A DNA stretch of 64,000 nucleotides from a virus. Under the pieces are notes generated by a model, which was not told the DNA's origin, searched no databases, and saw only the letters and a list, made by a program, of their open reading frames with translations. Within the stretch, counting starts at the first letter, position 1; the number at the start of each line of letters is the position of its first letter. The DNA is taken from positions 64,001-128,000 of IMG/VR virus record IMGVR_UViG_3300010316_000005. One strand, 5' to 3'. Shown piece by piece: positions 1-64,000 of the stretch. The position numbers and the translations under genes were made by a program.

Positions 1-2
1 AA

Positions 3-326
3 GACGACGCTACTTCTAAAGATGCCGGTCCATTCCAGCAAGTATTTCATCGTCTTGACGAATTAGAACGAAGAATAAACAACATTGATTACAGTAAGAC
101 TTCTGACTACGGTCAGTACAAGAAGTCTTATGACAGCACTTGGGCAACAGGAAGTCCGTATACTACCGGGACTGGCGCTAGTAGTATTCCATACTCTGGG
201 ACAATGACTCAGTATAATGGAGTAAATATTAGTTCTGACACTGTTACTTGGAACCGCTCTGTAAAAGAGATAGAAGATGAATTAGGCCGGCAATTACTTA
301 CCTTGATGAACAAAGGACAAGTATGA
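3..326 (+). CDS. Hypothetical protein, 5'-partial
   Basis: Frame open from the window edge (DDATSKDAGPFQ...KGQV*); its TGA overlaps the ATG at 323 (ATGA). Confidence 0.6.
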   Translation, partial: DDATSKDAGPFQQVFHRLDELERRINNIDYSKTSDYGQYKKSYDSTWATGSPYTTGTGASSIPYSGTMTQYNGVNISSDTVTWNRSVKEIEDELGRQLLTLMNKGQV

Positions 327-1894
327 CCAGAGACTTAACTTCTACTCAAAAAGATTATGCGACTTTTCTTCCAGCACTTAGTGGGTTTTACGCAACGTAT
401 GTAGGTAAACAACGATTTGACGAGTATGTTAAGCTTTCTAGAATACCAAGCAACTTTAAGCACGGTATAGAAAGCTTAAACTATCTTAACGCAGACGAAG
501 GCCAATTTACTTACAAGTGGAGTCTTTATTCTGCAGGACACGCTGACTTGGACACAACAAAAATTGTGCCCAAGGAAGATATGGTTCGAAATAGAGATCG
601 CGAAAATACTTGGCTGTTGGGCGACAGCGGCGGGTTCCAAATTGGTAAAGGTGTTTGGGAAGGCGACTGGAAAGATCCAAACTGTCCTAAAGCACAAAAG
701 AAACGAGACGGCGTACTACGCTGGATGGATGCATATATGGACTATGGAATGATTCTTGATATTCCAGCGTGGGTTGCTCGTAGCCCAGCGGGTGCGAAAG
801 CAACTGGCATCAACAACTATACTGACGCTGTAAACGCAACACGCATTAACAATGACTACTGGATGAAGCATCGTACTGGTGCCTGTAAGTTCTTAAACGT
901 TCTACAGGGTGAGAATCACGCAGATGCAGACGACTGGTACAATCAGATGAAAGACTATTGCGATCCAAAGAAGTATCCTAACGATCACTTCAATGGGTGG
1001 TCCATGGGTGGTCAAAATATGTGCGATGTACATCTTGTACTAAAGCGACTTGTAGAACTACGCTTCGACGGATTGATAGAAAAAGGCGTGCAGGATGTAA
1101 TGCACTTTCTCGGAACATCAAAACTAGAGTGGGCAGTGTTACTTACTGACATTCAGAGAGCTATACGCAAGCACCATAATGAAAACTTTATGATCACATT
1201 CGACTGTGCTAGCCCGTTCCTCGCAACAGCTAACGGACAGATATATATTCAAAACGAAACACCTGCTAACGGCAAGTGGACATACCGAATGGTTCCTAGC
1301 GTAGACGACAAAAAGTATGCGCCGGATCAAAGGGGCTTTAGAGACACAGTGCTACAAGATGGTATTTTCAAAAACTTCGAAGATAGCCCACTTACTACTG
1401 GTCTTAAAATTAGTGACATCTGTCACTATGCTCCTGGTGATTTAAACAAGATCGGTAAAGAAGGCAAGACCAGCTGGGATAGCTTTTCATACGCTATACA
1501 AATGGGGCACAATGTCTGGAGTCACATCAACGCTGTACAAGAAGCTAACAGACAGTATGACAACAGCATACGTCCAACTATGCTAGTTGCTAGTAAGATG
1601 AAGGGCAAGCAATTTGCTCAACATAGACTAGACTACTTTAGAGATATCGTAAACGAGATCTTTGCTACAGACGACAAAGAAAAAGCGTTGGCTATTATCG
1701 AAGAGTTCAATCGTTATTGGATGGACATTCCGGGGACACGCGGTGCTATTGGCAAGAAGACAGTAAACTCTAGCACCTACTTTGGATCATTGTTTGAAGA
1801 AACTGCTCCAGTAGCAGAAGTAATTGCTGATGATGAATTTGACGAAGAAGCAGTTCATAAACTTGAATTACTCGAAGACGAAGATAACGATTGA
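323..1894 (+). CDS. dpdA: TGT-fold DNA-guanine transglycosylase (DpdA-like)
   Basis: TGT-type motifs LLGDSGGFQ, MILDIP, LNVLQG, WSMGG, MHFLGTS, ITFDCASPF; clustered with queD/folE/queE-like genes. Confidence 0.75.
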   Translation: MTRDLTSTQKDYATFLPALSGFYATYVGKQRFDEYVKLSRIPSNFKHGIESLNYLNADEGQFTYKWSLYSAGHADLDTTKIVPKEDMVRNRDRENTWLLGDSGGFQIGKGVWEGDWKDPNCPKAQKKRDGVLRWMDAYMDYGMILDIPAWVARSPAGAKATGINNYTDAVNATRINNDYWMKHRTGACKFLNVLQGENHADADDWYNQMKDYCDPKKYPNDHFNGWSMGGQNMCDVHLVLKRLVELRFDGLIEKGVQDVMHFLGTSKLEWAVLLTDIQRAIRKHHNENFMITFDCASPFLATANGQIYIQNETPANGKWTYRMVPSVDDKKYAPDQRGFRDTVLQDGIFKNFEDSPLTTGLKISDICHYAPGDLNKIGKEGKTSWDSFSYAIQMGHNVWSHINAVQEANRQYDNSIRPTMLVASKMKGKQFAQHRLDYFRDIVNEIFATDDKEKALAIIEEFNRYWMDIPGTRGAIGKKTVNSSTYFGSLFEETAPVAEVIADDEFDEEAVHKLELLEDEDND

Positions 1895-1919
1895 CATCTA
1901 GTCAAGATAGTTATATAGT
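1891..1919 (+). promoter_or_regulatory. sigma70-type promoter
   Basis: TTGACA-N17-TATAGT upstream of the ORF at 1947. Confidence 0.7.
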
Positions 1920-1946
1920 AAACTTACACATTAAACAGGATTAACA

Positions 1947-2471
1947 ATGAATAGAGATTACGATAGCGGCGAAAGTAACACTGCTACCTTCTTCATAGGT
2001 ACAGAAGTAGAACATACTCCTGCTTACGGACTAAAGACATTATTTGTAGTAGGCGTACAAGACTTCCAGAAGGTGTTCGACTATTATCATGGACAAAGTT
2101 GTGAGCATATTTTCTTTGGAGCAAATCATAGTTTTACTCCGACACTAGGAGACTATGAAGGCTGGAAGCAGTGGGAAGATATGATTATGCCTCTACTAGA
2201 GGACGGTATGCTTTGTAGTCTAGACATTCCATTAAGCCATGTTGAAGAATTTAATGATAGCGGGTTTAATTCGTATGACAATTTTATTCCGCAAATCCGT
2301 GTTCCTATTCCATATATAAAGCTATGGAACTACAACACTATGATTAAAATCGACGATATTGGATTTCAGAAAACAAACCCTGGTGTTTGGTCTCACAGCT
2401 TACACGATCTTATGGATCGTGAAAAGTTTACTGACTGGTCCAAGTACGGCGCAGATAAAATTATCAAATAA
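1947..2471 (+). CDS. Hypothetical protein in the deazaguanine cluster
   Basis: 174-aa ORF with AGGA RBS; motifs GTEVEHTP and HIFFGANHSF; no family recognised. Confidence 0.75.
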   Translation: MNRDYDSGESNTATFFIGTEVEHTPAYGLKTLFVVGVQDFQKVFDYYHGQSCEHIFFGANHSFTPTLGDYEGWKQWEDMIMPLLEDGMLCSLDIPLSHVEEFNDSGFNSYDNFIPQIRVPIPYIKLWNYNTMIKIDDIGFQKTNPGVWSHSLHDLMDREKFTDWSKYGADKIIK

Positions 2472-2481
2472 GGAGTAACAA

Positions 2482-2841
2482 ATGACCAAAAAAGTAATGA
2501 CGTTCATTAAAATTAGAACAGAGTTTGAAGGATACCATTTTTATCCCGGGGCTGGAAAAATTGATGAAAGAATTAAATTTTTAGAAAACTGTCACCGACA
2601 CACTTTTAAAGTAGAGGTAAAGATATCAGTTACACATTTAGACAGAGAATTAGAGTTTTTTCTTGTAAAATGGAATTTGCAAGATTTTATTAAATCAGGA
2701 AATTATAATCATAAATCATGTGAGATGATTGCTACTGATATATTAGAAAATCACCTACTGCCTGCCTATGGTGAAAGATATTATGAAATTACTGTGTCAG
2801 AGGACGGCGAATCCGATGGTATTATCGAGTATACTCCTTAA
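2482..2841 (+). CDS. queD: QueD-like / 6-pyruvoyl-tetrahydropterin synthase-like T-fold protein
   Basis: His pattern GYH...HRHTF, DRELEF, SCEMIA and VSEDGE typical of the QueD/PTPS fold; 119 aa; AAGGAG RBS; pathway context. Confidence 0.65.
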   Translation: MTKKVMTFIKIRTEFEGYHFYPGAGKIDERIKFLENCHRHTFKVEVKISVTHLDRELEFFLVKWNLQDFIKSGNYNHKSCEMIATDILENHLLPAYGERYYEITVSEDGESDGIIEYTP

Positions 2842-3553
2842 TTAATTCTTCTATAGTTATAGAACATCGAGTCCTCTTAGATCTATTAACTGATTTAGGC
2901 AATAATTCAAGATTAGAAAAATGTCCAATAATGGCAGGATCTATCTTTTGCCTAAATCCTTCTGTAATACTAAATTTATGATCTAGTTCGTAATCATTTC
3001 CTCTCTTTAAATTTAGAGGATTAATGATATGCTGGTAATGTTTCCAACTCTTATTAGTGTAATTAAGGACTTGTTCTCTATATAACATCCAATCATTTTT
3101 TTGTTCTTTGGGTACAGCTAGGCCTCTAGATATCTTAGTTTTTGTTGCATTTGCATAACACGCCGTATCCCTCATTTTTGCCTTTTTAGACAATCTTTGT
3201 TTAGATTTTTCGCTATGACTCTTTCCGTACATAGGGTTATTATTCCCAGAGTGTCCGCCGCGATTGCTGACCGCATTAGAAATCTTGTTGCCTTTCTCTG
3301 CAATCCAGGCACTATCTAAGTGCAAGTCTTTGAGTGCTGAATTGCCACGGCGACTCATCATTTTCATATGATTTGTTCGATCTTCCTTAGTCATGCTCTT
3401 CTGCCTAGACGCTTCTGCTTTTTTAATAAATCCGGGACATTGTGTAATCTTTTCGACACAACGCATCTTTTTAGAATTATAACTGATGAAGAATGCTTGT
3501 TCACTACACAAGTGGCACAAGTTGTTAGGATTATGATCGTTAAGTTTTGGCAC
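2822..3553 (-). mobile_element. Free-standing HNH homing endonuclease with NUMOD3-like DNA-binding motif
   Basis: C-terminal ELDHKFS...GHFSNLELLPKSVNRSK (HNH); GNNNPMYGKSHSEKSKQRLS (NUMOD3-like); N-terminal CxxC; antisense to the operon; GTG start. Confidence 0.8.
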
Positions 3554-3577
3554 GGTTCTATCTCGCTATCGTTATGT

Positions 3578-3585
3578 TATTTATC
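3578..3585 (-). promoter_or_regulatory. Late-promoter-like GATAAATA for the HNH gene
   Basis: Resembles T4 late TATAAATA; the same motif recurs before the other endonuclease genes and structural genes. Confidence 0.55.
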
Positions 3586-3592
3586 TTTTCAG

Positions 3593-3621
3593 TTGACTAC
3601 GTCTAGCATATATGCTATTAT
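3593..3621 (+). promoter_or_regulatory. sigma70-type promoter
   Basis: TTGACT-N17-TATTAT with extended TGn. Confidence 0.6.
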
Positions 3622-3684
3622 AATAGCGTAAGTAAAAATAAGTTTCTTACATATGTTAATTTTTTATCCAAGAGAGCTAAACCA

Positions 3685-3876
3685 ATGACTATCAAAAATA
3701 CCCTTGTTGAAAAAATCTTCAACGATCTTGACGCATACCGCGACTGGTGCCGGTTTGAAGGCAAAGTGTACGACGAAAAAGCACTTTACAACCGCAAGGA
3801 TTCAAACTGGCAGGGCTACGAGAAGTATAAAAACTATCTCAGAGCCAAGGCAAGGTCAGAAAACAAGCAACGCTAA
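3685..3876 (+). CDS. Small hypothetical protein
   Basis: 63-aa ORF between a promoter and a terminator. Confidence 0.7.
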   Translation: MTIKNTLVEKIFNDLDAYRDWCRFEGKVYDEKALYNRKDSNWQGYEKYKNYLRAKARSENKQR

Positions 3877-3894
3877 TTCTTGCCAGCTACCTGG

Positions 3895-3930
3895 AAAATG
3901 ACGCCTTCTTAGGCGTCATTTTTCTTATTT
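3895..3930 (+). terminator. Rho-independent terminator
   Basis: AAAATGACGCCT-tctt-AGGCGTCATTTT perfect 12-bp stem with T-rich tail. Confidence 0.8.
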
Positions 3931-3935
3931 AATTA

Positions 3936-3964
3936 TTGACACACTATTCACTTTATGTTATCAT
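3936..3964 (+). promoter_or_regulatory. sigma70-type promoter
   Basis: TTGACA-N17-TATCAT with TGn. Confidence 0.65.
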
Positions 3965-3969
3965 ATGCT

Positions 3970-4044
3970 TATAAGGATTTAAACGATGACCATTTATATT
4001 ATAGAAAAAATATAAGGATAAAATATGACTATATATGTTATAGA
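3970..4044 (+). repeat. Imperfect tandem duplication of RBS plus first codons of the glycosyltransferase
   Basis: TATAAGGAT..ATGACCATTTATATTATAGA (mini-ORF MTIYIIEKI*, 3986-4015) versus TATAAGGAT..ATGACTATATATGTTATAGA (MTIYVIDL, 4025). Confidence 0.75.
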
Positions 4045-5116
4045 TTTAGAAAGCGTTCAGTCAAGGTACACTGCTCAATGGAAAGAGCATTTGCCTAAGC
4101 AATTGATGCTTGCTACAAATAAAACTGTCGAAGTTATCAGTGGTGGAGAAACTCCGCAAGCAACTACTCCGGGTGCGTTTCTCAACTTCGGCGGCACGAA
4201 CGTGTACAAGTCTAAGCAGTTAGAAATAATCGGCGAAAAGTTTTGCAATGGCGAAATCAATGACGGCGATTACTTTTTATACACTGATGCGTGGAACCCT
4301 ACAGTTATTCAGTTAAAGTATATGAGTGAACTACTAGGCGTTGACATTAAGATAGGCGGCATGTGGCACGCCGGTTCGTATGACCCGCAAGACTTTCTTG
4401 GACGACTAATAGGCGATGCTCCCTGGGTGCGTTCAGCAGAACACAGTATGTTTAGCTGTTACGATGACAACTTTTTTGCAACGCAGTTTCATATCAATAT
4501 GTTTGCTAATGAGACATTTGCATGGAACGATGGCAATGGCTGGCACTGCGATACACCACAAGAAGCTAATACTTCAATTAAGTTAGTTGGCTGGCCTATG
4601 GAGTATCTTCATGATAGCCTAGCAGAATATAAAAACATGCCTAAAGAAAACCTTATATTGTTTCCACATCGCATTGCGCCAGAGAAGCAAGTTGATATCT
4701 TTAAGGATCTAGCAAAGCAGCTTCCCGAGTATGAATTTGTAATATGTCAAGAACAGCAACTTTCTAAAGAGGAATACCACAGCTTGCTCGGACGTGCTAA
4801 GGTAGTGTTTAGCGCAAACCTACAAGAAACACTGGGCATTAGCTGGTACGAAGGCGCGTTGGTTGATGCTATTCCTATGGTGCCCGATCGCCTAAGTTAT
4901 AGCGAAATGGCAATACAAGAATTTAAATACCCAAGTGCGTGGACCCAAGACTGGGATTCATATCAAGCTAATAAAGAAGCACTTGTCGGACGTCTGAAAT
5001 ATTATATCGAGCATTACGAAGAATTTGATGACGTATTGGACTATCAAGTATCAAAGCTAAACAAAGAATTCTTTAGCGGTGATGCTCTTTACAAAGGAAT
5101 TAAAGATGGAAGATGA
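4025..5116 (+). CDS. GT-B fold glycosyltransferase (GT4-like)
   Basis: C-terminal LFPHRIAPEKQ...SANLQETLGISWYEGALVDAIPMVPD matches the GT-B nucleotide-sugar binding E-x7-E motif. Confidence 0.75.
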   Translation: MTIYVIDLESVQSRYTAQWKEHLPKQLMLATNKTVEVISGGETPQATTPGAFLNFGGTNVYKSKQLEIIGEKFCNGEINDGDYFLYTDAWNPTVIQLKYMSELLGVDIKIGGMWHAGSYDPQDFLGRLIGDAPWVRSAEHSMFSCYDDNFFATQFHINMFANETFAWNDGNGWHCDTPQEANTSIKLVGWPMEYLHDSLAEYKNMPKENLILFPHRIAPEKQVDIFKDLAKQLPEYEFVICQEQQLSKEEYHSLLGRAKVVFSANLQETLGISWYEGALVDAIPMVPDRLSYSEMAIQEFKYPSAWTQDWDSYQANKEALVGRLKYYIEHYEEFDDVLDYQVSKLNKEFFSGDALYKGIKDGR

Positions 5117-5426
5117 TAACGAATACAGCACTATAGATGCTAGCACTATGCACGATCAGGCATATATTTACGACATTAACAGTAATATAACTATATCGTC
5201 GTCGACGTTTATGGACTCTCCGTCCAAGACAATTATCAATACTCCGCTAGAAGTTAACGGACGTGATATTCTAGCAGAGCTAGACGAACTGCGTGAGGCT
5301 CTTGTTTTGATTTGTAGAGACATTGACATGGAAGAGAAGTATCCAGAGCTCACAAAAATCAAAGAGCAATACGACGCAGCCCTAGCAAAATACAAAACAT
5401 TCGACACAATAAAGGAATCAAAATGA
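5106..5426 (+). CDS. Hypothetical protein
   Basis: ATG 5106 after AAGGA; C-terminal YPELTKIKEQYD resembles the next gene. Confidence 0.65.
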   Translation: MEDDNEYSTIDASTMHDQAYIYDINSNITISSSTFMDSPSKTIINTPLEVNGRDILAELDELREALVLICRDIDMEEKYPELTKIKEQYDAALAKYKTFDTIKESK

Positions 5427-5770
5427 TTAATATATCCAGTTTAGACGGGTCATTGATAGTAAACGGAAATTCTGCAGTGCCATATCATACCATCGACACT
5501 TACAATAGTAAACCGATGCAAGGACACATTAGACTAAACGGTAGTAGCCTCGAATACTGGGACGGAAATATGTGGTGTTACATGCCAACTCCTGACTATA
5601 CAGTACAGCTAGATCCAACTATTAGAGACTGGATTACTAAAAAGATGGTCGAGGAACAGAGAGTCGAAAGGCTTGCTGAAGCGTTTCCTGCTCTTGCTAC
5701 CGCAAAAAAGAACTACGATACAATTTTAGCACTAGTAGAAAGCGAAGACAATGGCACTACCACCTCGTAG
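5423..5770 (+). CDS. Hypothetical protein
   Basis: 115-aa ORF, ATGA overlap; C-terminal FPALATAKKNYD. Confidence 0.65.
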   Translation: MINISSLDGSLIVNGNSAVPYHTIDTYNSKPMQGHIRLNGSSLEYWDGNMWCYMPTPDYTVQLDPTIRDWITKKMVEEQRVERLAEAFPALATAKKNYDTILALVESEDNGTTTS

Positions 5771-6083
5771 AACACCAGTACACGACGAAGGCAGTCGCAA
5801 GGCATTTAGCTATTATGCCGACTTGCTACGCAGTAAAGGCGTTAAGCCAAAGAATCATACACTGATTACAGACGGTGATCCAACTAGCTTAGAACACCTA
5901 TTATGGATGTGCTTAGAATGCGAACCACAGGTTAGAGACGATGGCCACGGAATGAGCGTAGACAAGTATTCAAGATGGCTTGGATTTATTCAAGGGTGTA
6001 TTATTATGCACGGACTAACAACTGTTAAAGAAGAACGAAACCGAACCCGGCCGTGGTTCACTGATCCAAAAAGGAAAGTATGA
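5751..6083 (+). CDS. Hypothetical protein
   Basis: 110-aa ORF; HLLWMC...DKYSRWLGFIQG. Confidence 0.65.
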   Translation: MALPPRRTPVHDEGSRKAFSYYADLLRSKGVKPKNHTLITDGDPTSLEHLLWMCLECEPQVRDDGHGMSVDKYSRWLGFIQGCIIMHGLTTVKEERNRTRPWFTDPKRKV

Positions 6084-6610
6084 TGAACAAGAAATATTAT
6101 AACTGGAAAGATGTAACGTCAGCAGCAACTTCAATTGCTATGCAGATGTATAAAGACAATTATCGTCCTGATTACATTGTAGGTATTACCCGCGGTGGCC
6201 TGCCACTAGCTACTATACTCAGTCATATGACTAACATTCCGATGGAGACATTAAAAGTACAATTACGAGCCAGTGAACAATGTGAAACAAATTGCTGGAT
6301 GTCCGAAGATGCGTTCGGGTATGTATCCGACCAAGCGACTTACAAAAGCCGATGGGATGTTAGTCAACGAAAAAAGATACTCATCGTCGACGACATCAAC
6401 GACACGGGTGCAACATTTGACTGGATCAAAGAAGATTGGCGCAGCGGGTGTCTGCCTGGCGAGGATACTTGGGATACAGTATGGCACAATACAGTTAAGT
6501 TTGCAGTAATGACTGACAATCTAAGTAGCTCGTTCAAAACAGATTATGCATGGGACGAAGTAAACAAAGCCGAGAACGATGTCTGGCTAGTATACCCTTG
6601 GGAGGCTTAA
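6080..6610 (+). CDS. Type I (purine) phosphoribosyltransferase
   Basis: IVGITRGG, PRPP-binding loop LIVDDINDTGAT, terminal WLVYPWE. Confidence 0.85.
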   Translation: MMNKKYYNWKDVTSAATSIAMQMYKDNYRPDYIVGITRGGLPLATILSHMTNIPMETLKVQLRASEQCETNCWMSEDAFGYVSDQATYKSRWDVSQRKKILIVDDINDTGATFDWIKEDWRSGCLPGEDTWDTVWHNTVKFAVMTDNLSSSFKTDYAWDEVNKAENDVWLVYPWEA

Positions 6611-7039
6611 TTGCCACAACTAATATATCTAGATGCCACGAAGTTTGAGATATATGAATATTTTCCCAACGCTAGCCGAGGTTATAACCAGCAATGGGAT
6701 CTCAGATTGGAAGAAGAATATCCATATCACGTATACGCACACACCGAAGATGATGCTAGAATATTAAAGAACGTCCGAAAGTATATAGAGAAGCGTGGCA
6801 TTGATGATGTATTTTACGGAAAGATAGACAAGAGTTATAGCTATTGTTATAACATAGAAAAAGCAAACTCGTGGGATCAAAATTGGGATCGGGTAACAAA
6901 TCACTGGTGGAAATTTTCCTTTGGTAGCGATGTAGACCTAAATATGCTTGTACTACAGCACCAATGTTTAAAATCGGAAATGACTGACTTTCATCCCGAA
7001 TATGAATGGCACAACGAAACTAACACTAGAAAATGGTAA
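6611..7039 (+). CDS. Hypothetical protein
   Basis: 142-aa ORF; TTG start after GGAGG. Confidence 0.6.
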   Translation: MPQLIYLDATKFEIYEYFPNASRGYNQQWDLRLEEEYPYHVYAHTEDDARILKNVRKYIEKRGIDDVFYGKIDKSYSYCYNIEKANSWDQNWDRVTNHWWKFSFGSDVDLNMLVLQHQCLKSEMTDFHPEYEWHNETNTRKW

Positions 7040-7052
7040 AAAGGAGAATACT

Positions 7053-7253
7053 ATGAGAGAAGAAATGATAAAAGTAGCAATAGCCCATGCAAAGGCACAT
7101 ATCGGTAAGCATAAGATGAACGTAGAAGTTTATCTTAAGAACCCTGTAGGCATTGGAGAGCACTCCGATATTATGGAGGCTATTGAGATTGAAATTGAAC
7201 AAATGGCAAAGTACCACGATCAGCTTGAAATGCTTGAGAAATATTTCAAGTAA
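7053..7253 (+). CDS. Small conserved-looking phage protein
   Basis: AAGGAG RBS before ATG 7053; NPVGIGEHSDI motif. Confidence 0.7.
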   Translation: MREEMIKVAIAHAKAHIGKHKMNVEVYLKNPVGIGEHSDIMEAIEIEIEQMAKYHDQLEMLEKYFK

Positions 7254-7256
7254 TGC

Positions 7257-7285
7257 TTGACAAAAATCTAAATACAAGGTATAAT
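7257..7285 (+). promoter_or_regulatory. Consensus sigma70 promoter for folE
   Basis: TTGACA-N17-TATAAT, perfect consensus. Confidence 0.8.
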
Positions 7286-7338
7286 AGTTACAAGGACTAT
7301 TATACCTAGTCATCCACGACAAAAACTCGGAGAATTTA

Positions 7339-8022
7339 ATGAAGAAATATGAAGAAATTATCGCACGTTGCAAAAACGCTGACAAGCGATATTGGGCAGG
7401 CGATAATGTCCACCGCCTTATTTATGAAGGTGAAAAAGAACAACTAATCGACGAGGCAACACAAGCATTTGAAACTGTACTCGATACTCTAATTATTGAC
7501 AGACATAATGATCCTAACAGTCAAGGCACAGCAAGAAGACTTGCTAAGATGTACTTTAACGAGATCATGGCAGGACGATACGACGGGCGACCGTCGGCAA
7601 CAGCGTTTCCGAATGATACTGAAGATCGTTATGAAGGTATGTTAGTAGTGCGTAGTGAACTTAAATCAATGTGTTCGCATCATCACCAGCCTGTTACGGG
7701 CGTAGCATACATTGGCATCATTGCTGCTGACAAGCTTATTGGATTGAGTAAGTATACCCGACTGGCTCAGTGGTGCGCAAGGCGCGGCACATTACAGGAA
7801 GAACTTGCTAACGATATTGCTAGAGAAATTAGCAATGCGACCGGCGCAGAAAATCTTGGTGTTTACATTCAGGCAACACACGGCTGTTGTGAGAATCGAG
7901 GCATTATGGCAACTAGCAGTCTTACGCAAACCACAGTACTTAAAGGCAGCTTCAAGGATGATGCAGGAACAAAGAAAGAATTCTTTGATAATATTAAACT
8001 GCAACAGGAGTTTTCAAAATGA
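7339..8022 (+). CDS. folE: GTP cyclohydrolase I
   Basis: SMCSHHHQP, GLSKYTRL, LQEEL, ATHGCCENRG. Confidence 0.93.
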   Translation: MKKYEEIIARCKNADKRYWAGDNVHRLIYEGEKEQLIDEATQAFETVLDTLIIDRHNDPNSQGTARRLAKMYFNEIMAGRYDGRPSATAFPNDTEDRYEGMLVVRSELKSMCSHHHQPVTGVAYIGIIAADKLIGLSKYTRLAQWCARRGTLQEELANDIAREISNATGAENLGVYIQATHGCCENRGIMATSSLTQTTVLKGSFKDDAGTKKEFFDNIKLQQEFSK

Positions 8023-8312
8023 AGTGGGCCAAGAGAAAAGTAAAACGGATGTTAGAAAGATTGCTGTTCGAAGAGCCTACATGCGACTCTGGAGAAAATA
8101 CAGTCTCTTGTAAACCATCTATAAATTCAAGGATTGATACTGACCCTGCTATAACTTTTAAAATCTACAGCGCAGTGAACGGAAAAGTTATAGAGTTTTA
8201 TAAGTATGACCGAGTTACTGACAAAAGTCATACTAGTGTGTATATTGTTGGAAAAGACGAAGACGTAGCAGAGCGAGTTGGAAGATGTCTTAGTTTAGAG
8301 TTGTTAAAATGA
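8019..8312 (+). CDS. Hypothetical protein
   Basis: 97-aa ORF with ATGA overlap. Confidence 0.65.
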   Translation: MKWAKRKVKRMLERLLFEEPTCDSGENTVSCKPSINSRIDTDPAITFKIYSAVNGKVIEFYKYDRVTDKSHTSVYIVGKDEDVAERVGRCLSLELLK

Positions 8313-8379
8313 AGAACAAGGGCATCGGCGGCACACACAAAGCATTTGCTAATCAACTATATAATACATTGGAGATAAA

Positions 8380-9252
8380 ATGAAATTAAGATATTCAGAA
8401 GCGTTTTATAGCGTACAAGGCGAAGGTATGTTTGTAGGAGTGCCTAGCGTATTTCTACGTACCTTCGGATGCAACTTCCGTTGCATGAACTTCGGGTTGC
8501 CGCGCGGTACTCCAAAAGGTAAATACAATCCAGAGGTGAAGGCATTAATCGATCAAGGCGTGCATAAGACAACTAAGGAGTTTACAGATCTGCCAATCGT
8601 CCATACAGGATGCGATACATACGCAAGTATCTATCCCGAGTTTAAAGATCTCGTAATGGACAGAACAATTGACGAAGTTGTAGAGCATCTTCTTAGTCTA
8701 ACGCCAGAAGGCAAGTGGACTATGGATAACGGACAAGACATCCATCTTATCCTAACTGGCGGTGAACCTTTGCTTGCTTGGCAGCGTTTATACGTAGAGC
8801 TGTTTGAGCATCCAAGAATGAAGGACTTACGCAATGTTACAATTGAAACAAATACTACACAATATTTACACCAAGAGTTCAGAGACTACATCAAGAATAA
8901 CGCAGGATTTAAAACTACATTTTCATGTAGCCCGAAGCTCTCTGTTTCAGGAGAATCTTGGGAGGACGCTATCAAGCCTGATGTTGCTGCTAACTATGCT
9001 AGCATTATTAACGCTAACATCTATTTTAAGTTTGTGGTCGCTGACGAAGTTGATGTCGAGGAAGTTGCTAAGGCTGTTGAAGAATACAGAAACTTCGGAG
9101 TGGATTGTCCTGTCTACCTCATGCCGCTCGGCGGGCGTTCCGAGGGTTATGCACTTACAGAAAGAAAAGTCGCAGAACTCGCAATGGAACTCGGATGGAG
9201 ATTTACTCCAAGATTGCATATTGGATTATTCGGAAATGCCTGGGGGACTTGA
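8380..9252 (+). CDS. queE: 7-carboxy-7-deazaguanine synthase (radical SAM)
   Basis: EAFYSVQGEG, FLRTFGCNFRC...GCDT, LTGGEPL, IETN, SCSPKL, PRLH. Confidence 0.88.
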   Translation: MKLRYSEAFYSVQGEGMFVGVPSVFLRTFGCNFRCMNFGLPRGTPKGKYNPEVKALIDQGVHKTTKEFTDLPIVHTGCDTYASIYPEFKDLVMDRTIDEVVEHLLSLTPEGKWTMDNGQDIHLILTGGEPLLAWQRLYVELFEHPRMKDLRNVTIETNTTQYLHQEFRDYIKNNAGFKTTFSCSPKLSVSGESWEDAIKPDVAANYASIINANIYFKFVVADEVDVEEVAKAVEEYRNFGVDCPVYLMPLGGRSEGYALTERKVAELAMELGWRFTPRLHIGLFGNAWGT

Positions 9253-9296
9253 CAGTCTCCCAGCTTCAAGAAACAGTATTGTAAAAGGAAAGAATA

Positions 9297-9464
9297 ATGA
9301 AGGAACCAAGAATAGTTAAACTAACTACTGAACTTAAAGAAACAGTAGATCGTCTTAATCGAATTACAACAATTTTAGATAAAGCAGGAGTTGCATACAA
9401 GCTTCCTCGTAACAATGACGGGACACACGAAGTTACTTATGTAATACAAAGGGTAGAATACTAA
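9297..9464 (+). CDS. Small hypothetical protein (55 aa, below ORF-track cutoff)
   Basis: AAAGGA RBS; MKEPRIVKL...QRVEY*; TAATG overlap with the next gene. Confidence 0.6.
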   Translation: MKEPRIVKLTTELKETVDRLNRITTILDKAGVAYKLPRNNDGTHEVTYVIQRVEY

Positions 9465-9934
9465 TGAAACAATGGATTAAAAAGATAACAGGAATAGCTG
9501 ATTTAGAAGCGGCGGCGCAAGCAGCAACTGACAAACGTATTGCCGAAGAAGAACGAATCATCGAATTAGCAAAAAAGAAGGTTGACGCTGAAGAGACTAC
9601 AAAGCAAGCTGAAGACGCTGCCGAACTTGCAAAGATGTCTCCCAAAGAGCGGGCAACTGCTAAAGGTGAGCCTTGGATCAACGTCCTCGGCGTGAAGGTT
9701 AACGAGGACAATATCCGCAATGGGTTCTTTGAACTTGATTGGAACGAGTTGTTTCTTGATGAGTTGCGCTTGGCTGGTTACGGTCTAGAAGGCGATCCTG
9801 AAGAAGAGATTGTAGATCGTTGGTTCAGAGATATCGTATCCCAGATGCTTGAAGCAGAAGGAATGGATACAAACAGAGGTTCTGGTTATATCAGTGTAGT
9901 TCCATTGGACAAAGGCAAATCAGAAGTATCATGA
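9464..9934 (+). CDS. Hypothetical protein
   Basis: 156 aa; N-terminal coiled-coil-like segment; GFFELDWN motif. Confidence 0.75.
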   Translation: MKQWIKKITGIADLEAAAQAATDKRIAEEERIIELAKKKVDAEETTKQAEDAAELAKMSPKERATAKGEPWINVLGVKVNEDNIRNGFFELDWNELFLDELRLAGYGLEGDPEEEIVDRWFRDIVSQMLEAEGMDTNRGSGYISVVPLDKGKSEVS

Positions 9935-9950
9935 ACACATACATCCTAGT

Positions 9951-10612
9951 TTAAGAAACTTCATAGGCTGTATAATTCTTATATGGCCTATTTTTTTTAA
10001 TATATCTATGAAATACTTGATAATTTAAGTTTTGTGTGTTACACCATTCCCTAAGACTAAACACAGAAAATTCTTGGTTAGTTTCTAAATTACAAATTAT
10101 CCATTTTTAGCAGTCGTTTTATACTTTATGTCAGACAACGTCTTTCCAGTATTCCACGGTTTACGTCTCTTAGTAGCATTACTAATTTTGTTAGCATGAT
10201 CTTTAGATATAGTCCGGCCCTTTTGTGCTAAACTCATTCGTGCCTTTTGTTCTAGTGATCGTTTCTTTCCGGTATTATATTCGTGTAAATCAAATTCGAC
10301 CATAGCATATGTTTTGTTTAACCATTTATCAGAAGTTGCTGCCTTTAGCCTTAACAAAACTTTATGCTCCTATATTTTAGCAGACTTGGCATCAGAAAAG
10401 GTGTTTCTAACTTGTATTATATCAGGCTCTCCGTATTTTTCTCTATATTTAGAGACTTCTTTACTCGAAGTAAAATAGGTTGTCCAAAGATCATTAGGGT
10501 GACAACCTGTCTCATAAAGACAATATTTTTGTTTAGCATACCTCATTCCATAATAGTACTTGTTTAGATCAGACTATCCGATTAGATATGTGTAAGGTGT
10601 ATAAATATTCAT
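9951..10612 (-). pseudogene. Degenerate GIY-YIG (Seg-like) homing endonuclease with NUMOD3-like repeats
   Basis: MNIYTPYTYLIG*SDLNKYYYGMRY...CHPNDLWTTYFTSSK...GEPDIIQVRNTF...KI*EHKVL...WLNKT; in-frame TAG at 10574-76 and 10370-72; frameshift in the A5 run at about 10104-10108 before KWIICNLETNQEF...YEVS*. Confidence 0.8.
9963..9998 (+). terminator. Putative terminator of the + strand operon
   Basis: ATAGGCTGTATAA-ttc-TTATATGGCCTAT hairpin (G-U pairs) followed by a T run. Confidence 0.5.
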
Positions 10613-10687
10613 GCTGGAACTTCCTTTCTTGTTCTAGAGTAGTTAGGGAGACTACCACATATCCCGTGAACTACACTACTATTTATC
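10613..10687 (-). promoter_or_regulatory. Late promoter plus structured 5' leader of the GIY-YIG gene
   Basis: GATAAATA, then a GTAGTT...AACTAC stem and a CTAGAAC/GTTCCAG hairpin around AAAGGA immediately before the ATG. Confidence 0.55.
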
Positions 10688-10695
10688 TTTATCTC

Positions 10696-10724
10696 TTGAC
10701 ATACTTAAATAATCCTGCTATAAT
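10696..10724 (+). promoter_or_regulatory. Consensus sigma70 promoter for rnh
   Basis: TTGACA-N17-TATAAT with TGn. Confidence 0.8.
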
Positions 10725-10748
10725 GTATTAAACAAGTTGGGATACGTT

Positions 10749-11738
10749 ATGAATAAAACTTATATAATAATCGATACGGCTAATGTGTTTTTTCGAGCGC
10801 GACACGTTGTACGGGGAGATATCGACACTAAGGTCGGCATGGCGCTACATATTACACTAGCAGGCGTTAGAAAGGCATGGCGTGACTTCGACGCAGACCA
10901 CGTTGTCTTTTGTCTAGAAGGCCGCAGCTGGCGTAAAGACTTTTACGAGCCTTACAAGCGCAACCGCAAAGAATCTCGCGACGCTATGACAGAATCGCAG
11001 CAAGAAGAAGATCAGATCTTCTGGGAGATCTTTGACGAGTTTAAGGATTTTATTACAACTAAGACTAACTGCACAGTATTACAGAATCCTGTACTAGAAG
11101 CAGATGATTTGATTGCAGGCTGGGTACAGAATCATCCCAACGACAATCACGTCATTATCAGCACAGACGGCGACTTTGCGCAGTTGATTGCTCCTAACGT
11201 CAAGCAGTACAACGGCGTAAGCAACGTAACTATAACGCACGAAGGCTACTTTGACGAGAAAGGCAAGCATGTAATTGATCGAAAGACCAAGCAAGCCAAG
11301 CCTGCGCCGGATCCCGAATGGCTGTTGTTTGAAAAGTGTATGCGAGGCGACACTAGCGATAACGTGTTTAGCGCATATCCAGGTGTTCGTAAGAAGGGCA
11401 CTAAGAATAAAGTAGGTCTAACTGAAGCGTTTGAAGATAAACATAACAAAGGCTTTACTTGGAATAACCTTATGTTACAGCGTTGGGTTGATCACAATGG
11501 CGAAGAGCACCGTGTAATAGACGACTATACACGTAACGTTACGCTATGCGACTTAACCGCACAACCTGCAAATATACGCTTAGAAATTCTTCAATCAATA
11601 AGTGAAGTTGAAACTAAACAAGTTAAACAAGTCGGTATGAGACTTATGAAGTTCTGCGCCAAATGGAGTCTTGTAAGCATTGCTGATCAAGCGGCGCAGT
11701 TCGCAGAGCCGCTTTCAGCGAGGTATAATGATGATTAA
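10749..11738 (+). CDS. rnh: T4-type RNase H / 5'-3' exonuclease (FEN family)
   Basis: IIDTANVFFRA, LEADDLIA, ISTDGDFAQL, GDTSDNV; ATG 10749 preferred over TTG 10737. Confidence 0.88.
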   Translation: MNKTYIIIDTANVFFRARHVVRGDIDTKVGMALHITLAGVRKAWRDFDADHVVFCLEGRSWRKDFYEPYKRNRKESRDAMTESQQEEDQIFWEIFDEFKDFITTKTNCTVLQNPVLEADDLIAGWVQNHPNDNHVIISTDGDFAQLIAPNVKQYNGVSNVTITHEGYFDEKGKHVIDRKTKQAKPAPDPEWLLFEKCMRGDTSDNVFSAYPGVRKKGTKNKVGLTEAFEDKHNKGFTWNNLMLQRWVDHNGEEHRVIDDYTRNVTLCDLTAQPANIRLEILQSISEVETKQVKQVGMRLMKFCAKWSLVSIADQAAQFAEPLSARYNDD

Positions 11739-12192
11739 AGCGAAACCACTACTTAAAGATAAATTTTGGATTGTAGAGAATAACGGAGAGCGCATTGGCA
11801 CTATCGCGTTAAGCGAAGAGCGTTATATGCTAACTAAGTTAAACAAAACAGTCGAATTCTTCGACACTGAGCGACAGCTCAAAGACAAGCTTGGCACCAT
11901 ACACTGGGACAGTGCTGCCGACAACGAGCCGGTAGTAGACAAAATCATACACGGATTTCCATGTGCTGTAACTCCGTTTAATACAGTGTACGACATTCAA
12001 CGAAAGCTTCCATTGTTCACTAAAAGCGAACAGTCGAAGAGCTTGTATTGCGCAGGATACTACATCATCAAGTTTGACAAGGGATGGGTAAAGAGCTTTT
12101 GTCCTAAACTTATTACGGTGGAACGATATGAGTGCAAAGGTCCATTTAAGACAGAATTTGAAATGAAACAGGAGTTAAGCCGTGTCAACTGA
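11728..12192 (+). CDS. Hypothetical protein
   Basis: MIKAKPLLKDKFWIVE...; GAGGT RBS; start at 11728 or 11731. Confidence 0.7.
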   Translation: MMIKAKPLLKDKFWIVENNGERIGTIALSEERYMLTKLNKTVEFFDTERQLKDKLGTIHWDSAADNEPVVDKIIHGFPCAVTPFNTVYDIQRKLPLFTKSEQSKSLYCAGYYIIKFDKGWVKSFCPKLITVERYECKGPFKTEFEMKQELSRVN

Positions 12193-12433
12193 TCCACTAA
12201 ACACACTACCAATTCAGCAGTTTATCCAACAAGTAAAAAGTGCCGACAACAGCAAGGCAAGAGACTTCAAGATGTCAATCGAGCAAGCCAAGAACCTTGC
12301 ATTTACACTAGGTATTGTAATGGGGCGACTAAACGGAGATCTCGAAAAGCTGGTAGCATCTAGCGGAGACAGCGGTATAAGTGATGACACCGAAATTGAA
12401 GTCAGGCTAGACGGCGGTGTTGGATGGAAATAA
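12182..12433 (+). CDS. Hypothetical protein
   Basis: GTG start after AGGAG; 83 aa. Confidence 0.65.
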   Translation: MSTDPLNTLPIQQFIQQVKSADNSKARDFKMSIEQAKNLAFTLGIVMGRLNGDLEKLVASSGDSGISDDTEIEVRLDGGVGWK

Positions 12434-12455
12434 TGAATTAACACCTTGGGCTTTG

Positions 12456-12463
12456 GATAAATA
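12456..12463 (+). promoter_or_regulatory. Late-promoter-like GATAAATA
   Basis: Motif in the intergenic gap before 12491. Confidence 0.5.
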
Positions 12464-12490
12464 TATACGTAGTTAAAAGGATGTACGTAC

Positions 12491-12781
12491 ATGTCGAGGC
12501 CCAAGCCCACCGTTATATTAGAACATATAGATAACAAAACATACAAGTGTGATCAAATACTTGATGCTGAAGCAATATGGGCAGTCTTTTACCAAGATAA
12601 GCCGTTTAACCTAAAGAGCTTTAACGCTCTTACAAATTATCCAGGGCCGAAGTACAAGAAAACAAGCTTTTCAAACCCGGGTCACGCTATCAACTTAGCT
12701 AAAAAGTTAAACGAAGAGTTCAAGAGCGATAAGTTTCGTGTGTTTAAACTAAGTCAGGGCGAGGAACTTGACTTAGAATGA
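12491..12781 (+). CDS. Hypothetical protein
   Basis: 96 aa; MSRPKP...YPGPKYKKTSFSNPGHA. Confidence 0.75.
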   Translation: MSRPKPTVILEHIDNKTYKCDQILDAEAIWAVFYQDKPFNLKSFNALTNYPGPKYKKTSFSNPGHAINLAKKLNEEFKSDKFRVFKLSQGEELDLE

Positions 12782-13173
12782 ACTGGAGAGACGTTTACAC
12801 TAAGATATTTTTAAAAGAACTAGGTGAGACCGTCAACGATCAAAACGTTGCACAGCATATGCCGCTATGGTGGATGAACTATCGTAAGCAGACAGCAGGC
12901 GGTCTTCGATTAACTGACGAAGGGTTTGAGTTAATCGAACAAATCGGACTCACCGTTCATACTATACCATATCCTAAAGAGATGAAGATGACTGCTCAGA
13001 TCCTAGTCTTCCTTGACAACTTCATCGACTGTCCGTACTACTTAGACAAAAAGGCTATCGTGGTAACAAACGAACGAAAGGCAGTCGAGCTCTGCTTGTT
13101 CGCAGGTGACCTGCGCAAGTACGGTCTAGTCAAAGCTCTAAAAAGACAAGAAAAAGATCCAGAAAGTGGTTGA
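12778..13173 (+). CDS. Hypothetical protein
   Basis: 131 aa, ATGA overlap; GGLRLTDEG motif. Confidence 0.75.
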   Translation: MNWRDVYTKIFLKELGETVNDQNVAQHMPLWWMNYRKQTAGGLRLTDEGFELIEQIGLTVHTIPYPKEMKMTAQILVFLDNFIDCPYYLDKKAIVVTNERKAVELCLFAGDLRKYGLVKALKRQEKDPESG

Positions 13174-13198
13174 CCATCCATTGTGTTGGTGCTATATT
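13170..13198 (+). promoter_or_regulatory. sigma70-type promoter
   Basis: TTGACC-N17-TATATT with TGn, followed by an A/C-rich leader. Confidence 0.6.
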
Positions 13199-13262
13199 GT
13201 ATAAGTAGACAGTAAGAAACACACTAGCAACAACGCTACAACACACAGACAAGGATTAAAAT

Positions 13263-14345
13263 ATGTCAGATCACGCCCGTACAGTAACACCAAACAAAGC
13301 AAAAAATGCACTTCGTCACGCGATGCTCAAGAAGCGTCCAGTTTTCCTTTGGGGCCCTCCAGGTATCGGCAAGTCCGATGTAGTTCAGCAAATTGCTGAT
13401 GGCCTTGATGCAAAGATGATCGATGTTCGTTTGTCACTCTGGGAACCAACAGACATCAAAGGTATTCCATACTTCGACAGCAACATCGGTAAGATGGTAT
13501 GGGGTGAGCCAAGCGAACTTCCAGATCAGGCACTTGCTGATCAGTACGAAAACATTGTTCTTTTCCTAGACGAAATGAACTCAGCTGCTCCGAGCGTACA
13601 GGCTGCGGCATATCAGCTGATCCTTAACCGCAAGGTTGGTGAATACACGCTGCCAGATAACGTTATGATTGTTGCTGCTGGTAACCGTGAAGCTGACAAA
13701 GGTGTAACATATCGTATGCCGGCTCCGCTTGCTAACCGTTTTGTACACCTTGAAATGGCTGTTCACTTTGATGACTGGTTCCAGTGGGCAGTTGAAAACA
13801 AGGTACACCAAGACGTTGTTGGTTACTTGCAGTTTGCCAAGCAGGATATTTACACTTTTGATCCTAAGAGCCCGAGCCGCTCGTTTGCTACTCCGCGTTC
13901 GTGGACTTTCGTAAGCGAATTGCTCGAAGATGCACTGGACGCAGGTACTACAACTGACTTGGTTGCTGGTGCAATCGGCGAAGGTCTTGCTGTAAAGTTC
14001 ATGGCACACCGCAAAGTTGCTGCTAACATGCCAATGCCCGGCGATATCTTGGCAGGCAAGGTAAAAGAGCTCAAGACTAAAGAGGTTAGTGCTATGTACT
14101 CATTGACTATCTCTTTGTGCTACGAGCTGAAAGAGGCAAGCGACGCAGGCGACAAGAAGTTCGACTTTATGGTTAACAACTTCTTCCGCTTTGCAATGGA
14201 CAACTTCGAAACTGAGATGGTTGTTATGGGCATCAAGCTTGCGCTGACACAGTACGGGCTGCCAATTGATCCGGACGCAATCGACTGCTTTGATGAGTTC
14301 CACGACCGTTACGGTAAGTACATCAGCGCAGCACAAGGCGCTTAA
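13263..14345 (+). CDS. MoxR-like AAA+ ATPase
   Basis: Walker A GPPGIGKS, Walker B LFLDEMN, AAGNR, LANRF, TPRSW. Confidence 0.88.
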   Translation: MSDHARTVTPNKAKNALRHAMLKKRPVFLWGPPGIGKSDVVQQIADGLDAKMIDVRLSLWEPTDIKGIPYFDSNIGKMVWGEPSELPDQALADQYENIVLFLDEMNSAAPSVQAAAYQLILNRKVGEYTLPDNVMIVAAGNREADKGVTYRMPAPLANRFVHLEMAVHFDDWFQWAVENKVHQDVVGYLQFAKQDIYTFDPKSPSRSFATPRSWTFVSELLEDALDAGTTTDLVAGAIGEGLAVKFMAHRKVAANMPMPGDILAGKVKELKTKEVSAMYSLTISLCYELKEASDAGDKKFDFMVNNFFRFAMDNFETEMVVMGIKLALTQYGLPIDPDAIDCFDEFHDRYGKYISAAQGA

Positions 14346-14351
14346 TCATAT

Positions 14352-14388
14352 AGAGTGGGCAAGGTCAAACTTGCCCACTCTTCTTATT
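14352..14388 (+). terminator. Rho-independent terminator
   Basis: AGAGTGGGCAAG-gtcaaa-CTTGCCCACTCT 12-bp stem with T-rich tail. Confidence 0.8.
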
Positions 14389-14406
14389 CAACAGATGCTT
14401 TTTGAC

Positions 14407-14435
14407 TTGACACAGACTTCGATTGCTGTTATAGT
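14407..14435 (+). promoter_or_regulatory. sigma70-type promoter
   Basis: TTGACA-N17-TATAGT with TGn. Confidence 0.7.
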
Positions 14436-14468
14436 TATAGCATAAACAGAGAAACAAAGAGGTTTACT

Positions 14469-15779
14469 ATGTCAATCAAAGGCACTTCAAGCAAAACTAA
14501 AAAGAACTGGCAGGAAGATCCAAATCTTACGCCAGAAGAACTCAAGGTTATGGGCGCCGCAGTCCTTGATCGTATTATTACTGCTCGTATCGGCTTGCTC
14601 CTAAAGCACCCGTTCTTTGGTAACCTTGCTACTCGGTTGAAGATCCAGGCGTGTGACGGTTGGTGCCCGACTGCGGCAACAGATGGCCGCAGCTTGTATT
14701 ACAACACTCAGTTCTTCAATGCAATGTCAAACAAAGAGATCGAGTTTGTTATTGCACACGAAATCCTTCACTGCGTGTACGATCACTTGTCGCGTCGTGA
14801 TAGCCGTGATCCTCAGCTTTATAACATTGCCGCTGACTACATTGTTAACAACATCCTTGTTGACGAGCGCATTGGTATTAAGCCAAAGATTGTTGATTGT
14901 TTCCAAGACTTTAAGTACCGCGGTTGGGCTTCTGAAGAAGTATACGATGCACTTCACGAAGAAGCCCAAAAGAATGGCGGCGACAAGAGCTTCCTTGATA
15001 AGCTTGGCGAAATGCTCGACGAACACTATGACTGGAGCAAAGACCCGAACGACGATGAACAGAAAGACGGCGAAGGCAACCCACAAGGCGGTGGCGGACG
15101 TCCTCAATATTCTGAGGAAGAACTGCGTCAGATTGCCGACGAAGTTAAAGAAGCTATGATTAACGCGGCTCAAAGTGCTGGTGCAGGTAATGTTCCTGCA
15201 GGCGTAGCGCGGATGATCAAAGAATTGACTGAGCCTAAGATGAACTGGCGTGAATTGCTGCGTCAGCAAATCCAAAGCATGATTCGCAGCGACTTTACTT
15301 TCCAGCGTCCAAACCGTAAGAGCCAGATGTCCGGCGCTATTCTTCCAGGACAGGACTTCCAAGACACTATTGACATTTGTGTTAGCTTGGACATGTCGGG
15401 TTCGATTGGTAACGAACAAGCTCAAGATTTCCTTTCAGAGATCAAAGGCATTATGGACGAGTACCAGGACTATAAGATCACTGTATGGTGTTTTGACACT
15501 AAGGTCTACAACGAGCAAGAGTTCACTTCAGACGGTGGCGACGACTTGCTAGACTATGAGATCATGGGCGGTGGCGGCACCGACTTTGACGCTAACTGGG
15601 AATACATGAAAGAACAGGACATTGTGCCTAAGAAGTTCATCATGTTTACAGATGGTTATGCTTGGAACAACTGGGGTGATCCAGACTACTGTGATACAAT
15701 CTTCCTTATTCACGGTAACCACGATCGTTCACTTGAAGGTCCGTTTGGCATGACAGTCCACTACGAGGACGCGCAATGA
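14469..15779 (+). CDS. HEXXH metallopeptidase-like domain plus VWA domain (DUF2201-type), partner of the AAA+ ATPase
   Basis: TAATDG, AHEILH, acidic/Gly linker, MIDAS DMSGS, GGGGTDF, FTDGY. Confidence 0.85.
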   Translation: MSIKGTSSKTKKNWQEDPNLTPEELKVMGAAVLDRIITARIGLLLKHPFFGNLATRLKIQACDGWCPTAATDGRSLYYNTQFFNAMSNKEIEFVIAHEILHCVYDHLSRRDSRDPQLYNIAADYIVNNILVDERIGIKPKIVDCFQDFKYRGWASEEVYDALHEEAQKNGGDKSFLDKLGEMLDEHYDWSKDPNDDEQKDGEGNPQGGGGRPQYSEEELRQIADEVKEAMINAAQSAGAGNVPAGVARMIKELTEPKMNWRELLRQQIQSMIRSDFTFQRPNRKSQMSGAILPGQDFQDTIDICVSLDMSGSIGNEQAQDFLSEIKGIMDEYQDYKITVWCFDTKVYNEQEFTSDGGDDLLDYEIMGGGGTDFDANWEYMKEQDIVPKKFIMFTDGYAWNNWGDPDYCDTIFLIHGNHDRSLEGPFGMTVHYEDAQ

Positions 15780-16051
15780 CAAAGAAGGTTAGGCCCTTTA
15801 ATGTTCACAAGGTCCGGAAGGTAACTTTCCTTCCGGATCATTTCGAATCTGTAGCAATTGCAGCGTCGCCTCGAAATCAAAGTAAAATTGCTCAATGGAT
15901 CGACGATAATCTCTCAAACCGATATTTCGTTAACAGAGTAACAGACGTTGACCAAACTAATAAAATTACCTACAAAATTAAAGTAGGTTTTGAAGAGGCA
16001 AAAGAGATGTCATTTTTCATGATAGCATGTCCACTTTTGACCGATAACTAA
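15776..16051 (+). CDS. Hypothetical protein
   Basis: 91 aa with ATGA overlap. Confidence 0.65.
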   Translation: MTKKVRPFNVHKVRKVTFLPDHFESVAIAASPRNQSKIAQWIDDNLSNRYFVNRVTDVDQTNKITYKIKVGFEEAKEMSFFMIACPLLTDN

Positions 16052-16096
16052 ATAATATACGCATATATACTAGTAACAATTAAGGAGTAATATTGT

Positions 16097-16330
16097 ATGG
16101 CTAAAGATACTACAGCTAAAGAAGAAAAAGAAACTTCGCCAGCAGCAGAAGAAAATGAAGTTGAATTAACTCTTCAGGATCTAGCAGGGCTAAAACAAAT
16201 CATTGACGTAGCAAGTGCCCGTGGAGCATTTAAGCCTAACGAAATGGTTTCAGTCGGACAAATCTATACAAAGCTTGAGACTTTCCTTACTTCAGTGGAA
16301 GCTCAACAGAAGGCAGCACAAGGAGCATAA
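16097..16330 (+). CDS. Hypothetical protein
   Basis: TAAGGAG RBS; IIDVASARGAF motif. Confidence 0.7.
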   Translation: MAKDTTAKEEKETSPAAEENEVELTLQDLAGLKQIIDVASARGAFKPNEMVSVGQIYTKLETFLTSVEAQQKAAQGA

Positions 16331-16331
16331 T

Positions 16332-16976
16332 ATGTCTAATCACAAACACGTTGGCAGAATCGCTAGAACTAAAGCGTCAGTAGTTGTTGCGTATCGAGTA
16401 GTACCGGGCGAGCCTGATAACTGTCTTGTAGTTACTACTTCAAATTTATCCGCTGACGAACACGATGCACTAATTCGAACAGTAGAATCAACAGCCGGGC
16501 AACAATCAGAAGAATTTGCTACCGTAATGGCACGAACAAAACTTCCAGACGGCAGAACCATGCTTCCTTGGTTCCACGCATCAGGAAAGTTAGTAAAGGT
16601 TCCCACTAACACTGTCGAAATGATGCCTAACAGAAATACTTCTATTATGCTCAATGAGCTGAACAACCTTATCGCGGCGCAGCGCGGCGTAACAGTAGCA
16701 GATCTTGCTATTGGCGGTTCAAGGCCCGCTCCTGTTGCAGAGAAGCCTGTTAGCGCAGAAGAAGCAGTAGCAGCATACACTACAGGGGCGCAGGCTCCTC
16801 TTGTAGCTGCTGATGACGGAGTGCTAGACGATGCTGCTATTGCAGCTAAGTTACGCAGTGATGCTGACAGAATGTACAAAGAGGCAAAGTCTCTACGTGA
16901 TCAAGCTGAAGCGTTGGTTCCTACAAAAAAGACTGTTAGAAAAACTACTAAGAAAGTAGATGACAAAGTCTCCTAA
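16332..16976 (+). CDS. Hypothetical protein
   Basis: AGGAG RBS before ATG 16332 (MSNHKHVG...); Lys/Thr-rich tail. Confidence 0.7.
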   Translation: MSNHKHVGRIARTKASVVVAYRVVPGEPDNCLVVTTSNLSADEHDALIRTVESTAGQQSEEFATVMARTKLPDGRTMLPWFHASGKLVKVPTNTVEMMPNRNTSIMLNELNNLIAAQRGVTVADLAIGGSRPAPVAEKPVSAEEAVAAYTTGAQAPLVAADDGVLDDAAIAAKLRSDADRMYKEAKSLRDQAEALVPTKKTVRKTTKKVDDKVS

Positions 16977-17274
16977 GAAGAAACAACCCCCCCAGGAAGC
17001 AGACGCTTGGGAAGACGATATCCTTAAAGATGTTGAAATCAAGGCTATACCATTTGAGTATATCAAAGATATCAATATTGTTTTTAGCAGTGGCGAAGAG
17101 TTGAACATTAAGATTGATCAATCAGAGCCATATGAGGACATTGAAGACTATCTCGAACAAATAATGGAAGAACGTGAAGACGAGATAGACGGGGTTGATT
17201 TCAATTTAAATACAACTAAAGTAAAAAAAGATATGGCCAAGCTAACTAAAAGATTTCTCAAAAAAAGAAAATGA
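16960..17274 (+). CDS. Acidic hypothetical protein
   Basis: 104-aa ORF. Confidence 0.65.
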   Translation: MTKSPKKKQPPQEADAWEDDILKDVEIKAIPFEYIKDINIVFSSGEELNIKIDQSEPYEDIEDYLEQIMEEREDEIDGVDFNLNTTKVKKDMAKLTKRFLKKRK

Positions 17275-17290
17275 GATATCTTTTAAAAGG

Positions 17291-17298
17291 CATAAATA
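17291..17298 (+). promoter_or_regulatory. Late-promoter-like CATAAATA
   Basis: Motif before the structural-looking gene at 17330. Confidence 0.55.
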
Positions 17299-17329
17299 CT
17301 TATAACAACGAATTCTAGGAGTTATAAGT

Positions 17330-18463
17330 ATGCCATTACGTCTGAGACGCGGAACCGATGCAGTTCGTCAAACGATTACCCCAGCTGAGGGCGAATTAAT
17401 TTATGTTACCGATACCGTAGAAGTATGGGTAGGTGATGGTGCTACGCCGGGTGGGATATTTGTAACCGGCGAAGTACCTCGATTCATTGACGATTTAAAC
17501 GATGTTGATACCTCAATTGGTGTTAGTGTAAACGATTTTCTTGCATGGGACGGCGTAAACTTTATACCAATCAACATCTTTGGTGTAGCGAACAATGAAA
17601 CATTTCAACTCAACATCGAAGATAATAATAACAACTTAGTAGTTGATTTTGCCAGTTCGAGCCACTACGGTACATTTATAGGTGTCCTACAAGGTGACGT
17701 AGTAGGATCAGTCTTTTCAGATAATTCAACAAGAATTATCAACGGAGAAACAGGATCAATCGAAGCATCGATTATTGAGCCGCCAGGTAACCTTAACATC
17801 AACAGTTCGCTAGGCGGACAAACTCGAGTAGAAATTAACAGCCAAGACAACCGCTCTATTCTTAAATTAACTAGAAACACTGCGTCTGATCTAACCGGTG
17901 ACCTTGTGTCACAGTACGGTGCTATTCACTTTGAAAGAGATGATATAAATGGACCATTGGTTACTGGAGTAATTTTTGGTAGAGAAGATTCGATTGTATT
18001 CGGAAACAGCGCAGATGGAGTATTAGCGACTGAAGACAAATATTTTGTCTGGAAGAATAACAAGTTTGGCATCGGCGTTGGTGCACCAACAGAAGCACTA
18101 GATGTAGCAGGTAACGCAAATATTTCAGGTACGTTAGTAGCGGCGGCATTACAAGGCACACTAACACTAGACGATTCAACTATTGTTATTGACGGAATTA
18201 CTGGTAATATTACATCGCCGGGAATTGTATCAGGTGCATCATTGCAAGGTACGCTAACACTAGACGATTCAACTATTGTTATTGACGGTATTGACGGTAG
18301 CATTATTGCTCCGAGTTATGTACAGTTTGGTAGCTTTACAACAACCGAACGTAACTTGCTAGTAGCAGCAAATGGCATGGTAGTTTACAACACTACAACT
18401 AATAAGTTTAACGGTTATCAGAATGGTGCGTGGATCAATATAGACGACGGTTCGGCGGCATAA
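17330..18463 (+). CDS. Virion structural / fibre-type protein
   Basis: N-terminal LRLRRGT...PAEGELIYVTDT...VGDG (fibre/Mtd-N-like), GIGVGAPTEALDVAG, C-terminal GMVVYNTTTNKFNGY. Confidence 0.7.
   Translation: MPLRLRRGTDAVRQTITPAEGELIYVTDTVEVWVGDGATPGGIFVTGEVPRFIDDLNDVDTSIGVSVNDFLAWDGVNFIPINIFGVANNETFQLNIEDNNNNLVVDFASSSHYGTFIGVLQGDVVGSVFSDNSTRIINGETGSIEASIIEPPGNLNINSSLGGQTRVEINSQDNRSILKLTRNTASDLTGDLVSQYGAIHFERDDINGPLVTGVIFGREDSIVFGNSADGVLATEDKYFVWKNNKFGIGVGAPTEALDVAGNANISGTLVAAALQGTLTLDDSTIVIDGITGNITSPGIVSGASLQGTLTLDDSTIVIDGIDGSIIAPSYVQFGSFTTTERNLLVAANGMVVYNTTTNKFNGYQNGAWINIDDGSAA
18161..18288 (+). repeat. Intragenic direct repeat (35 bp identical, 93-bp period)
   Basis: CTAACACTAGACGATTCAACTATTGTTATTGACGG at 18161 and 18254; LQGTLTLDDSTIVIDGI occurs twice. 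Confidence 0.9.
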
Positions 18464-18484
18464 TAAAATAAAGGAAATATTCTT

Positions 18485-18970
18485 CTGTCACTTATAATTA
18501 AAAAAATTGGTGAGGTTGATTTAGACTTATTAAAGTCAGAACTTTCAGTATTATTAGAAAGCACTGACTCTAGTCCTCAACAAACTAGTTTTCAAGGATT
18601 TGCCGAAGGCGACTTTAACGGCGCAAATGGAAAAACAACAGAGCTTGCTGGCAGCGAGACTGACTGTACAGCAATACTATTTCCAGACAGCTATGATTAT
18701 TTGTATTCATTAATAGATGAATACAAAATGTATCGTACTAGATTAATGCTATTGCCAGATAAAAGAAACTATAGCTGGCATTTAGATTACTCTGCCAGAC
18801 TACATATTCCCCTTATCACTAACGAAAGTTGTTTCTTCATTATAGAAGAACAGAAGTATTATCTGCCCGCAGACGGAAGTGTGTATTGGGTAGATACTAC
18901 TAAGTGGCATACGTTTGTTAATGCTAATAGAAATGAATTTATGCGTTCTCACATTGTAGGATGTATATAA
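18485..18970 (+). CDS. Asp/Asn beta-hydroxylase-like 2OG-Fe(II) oxygenase with probable CTG start
   Basis: WHLD...RLHIPL...WHTFVN...RSH; frame open back to 18467; N-terminal IKKIGEVDLD matches the paralog's IKRIGEIDLD. Confidence 0.7.
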   Translation: MSLIIKKIGEVDLDLLKSELSVLLESTDSSPQQTSFQGFAEGDFNGANGKTTELAGSETDCTAILFPDSYDYLYSLIDEYKMYRTRLMLLPDKRNYSWHLDYSARLHIPLITNESCFFIIEEQKYYLPADGSVYWVDTTKWHTFVNANRNEFMRSHIVGCI

Positions 18971-19476
18971 TGTGGCCAATAAAAAGAATAGGCGAAATTG
19001 ATTTAGATCGATTAATGGACGAGATCGGTCATATTGAAAAGCCTAAAGAAGGACCTAGACAATACCCCTTTCAAAAAAAGGAAGGCATAGAAGCAGAAGC
19101 TGCCAAAGGCACAAACTTTGTACTAAGAACAGACGAGTTTGATTTTAACACCCTAATACATCCAAAATTTAAATACATAAATTCAATTATCAACAAGTAC
19201 GATATGTTCAGAACTCGTAAAATGTGGATGCACGAAAAGTTCGTGTATGCGTGGCACGTTGATAATAGTCCAAGAATCCATATACCGTTATACACTAACG
19301 AGAATTGTATGTGGATTATTGAAGAGTGTGTTTATAGAATCCCAGCAGATGGCGGAGTATATCTTGTAGATACTACTGTGCCTCATACGTTTTTAAATGC
19401 TAACGCTGATCCGTTTTTGAGAACTCACATAGTAGGAGCAACTACTATACCGATATCACAGGATCGTTCTTCATAG
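18961..19476 (+). CDS. Asp/Asn beta-hydroxylase-like 2OG-Fe(II) oxygenase
   Basis: WHVD...RIHIPL...PHTFLN...RTHIV; start 18961 or 18970. Confidence 0.75.
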   Translation: MYIMWPIKRIGEIDLDRLMDEIGHIEKPKEGPRQYPFQKKEGIEAEAAKGTNFVLRTDEFDFNTLIHPKFKYINSIINKYDMFRTRKMWMHEKFVYAWHVDNSPRIHIPLYTNENCMWIIEECVYRIPADGGVYLVDTTVPHTFLNANADPFLRTHIVGATTIPISQDRSS

Positions 19477-19897
19477 GATCACCGACTGTCATTCCGGGCC
19501 TTCGGTGATCGTTTCTGACTACTTGTAATATCACATTGCTCGATAAAATGTATTCAAATAGCTCTGCTTTTTCTTGTTCAGATAATGTTTGTTCTTTGCG
19601 CGTGTATGGTTTGTCAAAGTTGCTTAAAAAATACGTTTCGTCTACTTTAGAATCAAATTCTTGTCGTGCTGCTTTTGAATCCCATATTTGATATAGCGTA
19701 AATTTGTTGCCGTCGATTACTTTAGCACGGATAATAAGTTTGCCGGTGTCTCTTGCGTGTCTGTACGCAGTACCGTAATTTTTCCAAAAGTTTTCGTCGG
19801 GCAATAAGCTTTGAAACCTTTTAGATTTGTTTGTTAAATAATCCTGGAAGAAATCGCCGTGTTCAGTTTCAAACGTCGTTAGCCAATATTCTTTCAT
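19445..19897 (-). CDS. Hypothetical protein
   Basis: 150-aa ORF at the end of the minus-strand operon. Confidence 0.65.
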   Translation of the reverse strand: MKEYWLTTFETEHGDFFQDYLTNKSKRFQSLLPDENFWKNYGTAYRHARDTGKLIIRAKVIDGNKFTLYQIWDSKAARQEFDSKVDETYFLSNFDKPYTRKEQTLSEQEKAELFEYILSSNVILQVVRNDHRRPGMTVGDPMKNDPVISV

Positions 19898-21233
19898 TTT
19901 CTTTTTCCAATTTACGGAGTATGAGCGTCTCTTGCTGTGCTATACGCTTATCTCCTTTTAACCCGATTTCTTGCGACAGTTCAGTAACTTGCTTCCAACG
20001 TTCGTACCGCTTTGCGTATGTTAGTTCTCCGTCTTTTGTCCAACTGCGCCATAATTGAACATCTCCATGCCAACGTTCTTTATCTTCGTATATTTCTGTG
20101 TCGGGCATTAGCATCGCTATATTAGTACGAACCTCAACATAATTTTTGTAAGGCTCAGACTTACGCAACAGCTCTAGTGTATCTTCAAAGTCTTCTTCTG
20201 TTTCTGTAGGATATCCTACAATAAGCAAATACAACATATCGATCTTGCGCTTTCCTAATGCTTCGATGCTAGTATACATATCAGTGTTATTAAACTTTTT
20301 CTTCATATGCCAGCGGACGTTTTCACTGCCACTTTCAATTCCAATCCACAAGCCTTTACAACCGCTTGCTGCTACGTTATCCCAATCTTCATCAGTCATT
20401 CCGCTACGGAAAATAAACTGGCCTCTCCATTCAATTGGCAGATTTGCCTTAGCAAGTGCTTTACAGAATACCCTAAACTCTTTCATTGACCCGTTAACTA
20501 AGCTATCACTGAAGTGAAATTTGTTAACTCCGTAGGTGTGATACTGGTGTATCATTTCGTTAGCAACATCAGTGCCTGGCCTAAATTTGTACTTCTTCCA
20601 ATTAGCGTGTACGTCACAGAACGTACACTGTCTTACACAGCCTCTTGACCCTGTAACAATAAGCGTAGGTTTGCTGTATAAGCTAAAGTCAATGTCGCTA
20701 TAATCAGGTATTGGCATATTTGATAAATCATCCATTTGAGGGAATCGATGTGGCTCGCCTCGTATCAGCGCAGGTAATGATCTATCTCCTTCTCCAGATA
20801 GTGCGTGGTCTGCTAATCCATCATTAATCATTTGTTGACCAAAGTTTATTTGGAGTACCTTCAAGTCACTATGATTATTAGTAAGTCCTGACCCGCCTAA
20901 TACAATTTTAGCGTCTGACATTTCTCGAATGACACTAAGAAACAACTTAGTAAATATTTGACTGTTGAGCGTAAACACACTACATCCGATCCATTCATAA
21001 TCAACTAACTGCTTACAGTATTCTTTGATAAACTCACCGTATGCCGGAAGATAGTTGTCTCCCGTTTCGCACCATGCCACTGCGTCATCGCCAAACTCTG
21101 TAAGAAATGCATGATTTAAATCATAGCAAGTACTATCAATACCTTCACGATTTAGTACTCCTTTTAGGAATACAATGCTAGGGGCAGGATGCCAATAGTT
21201 TTGACTCGGCATTGAAAGTAATGCTATACTCAT
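19869..21233 (-). CDS. B12-binding-domain radical SAM protein
   Basis: N-terminal B12-binding-like segment (IVLGG, SGEGD), SRGCVRQCTFC, IGIESGS, IVGYPTET; start at 21233 by ATGA coupling. Confidence 0.85.
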   Translation of the reverse strand: MSIALLSMPSQNYWHPAPSIVFLKGVLNREGIDSTCYDLNHAFLTEFGDDAVAWCETGDNYLPAYGEFIKEYCKQLVDYEWIGCSVFTLNSQIFTKLFLSVIREMSDAKIVLGGSGLTNNHSDLKVLQINFGQQMINDGLADHALSGEGDRSLPALIRGEPHRFPQMDDLSNMPIPDYSDIDFSLYSKPTLIVTGSRGCVRQCTFCDVHANWKKYKFRPGTDVANEMIHQYHTYGVNKFHFSDSLVNGSMKEFRVFCKALAKANLPIEWRGQFIFRSGMTDEDWDNVAASGCKGLWIGIESGSENVRWHMKKKFNNTDMYTSIEALGKRKIDMLYLLIVGYPTETEEDFEDTLELLRKSEPYKNYVEVRTNIAMLMPDTEIYEDKERWHGDVQLWRSWTKDGELTYAKRYERWKQVTELSQEIGLKGDKRIAQQETLILRKLEKENERILANDV

Positions 21234-22018
21234 ATTGTCTGCCAAGGTTGCAACAAAGTTTTTCTCCACAATAGTCGTTCTCTGGAATCTTTAATTGTGC
21301 CGCGATAATGTAAGTTAACCCAGTTATCTAGTATTAGCAAATCACCGTTGTTCCAGTTATGCCGATGTAAGTATTTATACGTCATCATAGAGTTAAACCA
21401 ACTAGAAATTTCATCGTCTAATACCAAATCTCTGTTAGGCTTTTGTATTGCCATAGTAAAACTAAATCTAGGAGCAGGTACACCTTCGTCTGGCGCTAGA
21501 CCAAACACCTTGCTATCTACTCTCATTGCGCCCCAATAAAAGCTTTCTTTTCCTGTTATAGGATGTGTTTTAATAAAACTGCTCCAGAATGGTTGACATC
21601 CGTTCTTATAATCTTGTGTTAGAACTTGCAAGCTACGCAAGTACTCTTTAGTATCGTCGGGCTGATCTTCAAACCATTTTGTTATATTAAGAAAGTATAT
21701 CTCACCATCATTAGGATCTGGTATATCTACTGCGTAGAAAGCTCTTAACGGAAATCTGTATTTTTCGTGCCACGGGTTATCGGCGTGCCAGGGTATACTC
21801 ATACTGCCAAATCTTGTCTTGCTAGACCAGTCGACTACTTGGTCTTCGTTTAAAGTTTCGGTGTGAATCTTGTGAATTTCAGCCGACCAAGGTGTTGTTA
21901 CACTAGAGCAGAATTCAAAAAACTCTTGCTTGGTTAGATTAACGTTAGCCTGGTGCCAGAACCCTTTTTCGCGGGCAATATCAACTATTTCTTGTGGTGT
22001 ATTTAAAATATGGGTCAA
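21230..22018 (-). CDS. TauD/TfdA-family 2OG-Fe(II) dioxygenase
   Basis: WHAD, HPITGK, HNWNNGDLLILDNWVNLHYR; TTG start after GAGGAGG. Confidence 0.8.
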   Translation of the reverse strand: MTHILNTPQEIVDIAREKGFWHQANVNLTKQEFFEFCSSVTTPWSAEIHKIHTETLNEDQVVDWSSKTRFGSMSIPWHADNPWHEKYRFPLRAFYAVDIPDPNDGEIYFLNITKWFEDQPDDTKEYLRSLQVLTQDYKNGCQPFWSSFIKTHPITGKESFYWGAMRVDSKVFGLAPDEGVPAPRFSFTMAIQKPNRDLVLDDEISSWFNSMMTYKYLHRHNWNNGDLLILDNWVNLHYRGTIKDSRERLLWRKTLLQPWQTI

Positions 22019-22655
22019 CCCATTCCTCCTCGATCCAGTCTGGCCTGCTTACTTTCATTTCGAATAAACTTTCTTCGATTAATTTTTTATATGCGTTAGT
22101 ATCTTCGCCATGCCACGGGGCTCCTACGCATAGTGTAATCTTTTCTTCTTTGCCGGGATCTAAGCTATGTGGATGACTGCCATCTAATACATAGCTGTTA
22201 TACAAACTAGGCACATATACCTTTTTACCGTTGCGGTCTAGGAAGTACAGCTTGTCTATTTCTCCTGCTAGCGCAATCCTAAATTTGTGCTGTCTAGTGC
22301 CTACTTCGTTAGCGTTAGTATCAAGATGCGTGTTCAGCCCATGACCAGCTTGTGTGCGCAGTACATTAAGTCTCCCGGCTGGCATCATCCAGCTGAATAT
22401 CTTCTCTTCAAATATCTTTATGCTGTTAGTTAGGTACGGCTCGGCATCAGTGTACTTAAATTTACCCGAGGTAGTATCACCTGTTTCTTCGCGTTGCCCT
22501 CTAACGCCGCCACCGTTATAGATAGGCAATATTCGGCAACCTCTGAAACTGTTGTCTTGGTAAAGTTCAAAAGGGACAGATAATACTTCATTTAATATAG
22601 TATCTTTATCTTGCTGAGTTAGACCTATATCAATTGCGCAAAATGTAAAGTCCAT
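21981..22655 (-). CDS. Putative 2OG-Fe(II) oxygenase-fold protein
   Basis: THLD...HKFRI...DGSHPHSL (HxD...H). Confidence 0.55.
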   Translation of the reverse strand: MDFTFCAIDIGLTQQDKDTILNEVLSVPFELYQDNSFRGCRILPIYNGGGVRGQREETGDTTSGKFKYTDAEPYLTNSIKIFEEKIFSWMMPAGRLNVLRTQAGHGLNTHLDTNANEVGTRQHKFRIALAGEIDKLYFLDRNGKKVYVPSLYNSYVLDGSHPHSLDPGKEEKITLCVGAPWHGEDTNAYKKLIEESLFEMKVSRPDWIEEEWVDPYFKYTTRNS

Positions 22656-23288
22656 CTACCATTTCCTTTCAACTGATTCCCACGGAACTGGGTCATCAAA
22701 TAGCTGAAATCTATTTCCGCTCTGATAAGTTTCTACTAATTTATGCCAAGGAACAACTGTCATATGTGTTTTTAGTATAAGTCTCTCTGTGGGCTCATCA
22801 TTAAAAACAGCATGTGGTCTGTTTACATTCAAGAAACAAGGATTGATGTATTCGTGTCTTGTAATTTCTGTTTTGTTATCTTGGAATAGTGCTATTTCAG
22901 TTTTTCCCTTTAAAGGAATGTTAAACGCCGATAGAGCAAGCAAGTTGTAGTTTACGTGTGGCATAAAGTATCCACCCGGTGGTTGACCTAAAAATGTAAA
23001 TTTGATAACATGTTTTATTTGTTCCCAATTAATATAAACATCACTTTTTTCGGCAATGTTTTTTACTCTAGCATATACTTCACGCCAAAGATTCATATTA
23101 CAATCGTAACATAAATGGTGTACTATTTGATCGTCTTGATCTCTTTTTAGAACATCGTGAGAATTATCAAATTTAGATCGTACCTTTGTTTCGTAAAATT
23201 CTAACAGTTCAGCTTTATCTGCTTCAAAACCATTATATCCCTGTGTTTCAGCAAAACGATCTTCAAATCTATAACGTAATTGCTTCAT
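22656..23288 (-). CDS. Putative 2OG-Fe(II)/cupin-fold protein
   Basis: MPHVN...FNIPL...NVNRPHAVFN...ERLIL. Confidence 0.5.
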   Translation of the reverse strand: MKQLRYRFEDRFAETQGYNGFEADKAELLEFYETKVRSKFDNSHDVLKRDQDDQIVHHLCYDCNMNLWREVYARVKNIAEKSDVYINWEQIKHVIKFTFLGQPPGGYFMPHVNYNLLALSAFNIPLKGKTEIALFQDNKTEITRHEYINPCFLNVNRPHAVFNDEPTERLILKTHMTVVPWHKLVETYQSGNRFQLFDDPVPWESVERKW

Positions 23289-24134
23289 TTAAAATATCCT
23301 TCTATAATCAAAAGAAAGTCTGTATAACAACCTGTCTCCTTCGACGGCATTGCGCTTATGAATACTATGAAACTGATCCATGAATACAAAGTCACCAGTT
23401 TGCCAATCGTTGTGATGATATATATATTTTTCCTGAAATACGTGTTTCATCAAATAGTCACGCAACCAAGTTTCATCTAATAATACTCCATCTCGCCTTG
23501 ACATTTGCTGGATGTAATGAAAAACAAAATACAAGCCTCTTTCCTTAGTCCAAGGATGCGTATACACCAACGGCTTTGTTACGCCGTCTACAAAAGCAGG
23601 ATGCTGTTCGAAAATTTGCAGTTCTCTGTCATCTTCATCTAAATCATAGAAGGATCCGTTTTTGAACTTAAACAAGCACTCAACTTGATCTACTATCTCC
23701 TTTATATCAGTAGGAAGATCAGTGTATGCGCGGCGAGTATCACAGAAGCTAGTTATGCTGCCTGTACCCGGCTTTACACAATACAGTGCTACACAGGCTT
23801 CTTTGCCACTAGGGCGACCGTTTCCGTTAGAGTGCCAGTCTAACTCTTTGTCAGCAAACAATCCTGTCTTTTCACCATCCTTGCGCTCATTGGTTACCCT
23901 AAACAATCCGGGATATTCCGGATGCATAAAGAATTGATCCGGCTTCATACAATGCCCAATAGCTTCGCAAACTTCTAGCACTTTGCTTTCATGAAGCTTC
24001 TGGTTACGTACTAATATTACATTATCAACTGGAATATGTCTACCAAATTCTTGTAGTTCATCTGTTGACATTGCATTAAAATCAACATCGTATTCTACGC
24101 CAACGCCTGGCAAATCTCTAACTTTTTTCATCAT
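23289..24134 (-). CDS. TauD/TfdA-family dioxygenase
   Basis: LDWHSNG, TSFCDTRRAY, THPWT, WQTGDFVFMDQFHSIHKR. Confidence 0.8.
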   Translation of the reverse strand: MMKKVRDLPGVGVEYDVDFNAMSTDELQEFGRHIPVDNVILVRNQKLHESKVLEVCEAIGHCMKPDQFFMHPEYPGLFRVTNERKDGEKTGLFADKELDWHSNGNGRPSGKEACVALYCVKPGTGSITSFCDTRRAYTDLPTDIKEIVDQVECLFKFKNGSFYDLDEDDRELQIFEQHPAFVDGVTKPLVYTHPWTKERGLYFVFHYIQQMSRRDGVLLDETWLRDYLMKHVFQEKYIYHHNDWQTGDFVFMDQFHSIHKRNAVEGDRLLYRLSFDYRRIF

Positions 24135-24793
24135 AGCTTAATCTGATCCTGTAAATCTGTTCTTAAATTGTCAAAGTGAAATCCAAGTATAGCAACGCGG
24201 CGGATTGCTTTGTCGTCGTTAACTACTGTATGATTCCAGCCCGTATTAACAAACCAAAGTTCTTTTGGTTTCATTTTAAACTCGTGTACACCTTCTTTAT
24301 CTCTAAAAAGAAAGGTACTGTTATTTTCATTTAAGCAAATTTGTGCTCTGCATATAACACTAGTGTCAGCGTCGATGTGCCAGTTAAGTTTATGATCTGG
24401 TTGCATTTCACTTAGTCTAAATCTGTACACATCGCTAAAGAAGCTTTTCATTTCTTCTTGTACTATTTCGGAGTTTGCTGCCCACTTTGAATACAAATAC
24501 TCATCCATATTATTTTGATTTATCGCAGGGTTAGTTTGCATAATTACTTGTCTATACGATTGACCTACGTTAAATACCTTTTCGTAATCGCAGCCTCGAC
24601 TGATAGCGTAATCGTCGCCACCTATATCGCTTTGTTGATTGTTATCTAAAAACTTGTTTAGGTAATCAAACACTTCGTCTGACACTTCTCCGAGCTTAGA
24701 AAAGACCTGTAGCTTGTTGCGCCTCGGGCCAGTGCCTCCGACTCTTGTTCTTTTTGTTTGCTCTACTAAACATACTTTGTCTTCATTACTCAT
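24131..24793 (-). CDS. Asp/Asn beta-hydroxylase-like oxygenase
   Basis: WHIDAD...WFVNTGWNHTVVN...RR; start at 24793 by ATGA coupling. Confidence 0.7.
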   Translation of the reverse strand: MSNEDKVCLVEQTKRTRVGGTGPRRNKLQVFSKLGEVSDEVFDYLNKFLDNNQQSDIGGDDYAISRGCDYEKVFNVGQSYRQVIMQTNPAINQNNMDEYLYSKWAANSEIVQEEMKSFFSDVYRFRLSEMQPDHKLNWHIDADTSVICRAQICLNENNSTFLFRDKEGVHEFKMKPKELWFVNTGWNHTVVNDDKAIRRVAILGFHFDNLRTDLQDQIKL

Positions 24794-25341
24794 AATTTCT
24801 TCCAATCGCTTATGGGCATACTGTTTAACTCTAATTCTTTACCATTGTAGATTACATTCTGCCAGCAATTTTTATCCCCAGGGGTCGCGCAAGTCTGTAT
24901 CATTTCTGGATGAAGAATCCATTCGCCTTCTAATTTTTGTGCATATCTTGCTAACGAATTGCGTCTCTTTAAGTCTTGCATAGATATAAAAACTGTCTTG
25001 TACTGTTGTATATATTCTAACTGTCGTGGCAGAATATACAAACTTGGACTGAACCTTTTGTCGTGTGCCGGTAACGTAAATCTTCTATAGTCGGGATATA
25101 TGTAAGTTCGCGTTAGCAGTCTATAACAACCTTCGTAAAATTCCTGTATAGTAGCAAACGCTGCTAATTTATCGTTGTCAAGTAAAAAGAACCATTCAGC
25201 AAACTTTGTATTGTAGCACTTTTCTAAATGCGCAAACCAATCACTGTTTCGTGCATCGCCCGCGTGCTGCGCGGCATCGAGCAACTTTAATTCATTTAAA
25301 AAACGTTCCTCACCAAATTCTGATAGCGTGACTACTTTCAT
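24790..25341 (-). CDS. Putative GNAT-fold protein
   Basis: LAAFATI...RLLTRTYIYPDYRR resembles GNAT motif A. Confidence 0.45.
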   Translation of the reverse strand: MKVVTLSEFGEERFLNELKLLDAAQHAGDARNSDWFAHLEKCYNTKFAEWFFLLDNDKLAAFATIQEFYEGCYRLLTRTYIYPDYRRFTLPAHDKRFSPSLYILPRQLEYIQQYKTVFISMQDLKRRNSLARYAQKLEGEWILHPEMIQTCATPGDKNCWQNVIYNGKELELNSMPISDWKKL

Positions 25342-26051
25342 TGCTTGATTATTCCTATAAACCTAGCAGTAGGATCAAACTCGTACCACTTGCGTCCAAT
25401 GCGATAATCGCCGCCTCTATCGTGGTGATTAGCGTGCCAACCTTCTCCGGCGGTTAACATATTAGCAACCCAAGAATTGCTAGGCTTGCCATTTTTATGC
25501 CCAAGAACATTTAACAAGCTGTATCCGTGAAACGCAAACACAACAGGAACAGCGTACCCGAATATCAAAAGCAATGGATTAATCGCAGCAAGAATTAGAA
25601 TGATTGCAATATTCAGCTTAAAGTAATGCTGATAGAACCAACGAAGTAATTTGTCTCTTAATAAGCTCTTTATAAATTTACGTTCTATGTGGGCAGTATA
25701 TCCCCAAGTGTTAAAATAGACTGTTAACAGTCCTTTTATAGCAAACGAGTGAGGGTCTTTATCAGTATCGCTATATGCGTGATGCTGTAGATGGGTTCCT
25801 GCCCAGGTTAACACGGGGCCAGCGCCGCTGAACATTCCTAGAATGTTAACAACGTAGGGATACCATCTTCCTGTTTTAAAACTTCTATGACTATAGTATC
25901 TGTGATAGCCGCCGCTTATTGATACAATGGCAATTACATACCACCATAACAGAGCAGCAATAAACATCCACCATTCTCCGTACATAAAAGCAGGGATCAA
26001 CATTAGATGACAAAATATGTGATTTAGCAGTAGTTTAGAGGTATTGTTCAT
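25338..26051 (-). CDS. Membrane fatty-acid (delta-9-type) desaturase
   Basis: His boxes HRYYSH, HLQHH and HANHH; GEGWH; DKDPHS; hydrophobic helices. Confidence 0.9.
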   Translation of the reverse strand: MNNTSKLLLNHIFCHLMLIPAFMYGEWWMFIAALLWWYVIAIVSISGGYHRYYSHRSFKTGRWYPYVVNILGMFSGAGPVLTWAGTHLQHHAYSDTDKDPHSFAIKGLLTVYFNTWGYTAHIERKFIKSLLRDKLLRWFYQHYFKLNIAIILILAAINPLLLIFGYAVPVVFAFHGYSLLNVLGHKNGKPSNSWVANMLTAGEGWHANHHDRGGDYRIGRKWYEFDPTARFIGIIKQ

Positions 26052-26535
26052 TTACTAATCCTAAGATTTGGTCTACTGCGTTTTCTACAGCGATATAATC
26101 TTCAAGGTTTGGATATTTCTGTAATATTTTGTCAGTACCTACATATCCAAAGCTTATGTACTTTATGCGTACTGTCTTATTTAGTTTAGCTAAGTCATCG
26201 GAGAGCATCTTCAAGGTTTTCTTATACATTTGGTATTCTAGCAGGTGTTGATAATCATCAGGAAGATTTTCAGTACGCTCTGCTATCCTGCTTCCTATAT
26301 TGATTATAGTTTTATTTGTATTTTGATATTTTTTAAAAAAGTCCAGCAGCAATAATGTTTGGCCAATACTGCAATATGCGTTATTAATCAAAATATCAGG
26401 TTCAGTTGAAAGTAACTTTTTTCGGTCAAGGCGGTGTTGAATATTATACCCGTTGGCTCTACTAAACCCGTTGCACTTGATGCGGTCGTAAATGCATTTT
26501 CCAATTCCGCTAGTATGGCCTGTGACTGCAATCAT
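26035..26535 (-). CDS. Short-chain dehydrogenase/reductase-like protein (compact)
   Basis: TGHTSGIG, LINNA, INIGS, YxxxK (YQMYK). Confidence 0.75.
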   Translation of the reverse strand: MIAVTGHTSGIGKCIYDRIKCNGFSRANGYNIQHRLDRKKLLSTEPDILINNAYCSIGQTLLLLDFFKKYQNTNKTIINIGSRIAERTENLPDDYQHLLEYQMYKKTLKMLSDDLAKLNKTVRIKYISFGYVGTDKILQKYPNLEDYIAVENAVDQILGLVNEQYL

Positions 26536-27737
26536 TTGTAGTATTCCTTGAATTCTGGAAAAACGTCGAGTAAGTTTGTATTTCTGATTTCGTCAAGCTT
26601 TTTTGTAAATTTAATAAATCTTTCAAATTCCATAGCCGAGCTTTGCGGCTTAGTTAGTATTTCCATAGTATTGTCTAACCCCGGAAGATTTCCGTATTCA
26701 AAATTTGAATACTTCTCTATATACTCTTGCTTGATCTTGTCTGGTAAATTTAATGCGTTGTAAATTTTAGGATTAGTAACTAGATTATTCCAGCCTGCAC
26801 TCGAGGTATACGTTACCAAGGACTTAATGTAATCGTGTATTTCGTCTAAGTATCCAATGTTTAAGCACTGTACTGCAATAGTAAACACTACTTTAACATC
26901 AGACGCGATTGCACGTCTAAGATTTTCATCAAATGTTTCCCACACTAATCCACTTCTGATATATTCGGCTCTTTTGCCAACGCCGTCTATGCTGAAATTT
27001 AATATAACTTTTCTAAACTTGTGCGCGTTGTCTAGCACCTTTTGTGGTAGTACCGTTCCGTTTGTTATTACAAACAATTCAAGATTGTTTACGTTCTTAC
27101 TAGATAGCAGCATATCAAATATCTCATCAAAGTCTGGGTGAACAAATGCTTCGCCGCCGATGAGACTAAACCTATCAATGCTTTCTAAAATAACAGAAAC
27201 ATCATTGAAATAGTTTTCTTTGGAATTACTAGTATACGCTGTTTTGATAGATTTGTCAACCTCGGCTATGCCGTGCTTCTTATATTCTGCTGCTATCTTC
27301 GACGACGAGTTTGGGTTACACATTATGCATTTGAGATTACATATATTTCCCAATATTTTTAAATTAACATACTGTAGATCCTCGGCTGCTATCTCGTTGC
27401 TATCAGCGTTTAAGAATTTTTCTAAAGTCTTAAACGTGCTTTCATTTTGATATTTGACGTTTTGATTTTGGCGGCGCGACTGAATACCGTTCTCTTCAGT
27501 GAATATGCAAGACTTACAGGTACGACGAATATCTTCAGAAATGTTTCCATCTATCATATCCCGCCGCATTGTCTTCATATAATCAGAATTCATATATTCT
27601 AACGGAGACATAAAGTCAGTTGATCGATTAGATGCTTTATCAGGTAATGCAATACAGCACGGAGTATAATACCCGTCAGTAGTATGAGATAGATTTATAA
27701 AAGGCTCAACACACCACGGCATTTTTTTATTAGTCAA
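26532..27737 (-). CDS. Radical SAM protein with N-terminal SPASM/twitch-like Cys motifs
   Basis: CVEPF...PCC...CKSC; CNLKCIMC; GGEAF; TNGT; SIDG. Confidence 0.85.
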   Translation of the reverse strand: MTNKKMPWCVEPFINLSHTTDGYYTPCCIALPDKASNRSTDFMSPLEYMNSDYMKTMRRDMIDGNISEDIRRTCKSCIFTEENGIQSRRQNQNVKYQNESTFKTLEKFLNADSNEIAAEDLQYVNLKILGNICNLKCIMCNPNSSSKIAAEYKKHGIAEVDKSIKTAYTSNSKENYFNDVSVILESIDRFSLIGGEAFVHPDFDEIFDMLLSSKNVNNLELFVITNGTVLPQKVLDNAHKFRKVILNFSIDGVGKRAEYIRSGLVWETFDENLRRAIASDVKVVFTIAVQCLNIGYLDEIHDYIKSLVTYTSSAGWNNLVTNPKIYNALNLPDKIKQEYIEKYSNFEYGNLPGLDNTMEILTKPQSSAMEFERFIKFTKKLDEIRNTNLLDVFPEFKEYYK

Positions 27738-28620
27738 TTTCTACTCTTTCCATAGTGCTGTATTCACATAATGCATCGATGATCTCAGTAGGTGTCATTT
27801 CGTTGTTGACTAGCATTGCTACTGGAATATTTCCCATTGCGTTCTTAGGATCATCTTTAACAAATCCTAGCGCACCTAGATAGTTGTGATTTTGAATCCA
27901 CCATTCGTCCATTCCATCTAAAAATCGTCGAACGCTTTCGTTTCCTCTAGAATGAAAATATGCAGTAAAGTCCGAGCTGTAATATCTAAGTGGACGTATG
28001 TTATCTTCCCCGACTACATCGTCGCCGTCCTTGTATACATCATATAGTGGCTTCCCGACTTCGCAATAATTGATATAAACTTCGCCAAACTTTCTCAACA
28101 ATGTAAAATGTTCATAGTCAGCGTCAATCATATCATATCTCTTCCTATTAGCAAATCTACAAACAATCCTAGGAAAATGCTTTTCTTGGGTAGTGTTATG
28201 ATAGAAGTTTTCAGCTCTGTGTATAATTACGTTGTATCTTTCCAACGCATCCCTAACTTGTAAATTTGACCTATGCCAAAAGTCAGTAGGCGACAATACG
28301 CCGCCACGCAAGTTTTCAAAGTAGTGATGAAGATGATTAAGCTGCTCTTGCGGCATTCCTACAAACGCCCTATGATATACAACTTCTTCTTGCGAGTTAA
28401 GAACATCAATACAATCATTTAGTTCTTGTACTAATCTTTCTTCAGTCCACACTCCATTAGGAAAGTTATACAAGCGGTCCTTTTCAGCAATCTCATTATT
28501 ATTATTGCATTGTTCTACTAACGCCCGGTGCCAACGAGTTGCTATATCAGTTCCGTAGACTTGATACTGTAACTTAAATTCTTCTTTACTAGAGTTTGAA
28601 AACACTATCGAAAATATCAT
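27730..28620 (-). CDS. Hypothetical protein
   Basis: 296 aa; QLNHLHHYFE and YCEVGK motifs. Confidence 0.7.
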   Translation of the reverse strand: MIFSIVFSNSSKEEFKLQYQVYGTDIATRWHRALVEQCNNNNEIAEKDRLYNFPNGVWTEERLVQELNDCIDVLNSQEEVVYHRAFVGMPQEQLNHLHHYFENLRGGVLSPTDFWHRSNLQVRDALERYNVIIHRAENFYHNTTQEKHFPRIVCRFANRKRYDMIDADYEHFTLLRKFGEVYINYCEVGKPLYDVYKDGDDVVGEDNIRPLRYYSSDFTAYFHSRGNESVRRFLDGMDEWWIQNHNYLGALGFVKDDPKNAMGNIPVAMLVNNEMTPTEIIDALCEYSTMERVEID

Positions 28621-29741
28621 TAATTGCTGTTCCTTAGAACTTTTGTATTACCCAGTTGCGTGTTCCAATTACTATGTTTTGTACACTGAGTCGCACAGCT
28701 ATCAAACGGATTTTTTGTCGTCCATGATTTTTCTATTTCTAAAAACAAGTCAGACTCAATAACATCCTTGATTTCATTCTTAATTATATTGTTAAAGTCT
28801 AATGGATAGTTTTTCTGTTTATAGAATTGAGAAGAAAAGGATCCAGGAACCATATTTAACAGACTGTTCTGAGCATCAAATGACACCCAGCAGCAAGGCC
28901 AAAGTCTGCCATCAGCTGACAAATAAACAGAACTTTGTTTCGTTACCTGACAACTAACTTTGCTCGGTGCTGTAACAATTTTATCATCAGGCAACAGTGA
29001 TACTTCGGACTTACTAACGCAGTTAGCATCATATGATTCTTTCTGGTATCTCTGCTTAGGCAAATGACTAAAGCGATCTGCTATCTTTGAAGATGGTTCC
29101 AGTCGATATGATTCTTGTTTATTTTTATCCACTATTATGTAATCTCGGTTCCCATTCCACCGAACTGACGGACGTTCTTTAAATTTTTTAAATCCGTATT
29201 CTAAAGACAAAGCTTTGCATTCGTCAACTTGATGTTCATTATGCTTAAATACTGTCATTGCCCAACTTGCATTGCCGCCTGTGTCAATGAATGACTTTGC
29301 GTTTTTCATAACAGTATCAAATCTAGTATTTCTTCGATACAAGTGATGTGTGTCAGCAAGTCCGTCTATGCCAAATTCTACTTCAACGTTTTTAAAAGAG
29401 CCAAGCCATTTCCAAAATTCAACACCGAGTGCGCCACCATTGGTTCGAATTTCTACTTTAACCTTAAACTTTAAAATAGCGTCAATCAAGGCTTTAGGAT
29501 TTGAGTGCATAACTATGTCGCCGAAATTTCCGTTAATTAAAACGTTCTCTAAGTTTTTAAAGTATTCATTTTTTAAGATCCTCTTAATTTGCTTCGGCGT
29601 CCATTCTTTGATTTCTAAATTAGGATGAGTCTCTAATGTAGCAGTAAGAGTTCGGGGGCATTGCGGGCAGCGGGCATTACAGTCACTAGTTGGTTCTAAG
29701 TGAAGGTGGCGCGGAGTATCTTTATAGATTCCATTAATCAT
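28620..29741 (-). CDS. Radical SAM protein with C-terminal SPASM/twitch-like motifs
   Basis: CNARCPQC, GNFGD, TNGG, FGIDG, GRLWPCC, CATQC. Confidence 0.85.
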   Translation of the reverse strand: MINGIYKDTPRHLHLEPTSDCNARCPQCPRTLTATLETHPNLEIKEWTPKQIKRILKNEYFKNLENVLINGNFGDIVMHSNPKALIDAILKFKVKVEIRTNGGALGVEFWKWLGSFKNVEVEFGIDGLADTHHLYRRNTRFDTVMKNAKSFIDTGGNASWAMTVFKHNEHQVDECKALSLEYGFKKFKERPSVRWNGNRDYIIVDKNKQESYRLEPSSKIADRFSHLPKQRYQKESYDANCVSKSEVSLLPDDKIVTAPSKVSCQVTKQSSVYLSADGRLWPCCWVSFDAQNSLLNMVPGSFSSQFYKQKNYPLDFNNIIKNEIKDVIESDLFLEIEKSWTTKNPFDSCATQCTKHSNWNTQLGNTKVLRNSN

Positions 29742-29877
29742 CTTTTATCTGCTCTATGTCAATTCTTTGAGGAGTACAGTGATGGCAAGAGTAACTCAAT
29801 CCTGTATCAAGTCTGAGATTAGTACGATACCATTTTGCCAAGCAAAAAGATGGGCTTACGTGATTTAGTTTCTTCAT
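29734..29877 (-). pseudogene. 47-aa N-terminal remnant of a radical SAM gene
   Basis: MKKLNHVSPSFCLAKW...SCHHCTPQRI resembles ISPSMCLAKF...SCHHPVPHKI at the N-terminus of 40446-41894; ATGA-coupled to the upstream gene. Confidence 0.65.
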
Positions 29878-30791
29878 TTAATTCCTATTTTCATGTATCT
29901 AGTATATTTATCAAGCGGTAGTTCGCCTAGATATAAACATTCACTCATAGTAACTTGTTTATCAAATTGTTCTTTACTACTAACACAGTTTACGTGTTCT
30001 TCAACTTCGTAATAGTTGTTTGATTGAAGAACAACCGTTGTACCTGTTGGTATTTTATTATACCATTCATCAAAGTTTTCGATGTGTTCGCAACTGGTGT
30101 TAATAACAGTATCTGGACAATCTGTTACAGGATAACTCATCCTATTGTTAGTCTTACTCCATTCTTGCCAAGTATGTCTACTATAATCAATATTCATAAT
30201 GTCTTCTGTAATACTCTTAAATTTCCAATCATCAATGAACCAGGGTTTATTAAATATTTCTGCAATCTTCGCGCACGACGGATCGATGTCAAAGCTACGA
30301 ATATTTCCTACTTTTATTCCGGACTCAAAAATCATAGTTGCTAGAGTACCGTACCATCCTGCACACAAAAACACTGTGCCGAGGTCTAAATTTAACTTTT
30401 TCAACTCACTAACTAACCAAAGCTTACTGTATAACTGGCCACGACTAAAACAGTCGTTATCAAACTCAACCTCATTCACAAATAAGCTCTTAAGAGCAGC
30501 AACAAACTGAGTGTTAGTATAGCTTGTCAACACAGGCCATAATTTCCAAACGTTATCTTCCATTACTAGCTTGCGCAAGTCATCGTCATCAAATAACCTA
30601 AAAATGCTGTGTAAGTTTTGATCCATTACTGCTTTGCGTAAGTCTTCGGCATTGCCCTGTACTGTGCTAGGCATCAGTCTAAAAATACTAGAAAGGTCTT
30701 TGTCTATGTATGCGCGTCTTAGATCAGACAACTTGCTGTTAGTTGGATACAGTAATTCAAATCTATCTAAGATTTCATAAGTCTCTAGCAT
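29874..30791 (-). CDS. Class I SAM-dependent methyltransferase-like protein
   Basis: LCAGWYG (motif I-like), SFDIDP, VINTSCEH. Confidence 0.65.
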   Translation of the reverse strand: MLETYEILDRFELLYPTNSKLSDLRRAYIDKDLSSIFRLMPSTVQGNAEDLRKAVMDQNLHSIFRLFDDDDLRKLVMEDNVWKLWPVLTSYTNTQFVAALKSLFVNEVEFDNDCFSRGQLYSKLWLVSELKKLNLDLGTVFLCAGWYGTLATMIFESGIKVGNIRSFDIDPSCAKIAEIFNKPWFIDDWKFKSITEDIMNIDYSRHTWQEWSKTNNRMSYPVTDCPDTVINTSCEHIENFDEWYNKIPTGTTVVLQSNNYYEVEEHVNCVSSKEQFDKQVTMSECLYLGELPLDKYTRYMKIGIK

Positions 30792-31800
30792 TAAATTTTT
30801 CCTTTAACCAAGCAAAGTCGTTTATCTTTACTAATTCAGATGTGTTACCTCTAAATGTTGCCCCAAAATGTGCGCCTTGCTTCGCTCCATCAATCGCATA
30901 CTTTCCGAATTGTCCTCGATTTACAGTACACCAAGTACGAAGTCTATGATTTGTTTCGTCATCATTTTGCCGGTCGATAACCTTTGAGCTGAGTTTACAA
31001 CACTCTCTAAAGGCGCTGCGCCAAGTACTGTACGGGTCTGTATTAAAAGCTGTGATGTTTGATATTTCATTTACTGCAATAAATTTACTAGAAACGCTAG
31101 TGGTCATATCAGGCTTCGATGTATCCATATTAATAGTCATTAGACGCGGAAACAGCTTGATTCCACCGTACCCATATACCAAACCATTAATAGGGTTCTG
31201 GCTGCGCCAAACGTGAACATGGTCTTGTTGATGAGACGGCACTATATAGTCAAAGTTGAAATCATCAACAATTACTGCGTCAGCATCAATAACCCAGAAC
31301 ATGTTAGTATTGGCCATTTCAGCAGCTTTGATATGAGCTTGATGAATCCCTGTAACGCCGTGTACACGTAACACCTTTGTAAATCTGTCTACTAATGCCT
31401 GATAATTTTCATCAGCGTTAGGCTCATCGTATGATATAAACACCTTGTCATACGGAGGGGTTATTGATGCAGTTATGTCAATTTGTTTTTGATCAACAAA
31501 GTTCTTCTTTTTCCATTCTTCTTCTGTAATAGGATAGGACTTACTTATTAAGCACACGCCGTCGTAAGAAGTGTCATTGTGTAAGAATTGATGAACATAC
31601 TTTTGGTCGTACGTTTCAACTTGGTACGAGAAATCAAAGCTATCTAATATTTCTAGGTCAGGTGGTATTGCCCAAAACATTTTAGTAAATGATTTTCTTT
31701 TTGCTTCCGTAATTGTAGCTGCATGTTTAGCAGCTACAAATCTTTGTTTAATCTGTTCCCAAGACTTATTTTTTTCACCAATAAAAATGATATCATACAT
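30775..31800 (-). CDS. GT-A-like glycosyltransferase
   Basis: FISYDEPNAD, AHIKAA, WVIDAD (DxD), GYGGIKLF; paralog of 41894-42829. Confidence 0.6.
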   Translation of the reverse strand: MYDIIFIGEKNKSWEQIKQRFVAAKHAATITEAKRKSFTKMFWAIPPDLEILDSFDFSYQVETYDQKYVHQFLHNDTSYDGVCLISKSYPITEEEWKKKNFVDQKQIDITASITPPYDKVFISYDEPNADENYQALVDRFTKVLRVHGVTGIHQAHIKAAEMANTNMFWVIDADAVIVDDFNFDYIVPSHQQDHVHVWRSQNPINGLVYGYGGIKLFPRLMTINMDTSKPDMTTSVSSKFIAVNEISNITAFNTDPYSTWRSAFRECCKLSSKVIDRQNDDETNHRLRTWCTVNRGQFGKYAIDGAKQGAHFGATFRGNTSELVKINDFAWLKEKFNARDL

Positions 31801-31820
31801 ACTTTATTATAACACCTATT

Positions 31821-32438
31821 TTATTGTTGTCTAGTATTTCCGTAGTGAATTACTTCGCATTTATCGTTGACGTAGTTTCTCCAAGGATCGATCACTACAC
31901 TGCCGTCGGGGATATTACAGTACAATGTATCAACATCACTTTGTCCAGTATACTTGTAGGTTGTGCTAGCACTATGAGCAAGCAAGAAGATTGCTGGCTT
32001 ATAAGGGCGATAATCGTCGCCCGTTAATGGATCTACGTAAATTGGCCTGTAACCAAGCTTTTCTACATAACTACCAATCAACAAACTATAACTCCCATCT
32101 AGATATTCAACACCTGGTTTGTACGCTTTGCCATGAATAACAATATCGCTCATGCGAGGATTTTGCTGTGCTGCAAAGACCAAACGGTCAGCAATGTTTT
32201 TTGCCTGAATCTCTCTTGCGTTCATTATAGCATCAAATAAATCGTAGCCTAGATCTAATTCACTTGCCATGTATCTTAATGCAATATTATCACGCGGATG
32301 ACAATTGTGAACAACTACTCCGGTATTACTTTGTAGAAAGAATTGATCATCTTTTACTAGATGGCTTGGTTCAACTTCTACATTATAAACAGGACCGTTG
32401 TAGTCGAAAGTTTCTATTTTTTTAATTTTTGTTTTCAT
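31821..32438 (-). CDS. ugd: UDP-glucose dehydrogenase C-terminal fragment preceded by split-intein C-part
   Basis: Residues 1-45 are IntC (VYNVEV...VVHN), followed by CHPRDNIAL (catalytic Cys motif), GKAYKP and VIDPWR. Confidence 0.9.
   Translation of the reverse strand: MKTKIKKIETFDYNGPVYNVEVEPSHLVKDDQFFLQSNTGVVVHNCHPRDNIALRYMASELDLGYDLFDAIMNAREIQAKNIADRLVFAAQQNPRMSDIVIHGKAYKPGVEYLDGSYSLLIGSYVEKLGYRPIYVDPLTGDDYRPYKPAIFLLAHSASTTYKYTGQSDVDTLYCNIPDGSVVIDPWRNYVNDKCEVIHYGNTRQQ
32304..32438 (-). mobile_element. Split intein C-part (IntC, 45 aa)
   Basis: MKTKIKKIE...YNGPVYNVEV...GVVVHN|C; blocks F and G present. Confidence 0.92.
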
Positions 32439-33244
32439 AATTTAATTCCTAGATTTTTTAAATCACTTTCTAACATTATTTTTAATTTTAAGTCTGGATG
32501 TTGTTCGTTAAGTAACTCAAATTTTCTTTTTTGTATTCTATACCAATGACTTGCTTTTGGATCAACGTATGACCCCCATGCGTACACATAGAAATCGGGA
32601 AAATAATGATGAGTTAGCCCGTCGTCACCTATATAAGGAATTTTACCTTTATGACATTCAAAGGATAAATTGTTATCGTCTAAATATTCTATAAACTTTA
32701 ATTCGTATCTTCCTTGTACTTTATATGTAGCACCGTTACTATGTTTATATTCGTGCCAGTGCGCTTGTCCAGAGGTATTAGCATTATCATAACATCCTCG
32801 CTCCCATGCATCAAGTGATCCTCGTTTAAACTTAGCACGAAATTCCGGGTCTTCCATAAGCTTAGATCTTGTAGCAGAAACCTTAGCTCTTATTTCCAGA
32901 CGTTTCATTCCATTCTTGTCTCCGGCATTTACACCTTTTAGTTTTTTAGATATCTTATCTTTTATTTCAGTGCCGCGAGAAGTGTATGCATTTCTTACCC
33001 CTTGCGATACTTTCTCTCTAATTTCCGGTCTTGCTGCTAATATAGGACGCCAACATTTGTTACAATAATCTTTATCAAAATATTCATTTTTTTTCATTTT
33101 ACAATAATGACCTTTTAATCTGTTGTGCAAGTTCCCGCAAGAATCACATAACAGTTCAATATATTGAAGATTAACTTCTCGATATCCTGTTTTATTTTGC
33201 TTAGATTTTTCTTTTTTTCTTATAATGTATTCATTTACAATCAT
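32435..33244 (-). mobile_element. Free-standing PD-(D/E)XK-type putative homing endonuclease between the split-intein halves
   Basis: CDSC and CNKC Zn ligands; basic NUMOD-like middle; C-terminal QGRYELKF...IPY...YFPDFYV...YVDPK; AT-rich; ATGA overlap with IntC. Confidence 0.8.
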
Positions 33245-33249
33245 AATAT

Positions 33250-33257
33250 TATTTATC
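33250..33257 (-). promoter_or_regulatory. Late-promoter-like GATAAATA for the endonuclease and ugd C-half
   Basis: Motif ends 5 nt before ATG 33244. Confidence 0.55.
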
Positions 33258-33288
33258 TAAGCAGAATAAAACGAGCATGACAAGCGGT

Positions 33289-35421
33289 TCAGTCATCCAA
33301 TACATACAATTTGTCAGTTTTTAATACATTGTCTGCTCTTACTACAATTCTCAAATTATTGCGCCAAACTGGAATTAAGTGGTCAGCAGTTGTTATTAAC
33401 TCTGCGTCATCTATTATAAACTTATACATTTTTCCTGTATAATGCCTAGACGTTACTTGATCTATTTTTTTATAATCAATTTTAGAACAAGCATAGTTGG
33501 CTGATTTAATAATTCGAGTTTGATCAGTATCATTTATATAACAATCATACAACTCGGCAATACAAATTTCTTTATCGTCTACATTCACAAGAAAATCACC
33601 TAACACACAGCCGCCTCCGTCGCCCATGCCTGCCTTCATGTACTGTGGGCCCATAATTCGCATCGTAGACTGCGCTAGAGCGTCTGTAACAACGTCTACG
33701 TTAATGTTGCCCTGTTGCTCTGCTACGTCCTGCACCATGTTTACAAGACCGATTTTGGCACTGATGAATGTGTTTCCTTGCCACGTACATTTGCCGTTTC
33801 TCCGTGTAAGAAAAATATGATTCTTTGGAAGCATAGCACAGTATACTTTTCCGGTATAATCAACTGAATTAAATTTGAGGCCGACACTAGAAGAACTTTG
33901 ATATAATGATGTTTTATTAACTAACTCGTATATTAAATGACAATCTTTATTTGATAATTCAGTCCTTGTAGTTCTATATGACGGGGATCTGCCAACTTTA
34001 ATAATTAGTTCACCGAGATCTGCTGCCATTTGATCTGAACTAGAAGCATAATATTTATAACGTTGGTCGTCTGGTGATTTTGTACCATTAAAATGTGTAG
34101 TATGTAGAGCAGCGCCATCAGCAAGGTTATATGTATCTAGAAATAAACGAATCATGTCTTTTCCTAAATCTTTAATAATGCCAGGAATAAATTTATCAAA
34201 CGATTTTCCAAATTGGCTCAAGTATGTTGACAATTCGGGCCATAACACTGATATGCCTGTTCTTCCTGTTAATAGTCGGTATCTATCTTTTTCAGGATGA
34301 TTATTATATATATTAGAGAACACTTCATTAATCATTTCGTATTTGTCGGGATTCACATCCGAGCATTGCGAAATAATAATTCTTCCTGATTGATTACAAA
34401 TACATCCTTCTGATAAAAACCAAGCCATAAATTGTACATAATCTTCAGTTGCAAATGTCATTTCATTTACTGTAACCGTCTTTGGTGAATTGTTGTGCCA
34501 TTCAGTTGATCGTTGAAACACAAATCCTTTGCGCTTGATCACATCATGCGCTGGTTCTAACTTCCAATTATATCCATAATTTTTTCCAGGCAATTTGTTT
34601 TTTGTTGACATGCTACCAACAAACATATTATGCCCAGAAGTAACTAATACATCATCTTTGCTACTGTGAAAATGTATCATACTTCCATTGTAATCTCTTG
34701 AAACCCATTTATCAGGTGTTAACCATTCAGGGAGCATAGTAGCAGGATCCAATGACAATACTTGATCGGTATCGATTGCGTCTTTAAATAATTTCCACCC
34801 AGTTGAGGTTAACACCTCGGTATCATCTGAGTAGCAATTATAAAAAACCTTGATACATTCGCACTCGTCCCATGTTCCTACTACATAGCGCGGTTCATTT
34901 TCCATAATAGTTTTGTAAAAATCCACAAGCTGTTTTGCGTCGCCGGTTTCTGATCCGTCATTAGTTCCAATCATTATCATTTCTGGATTGACCATGTCCC
35001 AAGCCACACTTCCCATTGCAATTAGGTACGGATTATACACGAAACGGGTATTAGTTACTAGTGGTTCTAGTTCTCGTCTAACTGTGCCCGGCAGCACTGT
35101 TGAAATAAGGACCAGCAACTGATTTTCATTCATATGCTCGTTGGCTTGCGTCAGCACTTGCTTCACAATATCGTAGTCAAAGTCTTTTGGCGGTAAGTGA
35201 GCAGTAGGCTCTCTTCCGTCATATGACGGATCATGCGGCGTTGGTACTGCAACAAATACAATGTCTCTGCCTGCTATTGCACCTTTAACTGTTGGAAACA
35301 TAGTAACCAACTGGCTCTTGCGACGTTCTGTATCATATCCCGATACTTCATGTCCTTTTTGCGCCATTACTTCGGCACAAGGCATTCCAAGTTTTCCGAC
35401 GCCTATAAATCCTATTCTCAT
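33289..35421 (-). CDS. ugd: UDP-glucose dehydrogenase N-terminal fragment with cis intein and split-intein N-part
   Basis: GVGKLG Rossmann motif, FVAVPTP, ISTVLPGT, YNP; KVFYN|intein|TFISAKI; GMGDGGG|IntN. Confidence 0.92.
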   Translation of the reverse strand: MRIGFIGVGKLGMPCAEVMAQKGHEVSGYDTERRKSQLVTMFPTVKGAIAGRDIVFVAVPTPHDPSYDGREPTAHLPPKDFDYDIVKQVLTQANEHMNENQLLVLISTVLPGTVRRELEPLVTNTRFVYNPYLIAMGSVAWDMVNPEMIMIGTNDGSETGDAKQLVDFYKTIMENEPRYVVGTWDECECIKVFYNCYSDDTEVLTSTGWKLFKDAIDTDQVLSLDPATMLPEWLTPDKWVSRDYNGSMIHFHSSKDDVLVTSGHNMFVGSMSTKNKLPGKNYGYNWKLEPAHDVIKRKGFVFQRSTEWHNNSPKTVTVNEMTFATEDYVQFMAWFLSEGCICNQSGRIIISQCSDVNPDKYEMINEVFSNIYNNHPEKDRYRLLTGRTGISVLWPELSTYLSQFGKSFDKFIPGIIKDLGKDMIRLFLDTYNLADGAALHTTHFNGTKSPDDQRYKYYASSSDQMAADLGELIIKVGRSPSYRTTRTELSNKDCHLIYELVNKTSLYQSSSSVGLKFNSVDYTGKVYCAMLPKNHIFLTRRNGKCTWQGNTFISAKIGLVNMVQDVAEQQGNINVDVVTDALAQSTMRIMGPQYMKAGMGDGGGCVLGDFLVNVDDKEICIAELYDCYINDTDQTRIIKSANYACSKIDYKKIDQVTSRHYTGKMYKFIIDDAELITTADHLIPVWRNNLRIVVRADNVLKTDKLYVLDD
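33292..33609 (-). mobile_element. Split intein N-part (IntN, 106 aa)
   Basis: CVLGDFLV (block A), LITTADHLIPV (block B, TxxH), ends RADNVLKTDKLYVLDD*. Confidence 0.9.
33772..34836 (-). mobile_element. Cis intein with LAGLIDADG endonuclease (355 aa)
   Basis: CYSDDTEVLTSTGWK, VTSGHNM, FMAWFLSEG, FLDTYNLADG, SSSDQMAADL, VYCAML...RRNGKCTWQGN|T. Confidence 0.93.
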
Positions 35422-35440
35422 AAAGAATCTCCTTCTATCA

Positions 35441-35476
35441 TACTTATCTATGTAGTTAATGCAAGTTTAATAAATA
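35441..35476. promoter_or_regulatory. Divergent late-promoter-like motifs
   Basis: GATAAGTA on the minus strand (35441-48) and ATAAATA on the plus strand (35470-76) in the divergent gap. Confidence 0.45.
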
Positions 35477-35498
35477 TGACTACGAAGGAATTTTATCA

Positions 35499-36086
35499 AT
35501 GTTTCACAAAATAAAAGAATTTGAAGAGCAGATTGCAGAATTTACCGGAGCGACTTACGCAGTAACTACAGACTGTTGCACTCACGCTATTGAATTGTGC
35601 TTGATACTTGACAAGATCAAGCAGTGCCATTTTAGTGCATACACATATCTGAGCGTAATACAAACTATGCACAAACTAGGAATTGAGTACACACTGATTG
35701 AAGAACCGTGGAAAGGTGAATATCAGTATTACCAAACACGTATTTGGGATAGCGCAAGGCGTTTAGAGCCGAATATGTATAGACATGGACAATTACAGTG
35801 TTTAAGCTTTGGTTTTGGAAAACCGGTTGACATTGGTAGAGGTGGTGCTATACTTTGTGATAACTATGATGATTATAAATTGCTGTCAATGATGAAATAC
35901 GATGGCAGAGATTTAGATATCAGTCCTTGGATTGATCAAACTTATTTTGTCCAAGGTTATCACTATAAACTAAATCCCGAGGAATGTATACGAGGTATGG
36001 AAGCACTAAAACAATACAAGCTAACCGGAGAGTATACTCCTAAAGAAGTATCATACCCAGACTGCCGGAGTGTAAAGATACAATGA
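35499..36086 (+). CDS. DegT/DnrJ/EryC1/StrS-family aminotransferase-like protein (short)
   Basis: FEEQIAEFTG, DCCTHAIEL, WDSA, CLSFGFGKP...GRGGAIL, GYHYKL. Confidence 0.75.
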   Translation: MFHKIKEFEEQIAEFTGATYAVTTDCCTHAIELCLILDKIKQCHFSAYTYLSVIQTMHKLGIEYTLIEEPWKGEYQYYQTRIWDSARRLEPNMYRHGQLQCLSFGFGKPVDIGRGGAILCDNYDDYKLLSMMKYDGRDLDISPWIDQTYFVQGYHYKLNPEECIRGMEALKQYKLTGEYTPKEVSYPDCRSVKIQ

Positions 36087-36742
36087 AGATACTTTGCTTA
36101 GGAGATAGTTGGACCAAAGGTTACGGAGTTATGCGTGACTGGACAAGATATTTACCTTTTGACGTTAAGAATGGCGCAGGAGACGGTGCAGGCTATGTAG
36201 AAATACTTAAACAATTCAAAAGATCTTATAACGATAGCTACGACTTAGTGATTGTAGGCTGGAGTGGTGCAACTCGTGACGACTATCTTGAATTTAGTAT
36301 AACTACTGACGAATCTATTGAACACTTTAAAGATAAAAGCTTAGACGATATACTCAATCGGTGGCACGAACACATTGATGAAATTGTGAATACTGCTAAA
36401 TGTCCAGTTATTCACTTTTCTGTATTTGGCGACGTGCCCGGAAAGCATTATGATAACTTTCTTGAGACTAGCTTTTTAGAATATCTAGCAAATCAAGACG
36501 GCATATATTTTAAGTACAACATTCCCTTATTTGAATTTGATTGGCTTAACGAAAACAATTTCAAAGTTACTGGCCCGTTTGGTAAAAAATATTTTCCAAA
36601 GAATTGGAAACGTGCTTGTGTAGAACGAGAAGCTGTGCGAGACCAAGGGTCATTCTTATACTGCGGACATCCTAATCAGCGCGGACACAAGCTATGGGCA
36701 AAATTTATGGAGATGGAAATTGACTGTTTATTCGCAAAATGA
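36083..36742 (+). CDS. SGNH/GDSL hydrolase-like protein
   Basis: LGDSWTKG at the N-terminus and GHPNQRGHKLWA at the C-terminus. Confidence 0.7.
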   Translation: MKILCLGDSWTKGYGVMRDWTRYLPFDVKNGAGDGAGYVEILKQFKRSYNDSYDLVIVGWSGATRDDYLEFSITTDESIEHFKDKSLDDILNRWHEHIDEIVNTAKCPVIHFSVFGDVPGKHYDNFLETSFLEYLANQDGIYFKYNIPLFEFDWLNENNFKVTGPFGKKYFPKNWKRACVEREAVRDQGSFLYCGHPNQRGHKLWAKFMEMEIDCLFAK

Positions 36743-37637
36743 GTGGAGCCAACTAAAACGAATCGTAGTAGGTTCCGCAGTAAACGCACACTGGCCTGCC
36801 GAGTGTCCTGTGTACCGAGCGCAAGAAAAAACCACCAAGTGGACAGAGACTCCTGTACCCAGTGGCCCAGTTAATCCGTTTGTTATAGATCAGGCCAACG
36901 AAGACTTAAACAACTTTTGTAACAAACTACTCGACGCAGGTGTTACTGTATTGCGACCTACAATAATGGACTTTGCTAGCTTCGATGGTATGTACAATTA
37001 TTGCCCAAGAGATCGTGTACTCATTGTAGGCGATAAGATTATCAATGCTCCGATGTTGTATCCGACTCGTACTAGAGAAATCGAAGCACTTGAACATATG
37101 TTTGATACCGATATAATAACGTGCGACGATGAAGACGCTACGTTTGACGCAGCTAACGTATGTCGCCTAGGAAATGATTTACTGTACCTAGTTAGTGAGA
37201 GTGGCAACCTGGCAGGTGCACGGTGGTTACAGCGCGTCTTAGGCACCGACTACCGCGTACACATCCTCGACAACATCTATGCAGGAGTACACATCGACAG
37301 TACTATCACACCTGTACAAGAGGGACTAGTTGTGCTCAACGGTGACAGAATAAACGACGGCAATCTGCCTGAGGTATTTAAAACGTGGGATAAGATTTAT
37401 GTCACCGGCGATGACATTGCTGCACAGTCATTTATTGAATATCCTTACGCAAGTAAATACATTGCGCTAAACTTTTTAACTGTTAATCCAAATCTTGTAA
37501 TGTGCGATCCGTATCAAGAATTTTTAATACACGAACTATCAAAGCGCAACGTAGAAGCAGTAGGTGTACCGCTAAGGCAAAGCAGAACATTAGGCGGCGG
37601 ACATCATTGCGTTACACTAGACTTGGAGAGAGAATAA
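36720..37637 (+). CDS. Amidinotransferase (glycine/inosamine-phosphate amidinotransferase family)
   Basis: NEWSQLKRIVVG, YCPRD, FDAAN, HIDST, LGGGHHCVTLD. Confidence 0.88.
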   Translation: MTVYSQNEWSQLKRIVVGSAVNAHWPAECPVYRAQEKTTKWTETPVPSGPVNPFVIDQANEDLNNFCNKLLDAGVTVLRPTIMDFASFDGMYNYCPRDRVLIVGDKIINAPMLYPTRTREIEALEHMFDTDIITCDDEDATFDAANVCRLGNDLLYLVSESGNLAGARWLQRVLGTDYRVHILDNIYAGVHIDSTITPVQEGLVVLNGDRINDGNLPEVFKTWDKIYVTGDDIAAQSFIEYPYASKYIALNFLTVNPNLVMCDPYQEFLIHELSKRNVEAVGVPLRQSRTLGGGHHCVTLDLERE

Positions 37638-38134
37638 TGTGGTCAATAGGACAAATTCCAGAAGGAATTATTACAGACGAGTTTAAAGAACTTGATTACA
37701 TCAACGAACCATTTAATGATCCTAAGATAGCCGAAGAATGGGACAAAACATATGGTCCGATATATAGCACAGGCGAGATGGTTGACTACCGACATTACCA
37801 GCCTGCTTGGTATAACAATATTGTTGATTACCTTAAGTTGGGAATAGCAGGAGCCAGTTTTTACAAAATGGGACCTGGTAAGATACTTCCTTATCACAGT
37901 GATGCATATGTGCGCTACATTGAGTACCACAAGATTAAAGACACTCGGTGCATTCATCGAGCAGTTGTATTTTTAGAAGATTGGCAACCCGGGCATATTT
38001 TTGAAGTAGATGGAGTTCCGCTGTATAATTACAAAGCAGGCACATATGTTCTATGGCAGTACAACACTCCGCATATGGCTGCTAATCTAGGGCCGACCAA
38101 TAGATACACTTTACAAATTACAGGTATAAAATGA
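37637..38134 (+). CDS. 2OG-Fe(II) oxygenase
   Basis: LPYHSD...PHMAAN...RYTLQITG; ATG 37637 overlaps the preceding TAA. Confidence 0.75.
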   Translation: MWSIGQIPEGIITDEFKELDYINEPFNDPKIAEEWDKTYGPIYSTGEMVDYRHYQPAWYNNIVDYLKLGIAGASFYKMGPGKILPYHSDAYVRYIEYHKIKDTRCIHRAVVFLEDWQPGHIFEVDGVPLYNYKAGTYVLWQYNTPHMAANLGPTNRYTLQITGIK

Positions 38135-39240
38135 TATTTCCAAATTTAGAAATTATAGATAAAGACGATGCCGTTTACTTTCATAACGATGGAGATGAGG
38201 GAGTTCGGCGTTATTTTTATATACGTAATATCTATCAGCCAGACGAAACTACTGCGTATCTTTTTCTTTCTCAAGAATTTACAAATATTACTAACGCATC
38301 AAACTATATTATCAAAAAGGGCTACACTAAGCTGTTTATCTTTATTGACGATATATTTAGAGATCACTTGATGTTCACCAACGCGCAAGCCGAAATTAAA
38401 GCAGTTAAGGAAATCTTAGAAAAAACTAATATCAAAGACTACCGGATATTCCATTGCGAAATGTTAAATAAAGGCAATTACGAAAATCCATTTGACGTCG
38501 ACATTGAATATTACGACATGTTCCTTACGCACTGGATCAAAAAAAATCCTTACGATCACGAACTAAATATTAACTTCGAAAACAAGATTAGCTTTTACAA
38601 TAATAGAGATGACTATCATCGGCAGTATATGGCAGCAATGCTAATCAACAACAATGACATCGATCTCACATTGAATCAAAAACATCGTTACACATATATA
38701 GCCAACCAATCCAAATTTCCTATCAATCAATTTAGTAAAGGTTTCCAGCGTAGATTAAAGTCAAACTTAATACAGCTGGATAAAGTACATCGCAACTATG
38801 TCGACGGCAATAATTCTGAACTTAAGATGATAGACAACTACAAAGAACAACACGACGACAAAGTTGTTCGTTGGATAGAAAATAGCTTTGTTAATCTCGT
38901 AGGCGAAACAACCTATTATCTTCCCTATCCATATATCAGTGAAAAGTCACTAAAGCCCATGCTCGCACATCGTCCATTTATTATGCTTGGGCCACATAAG
39001 AGTTTAGAAGTATTACGCGAGCTAGGATTCAAAACGTTTGATAAGTGGGTTGACGAGGACTACGACAAGGAGCCGGATCCCCATAAGCGACTTGAAATGG
39101 TTTACAAACTTACACAGGATGTACTACGCAAGGACCCCGACGAGTTAAAAGAAATGTTGCTCGCTATGGGAGGGGTACTGCGGCATAATAAAAAAGTCGT
39201 AGACAGATTACCGCACGATATTTGGGAAAGCCTTTTGTAG
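38131..39240 (+). CDS. Glycosyltransferase-like protein (GT-B, GT10-like C-terminus)
   Basis: VNLVGETT...YISEKSLKP...PFIMLG...GFKTF...DEDYD. Confidence 0.55.
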   Translation: MIFPNLEIIDKDDAVYFHNDGDEGVRRYFYIRNIYQPDETTAYLFLSQEFTNITNASNYIIKKGYTKLFIFIDDIFRDHLMFTNAQAEIKAVKEILEKTNIKDYRIFHCEMLNKGNYENPFDVDIEYYDMFLTHWIKKNPYDHELNINFENKISFYNNRDDYHRQYMAAMLINNNDIDLTLNQKHRYTYIANQSKFPINQFSKGFQRRLKSNLIQLDKVHRNYVDGNNSELKMIDNYKEQHDDKVVRWIENSFVNLVGETTYYLPYPYISEKSLKPMLAHRPFIMLGPHKSLEVLRELGFKTFDKWVDEDYDKEPDPHKRLEMVYKLTQDVLRKDPDELKEMLLAMGGVLRHNKKVVDRLPHDIWESLL

Positions 39241-40449
39241 ATCTGGCATTAAGTTAGGATGCTCTTTAGCACTCTTACTTAGAGTAAAATAATTGTGTAT
39301 AAAGATTGGTAGCATATCTTTCATTATTTGATGCATCTCTTCTTTGTCTTTCTTAATAAACTTTTTTACAGACTTTAACGCAGCATACAATCTGTCTTGA
39401 TCATTTTCTATTGCGTCATACGACTCGTCTATAAATTCACCGCAGGTCTGATACCCTAATTCTTGTAAACGCGTTAAGCTATGTGCTTCGCCAAACAGCA
39501 CAAACGGCTGCAAGAACACAAACGGCTTAATAATCTTTTCACTAAAGAAAATTCGCCCTTCTTCGTTTTGGTGAAAGGTTTCGCTTACGATGTGAAGGTA
39601 ACTATCTAAATACTTTTCAACATTGTCGTCACTTGTTGGATTTTCAGTAGCAAGATTTACATCATATTCCCGAGGAATTGTATGTAAAAGGTTCTTAAAT
39701 TTTTCCACTACCTTCGGATAAAATAAGTTTAAATTGTATAAAGAACCCTGTAGCGCATCACCTTCAAAGTAATTATCACTAAAATCGCCATTTCCCATAG
39801 TAAGAATACCATCGTCTCTATATTTGTACATTTCAGCATATATAGCCATCCTGTGCTCATGCGGACGACGTTGTAAGCATAAAAATTTATGCGGGAGTAG
39901 TTTGTCATTATGAATTCGTTCAACACATTCTCTGAATAGATGCGGCGCTGAACCTTCGTGGTGAATAATAATGTTTTCCCATTCATTGTAGTACACGTTA
40001 GGAATACCGTTAATGTACGGCTCTGTATTTCCAGAAATAAATACAACATGACTTAATTTCAAATTATGAGGGACTATTATCTTTTTCATTAAAAAATGTT
40101 CGAATTGTTTCCAGCCGTGACCTTCGTAAATATTAATAAGTAGCAGCTTGGCTCTATTATTTCTAAGATCTGTTTTTACTTTAGATGGAATTTTTATATA
40201 CACTGAATCATTCATAAAATAGTCAGCTGGACCCGATGCCGCGACGTGTACATAAATTGGATAATAGTAATATCCTTTGTATGTTGAATTTACTCGTTTC
40301 ATTGTATCTTTTAATGGCCACGGGATGAACGACTCTGCGTCATCATCATCATATGCAATGTGATGACAATAGTCTAAATCCCAGCCATTGAACTTCTTAA
40401 TATTTTTTGTATTTGTATCAAGGTAATCGAAGTACATTGGTATTGTCAT
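39208..40449 (-). CDS. Glycosyltransferase-like protein, paralog of 38131-39240
   Basis: HIVSETF...FFSEKIIKP...PFVLFG...GYQT...DESYD. Confidence 0.55.
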   Translation of the reverse strand: MTIPMYFDYLDTNTKNIKKFNGWDLDYCHHIAYDDDDAESFIPWPLKDTMKRVNSTYKGYYYYPIYVHVAASGPADYFMNDSVYIKIPSKVKTDLRNNRAKLLLINIYEGHGWKQFEHFLMKKIIVPHNLKLSHVVFISGNTEPYINGIPNVYYNEWENIIIHHEGSAPHLFRECVERIHNDKLLPHKFLCLQRRPHEHRMAIYAEMYKYRDDGILTMGNGDFSDNYFEGDALQGSLYNLNLFYPKVVEKFKNLLHTIPREYDVNLATENPTSDDNVEKYLDSYLHIVSETFHQNEEGRIFFSEKIIKPFVFLQPFVLFGEAHSLTRLQELGYQTCGEFIDESYDAIENDQDRLYAALKSVKKFIKKDKEEMHQIMKDMLPIFIHNYFTLSKSAKEHPNLMPDLQKAFPNIVR

Positions 40450-41894
40450 TGTATGTTCCTTTTCTGCTGGGCGCAGACATTATAAAAATCAGCCATCTCC
40501 GGAAATGTTTCCAGAAAGTTTACGTTTCGTCTTTTGTCAAGTGCGTTAACAAAATCATAAAATTTAGCTCTCATTTTATTTATTTCAAGGACCGACTCTT
40601 CGGTGTACTTAAAGTTAACTCGATTCATTAAAATTCTTTCAAGCTTCTTAACTTCATATGGTTCAAACTTCCAGCCACAGTTATCATCATTGACATTAGC
40701 TTCCATAAACTCTAAACATTCTTTAATGTATGCTAGCAAGCCGTCGTCGCAATACTGTGCATCTAATAACTGAGGATGGCGTACATACGGAATATCTATT
40801 CCTATTCTCGACCGGCGCGTATTATGTTTGTTTTTAAGTTTAAGTACATGTTCTAGAACTTGCTTAAAGCTAGTAATTGCAAATAAGTTGTACGCAGCCA
40901 TTACTGTTACTCTAACAGACGTTTCGTCAAGTAACTGATTTATGCGTTTAAGAACATTGTCAAATTCAATTCCTGTCCTTGCGTACTCTGCCCGAGATCC
41001 CCAGCTTTCGAAGCTAGTAAAAATAGTAATCTTTTTGAAGTTTACGTCTTTTTCTAATATCTTAATTTTTTCTAGAAAATTATCCCATATCTGGTCCGGC
41101 ACAGAAAGATTAGTATTAATGCTAATTTCTAATTTATCAGACGGATGTACTACAACATAGTCAAGGCTGCGCAATGTGTTTTTATTTAACAATGGCTCGC
41201 CTCCTGTTATCCTAAAATGTCGTAACTTAGGATATATTTCCGGAAACCATTCCCAAAATGCATCAATATAAGGATTGTGTTCCCTGTTAGGAATGACTAA
41301 ATTGTCAAGATCCTGCCATCCTTGCACCCATTGATCTTCTGTATCCTTGCCATCAGTTACTTTAATTGGTCCGTGCTGCTTGAGTTCTTCTGCCCACTTT
41401 GAACTAAATTCAGGACCACAGTACGCACACTTCATATTACACGTATTACCGAAGCTTACTTCTAAATAAGTAGGCTTGAATATGTCGTCACCTTTAGATT
41501 TAGCAATGTTATCGTATTCTAATATTGCCCAGTCTTCGGTGCTCTTTAAATGACGATCACTTAAATTTTTGTTGTCCTCAATTCTCCAACAATAGTCACA
41601 CTCACCAGGACGCTTTCCGTTAAGCATTTCAGTTCTAGCAGCTTTTAATATTGTAGTATTAAAAAGTGCTGCTGGATTTTCTTTAAGTTCGTCGAGTGGT
41701 ATTTTATGTGGTACGGGATGATGACAACTATGCACCTGACCGGTACCTAAGTGCATAGTTACCTGAGTGAACTTTGCTAAACACATACTTGGACTAATAT
41801 GCGCCAACGCTTCTGTTACTTTATTAAGATTGTAATTGCTTTGATTAACTCTTCCGTGCTCGTCAAAGTCTATATTTAAGTCGTCAAGGTTCAT
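40446..41894 (-). CDS. Radical SAM protein with N-terminal Cys-rich extension
   Basis: CLAK...SCHH...CDYCW; CNMKCAYC; TGGEPL; NTNL. Confidence 0.85.
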   Translation of the reverse strand: MNLDDLNIDFDEHGRVNQSNYNLNKVTEALAHISPSMCLAKFTQVTMHLGTGQVHSCHHPVPHKIPLDELKENPAALFNTTILKAARTEMLNGKRPGECDYCWRIEDNKNLSDRHLKSTEDWAILEYDNIAKSKGDDIFKPTYLEVSFGNTCNMKCAYCGPEFSSKWAEELKQHGPIKVTDGKDTEDQWVQGWQDLDNLVIPNREHNPYIDAFWEWFPEIYPKLRHFRITGGEPLLNKNTLRSLDYVVVHPSDKLEISINTNLSVPDQIWDNFLEKIKILEKDVNFKKITIFTSFESWGSRAEYARTGIEFDNVLKRINQLLDETSVRVTVMAAYNLFAITSFKQVLEHVLKLKNKHNTRRSRIGIDIPYVRHPQLLDAQYCDDGLLAYIKECLEFMEANVNDDNCGWKFEPYEVKKLERILMNRVNFKYTEESVLEINKMRAKFYDFVNALDKRRNVNFLETFPEMADFYNVCAQQKRNIQ

Positions 41895-42829
41895 TATTTT
41901 TCAATCTCAATTAATCTATTAGATATTCTTTCAGGGTTTTTATAAACTTCTTTGAAAAACTTACTTTGCTGAACGTCAAACGGATTTTCAGCAATTGGCA
42001 GGTCTAATTCCTTAATAAGCTTCTTGCCTAAATCGGCAGTTTCGTCAAGGACCTCGTGGGCGCTATCAAATAGTGTCGACACTTCTGTTTCCCAGTAAGC
42101 GTTGAGCCATTTAAAGTCTCGTACATTTACATAATCCCAATCTGTACACATTGTTTTATACAGTCCTTCGCGGGCTCCAAATATCGCATACATACCGTTC
42201 TCTACATCAGCACCTGCCATAGTCCAAATATACAACCTATGCATATTCTTCCAGTGATTTTTAAGCAGTTGCTCTTTAGAAGTAGGACGAACTCCTTGAT
42301 CTAGACACATTTTTACACCTTCTCTAAATCCTGCTCTCCAAGCCTGTTGTGGAGAAGCATTATTGTGTATAGTGCTAAAGTTGCCTTCCATTTGAATATA
42401 TCGCACGTCCCAGCAGAATTCTACTTGCGCTGCTTTATTTCTTGGATCTGCTGCTTCGTGAGTTTTCATCGTTAATACGTGATTTTTAGGCCAACATTTT
42501 AAGCCGCCGTTGCCATACACTAATCCGTTAATTTGATTAACTGCGGCCCAACTAATAACACAGTTTTCTAGATCTTCATTTTGACTAAAATCTATTTCTT
42601 GTTCAAGGAATTTTCCATCAACAATGTTGTCGCCGTCAACTGTAATAAATCTATCAGTTTCACTTAGTCTTGCGCAAGCTTTGTGAGCAGCGTCGCTTCC
42701 TTCTACTCCGTGAACTCGTTTAGCCCAAGGAACTTTCTGGCACAAGTCGGCATAATTCTTCTCTGCGTTAGGTTCGTCGTATGACAAGTATATAATGTCA
42801 TAGTCTAGTACTCGAAATTTTTTGGTCAT
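41894..42829 (-). CDS. GT-A-like glycosyltransferase
   Basis: LSYDEPNAE, AHKAC, TVDGD (DxD), YGNGGLKCW, WRAGFREG. Confidence 0.6.
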   Translation of the reverse strand: MTKKFRVLDYDIIYLSYDEPNAEKNYADLCQKVPWAKRVHGVEGSDAAHKACARLSETDRFITVDGDNIVDGKFLEQEIDFSQNEDLENCVISWAAVNQINGLVYGNGGLKCWPKNHVLTMKTHEAADPRNKAAQVEFCWDVRYIQMEGNFSTIHNNASPQQAWRAGFREGVKMCLDQGVRPTSKEQLLKNHWKNMHRLYIWTMAGADVENGMYAIFGAREGLYKTMCTDWDYVNVRDFKWLNAYWETEVSTLFDSAHEVLDETADLGKKLIKELDLPIAENPFDVQQSKFFKEVYKNPERISNRLIEIEK

Positions 42830-43449
42830 AGTTTAACCTCGTGTTTATAATTATCAAAATATTTGTTAGTGTAGATGCTCACTTCTAGATGATTAGATTC
42901 CCATTCGTTTTCGTAAGGAAATTCGATAACATTTTTATAAATTAGTTCTAATACTGCAACTTCAAACCTTCTAATAAGTACGTTTGGATCGTTTTTCTTA
43001 GTTATAGTAAAAGTTAGTTGCTTATGCTGATTGTATCCAGTTTTTTCAAGGAGCGACTGTATCTTCTTGTTTAATGAAACAGCCCATACTTTGTCCTGAA
43101 CGCGCTGTACTATTTTTAATTCGTAATCAGAAGTTTTGGAAACTTTTATCTCAAACAATCTATCATTGATTGACAGATTGTTGACGTTGTTATCTTTTTC
43201 AACTACTGCAAAATCCTTCATTGACGGAATATATGACACTACATAATCTTCCAGCCGTTTATAGCCGTGTAGTACCGGCAAGACGTCTTGCCGAGGCGAT
43301 AGTACCAATTCACTATTTGCTAACTCCGGCACAAGCTTATTAGCAATTCGAATAATTGCGCCTGTTTCTTTAGTATAGTACACAAAAACTTTGCCGCCAG
43401 TTTCAACTTGTTTTGCAATAGTATTAATTAAATCGTTAAGATCCGACAT
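42826..43449 (-). CDS. Hypothetical protein
   Basis: 207-aa ORF within the operon. Confidence 0.65.
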   Translation of the reverse strand: MSDLNDLINTIAKQVETGGKVFVYYTKETGAIIRIANKLVPELANSELVLSPRQDVLPVLHGYKRLEDYVVSYIPSMKDFAVVEKDNNVNNLSINDRLFEIKVSKTSDYELKIVQRVQDKVWAVSLNKKIQSLLEKTGYNQHKQLTFTITKKNDPNVLIRRFEVAVLELIYKNVIEFPYENEWESNHLEVSIYTNKYFDNYKHEVKL

Positions 43450-44281
43450 TTAGTTCTCCCCTATATAGATCTTCTAACTTTTCAGTTAAAAAATCTTCTT
43501 CTGTATAGTGAAAGATTCCTTGCTGTAAATAGTTGCCAATCTTAATTTCAATGTTTTCGTTGATGTACAGCGCAGCTGAGTCAATCCAAGATGTATTAGA
43601 TGTTTGCCAATTTTGTATCTTCGATTTCATATGTGTAAATGTTACAAAATCCATTGACCCATTTGTAATCTCATGAGAAACATCTAAGATTTTAGCAACT
43701 AACGCAGCATTTACATCTACGCTGTTGCGAGACGGTGTTTCATTAGGAAGATATAGCTGGTAAAAATTCTGCCAGTTGTTGTTAACTACCTCGAGCCATG
43801 TGTAGAATTCGTGAGCTTTGTCGCACTTCTTAAAATAATGCATTCCTGAATATAGATTTGGAAGATTGTTGGCTACAAATGTCTTTCTATAAAAGTCCGA
43901 TGTAACTTTTTCGCCGCGATATGTATATACATCCGAAGCAAAAAACAATTCATAGTTTGACATAATATCAAATATGTGACTAATATCGCTTAGTATTAAC
44001 ATGTCGGCATCTAGAACCATAGTTTCATCATACGGAGTGGCATGATATATTTTCCAACGATTCTCGATCTTCCATAATGCATCTTCTGCGTCATCTTGAA
44101 AGGGGATTAAAATTATCTTATCAAAAAATTCCTGGTATTCTTTAGGAACTCTGTCATTAGTAATGATGCTAATTTTTTCTGTTGGATTCGTTTTACGTAA
44201 ACTCATTGCTAATACGCACGCCTGGCGAACGTAATCAGAGCCAATTGTGTTTTGCGCTAGTACAACTATACCTCTACTCAT
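43436..44281 (-). CDS. GT-A (GT8-like) glycosyltransferase
   Basis: TPYDETMVLDADML, YSGMHYFKK, FTHMK, FHY. Confidence 0.65.
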   Translation of the reverse strand: MSRGIVVLAQNTIGSDYVRQACVLAMSLRKTNPTEKISIITNDRVPKEYQEFFDKIILIPFQDDAEDALWKIENRWKIYHATPYDETMVLDADMLILSDISHIFDIMSNYELFFASDVYTYRGEKVTSDFYRKTFVANNLPNLYSGMHYFKKCDKAHEFYTWLEVVNNNWQNFYQLYLPNETPSRNSVDVNAALVAKILDVSHEITNGSMDFVTFTHMKSKIQNWQTSNTSWIDSAALYINENIEIKIGNYLQQGIFHYTEEDFLTEKLEDLYRGELNVGS

Positions 44282-45135
44282 TTTGCTTGCTCCTGATCGA
44301 TAATTCTTCCTAAGCTAAACTTATTCATTACATGAAGGTCAACGCCTTGCGTAGTTATTGCAGTATATTGACCAAGATAATTCTCTTTTTCGACTAGAAT
44401 TGTCAATGTATCATCGTTAAGTTCTTCTAGTACATCTCGGTCAAGAGTATAATGATGACGACCTGGAAGAGGCTGGACAATGTCGCCTTTACTAAAACCA
44501 TTAATTATATGAATTGCAATACTAAAGGCGTAGTCGTTTCTAAACAAAGGATTATTGATTTGATAAACATCCCTGTAATGATCCCACTGTTGCTCAATGA
44601 AGCAAATTAGATTAAAAAATATTTCAGTAAGTAAGGTCTTTCTAAAGAACACAACAGTTGCCCACCAAAAATCAATGCCCTGGTCACTAGTTCTTGTAAA
44701 TTCAAATTTGTCTCTAAATTCTGCTAGATCTTGCGATTTATCAAATGCCATTATATCACTGACACTACCAAAACAGTTCTTAAGAATATCACTGCAAATA
44801 ATGTAGTCCGTGTCCATTAATAATGTTTCTTTATAAGGGGACAATTGATATGCTGAAGCGCGGTCACTGTTCTTAAATGGCAGTTGTCTTTTAGACATTG
44901 TGCCGTCAAAGTAATTACGAATGTTTGTTGCACTGGCTGTATAGTCAACTGCAATAATTTTATCAAATAGATCAGGGCCTGCTTCAGTTAATAAATAATC
45001 GTGCGAGTCTGTTATTACTGATACAGGCACATCTAAATATTGCTTAATACGTTTAGCAGAAAAGATAGCTTGTTTTACATAGTCAACTGTTCCGTTATTT
45101 TTTGCTATTAGCAGTGCGCCTTTACTTTCTGTCAT
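44278..45135 (-). CDS. GT-A (GT8-like) glycosyltransferase
   Basis: SPYKETLLMDTDY, WATVVFFRK, RNDYAFSIA, HVMNK. Confidence 0.65.
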   Translation of the reverse strand: MTESKGALLIAKNNGTVDYVKQAIFSAKRIKQYLDVPVSVITDSHDYLLTEAGPDLFDKIIAVDYTASATNIRNYFDGTMSKRQLPFKNSDRASAYQLSPYKETLLMDTDYIICSDILKNCFGSVSDIMAFDKSQDLAEFRDKFEFTRTSDQGIDFWWATVVFFRKTLLTEIFFNLICFIEQQWDHYRDVYQINNPLFRNDYAFSIAIHIINGFSKGDIVQPLPGRHHYTLDRDVLEELNDDTLTILVEKENYLGQYTAITTQGVDLHVMNKFSLGRIIDQEQAK

Positions 45136-45481
45136 GATCGATTAACGCTTCTACAGTTCTCTTGCTTTTTATTTCGGTAAATTTATTATAGTAGTCGTTT
45201 GATGCTGAGAAATAAACGTCGAGAATATCGTCATAAAATTTACTCAAGTCCTCGATTTTAATCGGAGTGCTATTGTCGTCTAATAGTACAACATCTTGAT
45301 CTGTTCCGTGGTCTACTAAGTAGCCAACAAATGTAATCAAATCTTTAGATACTAAAAACTGACATCCGCCGTGATAAAATAATAGGTCTTCAAAATACTT
45401 TTCTTTAATCATTCTTTTTTGGTTATTAAGTGTAACCATATAGTTAGAAATGTCTAACGCTTGCTTTAATCTTTCATCCAT
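45122..45481 (-). CDS. Hypothetical protein
   Basis: 119 aa; GAGGA RBS. Confidence 0.7.
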   Translation of the reverse strand: MDERLKQALDISNYMVTLNNQKRMIKEKYFEDLLFYHGGCQFLVSKDLITFVGYLVDHGTDQDVVLLDDNSTPIKIEDLSKFYDDILDVYFSASNDYYNKFTEIKSKRTVEALIDHDRK

Positions 45482-45502
45482 TAAGAGTCCTCACTTTACT
45501 CG

Positions 45503-45531
45503 ATTATATACTAATTTATCAAGAAAGTCAA
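45503..45531 (-). promoter_or_regulatory. sigma70-type promoter for the glycosyltransferase operon
   Basis: TTGACT-N17-TATAAT on the minus strand. Confidence 0.7.
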
Positions 45532-45538
45532 GTGGTTA

Positions 45539-46465
45539 TTATAAAATTGATATGTTTGCCGATGCCGGGGCAGTCAGTGATACAGTGTCGTATGGAGAAC
45601 CGTCAATGTTTACTGTTCCGTCTGGAAGCGCAATAGAAGCACTGCTAGTTAATGTTCCTTGTACTAGATCGTCTACTGTTCCAGTAGCATCATCGTTAAA
45701 TTCTACTAATACACGTATTCTCAAATCGCTGTCTTCTCTAATTCTTATACGATAGTCATTTCCTGAATAGCTAGATGCAAAACGCTGATAACAAGTTTGA
45801 TATGATCCTGTTAAATCATAGTTACCAATTGACGATCCTGTTCCTATTCCATTGTTACTAAAAGTAGCATCGTAATCAAAGCTAATAACTCCAGCAGTAC
45901 TTAACATATTCTGCCATTCTAAAGTCTTTGAGTCCGACCCATTATAAGCAATATTAGCACTTATTCGTAATTCACCGCCTGCGTTAAAAAAGTGGCGTCT
46001 TGCTACTATAGACGGCCACGTTACTGTAAACTGGTGGGTTAATTGTGTATTCCAACCCGTCGATCTAGAGCTCGACACTAATCCTTGTATAGTAGCCTGC
46101 GTCGAAATATCCATTGTGAATTTATTATTTTCAATGTCCGTCATCAACGATTCGAGTGTAATTATGAGACTTTCTAATGGTTTATCAGTCGATCCCCCAT
46201 TGGTTAAAAAGTCTCCAATTGGCAATGCGTCAACACTAAACGCTGATCCAATTTGGTGCGTTCTAGCACGAGCAAGATCAATATATAAATTGCCCCACTG
46301 CGCTGCGGTTATTTTACTTGTACCTGAAACTACAGGCGAAGTCGCTGCACTTTCAAGACTTTGGCCATAGCCTGTTGTAGGGGCTCCGCTAGTCGACGTC
46401 CCCATAATAGCTGCTATTCTGTCTTGTAAATTATTAAATCTAGTGCTAGTGACTAATGTGGGCAA
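45539..46465 (-). CDS. Virion structural protein
   Basis: S/T/G-rich; RHFFNAGGELRI; paralog of 46493-47959; ATAAATA at 46484-90; TTG start after AAGGAG. Confidence 0.65.
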   Translation of the reverse strand: MPTLVTSTRFNNLQDRIAAIMGTSTSGAPTTGYGQSLESAATSPVVSGTSKITAAQWGNLYIDLARARTHQIGSAFSVDALPIGDFLTNGGSTDKPLESLIITLESLMTDIENNKFTMDISTQATIQGLVSSSRSTGWNTQLTHQFTVTWPSIVARRHFFNAGGELRISANIAYNGSDSKTLEWQNMLSTAGVISFDYDATFSNNGIGTGSSIGNYDLTGSYQTCYQRFASSYSGNDYRIRIREDSDLRIRVLVEFNDDATGTVDDLVQGTLTSSASIALPDGTVNIDGSPYDTVSLTAPASANISIL

Positions 46466-46492
46466 ACTGATTCTCCTTAAAGTTATTTATTC

Positions 46493-47959
46493 TTAAGGAA
46501 CAATGTTAGTATTAAATACACTAATCCAGTCTTCTGCCGAGCCCATGTCTAATTCGTAAATAGTAATGCCTCTAGCATTGCACTTAGAAACTAGTAAGTC
46601 AATACTTGCTTGTACTGTACTTCTACGCATTGAGCCAGAATTATCAATCGCTAGCGCAATTTCTGCGCCCGCAGTAACTTGATCTACATTAGCTAATGAA
46701 TACCAATCAGATGCTTTATTTACATCGCTATCATCTCTTGCTACACCCCTATAAGTAAATAACGGATCATTTTGAGTAACTGTTGGAATATTTAGATCGT
46801 TGTCTGCATCTGAAAATGCTCCGTCTGGTCCTGGTTCAAATAGATAGAATGGACGATCTGGCCAAGTATTTCTAAATTGTATCCAATTACTCTCGTTTTG
46901 CTGAACTCCTGAATTTGACGCTTCGTCAATAATAGCAATTACCGGAATTAATTGATCTGCTGTTGCTGCTGGAGGAGGTGGAGGCTGAGCAGGAGTTGAG
47001 AATGAGCTTAATGTAGTGTCGTTTGCGTATACCGGACCTGTTACTCTAACAAAGTCTGTATCAGCCCTTAATTGCTGCACGGTGCTAGTTAGCGTGCCGT
47101 CGACGTCATTGTCAATTGTTCCGCCTACTACTACGTCGTTGAGTTCAATTCTAAATTGCAGCTGAGTCTGACTTATCTCTCTTGCTTTAACAATATAGAT
47201 GTTTCCTGCGTAGACGCCACTTACAGAACCTTGCCCTACTTTTTGATAAATTGTTTGATAATTAGTTGTTAATGAATAGTTACCAATCGCGGTTACTGTC
47301 ACTCCGCCTGAGTTTGGTAACGTACTAGTAGTTTCATTATAGTTAAACTTAATAACTCCAACTTCAGCTAACAATGCATTCCAGTCTTGTCCCTTTGTTC
47401 CAGCCGCTCCGCTATTATTTCCACTAATTCTTATTTCGCCGCCTGAGTTAAAAAAGAATCTACGCTGATCTGAACTGCTAAATGAAACTGTAAATTCATG
47501 TACAATCAATCCGTTCCAAGGCTGACTTCTTGTGCTGCTAATTCCTGTCTGCAATGTGCCACTAAAGATTTCAAACTTATCTGCTTCAATTTTTGACATT
47601 AATATTTCATAATCAGTAATACCCTTTGCCGTTCCAAACGGGTCAGTAGTAACATTTCCTGTTCCGTCGTCGATATTACTAGTATCCTCGCCGGCAATAT
47701 TTCGTGATGCACCTTCTGCTAACACTTTCATAATTTCAGCAGTTTCTACACCCGTTTGGTGCGCTCTTGCTTTAATCATATCAGTGTATAGTGAATTTAA
47801 ATCAGTAGCACTAATTGTTGAATTGTTTGCTGTAGGTTGACTGCTAACTGGATAACTTGCTACAGTTTGTCCATATCCCGACTGACCTGATCCGACGCCA
47901 AATATATTATCAATTCTAGCTTGTAAATTATTATGTCTTGTTGCTGTAATGTCAGCCAT
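46493..47959 (-). CDS. Virion structural protein with poly-Pro linker and C-terminal VWA-like domain
   Basis: RFFFNSGGEIRI; PAQPPPPPAA; LAIDNSGSM (DxSxS). Confidence 0.65.
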   Translation of the reverse strand: MADITATRHNNLQARIDNIFGVGSGQSGYGQTVASYPVSSQPTANNSTISATDLNSLYTDMIKARAHQTGVETAEIMKVLAEGASRNIAGEDTSNIDDGTGNVTTDPFGTAKGITDYEILMSKIEADKFEIFSGTLQTGISSTRSQPWNGLIVHEFTVSFSSSDQRRFFFNSGGEIRISGNNSGAAGTKGQDWNALLAEVGVIKFNYNETTSTLPNSGGVTVTAIGNYSLTTNYQTIYQKVGQGSVSGVYAGNIYIVKAREISQTQLQFRIELNDVVVGGTIDNDVDGTLTSTVQQLRADTDFVRVTGPVYANDTTLSSFSTPAQPPPPPAATADQLIPVIAIIDEASNSGVQQNESNWIQFRNTWPDRPFYLFEPGPDGAFSDADNDLNIPTVTQNDPLFTYRGVARDDSDVNKASDWYSLANVDQVTAGAEIALAIDNSGSMRRSTVQASIDLLVSKCNARGITIYELDMGSAEDWISVFNTNIVP

Positions 47960-47968
47960 ATTGCTTCC

Positions 47969-49432
47969 TTAAACTTTTAGTACGCACTCAACTAGTTTCT
48001 CACCATCATCGAGATTTGTCTCTAATGCAATACCTACTAGCGCCTTAGTTGCTAAGGTAGTACTTACTCCGTCTGACATTGCGTAAACAGCTTGGCCTTT
48101 TTTAACAGCGCCTTTTACTCTTACTGGAAGACGTCCTTTTAGTCCAATGTACTGGCCGTCTGCTTCACTGTTCATCATATAAGCCGGATCGGTTGACACA
48201 ACTCCTACACAAAAATCACTTGCACTAGCTGGGCCAACTTCGTGATCACTGTGTGCGCAAACTGCTACTGCTGTCCCCGGTGCTAGATCATCGCCTGTAG
48301 TATATTTTTCCGCTAAGTCAGCGTATCTTGCTTGCGTAGCAATACCTTGGAAAAGGTTTGCTGTTAAGTTACCTGATGCGTCTCTTGCTGCAATTGTGTT
48401 AGCAGTTGATGCAACCGCTGCTGAGCGATACGAAGCACCGTCAACTCTTAGTGCGTTAGCTTGGGTTGCTGTGCCGCTGAGCGTAGTTGCATAAACAGTG
48501 TCCCACTTTAATGATGCTGTGCCTAAGTTGTATGTGTTGTCGCTTCCTGGAAGTAATCCAGATGATCTAATCTCAACTGATGTTGTAGCTGTGCCGCCTG
48601 CATCTCTTGCCTTAAATCTAATAACGTTAGATGATCCTAGTTGGTTTTCAATAACTGCATCGCTGCTGTTCTCGACATACAGTCTAAACGGTAAGCTATC
48701 ACCGATTGTAATACCAGCATCACCAAATACGTTGTTGCCGCCTGCTTGAACAAAATCGTTAGCAGTAAAGCCACCTAGTCTATCAGCGTTTGACGCAGTT
48801 CCCCACCAGCGATAATCAGTTGATGTTACTCCAGTAGCTGAATCTTTTAAAGTTAAGCCTTGTCTAATGTATGTAAAACCTGTATATGGCCCGGTATTAG
48901 CAAACGATATACCTAGTGTAAATGATGCGTTGTTGCTGATAACATAAACAGACTGATCGTCAAGGGTAGCACGAATAACTGTTTTTGTATTGCCTACATC
49001 ATCAAGTACATTTTCGCTAACTAGCTGCGTTACACCTGTACCTGCTGCCTGCGGGCCAATTAGTATGAAGATTGCTCCATTGAATACATAAAGCTGATCA
49101 TTAGCAGTATCCCACCAAAAGTCGCCTATTGATAAGCCGCCTGGTTCCGAGGCTGCTACTTCTGATCCGCCTGTAGTTCTCCACTGCGTTCCATCGTAAA
49201 ACTTTAGTTTACTATTTGCGCTGTCAAACCAAACCTGACCGCTTAGTGCTCTTGGCGGAGGGTTTGCTCCGGCAAAGTTTTCTAAAAGAAACAAGAAGTT
49301 TTCGTTTACTGTTTCTCCGTAGCCTGCGTAGTTCTTACCGATAAATTTAATATCAGTAGCAGTCGAATCTATAGTTCCATCTTCTACTATAGTTAGAACT
49401 GTGTTGTTATATCTGTCAATTTGATAAGCCAT
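47969..49432 (-). CDS. Tail fibre protein with putative C-terminal autocleaving chaperone
   Basis: Shared fibre N-domain GKNYAGYGE..NENF..LLENFA; YNLGTASLKW; ARYADLAEKY...GVVSTDPAYMMN...GRLPVRV. Confidence 0.75.
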   Translation of the reverse strand: MAYQIDRYNNTVLTIVEDGTIDSTATDIKFIGKNYAGYGETVNENFLFLLENFAGANPPPRALSGQVWFDSANSKLKFYDGTQWRTTGGSEVAASEPGGLSIGDFWWDTANDQLYVFNGAIFILIGPQAAGTGVTQLVSENVLDDVGNTKTVIRATLDDQSVYVISNNASFTLGISFANTGPYTGFTYIRQGLTLKDSATGVTSTDYRWWGTASNADRLGGFTANDFVQAGGNNVFGDAGITIGDSLPFRLYVENSSDAVIENQLGSSNVIRFKARDAGGTATTSVEIRSSGLLPGSDNTYNLGTASLKWDTVYATTLSGTATQANALRVDGASYRSAAVASTANTIAARDASGNLTANLFQGIATQARYADLAEKYTTGDDLAPGTAVAVCAHSDHEVGPASASDFCVGVVSTDPAYMMNSEADGQYIGLKGRLPVRVKGAVKKGQAVYAMSDGVSTTLATKALVGIALETNLDDGEKLVECVLKV

Positions 49433-49474
49433 TATTTATGAACCCTTCGTGTGCTTTACTATTATTTATCGTTT

Positions 49475-51358
49475 TTACGGATAAGTGAACGAGTCCCCAA
49501 CGGAGTAGTTCCATGATGATCCATCTGATATGTAAACCATTAACTGCCTTGTCGGAATAAGGGTTACTGTACCAGATGATGTGTTAGAATTTTGAATATC
49601 TTGTATTACAGATTCGTTCTGTGTGCCATTGCTATCAACAGCGATTCTTGATACTGTAAGAGACTCGCCTGCGTCAGCGTCAGTACTGTCTCGAATAGTT
49701 ACTTCAACTCCCGACACAGTTGCGTTTGTATAGCCCGCAGCGTGAATTCGTACTATCTTGGTACTGTTTGTAGGGTCGGGCGGTATAAGGTCGTCTAAGA
49801 AGCTCTCTACATTGTTTATCAGCGTTGCTCCTACACCTAATCCACTTATGTCCATTGTAAGAATAATTGGTGCTTGTATAACTTGATCGTCAACATACTG
49901 CTTAGTAGCAGCATCTTGCGGGCTTGTTGGATCTGCAACTCCTTGTATAGGAGCATCATCAAGAACAATAGCATTGTTGCTAGTATTGATGTTTAATGCC
50001 GTTCCGTTAGTAGAAATAGTATTTCCAACAAAATTCATACCATCTACGTTTAGTTCAGTTAATGTTCCTATTTCAGTTAAACCTGTAGCTCTAGTTATAG
50101 TTGGTCCAATTTCTGTAGGTGTAATTTTGTCAACGCCGTTGATTCTATAAACCTCTCCGTTTAATAGATCCATTCCAACGTTCGAAGTCCAGCTATTTGT
50201 AAGTATGCGCCAAGTAAGGGTCTTGTCACCGTTTAGCGATCTAAGAATGATGCCGCCGTCTTCTACTGCAAAGTCAGAAAGCAATGTATTGTCGCCCATT
50301 GTAGCAAGTTCAATCTGGTGATCCTCTACTCTAAGAGTAGTAATATCTAATGATACTGTTTCACCTTCAATTAACAAATCTCCAGTAACTCTTAAATCTC
50401 CCGAAACGTCTAGAGTGTATTCTGGTTCGCTGTTAAAGATACCTACTCGAGCTGTGCCTGCATCAATATACACCGCGTCCTCAATAGTTCCACCAAGTGC
50501 TGATGAATTTACCCTTAGAATTAAGTCTTGGTTGTTGATTTGGTTCTGCATAATAAAGTTATTAGTACCTGGTTCAACAAACTGTCTGTGGTTCTGAGAT
50601 AATCCGATAGAAATACCACCTTGGTTTTGAATAGTTAATGTACCAACTGTAATACCATTTCTATTAGCAGGAAGGAACTGGTCAACTGATACTGCGTTTC
50701 CGCTAGCATCTACTAACGCTCTTGCTCTAGCAGCCGTTCCTCTAAATTGGAAATTTGTTTGATCGAACACATTAAGCCCACTAAATACCTGCCCACTTAA
50801 ATTATCATCAGTTACTAATTCAGTAATCAGGTCTGCCGTCGACGGTACAAATTGACTGTCACTATACACAGCAACTCTATTGCCGCCGATGTATAAGCCA
50901 AGTACAGTAATAAGTCTACCGTTAATGTCTACTAAATTCTCAGCTTTGAATCCGCTTGTTCCCTGGTTGTTAGTATACTCTGGGCCAATTAATGTTAGGT
51001 CAGTGCCGTCAAATGTGTAAAGTTGATTGTTTACATTGTCAATCCAGAGGTCGCCTGCAACCATCTGTGGACGATCTGGCTGAACAAATGGACCGCCTGC
51101 TGCGTTCCATTGTGATCCGTTGTATACCTTTAATCTTTGTTCTGATTTATCCCACCACACTTGCCCAGTCAACGGGTTGCTTGGTGCGGCAGTATTAGCA
51201 AAACTTTCTAACAGTTTGATAAAGTTTTCATTAAAAGCTTCACCATAGCCATTGTAATTTCTACCAACTAATGTTAAATTAGTACTAGTATCATCAATTT
51301 GCCCATCGATTAACTCTGTTAGCAATGTACCGTCTGTTCTGTTTAGTTGATAACTCAT
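49475..51358 (-). CDS. Tail fibre protein
   Basis: Shared N-domain; VGIFNSEPEYTLDVSG; VADPTSPQDAATKQYVD. Confidence 0.75.
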   Translation of the reverse strand: MSYQLNRTDGTLLTELIDGQIDDTSTNLTLVGRNYNGYGEAFNENFIKLLESFANTAAPSNPLTGQVWWDKSEQRLKVYNGSQWNAAGGPFVQPDRPQMVAGDLWIDNVNNQLYTFDGTDLTLIGPEYTNNQGTSGFKAENLVDINGRLITVLGLYIGGNRVAVYSDSQFVPSTADLITELVTDDNLSGQVFSGLNVFDQTNFQFRGTAARARALVDASGNAVSVDQFLPANRNGITVGTLTIQNQGGISIGLSQNHRQFVEPGTNNFIMQNQINNQDLILRVNSSALGGTIEDAVYIDAGTARVGIFNSEPEYTLDVSGDLRVTGDLLIEGETVSLDITTLRVEDHQIELATMGDNTLLSDFAVEDGGIILRSLNGDKTLTWRILTNSWTSNVGMDLLNGEVYRINGVDKITPTEIGPTITRATGLTEIGTLTELNVDGMNFVGNTISTNGTALNINTSNNAIVLDDAPIQGVADPTSPQDAATKQYVDDQVIQAPIILTMDISGLGVGATLINNVESFLDDLIPPDPTNSTKIVRIHAAGYTNATVSGVEVTIRDSTDADAGESLTVSRIAVDSNGTQNESVIQDIQNSNTSSGTVTLIPTRQLMVYISDGSSWNYSVGDSFTYP

Positions 51359-51361
51359 GTT

Positions 51362-53461
51362 TTAGATTCCAGTGTAAATAATGTAATTTAGTGCTACGTA
51401 TGGGTTCATAACATCTAGTGAGGCGCCTAGGCGCTCATCGCCTACTTCTCTGTAAACGTTGTCGCCTTCTGCTCCACCGCCTACTAATCCACCTGATGTC
51501 GGTAGACCTTGCGCACTCAGCGTACCTGTTTCAAATGTCAAGTCAGTAACGTCAGTGTCAGGTGTACCAGTAGTGGGGTTAACTGCATAATGTTGTGTTC
51601 CTGCATCACCCTTTAGATCATGTTCGTGATCTGGAAGATGTCTTTTCTCAATGTCCGACGTTTCAATACCGCCTGATGCACCGAGTATATCAGCTAGATC
51701 ACCTGTGACAGTATTGGCGCTGACGCCGCCCATATTATCAAGACCCAACGGAAATCTGCCGCGCATATCCGGAAGCGCAAAGCTGTTAACACCTAAGTCA
51801 GCTAACAAATCTGGATTTCTAAATGAATACTGAATAACATCAAACAATTCGTTAAACGATGAAATAGCAAGTACTGAACCGTTACATAATAGCCATCCAC
51901 TTGGGGCGTCGGCTCCACCGTATGGTAGAATAATGCCTACAGGGAAAATAGGCACTGATTTAAGAAAGTTTGTTTTAGTAATCTTAAATAAGCCAGTGTC
52001 ACGACTTAGCACTATTTCGTCTGTATTCGGTGAATCAAACGTTTCTGATTTAGTTGAAATAAATGAGTTTGATATTTGAATATTAAGTGTCTTATTTGTG
52101 CCGCCTGTTTGCCCATCAAATGCAAAACTAGCATTTGCTACGTCGCCCGTAACACCAATTGTAGTAGCAGTAGTTAATTTATCCGATGAACTCGATCTAC
52201 CAGTTAGAGTACCGATTACATTACCTTGAACATTTCCAAATATATTATTTGCATATAAGTTTAGATATCTGTTTCCAGTTGCGCCGATGCTATACACATT
52301 ATTTGATGTTGGCTCAATATTTTTTGTTTTTAGCAATCCCGAGTTAGTAGACGAATCGTCTACTCCAACTTGTAGTTCGCCGCCTACATACATGTTGCCG
52401 CCAATACCGGCTCCGCCTTCGACGATCAAAGCACCTTCGTCTACTGCGGTACTATTTGTTGTTCCATTAATTCTAAGGATGCCAGTATCTTCGTTGCCTA
52501 ATTCTGGAGAGATTTGGACGTTACCAACAACATCTAAGGTTTCTGCAGGAGCAACATTGTTAATCCCCACTCTTTTCGAAGCATCAATTCTCATTACAGT
52601 ATTGTTCGACACGCCAGAACGCAGTCTAAAGTCGATGCTCGCACCGCTTGATGCGTTTGTCATAACTGCTGCTTGACTTTCTACTTTAAGAACTAACTGG
52701 CCGTTTGAGCCTAGTGATATTCCTTTGTCGGTGTTAACTTTAACTTGGTCGAGGAAATTAGCAACCGTGTCATTTCTTACAAATTTGTCCGACGGTACTA
52801 TTTCACTACCGACAATAAGGTTTTCAGCTTTTTGTGATGTGCCGTTAAACTTGTAAATCGTAGTCAAGTCATCATACAAGTTTAATCCAATTTGAATTGG
52901 CTGTCTTGTAAAACCAAGTATAGCCGACTTAGGCGTAAATTTATCACTACTTAAAATTGCTACGGTTTTGTTTTGAATTTTTAGAGTTAATACAACATAT
53001 GTTAAATTATCAGTTCCGACAATTTGTTCACTAGCTATACCAGTCAACAAACCATCACTAAATTCCGGACCTACTAGAATCCAGTCAGTACCAGTAAATA
53101 AATATAACTGCTGAGTATCTGTGTTTGCCCAAAGATCTCCTGCAATTGAGTTTGATACTTCTGGTGCTATTGCGCCCTTTTTTAGGCCGCTGGCGGATAG
53201 CCATTGGACGCCGTCATATATTTTAAGCTGATCGATGCCTTGAGTATTATCATACCAAAGTTGCCCTTCAACTGGCCTTTCGGGAGCAGTTGTGTTAGCA
53301 AAGTTTTCTAATAGATGCAGAAAGTTTTCTGCAACAGTTTGTCCGTACCCTGGAAAACTGCGTCCCGGAAATCCTAGACTAGTGTCTTCATTTAGGGTAG
53401 CATCTTCAACGATAATATTACTTTTATTAATACTATCTGTATATCTTATTTCATATGCCAT
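51362..53461 (-). CDS. Tail fibre protein with collar domain
   Basis: PVGIILPYGG..APSGWLLCNG, FALPDMRGRFPLG, NPYVALNYII. Confidence 0.85.
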   Translation of the reverse strand: MAYEIRYTDSINKSNIIVEDATLNEDTSLGFPGRSFPGYGQTVAENFLHLLENFANTTAPERPVEGQLWYDNTQGIDQLKIYDGVQWLSASGLKKGAIAPEVSNSIAGDLWANTDTQQLYLFTGTDWILVGPEFSDGLLTGIASEQIVGTDNLTYVVLTLKIQNKTVAILSSDKFTPKSAILGFTRQPIQIGLNLYDDLTTIYKFNGTSQKAENLIVGSEIVPSDKFVRNDTVANFLDQVKVNTDKGISLGSNGQLVLKVESQAAVMTNASSGASIDFRLRSGVSNNTVMRIDASKRVGINNVAPAETLDVVGNVQISPELGNEDTGILRINGTTNSTAVDEGALIVEGGAGIGGNMYVGGELQVGVDDSSTNSGLLKTKNIEPTSNNVYSIGATGNRYLNLYANNIFGNVQGNVIGTLTGRSSSSDKLTTATTIGVTGDVANASFAFDGQTGGTNKTLNIQISNSFISTKSETFDSPNTDEIVLSRDTGLFKITKTNFLKSVPIFPVGIILPYGGADAPSGWLLCNGSVLAISSFNELFDVIQYSFRNPDLLADLGVNSFALPDMRGRFPLGLDNMGGVSANTVTGDLADILGASGGIETSDIEKRHLPDHEHDLKGDAGTQHYAVNPTTGTPDTDVTDLTFETGTLSAQGLPTSGGLVGGGAEGDNVYREVGDERLGASLDVMNPYVALNYIIYTGI

Positions 53462-54072
53462 TATGCGTTACCTCCGCTTAGGCTTTGAATTCTTACAGTG
53501 TAGTCAATTTGAATAAGTCTGTTTAATGACTTCTGTACAGGATGGAAAATAACATGAGTAATTAAACGTCCTGTTCCACTTGGTGAGTAGCTTCTTAACC
53601 CTAACTCATCAAACACGAATTCGTCATCTGCTGAAGTAGCAGTGTCAAATGCTTGCTGTCCATTTGGTTCACCGTAGTCTAACAAACATCTAACTAGCAT
53701 GTCAGTATAGTTTGTACCACTAACGTGTCTTGTTTCAATAAAGTTTCTAGCAGGATCTAAGTTGTTAGCCGAACGGGCGTCGACTACTTTTGAATATGTT
53801 TGATTATACAATGTAGCATTTGTGCCAGTTGAGTTAGGAGTCAAGTAAGTAATAATACCTGTAGGGTCAACACTAGTGCCGCCGTTACCAAAGCTCATTT
53901 CATACACAAAACCTTCGCCTGCGTTGCTCATGCTTTCTGCTAATGCAATGCTCATATTTTCATAATGGATCGCATTTCTTTTGTTTATAAACACTGTACC
54001 AGATTCTGGATCTGATATCTTAATGTGTCCTTGTACTGAAATTCCGCTAGTATCTTTCATATTGTCACTCAT
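53461..54072 (-). CDS. Virion structural (baseplate/fibre-attachment) protein
   Basis: GHIKI...NAIH...FGNGG...FDELGL...THVIFHPVQKS; ATAAATA at 54090-96. Confidence 0.65.
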   Translation of the reverse strand: MSDNMKDTSGISVQGHIKISDPESGTVFINKRNAIHYENMSIALAESMSNAGEGFVYEMSFGNGGTSVDPTGIITYLTPNSTGTNATLYNQTYSKVVDARSANNLDPARNFIETRHVSGTNYTDMLVRCLLDYGEPNGQQAFDTATSADDEFVFDELGLRSYSPSGTGRLITHVIFHPVQKSLNRLIQIDYTVRIQSLSGGNA

Positions 54073-54107
54073 TTTTGTTTCCTACATTGTATTTATTCTG
54101 GTAGCTG

Positions 54108-57100
54108 TTAGTTTCCGGCACGTATAAACGACCCTATGTCAGTTTTTGTTTCACCTAAGGTTTCACCAGTTAATGTCCAAATTCTTCCTGTTTTTCTCAT
54201 CACAACAATCTTTTCATTGTTTAATGGTATACCGTCGGCATGTATATCGTCCTGAATGTCAAAGCTAATAATATCACCGTCGATTGTAAATTCTGCTTGC
54301 TGCACAAGATCACCATCTGGTGAGTCAAGCGCCACTACTTCACTAAACTTACTTATCTCATTCTTCCTTAGTCGGCGGCCACCTACGAAAACTTCAACTT
54401 CGTTAATACCATATGATGCCTGCAATGTAGAATCTTTGTAACCGATAGTTATGCTCTGGCTTCCATCTCCGATAAAGTTACGCAGAACTGTTCTATCATT
54501 GTAAGGAACAGTTTTTCTAGCGCCTTGATCAAACACTTCTTCTCCTGCTGAATATGTATCTTTAACTCCTGTACCAAGTGTACCTCTGCGAAGTTGCCTT
54601 AGTAGATTACCGTCTTTTACTAGGTATTCAATGCGCTCGCCATCAATCCAAACAATGCCCGGTTTATTAGACTTCTTGTCCGGTGCTGGTAGCAACGATG
54701 CGTCTTCTACTTCAACTCTTAAATCATAGTAATTTAGGTCCTTGCTAAGAACTGTTACAGCATCGTTAATTCTCTTGTAGTGAGTTCTATTAAGAACATC
54801 CTTAAAGATTCTGTAGGCAAATTTAGGCACCGAAACAGGAGTAGCAAACTGCACTACTTCTATAACATCGTTTGTTCCCGGAGGAGTTGTTAGCTGGACC
54901 TTTAATCTGTCGTCAGTAATATAATAGTCAACGCTCGGAGATAGTAAGATTCCATTTTTTGCAACCCATACGTATTGCGCATCTTCTGCCGGCTTTCTCA
55001 GTTTGATTTCACCGTATGATAGACGCTGATAAGTTTTTGCTTCCTTGCTTCCCGGAACAATAGCAAATCTTGACACAACATCATAGTTCTGTTTTTCAAT
55101 ACCAAGGATGTCGTGGTTTGAGAATTTAATAATTTCAATTCTTTCATTTACACCAGGTGCATATTTAAACGTAATATTGTTGTTGTCAAATGTATATTCA
55201 CTATCAGAAATTAGGTAAATTTCCAGTAAATCGCCTACGTCACCTGTACCGTCATTTAACCTAATCGAGTTGGTATTCGGATTCAGAAGCCACCTGTTAG
55301 GCGTCTCTATTATTGCGCCATTTAAAAATACGCGCAGATTAGTAGTGTCAATAGTCGTTGACGGAAACTGGAATGATTCAATTGCATATTCTCTAACATC
55401 AATGCTTTTGATTTCATACTGAATATTGTATCCAGAACTTAGAATCTTATTTCCGACTTTTACCAAGCAGTTGTGTTCGGTTGGCTCAACAAAGAATGGC
55501 GTTTCAGCAATCGGAAACACCGTAGATGCTCCGTCACCGATTAATACTTCTTTATTAACTTGACTATAATTTACTTCAGTGTTATTATCAAACACAATAT
55601 AGTTGATTGTCTGTCCAGTTTCTGGTGTTACTGTTAGGCTAATAGTTAAAGTATCTTTACCTTCTGTTTTAGTAGCACCGATCTCAACGTTTTCGCCATC
55701 AAGAGTTAAGAATACACCGTATCCATCTTTGAAATAAGTGTTAATTTCGTACTCATCAGTATCGGCAACAGTCATAGCCTTTCCAAAATCAATAACATTT
55801 TGTACACCCGCTTCCAGTGTTACTATCGATAGAGCGTGCCCTTCAGTTAAGTCAGGAATATTAATTGTTAAGTTGCTCCAATCAACGTCATAATCGCCTC
55901 GGGTTAATATTATGCCGTCTACTTTTACAACAATTGCGTCAAGACTCGACGGAGTTGCACCTAAGTCAAACGTTTCATTTACTCCGTCAGTAATGTGATA
56001 CTGGCTAACAATCTTACCTGGACCGGTCGAGTCTCTTGTATACACTCTTAAATCCAGTGTATCCATTACTTGACCTGGTACCATTTCTTCTGGTCCAGTT
56101 GACGTAGTAGCAGTAACAAAGCTGTCGCCGTCTACAATAATATCTTCTGCTTTTAACCCAGTCGCAGTTGTCTTGTCAAATGCTCCACCTGTTAATTGAG
56201 TATCATACGATGCCGGATCCGGTGCCACAGTACCATCTGATGTTATTTTTCTAATAATCATTATGTCGCCGTCTTCAGTGGCAATATCGTAATCACTCAG
56301 AATAAACACATCAGTTGTGCCGTCGCCTGTAATACTTTCTAGTTTAGCATCTTCGTTAAGTTGTTCTTCAGTGCCAAAATTAGGATCATCAATTCTGACT
56401 CCATTCAAATAAACATTGTACACAGTGCCGCTTTCAAACGGTTCGTCTAGACCTACTGCAACAGTTGAGCCGTCAAACGTAAACACATAGTCTTCATATG
56501 AATTATCAAATTCGTCCCATGTATCCGTATACCAATCATTTGTGTTCCAACCTTGCTCTTCACTAAATCCAAACGATGTAACTTCAACACCGCCATAGTC
56601 GACACCAGTCATTAACTGTGCTAAATCTTTACCGAGCATACCGCTCAGTGCTGTATAGCCAAATTGTATTCTGTCTTCTGCACTTAACATCGACAGTGGC
56701 TTCTGGTAGCTAATTACGATATTTGCGTCTAATGCAGGTGGATTAGTAAACGTAACTTGTCCTTGCTCTCTAATATATCCAGCATCTGTGTTTGTTACGT
56801 TACGGAAAGTAAACTGACTACGAAGCATTTCTTTTCCGTCTACTGTTACTGTCACAGTGTCTAACCGTAAGTTCATTGGCCATTCTAAGTTAAACGTTGT
56901 TTGAGAATTCGAACCAACGAACGTTTCAGTTTCTGCTAGCGAGTTAATGTAGTACTTGCCCGACGTTCTATCAAACTTGATAGTGATGCTCGGAGATCTC
57001 ACTACGCCGGAGCCAAGTATTGCTGATGCTCTAGCCACAACGCCGTTTTCTACTTGGGGAACAGCAATATTAATAGCAGGAGCACTTGTATAACCTTGGC

Positions 57101-60100
57101 CCGGGTTAGTAACTTTAATTGCTGTTACCTTTCCGTAGCCAATGTACGCTTTAGCAGTGGCGCCGGTTCCGCCGCCTCCTACTAATTCTACAGTTGGTGC
57201 AAACACATATCCGCTGCCTGCATCTCCAATCATAATATTAGTAATTTGTCTACCATAGTTGTCAAGCCAATTCTTCCTTGGGTATTGACTTACATTAGGA
57301 TCAACATTTAGCAATCCGCCATCTTGGAAGATTGCTCTATTTGGCACAATCTTCTTTTCAGTTTCACTGTAGAACGGTGGCAAGTCAAAATCTGTTATAA
57401 CACTATTTGTAGGCTCTAGTCTTTCTTTTACGCTTACAAATTCTCTAATAACAGTCTTGTACGGCTTCACTTCGTTTACATATGCTTCGTAGCTTGAGAG
57501 TGTATTGCCGTCGAAAGTAACATCTTGATCAAACTCACCAAGATTGTGATTAATTTTAACATAGCTTGTCTTGAATAGCCAGTCAACATATTGCTGCTCA
57601 GACATCACATAACGCAAGCTTGCGAAGAATAGTTGGTTATACTCTCTTCTCAAGTTGCTTGTAAATATACTGTCGCGGATTGCTTTAAATATAATTCTCA
57701 ATTCAACTTGAGCATCATTGTCATAAAACGTGCTATCATAACTACGGTTGTCAAAACCAACCTTATTCTTAGCTGTGTTATATAGAGATTCTTTAAACTG
57801 TATTGTACCGTCTTGACGTCCAATAGTTTTATAGTCTACTGTGTAATCTTCAGATCCAGTGTTGTCAACTTTTTCAAGTAGCAACCAGCCGCCTGTTCCG
57901 ACGTTTTGAATTTTAACAATATCACCTATGCTATCTGCCAACGCGGTTAATTCATATGACTCAGTTATAATAAAGTCACTTGATGTAAATTCATTATACC
58001 CAGTTGCATACCAATCAGCATAATCCCAATACAACGGAACATTGTAGTCTTGCACACTTCTTCTAAACCATTCTGATGCTTCTTCGTTCCAGGCCCATAT
58101 TGCCCATCTGCCATCAGCATCAGTGTCGGCATTAACAAGTACTGAGAATCTTCTTACTGTAATTCTAGTATTTTCGTCGTACCCTGTTCCTCTGCTTAGT
58201 ATCTTAACTGCGCTAATTCCACCTACGTTAGTAAGTGTAAGCTCTATTTCAGCATCTGTGCCTGCGCCGACAATTGCATACTTCGGAGCAGAACGATAAC
58301 CTCTACCTGCACTTAGAATGTTAACTTTAGCTAATTTACCATTTCTAATCACAGGCTCAAGTATTGCAGGAGTAACCTTGTTTGTACTAATGAATCGTAA
58401 TTCATCAACTGTGTCAACTGTTAAGTCAAACTCTTTCGAAGCCGACGTCGGCTTAGGTTCTGTTTCAAACAATGCCGATATATCATACTCGTCAACTACA
58501 ATGTTTTCGAGCAACACAAGGTTAACTCGTTCAATATATTGCTTTAGAGCTTCTTCGCGGTTTACAAATATACCCTGACGTGGCTTATTTTGAATTCCGT
58601 ACTTTTGTTTAGGTGACAGGTCTGGGTTAGGCACTGGGCGACCTTGTTCGTCATAACCAATTAAGCTATCAAACCACTTTCGTTCAATCTCACTATGCGG
58701 TACACTATTCTCGTCACCATCGCTAATAATCTGATATTGACTGTGCGTATTTTGCTCATCTCTTTCGTTTTCAGTATATCTGATATTTAGAACAATATCT
58801 TCGTTATAGATTAAGCTGCCTATGTTATTTAGAACAATTCTGTCCGCAGCAAGCAAGCTAGCAAATCTGTAGCCTTCTTTTCTCGGCTGCGCAATAAGTC
58901 TACTTACGTCAAACGCACTAACCTTTCTATCAATTACTGCATCAGTTGGAATTGTCTTCTTGTTAGCGACCCAGAAGTAGTACTTTGGAATAAACCGTTG
59001 GGCAACGCTGTCATAGTCAAATGTCTGACTGAAGAAATCATCACCATACAGAGATTTACCACTAATGCCTCTTTGAATGCCTAACTCTGAATCAGCAATC
59101 TGATCCCAGTTTGACGGAGGCACTGCGCTCTCAACCCATTCAAATACGTTAACAAAGGATCCTGGTTGTAGTTCATTCCAGTTTGCTTTTTGATACTGGA
59201 TGTCTCCCTGATAAGGATAAGTGAATCTTGTTGTTTTTGTATACCACCATAATTTACCAACATGCTCCGGGCCCCAGAATGTATCTTCTGTTACTTCTGG
59301 CCCTGCTCCTACGTTATATGTTGCCGGATCAATTCCCATTTCATAATGCAGTTCTTGCTTTGCAGGACCGGCAATCTTTCCTTGTATTGGATCAATGTAA
59401 TCCAGGTATTGAACAATGCTGTTTGTTCTCTTATTATAAAGGAACATGCCTTTAATCTTAGATACATCAACTGGCGGAATAAGTTCTCTTTTCTTATTCC
59501 ATGCAAATTTTTCATTTGGCTTTCTATATTCAATTAACTTGCCTTTCTTAGGCATTCCGATGTATACGTGGTTACCTTTGGCAAATATGTTTTCGCCAAA
59601 GTCAAAGTCTGCTAGGTCATAGCGGAATGACTCTGAGAATATTAACGCATTTTCTATTTCTTCGTATACGTAAACTGTACCCGAATCTAGTATGATATTA
59701 TTAAAGTCAGTATAACCTTTATCAAATGTAGTTATAACACCCGAGTCTGCGTCAAACGTAGTTGGTATTATCATGTCACCTCTGGCACTACTTACGATTA
59801 GGTTGTCGCTACTAAATGACATCTTATCGCCAAAACGTTCTGCTAACTCATTCTTAGGTGACTTTAATTCCTGCGACAATACAAATTGCTGATTTACTAA
59901 TGAATATATATAAATCTTGCCTTGGTTGTACTTTACATCATCGTTAAACTGATCTGATATAGCAATCTTTGTACCTGCTGGATTAATCACAACCGAAGAA
60001 CCAAATGTATCTCTGTCATCAGGTGGGTTAATTTCTTGTACTTTTTCATACTTATTATCACGTTGACGATATACCAGGACCTTACTAATAATAGAACTGT

Positions 60101-63100
60101 CAAACGCTGCTCGCTTTTCAGAAATTATAACATAGTTGCCTGATTCTGTAACAGCGAAGTCTGAGTCAACTACTGTTGGATCGTTTTCTGACATTGCCGA
60201 ATCAAAGTTTGTTGGAAAATACTCTGATTCTCCAAGTAACGCTTGGCCTTCGTTTACAGGCAATACGCCTAAGTAATCAACTCCTGACGAAATTGCTTCC
60301 CAATTAGTAGAGCCAGTATTAGGAGTTGCTGCGCCGATTGGTACGTTAGTAAGAGCTCTAAATAATCCCACGCCAGTGACATTTACAATCGAACCTTCTC
60401 CGTAGGCTGCATCGGTGCTGTTGAAAGTTCCCCTAAAGTTGTCATCGACTCCACGTCTCCAGCTTACTTTTCTCCACAATAGTTTATCGCCAATTGACAC
60501 TGACGTTTGGTTAAACACCGGCTGCAATGCTTTATAGTAATCACCTAGGAAATATACAATATCATTTGTTTCATAAACATTGTTTTCTCTCCAGTTACCT
60601 TTAAATGTGTCGTCTCTAGTGTACCCGTGCTTGAATATTTCAACGCTGCCTTGGGCATTTGACACATACAATGTATACTCGTTGTCTTTCTTGATAAGTT
60701 CAACTTTAGTACCAAAGTTTGTAGTATCTGAGTCGTAAGCATACTCTGAAACTAAGTTCAATAGCAATTGATAACTACCTGGTGCATCTTTATAGTAAAT
60801 TGCTACTGCACCTTCGTTAGTTTTTGACGAACTACCAAACTGGTCTGCTACAATGTTATAAATCTGAGTATAATTCTTGTTTAGTACTGTTGGATAAACG
60901 CTTCTAAAGCTGCCTGCATTATCATCCTCTTCGGTATAGATCCAATATTCTTCATTAATAATTGGATCAAACCCGTCAGCTGGATCAAAGTCAGTATCTT
61001 TTTCAAAAACTAAGAACTGTAAGTTGTTAGTGCTAGTGTTTACAACAAAGCTGTCTTCGACATCATTAACTTTTCCTATTACTCTGTTGACTGTATTGCC
61101 ATTTGCAACACTTGGGTTGAGAACAATCTCTGTAGTAGCTAGGTTGTTAATAGTTGCATAAGTTCCAGCAGTGTACTTAATGTACACTCTAACATTTGTT
61201 AAGCCTGTTTGATATGCGACTACTTCAGCAGTAAATGTTGATTGTGCATCAGCCGCCGACGGCTGGCCAAACTGATCAAATGGTGTCTGTCTATCTGTAA
61301 TAATATCAGATATGGATGGTTCAAACGTGTTGCCAAGGCCGTCGGCAACTAGTTGAATGTCAATAAATCCATCCCATTTGTCAACTAACGTCTGGGTTGC
61401 ATTTAAAATGCCATAATTTAGCCCTGTGTTAGCAAAGTCAATTGTTCTGTTACTTAGGTCATAAAGGTAAAAGTTTAATTCTTCAGTTAAAGAAAGCGTG
61501 TCAGCAAACGATTTGTTTACTCTAGAAATCCATCTGCTGTCTGCCACAGGAGTAATATCATTAAAATAACTTAGATTTTGAACATAGCTAGATGTGTTAA
61601 TCAAATCAGTTGTATTGTTTTCATCGTCATTTACATTATAGTACACAGCATTAGTCGTGCCGCCGTTGGCGTAAGCATCAACGTATACTAATCCTTTACC
61701 AGCATCAGTATAGTTTTCATTGTTTATGTAAGAAAAAGGACTAGTATCAATCTGCCACCAGCCGCCGAGGCTTTGATTTTCAGTTGGCTCAATTTCTACA
61801 TAATTACCAATTAATGGCCCCGAAGCTGTTTCGTATTGAATGAATATCGAACCACTTACTGCAAAGACGCCAGTTGTATCTGCAAGATAAATTATAAGGT
61901 TTACACCTGCAATCTTAGTATAAACAACAGTTGCACTAGCAGTCGACGTTGTTAATATATCGCCTACTTGCGGTGGGTTAATGTAGCTATCTACTCGAAC
62001 AATATGATCTACTTTATTAACTATGCTATGGCCGTTGCCGTTGTTATCAATAAGTTCTTTACTAATAATTGTTGAATCTTCAAACGTAATAGCACCATCA
62101 AAAGGTTCCCTAACATCTAAATCGCCATTTGTATAAGACTGCAAATTCCACTGCAATCTAACTTCGTCGCCTGCAATTAGAGCCTCGAACTGATCTGCTG
62201 GCGCTCTAACTAAGATGTGATCAGTTGCCTGAGCTTCTTCTAGCTGTAGACTAGGGTCACCTGTAAGTAATAGGCTAGAGTCAAGATCAGCATCTCCGTT
62301 TGCTGTTCTTAATTCAACATACGAACTAAACGAATTAAAGTCTAATCCAGTTCCTTCGTCTACTTCTGGTTCAATGTCTCTGTGTGCTTGCCATAGCGTA
62401 TTTCTATATTTTACAATATCATTTTTGCCATAGGGTGCAGATGCCAAATATTCACCTCTGTATCTAGTCTTAACACTCGATGCTCCCGGAATACCTACTG
62501 CTATAAATGTATCGTCATCCGATATCGACACACTTTCGCCGAAGCGAGCATTGTCATCGTTAAACAATACTGTTTCTAACGTAAGAGGCTGTTGCTGAAT
62601 AAACATTGCAGTTTCTGTGTTTCTAGTGTATAGGTCAACCTTGCCGGGTGTGTTAAAGTTATCAATTTCAGGATCAGGGTTGACATCAATAGTATACCCG
62701 GGCGATGAAACTATCATAGTTGTTTGTTTTTTAGATACATCAACATCATAGGAGAAACCATTTTGCGATGAGCCGTCACCTGTTATATCTACTATAGTGC
62801 CTTGCTCCCTGTACACACTATTGTTTTCGAGCACACCCCAATGGGCGTTGCTATAGTCATCAATCCAAATTCTTTGGTTATCATATATATTTTGTTGTAT
62901 GATATCGTTCACCGAAGTCAAGTCAGGAATTCTTACTTCTCTAAGCTTAACCATAATTAACAATTCTTCATCAAAATCAATTATTTCGTTATCTTCAGGT
63001 ACAATAATTTGCAGTGTGTTAAACTTTGATTCGTACACTTCGTAGAATCCGTTAACATTATAATCCTGAGCAGCTCTTATTGCAACAAATTCTCCATTAG

Positions 63101-64000
63101 CTACTTCTTCAGCAACCCAGGCATCTACTGTAATTTCTTTAAGTGATTCGTTCTTTTCAGTAACGTCGTCAATAGTCGCTAACGTTGTTGCGTTTCCGAA
63201 GTTCTCGTGAATTTGGTAAACTGACCAGTCATCTCTGCCGTCGTCTGTTAACCAAATGTATTGACCCTTGTTTAACAAGTTAACATCAGTACTGTTAATT
63301 TCAGCTTTTGACCCTGCTTTGAATTCTACATCATTTTCATGTACATATCCACTGTCAATTACAAAACTTTTTAGAGTTGTTGTCGGGAATGGCGTACTAG
63401 TATAACCTTCTGGCTTGTCAATTAGATCCATTGGACGAATTCTGTAGACTTTATCTTCAATTGTAGGATCGATTGATTCTACAAATTCAATACCTTGAGG
63501 TTCTTCGTAGAACTGAGTTTCATCAAGTTCAAATTCAATTTGCTCTATGTCTGTAGTTGCTCCGTAGCGACCTAGCTGTATTGCCCAATCTTCAAAGAAT
63601 TCTAAGCTGTCTCTGTCTGAGCTGCCAAGGGGATTGAATAGCTTTTCAATAGCGTTCTTTGTACCCTTGTCTTGAATAAATCCTTGATAGAACTTATACT
63701 GACTCACATCATCATTAATGATATTTGCTAGATAGTCTCGTTTCTGGTACCCAATTAAGTGCTGCGCAAGACGCTGTTGTTCAGAGTCAAAATTATCCGA
63801 GTCTAGGTCATAGAAATCTGTAAATTGATTGATTCTATAATCAAAGTTTGTTAGCAGTTCTGCTACAGGCTTTTCATTTAATCTAATCCAGAAGTTTGGG
63901 TTAAAGTCTTTTGATCCTGGCACAGCAAAAGTTGCTACATAAAAGAATTGCTTGTATTTTACAAGACTACCAATTTCATAATCTTTCCAAGATTCCCATT
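54108..64000 (-). CDS. Giant baseplate/structural protein, 5'-partial (about 3300 aa visible)
   Basis: Frame open to the window edge; beta-propeller-like FG..V.I repeats, G.GY...P.V baseplate-wedge repeats, Ig-like repeats, LRRGTLGT. Confidence 0.8.
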   Translation of the reverse strand, partial: WESWKDYEIGSLVKYKQFFYVATFAVPGSKDFNPNFWIRLNEKPVAELLTNFDYRINQFTDFYDLDSDNFDSEQQRLAQHLIGYQKRDYLANIINDDVSQYKFYQGFIQDKGTKNAIEKLFNPLGSSDRDSLEFFEDWAIQLGRYGATTDIEQIEFELDETQFYEEPQGIEFVESIDPTIEDKVYRIRPMDLIDKPEGYTSTPFPTTTLKSFVIDSGYVHENDVEFKAGSKAEINSTDVNLLNKGQYIWLTDDGRDDWSVYQIHENFGNATTLATIDDVTEKNESLKEITVDAWVAEEVANGEFVAIRAAQDYNVNGFYEVYESKFNTLQIIVPEDNEIIDFDEELLIMVKLREVRIPDLTSVNDIIQQNIYDNQRIWIDDYSNAHWGVLENNSVYREQGTIVDITGDGSSQNGFSYDVDVSKKQTTMIVSSPGYTIDVNPDPEIDNFNTPGKVDLYTRNTETAMFIQQQPLTLETVLFNDDNARFGESVSISDDDTFIAVGIPGASSVKTRYRGEYLASAPYGKNDIVKYRNTLWQAHRDIEPEVDEGTGLDFNSFSSYVELRTANGDADLDSSLLLTGDPSLQLEEAQATDHILVRAPADQFEALIAGDEVRLQWNLQSYTNGDLDVREPFDGAITFEDSTIISKELIDNNGNGHSIVNKVDHIVRVDSYINPPQVGDILTTSTASATVVYTKIAGVNLIIYLADTTGVFAVSGSIFIQYETASGPLIGNYVEIEPTENQSLGGWWQIDTSPFSYINNENYTDAGKGLVYVDAYANGGTTNAVYYNVNDDENNTTDLINTSSYVQNLSYFNDITPVADSRWISRVNKSFADTLSLTEELNFYLYDLSNRTIDFANTGLNYGILNATQTLVDKWDGFIDIQLVADGLGNTFEPSISDIITDRQTPFDQFGQPSAADAQSTFTAEVVAYQTGLTNVRVYIKYTAGTYATINNLATTEIVLNPSVANGNTVNRVIGKVNDVEDSFVVNTSTNNLQFLVFEKDTDFDPADGFDPIINEEYWIYTEEDDNAGSFRSVYPTVLNKNYTQIYNIVADQFGSSSKTNEGAVAIYYKDAPGSYQLLLNLVSEYAYDSDTTNFGTKVELIKKDNEYTLYVSNAQGSVEIFKHGYTRDDTFKGNWRENNVYETNDIVYFLGDYYKALQPVFNQTSVSIGDKLLWRKVSWRRGVDDNFRGTFNSTDAAYGEGSIVNVTGVGLFRALTNVPIGAATPNTGSTNWEAISSGVDYLGVLPVNEGQALLGESEYFPTNFDSAMSENDPTVVDSDFAVTESGNYVIISEKRAAFDSSIISKVLVYRQRDNKYEKVQEINPPDDRDTFGSSVVINPAGTKIAISDQFNDDVKYNQGKIYIYSLVNQQFVLSQELKSPKNELAERFGDKMSFSSDNLIVSSARGDMIIPTTFDADSGVITTFDKGYTDFNNIILDSGTVYVYEEIENALIFSESFRYDLADFDFGENIFAKGNHVYIGMPKKGKLIEYRKPNEKFAWNKKRELIPPVDVSKIKGMFLYNKRTNSIVQYLDYIDPIQGKIAGPAKQELHYEMGIDPATYNVGAGPEVTEDTFWGPEHVGKLWWYTKTTRFTYPYQGDIQYQKANWNELQPGSFVNVFEWVESAVPPSNWDQIADSELGIQRGISGKSLYGDDFFSQTFDYDSVAQRFIPKYYFWVANKKTIPTDAVIDRKVSAFDVSRLIAQPRKEGYRFASLLAADRIVLNNIGSLIYNEDIVLNIRYTENERDEQNTHSQYQIISDGDENSVPHSEIERKWFDSLIGYDEQGRPVPNPDLSPKQKYGIQNKPRQGIFVNREEALKQYIERVNLVLLENIVVDEYDISALFETEPKPTSASKEFDLTVDTVDELRFISTNKVTPAILEPVIRNGKLAKVNILSAGRGYRSAPKYAIVGAGTDAEIELTLTNVGGISAVKILSRGTGYDENTRITVRRFSVLVNADTDADGRWAIWAWNEEASEWFRRSVQDYNVPLYWDYADWYATGYNEFTSSDFIITESYELTALADSIGDIVKIQNVGTGGWLLLEKVDNTGSEDYTVDYKTIGRQDGTIQFKESLYNTAKNKVGFDNRSYDSTFYDNDAQVELRIIFKAIRDSIFTSNLRREYNQLFFASLRYVMSEQQYVDWLFKTSYVKINHNLGEFDQDVTFDGNTLSSYEAYVNEVKPYKTVIREFVSVKERLEPTNSVITDFDLPPFYSETEKKIVPNRAIFQDGGLLNVDPNVSQYPRKNWLDNYGRQITNIMIGDAGSGYVFAPTVELVGGGGTGATAKAYIGYGKVTAIKVTNPGQGYTSAPAINIAVPQVENGVVARASAILGSGVVRSPSITIKFDRTSGKYYINSLAETETFVGSNSQTTFNLEWPMNLRLDTVTVTVDGKEMLRSQFTFRNVTNTDAGYIREQGQVTFTNPPALDANIVISYQKPLSMLSAEDRIQFGYTALSGMLGKDLAQLMTGVDYGGVEVTSFGFSEEQGWNTNDWYTDTWDEFDNSYEDYVFTFDGSTVAVGLDEPFESGTVYNVYLNGVRIDDPNFGTEEQLNEDAKLESITGDGTTDVFILSDYDIATEDGDIMIIRKITSDGTVAPDPASYDTQLTGGAFDKTTATGLKAEDIIVDGDSFVTATTSTGPEEMVPGQVMDTLDLRVYTRDSTGPGKIVSQYHITDGVNETFDLGATPSSLDAIVVKVDGIILTRGDYDVDWSNLTINIPDLTEGHALSIVTLEAGVQNVIDFGKAMTVADTDEYEINTYFKDGYGVFLTLDGENVEIGATKTEGKDTLTISLTVTPETGQTINYIVFDNNTEVNYSQVNKEVLIGDGASTVFPIAETPFFVEPTEHNCLVKVGNKILSSGYNIQYEIKSIDVREYAIESFQFPSTTIDTTNLRVFLNGAIIETPNRWLLNPNTNSIRLNDGTGDVGDLLEIYLISDSEYTFDNNNITFKYAPGVNERIEIIKFSNHDILGIEKQNYDVVSRFAIVPGSKEAKTYQRLSYGEIKLRKPAEDAQYVWVAKNGILLSPSVDYYITDDRLKVQLTTPPGTNDVIEVVQFATPVSVPKFAYRIFKDVLNRTHYKRINDAVTVLSKDLNYYDLRVEVEDASLLPAPDKKSNKPGIVWIDGERIEYLVKDGNLLRQLRRGTLGTGVKDTYSAGEEVFDQGARKTVPYNDRTVLRNFIGDGSQSITIGYKDSTLQASYGINEVEVFVGGRRLRKNEISKFSEVVALDSPDGDLVQQAEFTIDGDIISFDIQDDIHADGIPLNNEKIVVMRKTGRIWTLTGETLGETKTDIGSFIRAGN

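Follow-up and report, generated by a model that had tools for sequence, protein, structure and literature searches.

The fractured genes known from GOS phage-like DNA, namely gp41-1 to -8, IMPDH-1, NrdJ-1, NrdA, DnaE, ligase and terminase, have eight hosts, all of them enzymes of DNA synthesis or replication, repair or packaging (Dassa, London, Stoddard, Schueler-Furman & Pietrokovski 2009; PMC2677866), and the hosts listed in a preliminary description of the DNA studied here agree with that account. In these genes IntN ends an upstream ORF, IntC opens a downstream ORF, and an endonuclease ORF lies between them in a frame of its own. A second relevant group is the 'udp' or UDP-GD cis intein allele, which comprises Mja UDP-GD in InBase and the halobacterial udp inteins (Soucy et al. 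2014; PMC4071816). These inteins are contiguous, either with a nested LAGLIDADG endonuclease or as mini-inteins, and are inserted immediately in front of the catalytic Cys in GGxC[FH]P[KR]D, a site held by cis inteins in archaeal, bacterial and phage-type enzymes (P0329 and P0284 for the last of these). The locus reported here was found in the window, that is, the whole stretch of 64,000 nt that was analysed (IMGVR_UViG_3300010316_000005:64001-128000). Its layout is in every respect that of a fractured gene as described by Dassa et al. (2009), including the phage DNA setting, and its insertion point is the 'udp' intein site. It differs from the former in that the host is a nucleotide-sugar dehydrogenase, and from the latter in that the intein is distributed over two genes and the endonuclease, which belongs to another superfamily, is encoded apart from it.

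Three minus-strand ORFs, each in its own frame, make up the fractured ugd locus (31821-35421, Table 1), and the ORFs, boundaries and lengths originally proposed were confirmed to the residue. The host genome is that of a T4-like marine phage, a T4-type Gp23 being encoded in the same genome, and no second ugd copy was found in the 175.7-kb record. The IntN reading frame closes with a stop codon at 33289-33291. Further downstream, the endonuclease stop and the IntC ATG overlap as ATGA, an arrangement that is conserved in the related loci L004, L007, L011 and L012. In the genes of Dassa et al. (2009), the 3' end of the endonuclease gene and the beginning of the IntC half likewise share sequence, but the overlap is 6-69 bp as opposed to 4 nt in the window. 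The G+C content is 0.29-0.36 in IntN and the endonuclease gene, 0.33-0.35 in the first intein and 0.40-0.45 in the exteins.

Table 1. Features of the fractured ugd locus, with positions counted from the first nucleotide of the window
Feature	Position	Strand	Content or evidence
N ORF, 710 aa	33289-35421	-	Ugd 1-195 + cis intein + Ugd 551-604 + IntN + stop
Ugd N-extein part 1, NAD-binding domain, residues 1-195 of the 710-aa ORF	34837..35421	-	Pfam UDPG_MGDP_dh_N 5e-18; phrog_9148 1e-68
Cis intein 1, residues 196-550, 355 aa, LAGLIDADG-type endonuclease domain	33772..34836	-	precise insertion relative to uninterrupted homologues
Ugd middle extein, residues 551-604, central domain, ends GMGDGGG	33610..33771	-	Pfam UDPG_MGDP_dh 7e-08 at 550-609
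IntN, residues 605-710, 106 aa, CVLGDF...LDD	33292..33609	-	Cys1 and block B TADH; intein profile matches
Spacer, 44 nt, IntN stop to endonuclease ATG	33245..33288	-	contains T4-late-promoter-like GATAAATA at 33250-33257
Free-standing homing-type endonuclease gene, 269 aa	32435..33244	-	Pfam Phage_endo_I; PD-(D/E)XK fold in AF2 model
C ORF, 205 aa	31821-32438	-	45-aa IntC + 160 Ugd residues
IntC, 45 aa, ends VVHN	32304..32438	-	Pfam Intein_splicing 121-155 of 155, E 0.011
Ugd C-extein, 160 aa + stop, starts with catalytic Cys of CHPRD	31821..32303	-	phrog_9148 positions 261-357, E 5e-22

The interrupted gene encodes a nucleotide-sugar 6-dehydrogenase of the Ugd family. The window protein matches Pfam PF03721 and PF00984 above their cut-offs, and CHPRD falls on the active-site motif CFPKD in an alignment with the solved UGDH 4a7p, the clade of the window having HPRD instead of FPKD. 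Joining of the exteins yields 195+54+160 = 409 aa and only then restores the GDGGG-CHPRD motif; the same size had been calculated previously, by an arithmetic that allowed for the 355-aa cis intein without discussing it. TIGR03026, scored on the fragmented protein, reached 105 bits against a cut-off of 189.8, and the Pfam search gave no match to the C-terminal domain of Ugd. The name UDP-glucose dehydrogenase derives from the annotation of relatives, and UDP-glucose is the putative substrate. Uninterrupted enzymes for comparison came from Synechococcus phage Bellamy (412 aa), Pelagibacter phage HTVC008M (381 aa) and Marine virus AG-345-E15 (408 aa). FYN|TFISAK and GDGG[AG]|CHPRD are contiguous in all three, which shows that both insertions are exact and bears out the earlier claim that a split intein sits precisely in front of the catalytic Cys. 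The first N-extein part is colinear with the Bellamy and HTVC008M proteins as far as FYN, and the tblastn matches of the C ORF to all three Ugd proteins begin at residue 45/46.

The first insertion, located exactly between FYN and TFISAK, starts with CYSDD, ends with WQGN and is followed by Thr at +1. Pfam and PDB sequence searches with the window copy alone returned zero matches. The 178 full-length homologues of this intein reside in Ugd, portal, minor capsid, RNR, helicase and other proteins, and many of them contain Pfam LAGLIDADG_3 and Intein_splicing. The penultimate His is lacking (GN end), as is also the case in its relatives.

For the second insertion, scoring of the halves with intein HMMs, as had been suggested, placed IntN above the cut-off of TIGR01445 (intein_Nterm; 30.9 bits, cut-off 24.5), and on Pfam Intein_splicing (PF14890) the halves proved complementary, with IntN on positions 8-94 of 155 and IntC on 121-155, although each scored below the gathering score of 35.8 (23.2 and 16 bits, respectively). 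Among solved inteins, the IntN profile matched KlbA (2jmz, 7e-13), PI-PkoII, NrdJ-1 (2e-06) and gp41-1 (0.06), the last two values showing how distant the inteins of Dassa et al. (2009) are in sequence, and the IntC profile matched the C-terminal blocks of the solved inteins found with IntN (2jmz 139-163, 2cw7 502-524). The halves furthermore align to residues 235-332 and 342-376 of P0260, a contiguous mini-intein at the same site, and the break is therefore placed in a loop of about nine residues, the canonical endonuclease-insertion loop that is also broken in the previously described fractured genes. As to whether the two halves form one HINT fold, the evidence is one of sequence and consists in this alignment to both ends of solved inteins and of P0260. 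Homology to the splicing domain of the 'udp' allele extends over the full IntN (haloarchaeal-type P0273, 2e-07; LAGLIDADG-type P0304, 2e-06).

The residues that carry the splicing reaction are strongly conserved. Cys1 (Cys605) and the block B Thr of IntN are invariant among 17 relatives, with a single exception for the block B His, while the terminal His-Asn of IntC is invariant in 18 relatives. The +1 Cys is invariant as well, and for all these residues the comparison reaches down to relatives of about 26-40% identity. Among the C-half clusters listed, an HN end followed by Cys, Ser or Thr at +1 was present in 68 of 120. In IntN, IntC and the endonuclease, pN is 0.09-0.20 and pS 0.68-0.79, a sign of purifying selection; the dN/dS values are to be read as bounds only, because dS is saturated. 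Together, these data support the assignment of IntN and IntC as a class-1 intein in split form with Cys at both nucleophile positions, and we infer that the pair splices in trans. Among cultured phages and solved structures, the closest split inteins are the PolB1 intein of Aeromonas phages Aes508/Aes123 and NrdJ-1, which share the full-length IntN alignment, the class and the split site with the window intein but have only 26-28% identity to it and reside in other host proteins; both nucleophiles are Cys in the window.

The preliminary description had also recognized a 269-aa PD-(D/E)XK endonuclease between the halves, a finding upheld by motif, Pfam match and fold. Its N-terminal part consists of a Cys4 zinc-finger-like beta hairpin region and helical repeats, and residues from about 155 to 268 form the nuclease domain. 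Phage_endo_I is matched with 29.6 bits by the full protein and 31.2 bits by the domain alone (cut-off 29.1), and in the E...PD...DxK motif E181, P216-D217 and K230 are invariant and D228 nearly invariant among 27 homologues. The AF2 model (pLDDT 89) predicts a restriction-endonuclease-like alpha/beta fold, and motif and fold together place the protein in the PD-(D/E)XK superfamily. Its structural match to TnsA (Z 9.1, rmsd 2.6, 104 aligned residues) exceeds those to Vsr (Z 6.2) and I-Bth0305I (Z 5.7); Bax1 and VRR-NUC were matched as well. T7 endonuclease I (probability 0.94-0.96) and TnsA headed the Foldseek matches, with E values of only about 0.02-0.04. The endonucleases of Dassa et al. (2009) are of the GIY-YIG or Vsr-like types and thus differ from the canonical, T7 endonuclease I/TnsA-like enzyme of the window. 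The latter shares a restriction-endonuclease-like fold and a separate N-terminal DNA-binding region with the homing endonucleases I-Ssp6803I and I-Bth0305I (EDxHD; PMC3239194), from the second of which it is set apart by the classical E...PD...DxK with its invariant Lys and by the Phage_endo_I match. Classification as an EDxHD (Vsr-like) homing endonuclease was rejected: the invariant Lys of DxK stands against the Asp, His, Asp without Lys of the Vsr type, Phage_endo_I was the sole Pfam match even at E values up to 10, and the fold similarity amounted to Z 5.7-6.2 only.

Upstream of the endonuclease ATG, a motif NATAAAT[A/G] occurs at a distance of 7-25 nt in the window and in L004, L007, L011 and L012, in spacers that have otherwise diverged. 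Five of the 19 NATAAATA sites in the window are located no more than 40 nt upstream of a gene start, where 0.3 would be expected, and we regard the spacer motif GATAAATA as a putative T4-late-promoter-like element. A TATAAATA-like late promoter element likewise precedes the endonuclease in the genes of Dassa et al. (2009), which differ from the window in that the window has no clear 5' hairpin: the one ahead of the endonuclease gene is weak (-8 kcal/mol over 86 nt), and neither a convincing RNA hairpin nor a Shine-Dalgarno sequence was found at this position. A scan for sigma-70 promoters stayed at chance level.

The reading that we consider very likely is that of a fractured gene, in which a trans-splicing split intein joins the Ugd halves and the endonuclease gene between them acts as a homing element. 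The ugd gene would then have been interrupted twice by mobile protein-splicing elements, at FYN|T by a conventional intein that splices in cis and has a LAGLIDADG endonuclease nested in it, and at the second site by a 'udp'-site intein. The latter would itself have been broken by a free-standing PD-(D/E)XK homing endonuclease gene in the loop where endonucleases are inserted, so that ugd would be expressed as two polypeptides. The N precursor would remove intein 1 in cis, IntN and IntC would associate to one HINT domain, and class-1 chemistry would follow: Cys1 would undergo an N-S shift, trans-thioesterification would lead to the +1 Cys, the terminal Asn would cyclise and an S-N shift would come last. 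The predicted product is the 409-aa enzyme with its active-site motif restored and the +1 Cys freed as catalytic nucleophile. The endonuclease gene, which carries the late-type promoter motif and whose ATGA overlap provides the IntC half downstream with its start, would encode an enzyme that cuts intein-less or endonuclease-less ugd alleles in co-infection and thereby spreads the cassette. The present data show how the locus is built, what it is homologous to, how far it is conserved and how it is distributed, whereas splicing, Ugd activity, DNA cleavage and promoter use are predictions. Trichodesmium erythraeum DnaE, as Liu and Yang reportedly found in 2003, carries a split intein in addition to cis inteins. 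Cis- and trans-splicing are thus both needed for the maturation of one protein there as here, but DnaE is a DNA polymerase, and its halves lie far apart in the genome with no endonuclease gene between them.

It could instead be argued that the halves assemble non-covalently, with IntN and IntC as a tight dimerisation module of a two-chain enzyme that dispenses with splicing. Phage enzymes that work in fragments without splicing have been documented, for instance the endonuclease-split NrdA of Aeromonas phage Aeh1 (PMC3045599). In an unspliced Ugd, however, the catalytic Cys would directly follow the 45-aa IntC, while inside the active site the GDGGG loop would continue as the 106-aa IntN, and dimerisation alone would not demand that residues needed only for splicing (Cys1, TxxH and the terminal HN) be invariant or nearly so in very diverged relatives. 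We therefore regard this possibility as improbable.

The fractured form is not rare; it constitutes a large, unannotated family in public metagenomes and is common in ocean viral metagenomes. The fractured layout was present in 19 of the 80 best IMG/VR loci, and cis-intein and mini-intein forms also occur at the second site. Two contigs, L010 and L039, one of them among the 19 IMG/VR loci, have lost the endonuclease and kept both intein halves, as gp41-7 has in the set of Dassa et al. (2009). In L010 the endonuclease gene is reduced to the first ~23 and last ~27 codons, in L039 just two stops and about 20 nt separate IntN from IntC, and one further contig has a different middle gene between the halves. 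Identity in the exteins does not correlate with identity in the intein (rho 0.06), which fits homing: L012 and L078 are 76% identical in the exteins, 94% in the intein and 98% in the endonuclease, and the corresponding values for L057 and L078 are 82%, 54% and 52%.

Such decay of the endonuclease gene on a related contig, together with the auxiliary nature of Ugd, which is absent from many relatives in the phage group, might suggest that ugd was inactivated by the endonuclease insertion and that its pieces are disused pseudogene remnants. This is very improbable, as all three ORFs are intact, non-synonymous change falls far below synonymous change in the exteins as well as in IntN and IntC, the layout is retained across dozens of diverged lineages, both halves stay intact where the endonuclease decays, and ugd lies in a conserved sugar-tailoring cluster. 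That a chimeric metagenome assembly joined the endonuclease segment into ugd, a concern already raised for this IMG/VR metagenomic contig of 49% estimated completeness, has a negligible likelihood, because the exact proteins occur on 5-8 contigs (the N ORF on five, the C-half protein on eight), the three-ORF order was found again, at 41-98% identity, in independent assemblies from JGI, ENA, NCBI and Logan, which speaks against chance as well, and the junctions fall exactly where the biology requires them, with Cys1 at one and HN ahead of the +1 Cys at the other.

Under the fractured-gene reading, two features appear to be novel, the division of the intein in a UDP-sugar dehydrogenase and this lineage of endonuclease. 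The novelty suggested at the outset holds in part: our literature search found no paper linking a split intein to a UDP-sugar dehydrogenase, but the insertion site was already catalogued as 'udp'/UDP-GD. The locus leaves the basic understanding of inteins unchanged and extends fractured genes from enzymes of DNA replication, repair and packaging to an auxiliary gene of sugar metabolism. At the 'udp' site, one phage gene family displays every stage of the proposed life cycle, i.e., empty, occupied by a mini-intein, occupied by a LAGLIDADG cis intein, split by a free-standing endonuclease, and split with the endonuclease decayed or lost, and it thus offers a compact natural test bed for the gene-breaking model of Dassa et al. 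(2009). The endonuclease would also provide a new homing endonuclease scaffold.

A wider reading, which we advance tentatively and with slightly less than even confidence, is that the locus belongs to a large undescribed family of natural trans-splicing inteins that would be the first from a sugar-nucleotide enzyme and whose junction Cys doubles as the catalytic nucleophile, accompanied by a new T7 endonuclease I/TnsA-like PD-(D/E)XK homing lineage. Within this reading, the pair would have to splice efficiently because the family survives loss of the endonuclease, and splicing might time Ugd activity to late infection since the C half lies behind the late-type promoter of the endonuclease gene. 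If it is true, dozens of diverged natural variants would already constitute a panel of Cys/Cys ligation tools that are orthogonal to one another. The natural IntN/IntC pairs, which as diverged pairs are candidates for orthogonal protein ligation, are about 41-94% identical to one another and about 27% identical to the nearest characterised split intein.

The ugd locus spans 31821-35421 on the minus strand and consists of three ORFs, each in another frame. It is real and had been read correctly in the preliminary description, whose ORF numbers all proved accurate, including the extein sum of 195+54+160 = 409 residues. The endonuclease stop codon overlaps the ATG of the C ORF in the sequence ATGA. 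The source record is an IMG/VR contig 175,736 bases long, with an estimated completeness of 49%. Among its products is a Gp23 capsid protein of the T4 type, and no second ugd was found on it.

Features of the ugd locus and of further regions in the window
Feature	Position	Strand	Remarks
N ORF, 710 aa	33289-35421	(-)	segments as below
N ORF residues 1-195			Ugd
N ORF residues 196-550 (cis intein 1, 355 aa)	33772-34836	(-)	insert, starts CYSDD and ends WQGN, Thr next
N ORF residues 551-604			Ugd, C-terminal GMGDGGG
N ORF residues 605-710			IntN, CVLGDF at the start, TADH inside, stop at the end
Late-promoter-like motif GATAAATA	33250-33257		window copy of NATAAAT[A/G]
Endonuclease ORF, 269 aa	32435-33244	(-)	separated from the N ORF by a 44-nt spacer
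C ORF, 205 aa	31821-32438	(-)	first 45 residues end VVHN, then CHPRD
Operon divergent from ugd	35422-35498, 35499-39240	(+)	NATAAATA within 40 nt of the first ATG
436-aa ORF	14469-15779	(+)	phrog_1314 ('HNH endonuclease'), 2e-119, full length

Judged by its sequence, the element split between the N and the C ORF is an intein, and scoring of both halves with intein HMMs agrees with the earlier proposal: IntN reaches 30.9 bits against NCBIfam TIGR01445 (cut-off 24.5 bits), and the halves occupy complementary parts of the 155-position Pfam profile Intein_splicing (IntN 8-94, IntC 121-155). A profile built from 17 IntN relatives matched the solved inteins KlbA (2jmz, 7e-13) and PI-PkoII (1e-08) and also Pab PolII, NrdJ-1 (2e-06) and gp41-1 (0.06), while a profile from 18 IntC relatives matched these KlbA and PI-PkoII chains in their C-terminal blocks. 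The top PDB hits of the IntC profile, polyubiquitin repeats, are spurious and have a short EVEP motif in common with it; the meaningful ones are the weaker hits to KlbA and PI-PkoII alone. All relatives aligned share Cys1, the block B Thr and the terminal His-Asn without exception, and the block B His is conserved in nearly all of them. The related dehydrogenase P0260 carries a contiguous mini-intein of 142 aa at the same site. IntN aligns to residues 235-332 of P0260 and IntC to residues 342-376, and the break therefore falls into the short loop that normally houses nested endonucleases. In one MAFFT alignment (A5), the IntC sequences landed on the middle of IntN (…Y.G..Y…E), i.e., on the pseudo-symmetric N half, because the HINT domain has an internal pseudo-twofold repeat; this alignment was set aside as input for folding a mini-intein relative. 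The pseudo-symmetry is a trap whenever halves of split inteins are aligned automatically.

Uninterrupted phage homologues confirm that both insertions are precise. A tblastn search of deposited phages with the C ORF retrieved the Ugd proteins of Synechococcus phage Bellamy, Pelagibacter phage HTVC008M and Marine virus AG-345-E15, which are encoded without interruption (412, 381 and 408 aa) and in which both FYN-TFISAK and GDGG[AG]-CHPRD are contiguous. All six hits started at residue 45/46, past IntC, and this search found the IntC half in no deposited phage genome; when the locus was compared by megablast with 50,697 phage records, nothing matched. On the profile of PHROG 9148 (UDP-glucose dehydrogenase), the N ORF covers positions 1-212 and the C ORF positions 261-357. 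The catalytic nucleophile of the UGDH family is the Cys of a CHPRD/CFPKD-type motif, and the CHPRD of the C ORF aligned with the active-site CFPKD of the solved UGDH 4a7p.

By sequence and modelled fold, the middle protein is a canonical PD-(D/E)XK nuclease, as had been suggested. It scores 29.6 bits (31.2 bits for the domain alone) against Pfam Phage_endo_I, barely above the cut-off of 29.1 bits. In 27 homologues, E181, P216-D217 and K230 are invariant, D228 is nearly invariant, and four Cys are kept in the N-terminal part. For the C-terminal domain (residues ~155-268) of the AF2 model (pLDDT 89), the closest structure is TnsA (Z 9.1, rmsd 2.6 Å over 104 residues), followed by Bax1, Vsr (6.2), VRR-NUC and I-Bth0305I (5.7); Foldseek placed T7 endonuclease I and TnsA at the top of its matches, with weak E-values. 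Vsr-like EDxHD endonucleases do not have the Lys (PMC3239194), which is present here, and membership in that group is ruled out on the catalytic motif. The enzyme differs from the endonucleases of published fractured genes (PMC2677866), which belong to the Vsr-like EDxHD or the GIY-YIG type. Among cultured phages, the closest relatives (~25-28% identity) come from T4-like coliphages, where they are free-standing 'endonuclease I' genes.

The split-intein ugd is most likely functional. Intein 1 would be excised in cis from the N precursor, IntN and IntC would associate, and a thioester at Cys605 would be transferred to the Cys at +1 in the C half; cyclisation of IntC Asn45 and formation of the peptide bond would then yield a 409-aa enzyme, the catalytic Cys of which had earlier served as splice nucleophile. 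The endonuclease would be expected to cleave unoccupied alleles during co-infection. In layout, the locus matches the fractured genes described by Dassa et al. 2009 (PMC2677866), but the host differs, as gp41, IMPDH, DnaE, NrdA, NrdJ, ligase and terminase are listed there and no sugar enzyme. Site 2, directly before the catalytic Cys, is the known 'udp' or UDP-GD intein site (PMC4071816). No paper joining a split intein with a UDP-sugar dehydrogenase was found in the openly accessible papers searched. Among fractured genes, both the host enzyme and the lineage of the endonuclease look new, and so does a split intein at the udp site. While such a gene is unsurprising in principle, the series provides natural material for studying intein evolution and candidates for orthogonal split inteins.

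Marine viral metagenomes contain fractured ugd genes in abundance. When the C ORF was used in a length-restricted search, 1626 hits were obtained, and in 68 of the 120 clusters among the matches listed, CHPRD is preceded by an IntC of 40-46 aa with HN at its end. Contigs L004-L007, L011 and L012 share the three-part layout of the window. In the 80 best IMG/VR loci, ugd is uninterrupted in 60 and fractured with the same endonuclease in 17, and one cut contig shows IntC only. Two loci have lost the endonuclease gene with both intein halves intact: in L039, one of these 80, just two stops and ~20 nt lie between IntN and IntC (L039:3470-3500), and in L010 the gene is reduced to its first ~23 and last ~27 codons (L010:4799-5000). 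The idea that all variants with a 40-aa IntC are endonuclease-less was dropped, several of them residing on contigs size-matched to endonuclease clusters. On a 232-kb contig (L009:4055-4960), the same split intein surrounds a different, unclassified middle ORF of 301 aa with zero Pfam and PHROG matches, a GIY-YIG-like N-terminal motif recognized by eye only, and a C-terminal Cys/His cluster; the gene caller had placed the start of the IntC half wrongly, the correct ATG being one that overlaps this ORF at its end. A related cassette of IntN, PD-(D/E)XK endonuclease and IntC interrupts a distant, short nucleotide-sugar dehydrogenase (L016:1945-4090 and protein P0232) at the homologous Cys (GYGGK/C...HN/CFPKD), which suggests spread across enzyme subfamilies. 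An exhaustive search of representatives also revealed cis inteins at site 2, in the haloarchaeal-type enzyme P0273 and, bearing LAGLIDADG, in P0304 and the phage-type P0329; P0284, a phage-type enzyme of 1166 aa, has cis inteins at both sites.

Since dS was saturated in every pair, only pN and pS could be compared: pN was 0.19-0.20 for IntN, 0.09-0.16 for IntC and 0.10-0.15 for the endonuclease, against a pS of 0.68-0.79. Extein and intein identities were uncorrelated (Spearman 0.06 for 11 loci, pairs being non-independent), and pairwise identities in these loci indicate that intein and endonuclease move as one. For exteins, intein and endonuclease, respectively, identities were 76%, 94% and 98% in L012/L078, 82%, 54% and 52% in L057/L078, and 77%, 45% and 47% between the window and L004. 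This pattern, together with a lower G+C content over the inserts, is as would be expected from homing between diverged ugd alleles.

Cis intein 1, the second intein of the same Ugd and of the LAGLIDADG type, sits between FYN and T and lacks the penultimate His, as its C-terminal end is GN. Pfam and PDB sequence searches with this intein alone returned nothing, and it was validated by its 178 full-length homologues, many with Pfam LAGLIDADG_3 and Intein_splicing. Their hosts in uncultured phages include Ugd, portal, minor capsid, RNR, helicases, PurD, glycosyltransferase and methyltransferase proteins. Ugd proteins with intein 1 alone (e.g., P0338-P0340, P0200), with the window's combination of intein 1 and split intein (P0341, P0342, P0343, P0346) and with intein 1 and a cis intein 2 all occur; thus, all combinations are seen within Ugd.

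The motif NATAAAT[A/G] stands 7-25 nt 5' of the endonuclease ATG in the window, L004, L007, L011 and L012, in spacers that have otherwise diverged. The window resembles the genes of Dassa et al. 2009 (PMC2677866) in this late-promoter-like element and in the overlap of endonuclease end and IntC start, whereas the 5' hairpin reported there is weak and unconvincing in the window. Of the 19 NATAAATA sites in the window, five precede a gene start by no more than 40 nt, tail-fibre genes included, compared to 0.3 expected; scans for sigma-70 promoters and terminators stayed at chance level. As the divergent operon has NATAAATA and none lies within 40 nt of the start of the ugd N half, separate promoters may drive transcription of the two Ugd halves. 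Elsewhere in the window, the 436-aa ORF may be another mobile endonuclease.

Follow-up and report, generated by a model that had tools for sequence, protein, structure and literature searches.

The locus described here raises the question of how a viral dehydrogenase is completed when its gene appears to be interrupted twice, and of how the two interruptions came to lie there. The gene is found on the minus strand of the window, the whole 64,000-nucleotide stretch of viral DNA that was analysed. The answer judged very probable here is that a bifunctional class-1-type intein, combining a Hint domain with a double-motif LAGLIDADG endonuclease, is lodged immediately behind the K-x3-N Asn, that a split intein is also needed to complete the enzyme, and that the cis intein is a selfish element moving independently of its neighbour.

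The dehydrogenase gene and its exteins

A minus-strand ORF at 33289-35421 translates into 710 aa, with the frame uninterrupted in every codon. Its parts, together with the downstream elements of the same locus, are collected in Table 1.

Table 1. Elements of the interrupted dehydrogenase locus, in window coordinates
Element	Coordinates	Strand	Length or residues	Characteristics
N-extein	34837..35421	(-)	residues 1-195	NAD-binding domain, UDP-glucose/GDP-mannose dehydrogenase family; C-terminal end is the K191-x3-N195 motif
Cis-splicing intein (predicted excision)	33772..34836	(-)	355 aa (precursor residues 196-550)	Assigned from translation, homologs, AF2, Foldseek and empty alleles
LAGLIDADG homing-endonuclease domain	33907..34464	(-)	intein residues ~125-310	Two motifs, conserved residues, fold matches
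Middle extein	33610..33771	(-)	54 aa (residues 551-604)	Start of central domain; closes with GMGDGGG directly before the catalytic Cys
Split-intein N-fragment (IntN)	33292..33609	(-)	residues 605-710	Stop codon follows at 33289-33291
Free-standing endonuclease gene	32435..33244	(-)	269 aa	Between the intein halves; C-terminal domain PD-(D/E)XK, T7 endonuclease I-like
Split-intein C-fragment (IntC)	32304..32438	(-)	45 aa	Closes ..VVVHN; ATG overlaps endonuclease stop codon
C-extein	31821..32303	(-)	160 aa + stop	First residue is the catalytic Cys (CHPRDN...)

The exteins belong to the UDP-glucose/GDP-mannose dehydrogenase (UGDH/GMD) family: PF03721 (65.7 bits in the N-extein, cut-off 27) and PF00984 (middle extein, residues 550-609) both score above their cut-offs, and the catalytic Lys, Asn, Cys and Asp are present. 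In alignments with solved UGDH and GMD chains, the K-x3-N of the N-extein falls on the equivalent Lys and Asn and the C-extein on GG-x-C-x-x-[KR]-D, so that K191, N195, Cys+1 and the Asp of CHPRD all find counterparts. The catalytic Cys of these dehydrogenases is essential (PMC6367545). Identity to intein-less IMG/VR alleles is 73-82% in the N-extein and 80-94% between the middle extein and their contiguous stretch, which the C-extein directly adjoins. The predicted mature enzyme would have 195+54+160 = 409 aa. Sequence places it in the UGDH/GMD family, with UDP-glucose at most a putative substrate, since an intein-less relative (L018) scores 154 bits with TIGR03026 (NCBIfam), under the cut-off of 189.8, and gives no match to PF03720, the C-terminal UDP-binding domain.

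The gene sits within a glycosylation-type accessory island. Among 50,697 phage records, only 6 contain matches to the N-extein, and searching 50,697 phage records by megablast with the locus gave no match.

The insert in the K-x3-N region

The cis intein is an exact in-frame insert between KVFYN and TFISAK, straight after the Asn of K-x3-N; it begins CYSDDTEVLT and ends KCTWQGN, with ...CIKVFYN and TFISAKI... as flanks. A sequence-only reading of this DNA had proposed a 355-aa insert at these residues and flanks in the K-x3-N region, separated from the split intein by 54 extein residues, and the translation and the empty alleles bear out both statements. The range that it had given, 33610-34836, takes in the middle extein as well as the shorter interval of the intein itself. 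In 75 of the 80 closest IMG/VR relatives, the N-, middle and C-exteins run on in one frame, zero bases separating each from the next, and the target peptide ECECIKVFYN/TFISAKIGLV is conserved in the empty alleles. An intron or a separate gene was considered and rejected: the frame is open over both junctions, and plus-strand ORFs there reach only 50-64 aa. GC3 is 0.26 in the cis intein against 0.34-0.59 in the exteins, a foreign composition.

The insert is matched by 34 database proteins (E down to 2e-138), mostly over exactly residues 1-355, in hosts as unrelated as primase, ligase, DNA methylases, DnaB, dCMP deaminase, thymidylate synthase and portal. These form a large phage LAGLIDADG intein family in which every member opens C..TEVLT and closes GN followed by C, S or T, with C1, T6, V8, T10, H69, G144, K215, D240, R345, G354 and N355 invariant. 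Together with the contiguous empty alleles, this pattern of matches is far beyond chance.

The splicing residues follow the family. The N-terminal nucleophile Cys1 (precursor Cys196) is invariant in 24 family members and in 10 UGDH alleles; block B has Thr66-x-x-His69, with His69 invariant and Thr66 at least 90% conserved in the family. In block F, which also holds His340, the canonical Asp (F:4) is replaced by Cys333 (VYC), a column occupied by Asp or Cys across the family, and the canonical penultimate His is replaced by Gly354, invariant in all 24 members. The terminal Asn355 is followed by Thr551 at +1, where homologs use Cys, Ser or Thr. The Gly-Asn end, block-F Cys and Thr+1 singled out earlier are thus present, but they are family traits and not peculiarities of one copy. 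The block-F Cys also suggested a class 3 (WCT) intein; this was rejected, for class 3 inteins lack an N-terminal nucleophile and have Trp at B:12 and Thr at G:5, whereas here Cys1 opens the intein, Met71 stands at B:12 and Gln353 at G:5, leaving F:4 Cys as the only fitting position.

Searches with the insert alone gave little: Pfam returned neither a Hint nor a LAGLIDADG match, the sole Pfam/NCBIfam match was a weak one to the intein region of PRK07773 DnaB, and phmmer found nothing among PDB sequences. The assignment consequently rests on homologs, for many of which PF14528 is recorded, and on predicted structure. The AF2 model (pLDDT 89.2, pTM 0.89) retrieves TliVMA, PI-SceI, PhoVMA and PI-PfuI with Foldseek (E 3e-17 to 6e-10, prob 1.00), along with local matches to mini-inteins, I-DmoI, I-SceI and I-Tsp061I. 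The Hint fold expected of an intein is accordingly predicted, in a model of pLDDT 89 that matches solved inteins. Within the endonuclease domain, motif 1 (..FLSE143-G144) closes at Glu143-Gly144 (34405-34431) and motif 2 (..NLAD240-G241) at Asp240-Gly241 (34114-34149); across 24 family members, E143 is nearly invariant and G144, K215 and D240 are invariant. From homologs and modelling together, the insert is confirmed as a genuine cis intein with a LAGLIDADG endonuclease domain, its excision and its cleavage activity being predicted.

The split intein, enzyme maturation and allele history

The second interruption has the layout of a fractured gene: IntN lies at the 3' end of the first ORF, a nuclease ORF follows, and IntC stands at the 5' end of the second ORF, with exteins colinear with the uninterrupted homolog. 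The same layout occurs at L029 and L097-L106. IntN, missing from intein-less alleles, matches TIGR01445 intein_Nterm at 30.9 bits (cut-off 24.5), and IntC matches TIGR01443 intein_Cterm at 15.9 bits (cut-off 15.6). The predicted IntN/IntC complex gives an ipSAE of 0.77 against 0.00 for the best control, passing a mark that 51 of 78 solved complexes attained, as did 2 of 108 mismatched pairs; this pass may mirror likeness only, split-intein complexes being among the solved structures. Three runs share at least 90% of contacts, with partner pLDDT of at least 72.

The free-standing nuclease matches PF05367 (29.6 bits, cut-off 29.1) and PHROG endonuclease families, and its homologs show the same fractured arrangement in every context examined. 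Foldseek with its AF2 model (pLDDT 89) yields weak matches only, with TnsA and T7 endonuclease I at E 0.025-0.06, which agree with the Pfam match but alone are not decisive. The earlier view of a roughly 409-aa enzyme with two inteins and two nuclease folds stands, with LAGLIDADG in the cis intein and a PD-(D/E)XK type in the free-standing gene.

After translation, Cys196 would undergo an N-S acyl shift and the native Thr551, as +1 nucleophile, would attack the Cys196 thioester. In the manner of related phage inteins, Asn550 would cyclise although the penultimate residue is not His, and the KVFYN-TFISAK helix would be rebuilt by cis-splicing. IntN would pair with the 45-aa IntC of the downstream ORF, joining GMGDGGG to the catalytic Cys. 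Given this join and the cis excision, maturation of an active 409-aa enzyme would probably depend on two different kinds of protein splicing, one event in cis and one in trans, which most likely proceed independently and in either order.

At the DNA level, the cis intein would be a selfish element whose spread, present or past, relies on its LAGLIDADG domain cutting the target peptide's coding site in empty alleles, its mobility separate from that of the split-intein/endonuclease cassette. The allele survey bears on this. Alleles with no, one and two inteins, as the sequence-only reading had envisaged, were all seen: cis-only alleles come in at least 12 distinct forms, split-only alleles are many and just two have both inteins, the double state being confined to the window locus and L090, a 940-bp metagenome contig. 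Compared at the DNA level, these two have cis inteins that are ~68% identical, middle exteins ~87% identical and IntN stretches 96-100% identical, a mosaic from which it follows that the cis and split inteins each move independently. The suggestion that the gene is a homing hotspot is borne out in part: this gene family has two catalytic sites used by three different elements, but most alleles by far are empty. The companion proposal, that ugd is probably essential, finds no support.

The cis intein is rare: it occurs on about 5 IMG/VR contigs, the dehydrogenase gene on at least 596. Homing may therefore lie in the past, hence the wording "present or past". This rarity also agrees with an unlikely alternative, in which the cis intein still splices but its LAGLIDADG domain has ceased to act as a homing nuclease, the element being a vertically inherited passenger under slow loss. 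Long residence would fit the divergence of the inteins in the ten UGDH alleles, which are pairwise 52-77% identical (one pair 95%) and have diverged from one another as much as the exteins, and no near-identical intein copies were found in diverged exteins. Against slow decay, all ten alleles have identical junctions and keep every splicing and nuclease residue (E143, G144, K215 and D240 in 10/10), all inserts measure 348-357 aa, and no endonuclease-less mini-intein was found. Vertical inheritance is likewise at odds with the incongruence between intein and N-extein (75% and 66% at L085, 66% and 75% at L086) and with the extein tree, on which the cis intein is polyphyletic, at least 3 gains or losses are needed and L086 is nested among four empty alleles (SH-aLRT 99). 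At the observed divergence of the alleles, synonymous sites are saturated. The middle extein of one intein-bearing allele, L091, is frameshifted, which may mean either that some carriers are decaying or that this contig was misassembled.

Independence of the two splicing events may be set against a coupling between them, by an obligate order or a conditional (e.g., redox) switch, that would gate the dehydrogenase during infection, gating being what the sequence-only reading had suggested. One insert breaks K-x3-N and the other falls at the nucleophilic Cys, both of them catalytic motifs, so a partly processed form would be inactive, and the two lie just 54 residues apart. Cys1 and the block-F Cys of the cis intein could in principle form a disulfide, and a mutated gp51 intein, a relative of this one, gave disulfide-bonded precursor conformers (PMC5050341). 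Coupling is nevertheless very improbable: each intein is found alone in many alleles, so neither requires the other, and the rare, mosaic double state (2 cases) is what two independent selfish invasions would produce, not a selected regulatory device. A natural two-key switch, in which both splicings are needed and Cys1/Cys333 makes one key sensitive to redox or other conditions, thereby timing enzyme maturation in infection, a use of the inteins beyond mere tolerance, is highly improbable; if it were true, dehydrogenase activity, and sugar modification by the phage along with it, would set in once both splicings were complete and not earlier. That the insert is a degenerate, non-splicing domain, kept in the protein or turning the gene into a pseudogene, is scarcely credible: the missing direct Pfam match, the non-canonical block-F and penultimate residues and the L091 frameshift would fit, but C1, T66, H69, N355 and T+1 are invariant across alleles, all 710 codons are open, a 355-aa domain inside the catalytic helix is at odds with conserved and otherwise intact exteins, and a homolog with the same non-canonical residues splices (PMC5050341).

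Comparison with known inteins and implications

The favoured reading, two independently mobile inteins in one enzyme, draws on elements with known counterparts. The closest functional precedent for the cis intein is that of mycobacteriophage Bethlehem gp51 (RDF/metallophosphoesterase), which splices completely and is slowed by a Gly-to-His change; a penultimate Gly is a known phage-intein variation compatible with fast splicing (Kelley et al. 2016, PMC5050341). Both are phage class-1 inteins with Cys1, LAGLIDADG, a block-F Cys (VWC in gp51) and a Gly-Asn C-terminus, and they align through the terminal GN (BLASTP 8e-7, 23% identity over 271 residues). They differ in host protein and phage group, the window intein residing in a marine-phage sugar-nucleotide dehydrogenase alongside a split intein. 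The same family architecture is found in the mycobacteriophage DNMT inteins (Bobi gp73, Dorothy gp75, ShiLan gp65) and the corynephage P1201 thymidylate synthase intein, which tblastn matches full-length (1-355; ~24-25% identity, E 1e-10 to 2e-14); their hosts serve DNA metabolism, whereas the window host is a carbohydrate-pathway enzyme.

The second interruption shares its layout of split intein and free-standing endonuclease with the fractured genes described by Dassa et al. 2009 (PMC2677866). The hosts named there are gp41 helicase, IMPDH, DnaE, NrdA, NrdJ, DNA ligase and terminase (PMC2677866); a sugar dehydrogenase, the host in the window, is absent from this list, and term searches of the paper turned up no fractured gene that has a contiguous intein as well. 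Structurally, the best matches to the window cis-intein model are PI-SceI, TliVMA, PhoVMA and PI-PfuI, likewise Hint domains with an inserted LAGLIDADG, which are only 9-13% identical to it and have canonical His-Asn ends and extra DNA-recognition regions.

The combination itself has a reported cellular parallel. Liu and Yang reportedly described, in 2003, a split dnaE of Trichodesmium erythraeum with additional contiguous inteins that matures by cis- and trans-splicing. As in the window gene, one protein carries inteins of both kinds; dnaE, however, is a cellular replication enzyme, and its gene halves reportedly lie apart, without an intervening endonuclease gene. Within the enzyme superfamily, a 'udp' intein allele is known from UDP-glucose dehydrogenase-family genes of M. 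jannaschii, Halobacteria and Dictyoglomus (Soucy et al. 2014, PMC4071816). It shares the host superfamily with the window intein. The 'udp' allele may sit at the catalytic Cys and not after K-x3-N; a literature search on its insertion site found nothing.

Each element at this locus is therefore of a known kind, and the combination of a cis and a split intein in one gene is rare. Phage inteins are catalogued mostly in DNA-metabolism and packaging genes, and an intein site after the K-x3-N Asn in a marine-phage carbohydrate enzyme is apparently undescribed. The presumably orthogonal pair, one intein with Thr+1 and a Gly-Asn end and the other naturally split with Cys+1, may furnish tools. As a small enzyme whose inteins lie 54 residues apart, this dehydrogenase offers a compact system for asking whether neighbouring inteins interfere. 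Gene callers would split what is biologically a single 409-aa enzyme into a 710-aa 'dehydrogenase' and a 205-aa orphan, with a nuclease as a third call.

Anatomy of the interrupted dehydrogenase gene

The dehydrogenase is encoded in pieces within a run of three consecutive minus-strand ORFs, whose parts are listed in the table. IntC, the C-terminal part of the split intein, occupies the first 45 aa of the 205-aa ORF and ends in VVVHN (TIGR01443, just over the cut-off), and the sequence that follows, starting CHPRDN, is the remainder of the enzyme. ORF translation and domain matches bear out the coordinates, residue numbers, 54-residue spacing and mature size of about 409 aa given by the sequence-only reading, making the anatomy of the locus clear.

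Parts of the interrupted dehydrogenase locus (window coordinates; residues of the 710-aa ORF)
Feature	Position	Strand	Remarks
710-aa ORF	33289-35421	-	First of three consecutive minus-strand ORFs
N-extein, residues 1-195, NAD-binding domain, ending ...CIKVFYN	34837-35421	-	PF03721, 65.7 bits
Cis insert, residues 196-550, 355 aa, CYSDDTEVLT to ...KCTWQGN	33772-34836	-	Translation
Middle extein, residues 551-604, TFISAKIGLV... to ...GMGDGGG	33610-33771	-	PF00984
IntN, residues 605-710, intein N-terminal splicing region	33292-33609	-	TIGR01445, 30.9 bits, cut-off 24.5
269-aa ORF	32435-33244	-	Second of three consecutive ORFs
205-aa ORF	31821-32438	-	Third of three consecutive ORFs

The Asn of the K-x3-N motif has a catalytic role in the UDP-glucose/GDP-mannose dehydrogenase family (UGDH). 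Alignment of an empty allele, carrying neither element, with solved GDP-mannose and UDP-glucose dehydrogenases placed the cis insert directly after this Asn and the split intein directly before the catalytic cysteine of GG-x-C, a residue with a documented essential role (PMC6367545). An intein-less relative passes both dehydrogenase Pfam domains; it scores 154 bits, below the NCBIfam nucleotide-sugar dehydrogenase cut-off of 189.8, and no PF03720 domain was detected in it, so that UGDH is a family label and not a substrate assignment. The N-extein is matched by only 6 of 50,697 phage records, including Synechococcus phage Bellamy and Pelagibacter phage HTVC008M, and the gene lies inside an accessory sugar-tailoring island. 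Among longer relatives of the enzyme, 111 of 120 are C-terminal fusions, not inteins. These fusions (database proteins in the range P0042-P0158) are longer by some 380 residues or more, and in some of them methyltransferase (PF05175, PF03602) or radical-SAM (PF04055) domains are present; the dehydrogenase is often fused to tailoring enzymes.

Structure prediction for an IntN/IntC complex, with residues 600-710 paired with the first 50 residues of the 205-aa ORF downstream, gave an ipSAE of 0.77 (best control 0.00). This mark was attained by 51 of the 78 solved complexes and by 2 of the 108 mismatched pairs; since split-intein complexes have already been solved, the pass may reflect likeness only. 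Three runs agreed in at least 90% of contacts, with a partner pLDDT of at least 72. The intervening 269-aa ORF narrowly exceeds the Pfam Phage_endo_I cut-off (29.6 vs 29.1 bits) and matches PHROG endonuclease families; the PDB matches of its model (pLDDT 89) are weak and confined to PD-(D/E)XK nucleases (TnsA, T7 endonuclease I and Bax1). These matches support the earlier proposal that the gene hosts two endonucleases of different folds, LAGLIDADG and PD-(D/E)XK. The nuclease has 61 database relatives at 30-88% identity; its invariant residues include Cys33, E181, D189, H198, P216-D217-F218 and K230, with Cys36, Cys61, Cys64 and D228 at least 90% conserved. In ten inspected contigs (L097-L106) its relatives are always flanked by a 355-aa N-part and a 202-206-aa C-part of the dehydrogenase, and the nuclease family seems to be specialised on this single target.

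Family, fold and splicing class of the cis intein

Taken alone, the cis insert yielded no Pfam Hint or LAGLIDADG match and no match among PDB sequences. In a large protein collection, 34 proteins match it, most across exactly residues 1-355, and many are annotated with PF14528 or PF14890. Their hosts are unrelated, comprising primase, ATP-dependent ligase, N6/N4 DNA methylases, 5'-3' exonuclease, DnaB, dCMP deaminase and others, with cultured-phage copies in mycobacteriophage DNA methylases, corynephage P1201 thymidylate synthase, a portal protein and Lak megaphages. All complete full-length copies have an initial Cys with a conserved T-E-V-L-T motif after it and end in Gly-Asn (Cys-Asn in one exception) before Cys, Ser or Thr. 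A 24-sequence alignment showed C1, T6, V8, T10, H69, G144, K215, D240, S267, R345, G354 and N355 to be invariant and T66 and E143 at least 90% conserved, the conserved positions representing the splicing nucleophile, block A and B residues, both LAGLIDADG acid/Gly pairs and the terminal Asn. The AlphaFold2 model built on this alignment (pLDDT 89.2, pTM 0.89) best matches the intein-endonucleases TliVMA, PI-SceI, PhoVMA and PI-PfuI (E 3e-17 to 6e-10), with local matches to I-DmoI, I-SceI, I-Tsp061I and mini-inteins, indicating the Hint fold expected of the insert. Judged by homology and predicted fold, the insert is one of the many members of a phage intein family.

The Gly-Asn end, block-F Cys and +1 Thr, first singled out as odd, are all present; they are family traits. 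Gly354 does not vary within the family, whose block-F residue is either Cys or Asp, and Thr is one of the three residues that occur at +1. Kelley et al. 2016 (PMC5050341) report that a penultimate His is often missing from class-1 mycobacteriophage inteins, which have Gly, Lys or Ser there, and that complete splicing is achieved by the Bethlehem gp51 intein, whose penultimate residue is Gly and which is slowed when His is restored. The gp51 intein is a distant homolog (BLASTP 8e-7, 23% identity over 271 residues), and the alignment reaches the very end, including the shared V-W-C block-F cysteine and ...GN terminus. Given the family-wide occurrence and the gp51 precedent, these residues are no sign of impaired splicing or of novelty. 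A class-3 reading was ruled out by the presence of Cys1, Met71 at B:12 and Gln353 at G:5.

The same virus record (175,736 bp; CheckV completeness estimate 49%) holds a third intein outside the window, at G000:C1:148301-149365 (+), equivalent to L082:1111-2175. It is about 355 aa long, lies directly after the Walker A GTGKS of a gp46/Rad50-like ATPase ORF, and displays a LAGLIDADG domain (PF14528, 57 bits), apparently Gln as first residue, and a class-3 signature of block-B Trp (DHLW), block-F Cys (ECQCIQ) and T-H-N before the +1 Thr. Within the window, adjacent ORFs at 13263-15779 (+) match phrog_1297 (ATPase, 334 bits) and phrog_1314 (labelled HNH endonuclease, 400 bits), a pair that resembles the CobS/CobT-like pair common in marine myoviruses.

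Alleles with and without the two elements

An IMG/VR scan with the N-extein recovered at least 596 related stretches, and each piece of the window proteins was placed by tblastn in the best 80 of these. The N-, middle and C-exteins are contiguous and in frame, with zero bases between them, in 75 of the 80 loci; four are truncated by a contig end, and one (L029) has the split intein and nuclease without the cis insert. At the cis site, the joined peptide ECECIKVFYN/TFISAKIGLV is identical in the twelve empty alleles nearest the window, and the 60-base site varies across all 80 loci almost only in third codon positions. The cis insert is an optional element with exact borders.

The survey by intein number proposed by the sequence-only reading was run on IMG/VR contigs and related database proteins, and revealed a sporadic distribution of empty, cis-only, split-only and double alleles. 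Cis-only alleles comprise contigs L085, L086 and L087/L088, full-length proteins P0039, P0040, P0041, P0057, P0068, P0074, P0075 and P0080, and fragments P0005, P0006 and P0007, the last uninterrupted across the split-intein site (GMGDAGACHPRDN). The split intein and nuclease alone occur in L029 and L097-L106, and both elements only in the window and the 940-bp contig L090 (P0008). Ten cis inteins from UGDH alleles are 52-77% identical to one another (one pair 95%), with identical junctions, [IV]FYN/CYS...GKCTWQGN/TFISxK, and every splicing and nuclease residue intact; no endonuclease-less form was seen among them, since all inserts measure 348-357 aa.

In a related phage dehydrogenase from Logan assemblies (P0062; longest contig 18,133 nt), residues 250-625 form a contiguous 376-aa LAGLIDADG intein, GMGDAGA/CLPTGE...SVSN/CHPRDN, at exactly the split-intein site of the window and unrelated to the split intein in sequence; this Cys site has therefore received an intein on at least two occasions. 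The ENA contig L091 (P0005, with cis intein) changes frame at 3215-3300, past ...NINVDVVT in the middle extein, and the remaining enzyme sequence lies in another frame; the contig is misassembled or else holds a decaying pseudogene with the intein.

Evidence for mobility of the elements and proposed maturation

GC3 is 0.26 in the cis intein and 0.20-0.23 in IntN, nuclease and IntC; the three extein pieces have values of 0.37, 0.59 and 0.34. On a quick maximum-likelihood extein tree (86 rows), presence of the cis intein implies three or more changes, a figure to be read as a lower bound rather than as a reconstructed history because the tree has some long branches, and L086 is nested among four empty alleles (SH-aLRT 99). 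Intein and extein similarities are incongruent, the intein and N-extein of L085 being 75% and 66% identical, and those of L086 66% and 75%. Furthermore, L090 (1-940) compared with window 33289-34150 is a mosaic, with DNA identity of about 58-82% along the cis intein (about 68% overall), 84-89% in the middle extein (about 87%) and 96-100% in IntN. The split cassette is thus almost one copy in both phages, and the cis inteins are old, distinct lineages, which suggests a recent transfer of the cassette, with short co-conversion, between phages already carrying different cis inteins.

During maturation, the precursor would splice by the class-1 route through Cys196, Thr551 and Asn550, and IntN and IntC would associate to join Gly604 to the catalytic Cys. 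Both partly processed forms would be inactive because each insert interrupts a catalytic motif. The LAGLIDADG domain would cleave empty alleles. Nothing in the analysis speaks for a fixed order or interdependence of the two splicing events, for regulation through them, or for the gene being essential.

Trichodesmium DnaE is a known protein requiring both cis- and trans-splicing. Inteins at phage-protein active sites, LAGLIDADG inteins with Gly-Asn ends and fractured genes are also known (PMC5050341, PMC2677866), and UDP-glucose dehydrogenase genes are known to carry inteins in archaea and in some bacteria (PMC4071816). Novelty lies in the presence of a cis intein in a sugar dehydrogenase of a marine phage, apparently in its position following K-x3-N, in its sharing the gene with a fractured-gene cassette at a distance of 54 codons, and in the mosaic pattern as evidence for separate movement of the two elements. 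The mobility and mosaic evidence therefore indicates that two independent selfish elements landed in one gene, and the double state looks like a coincidence of invasions rather than a co-adapted device.
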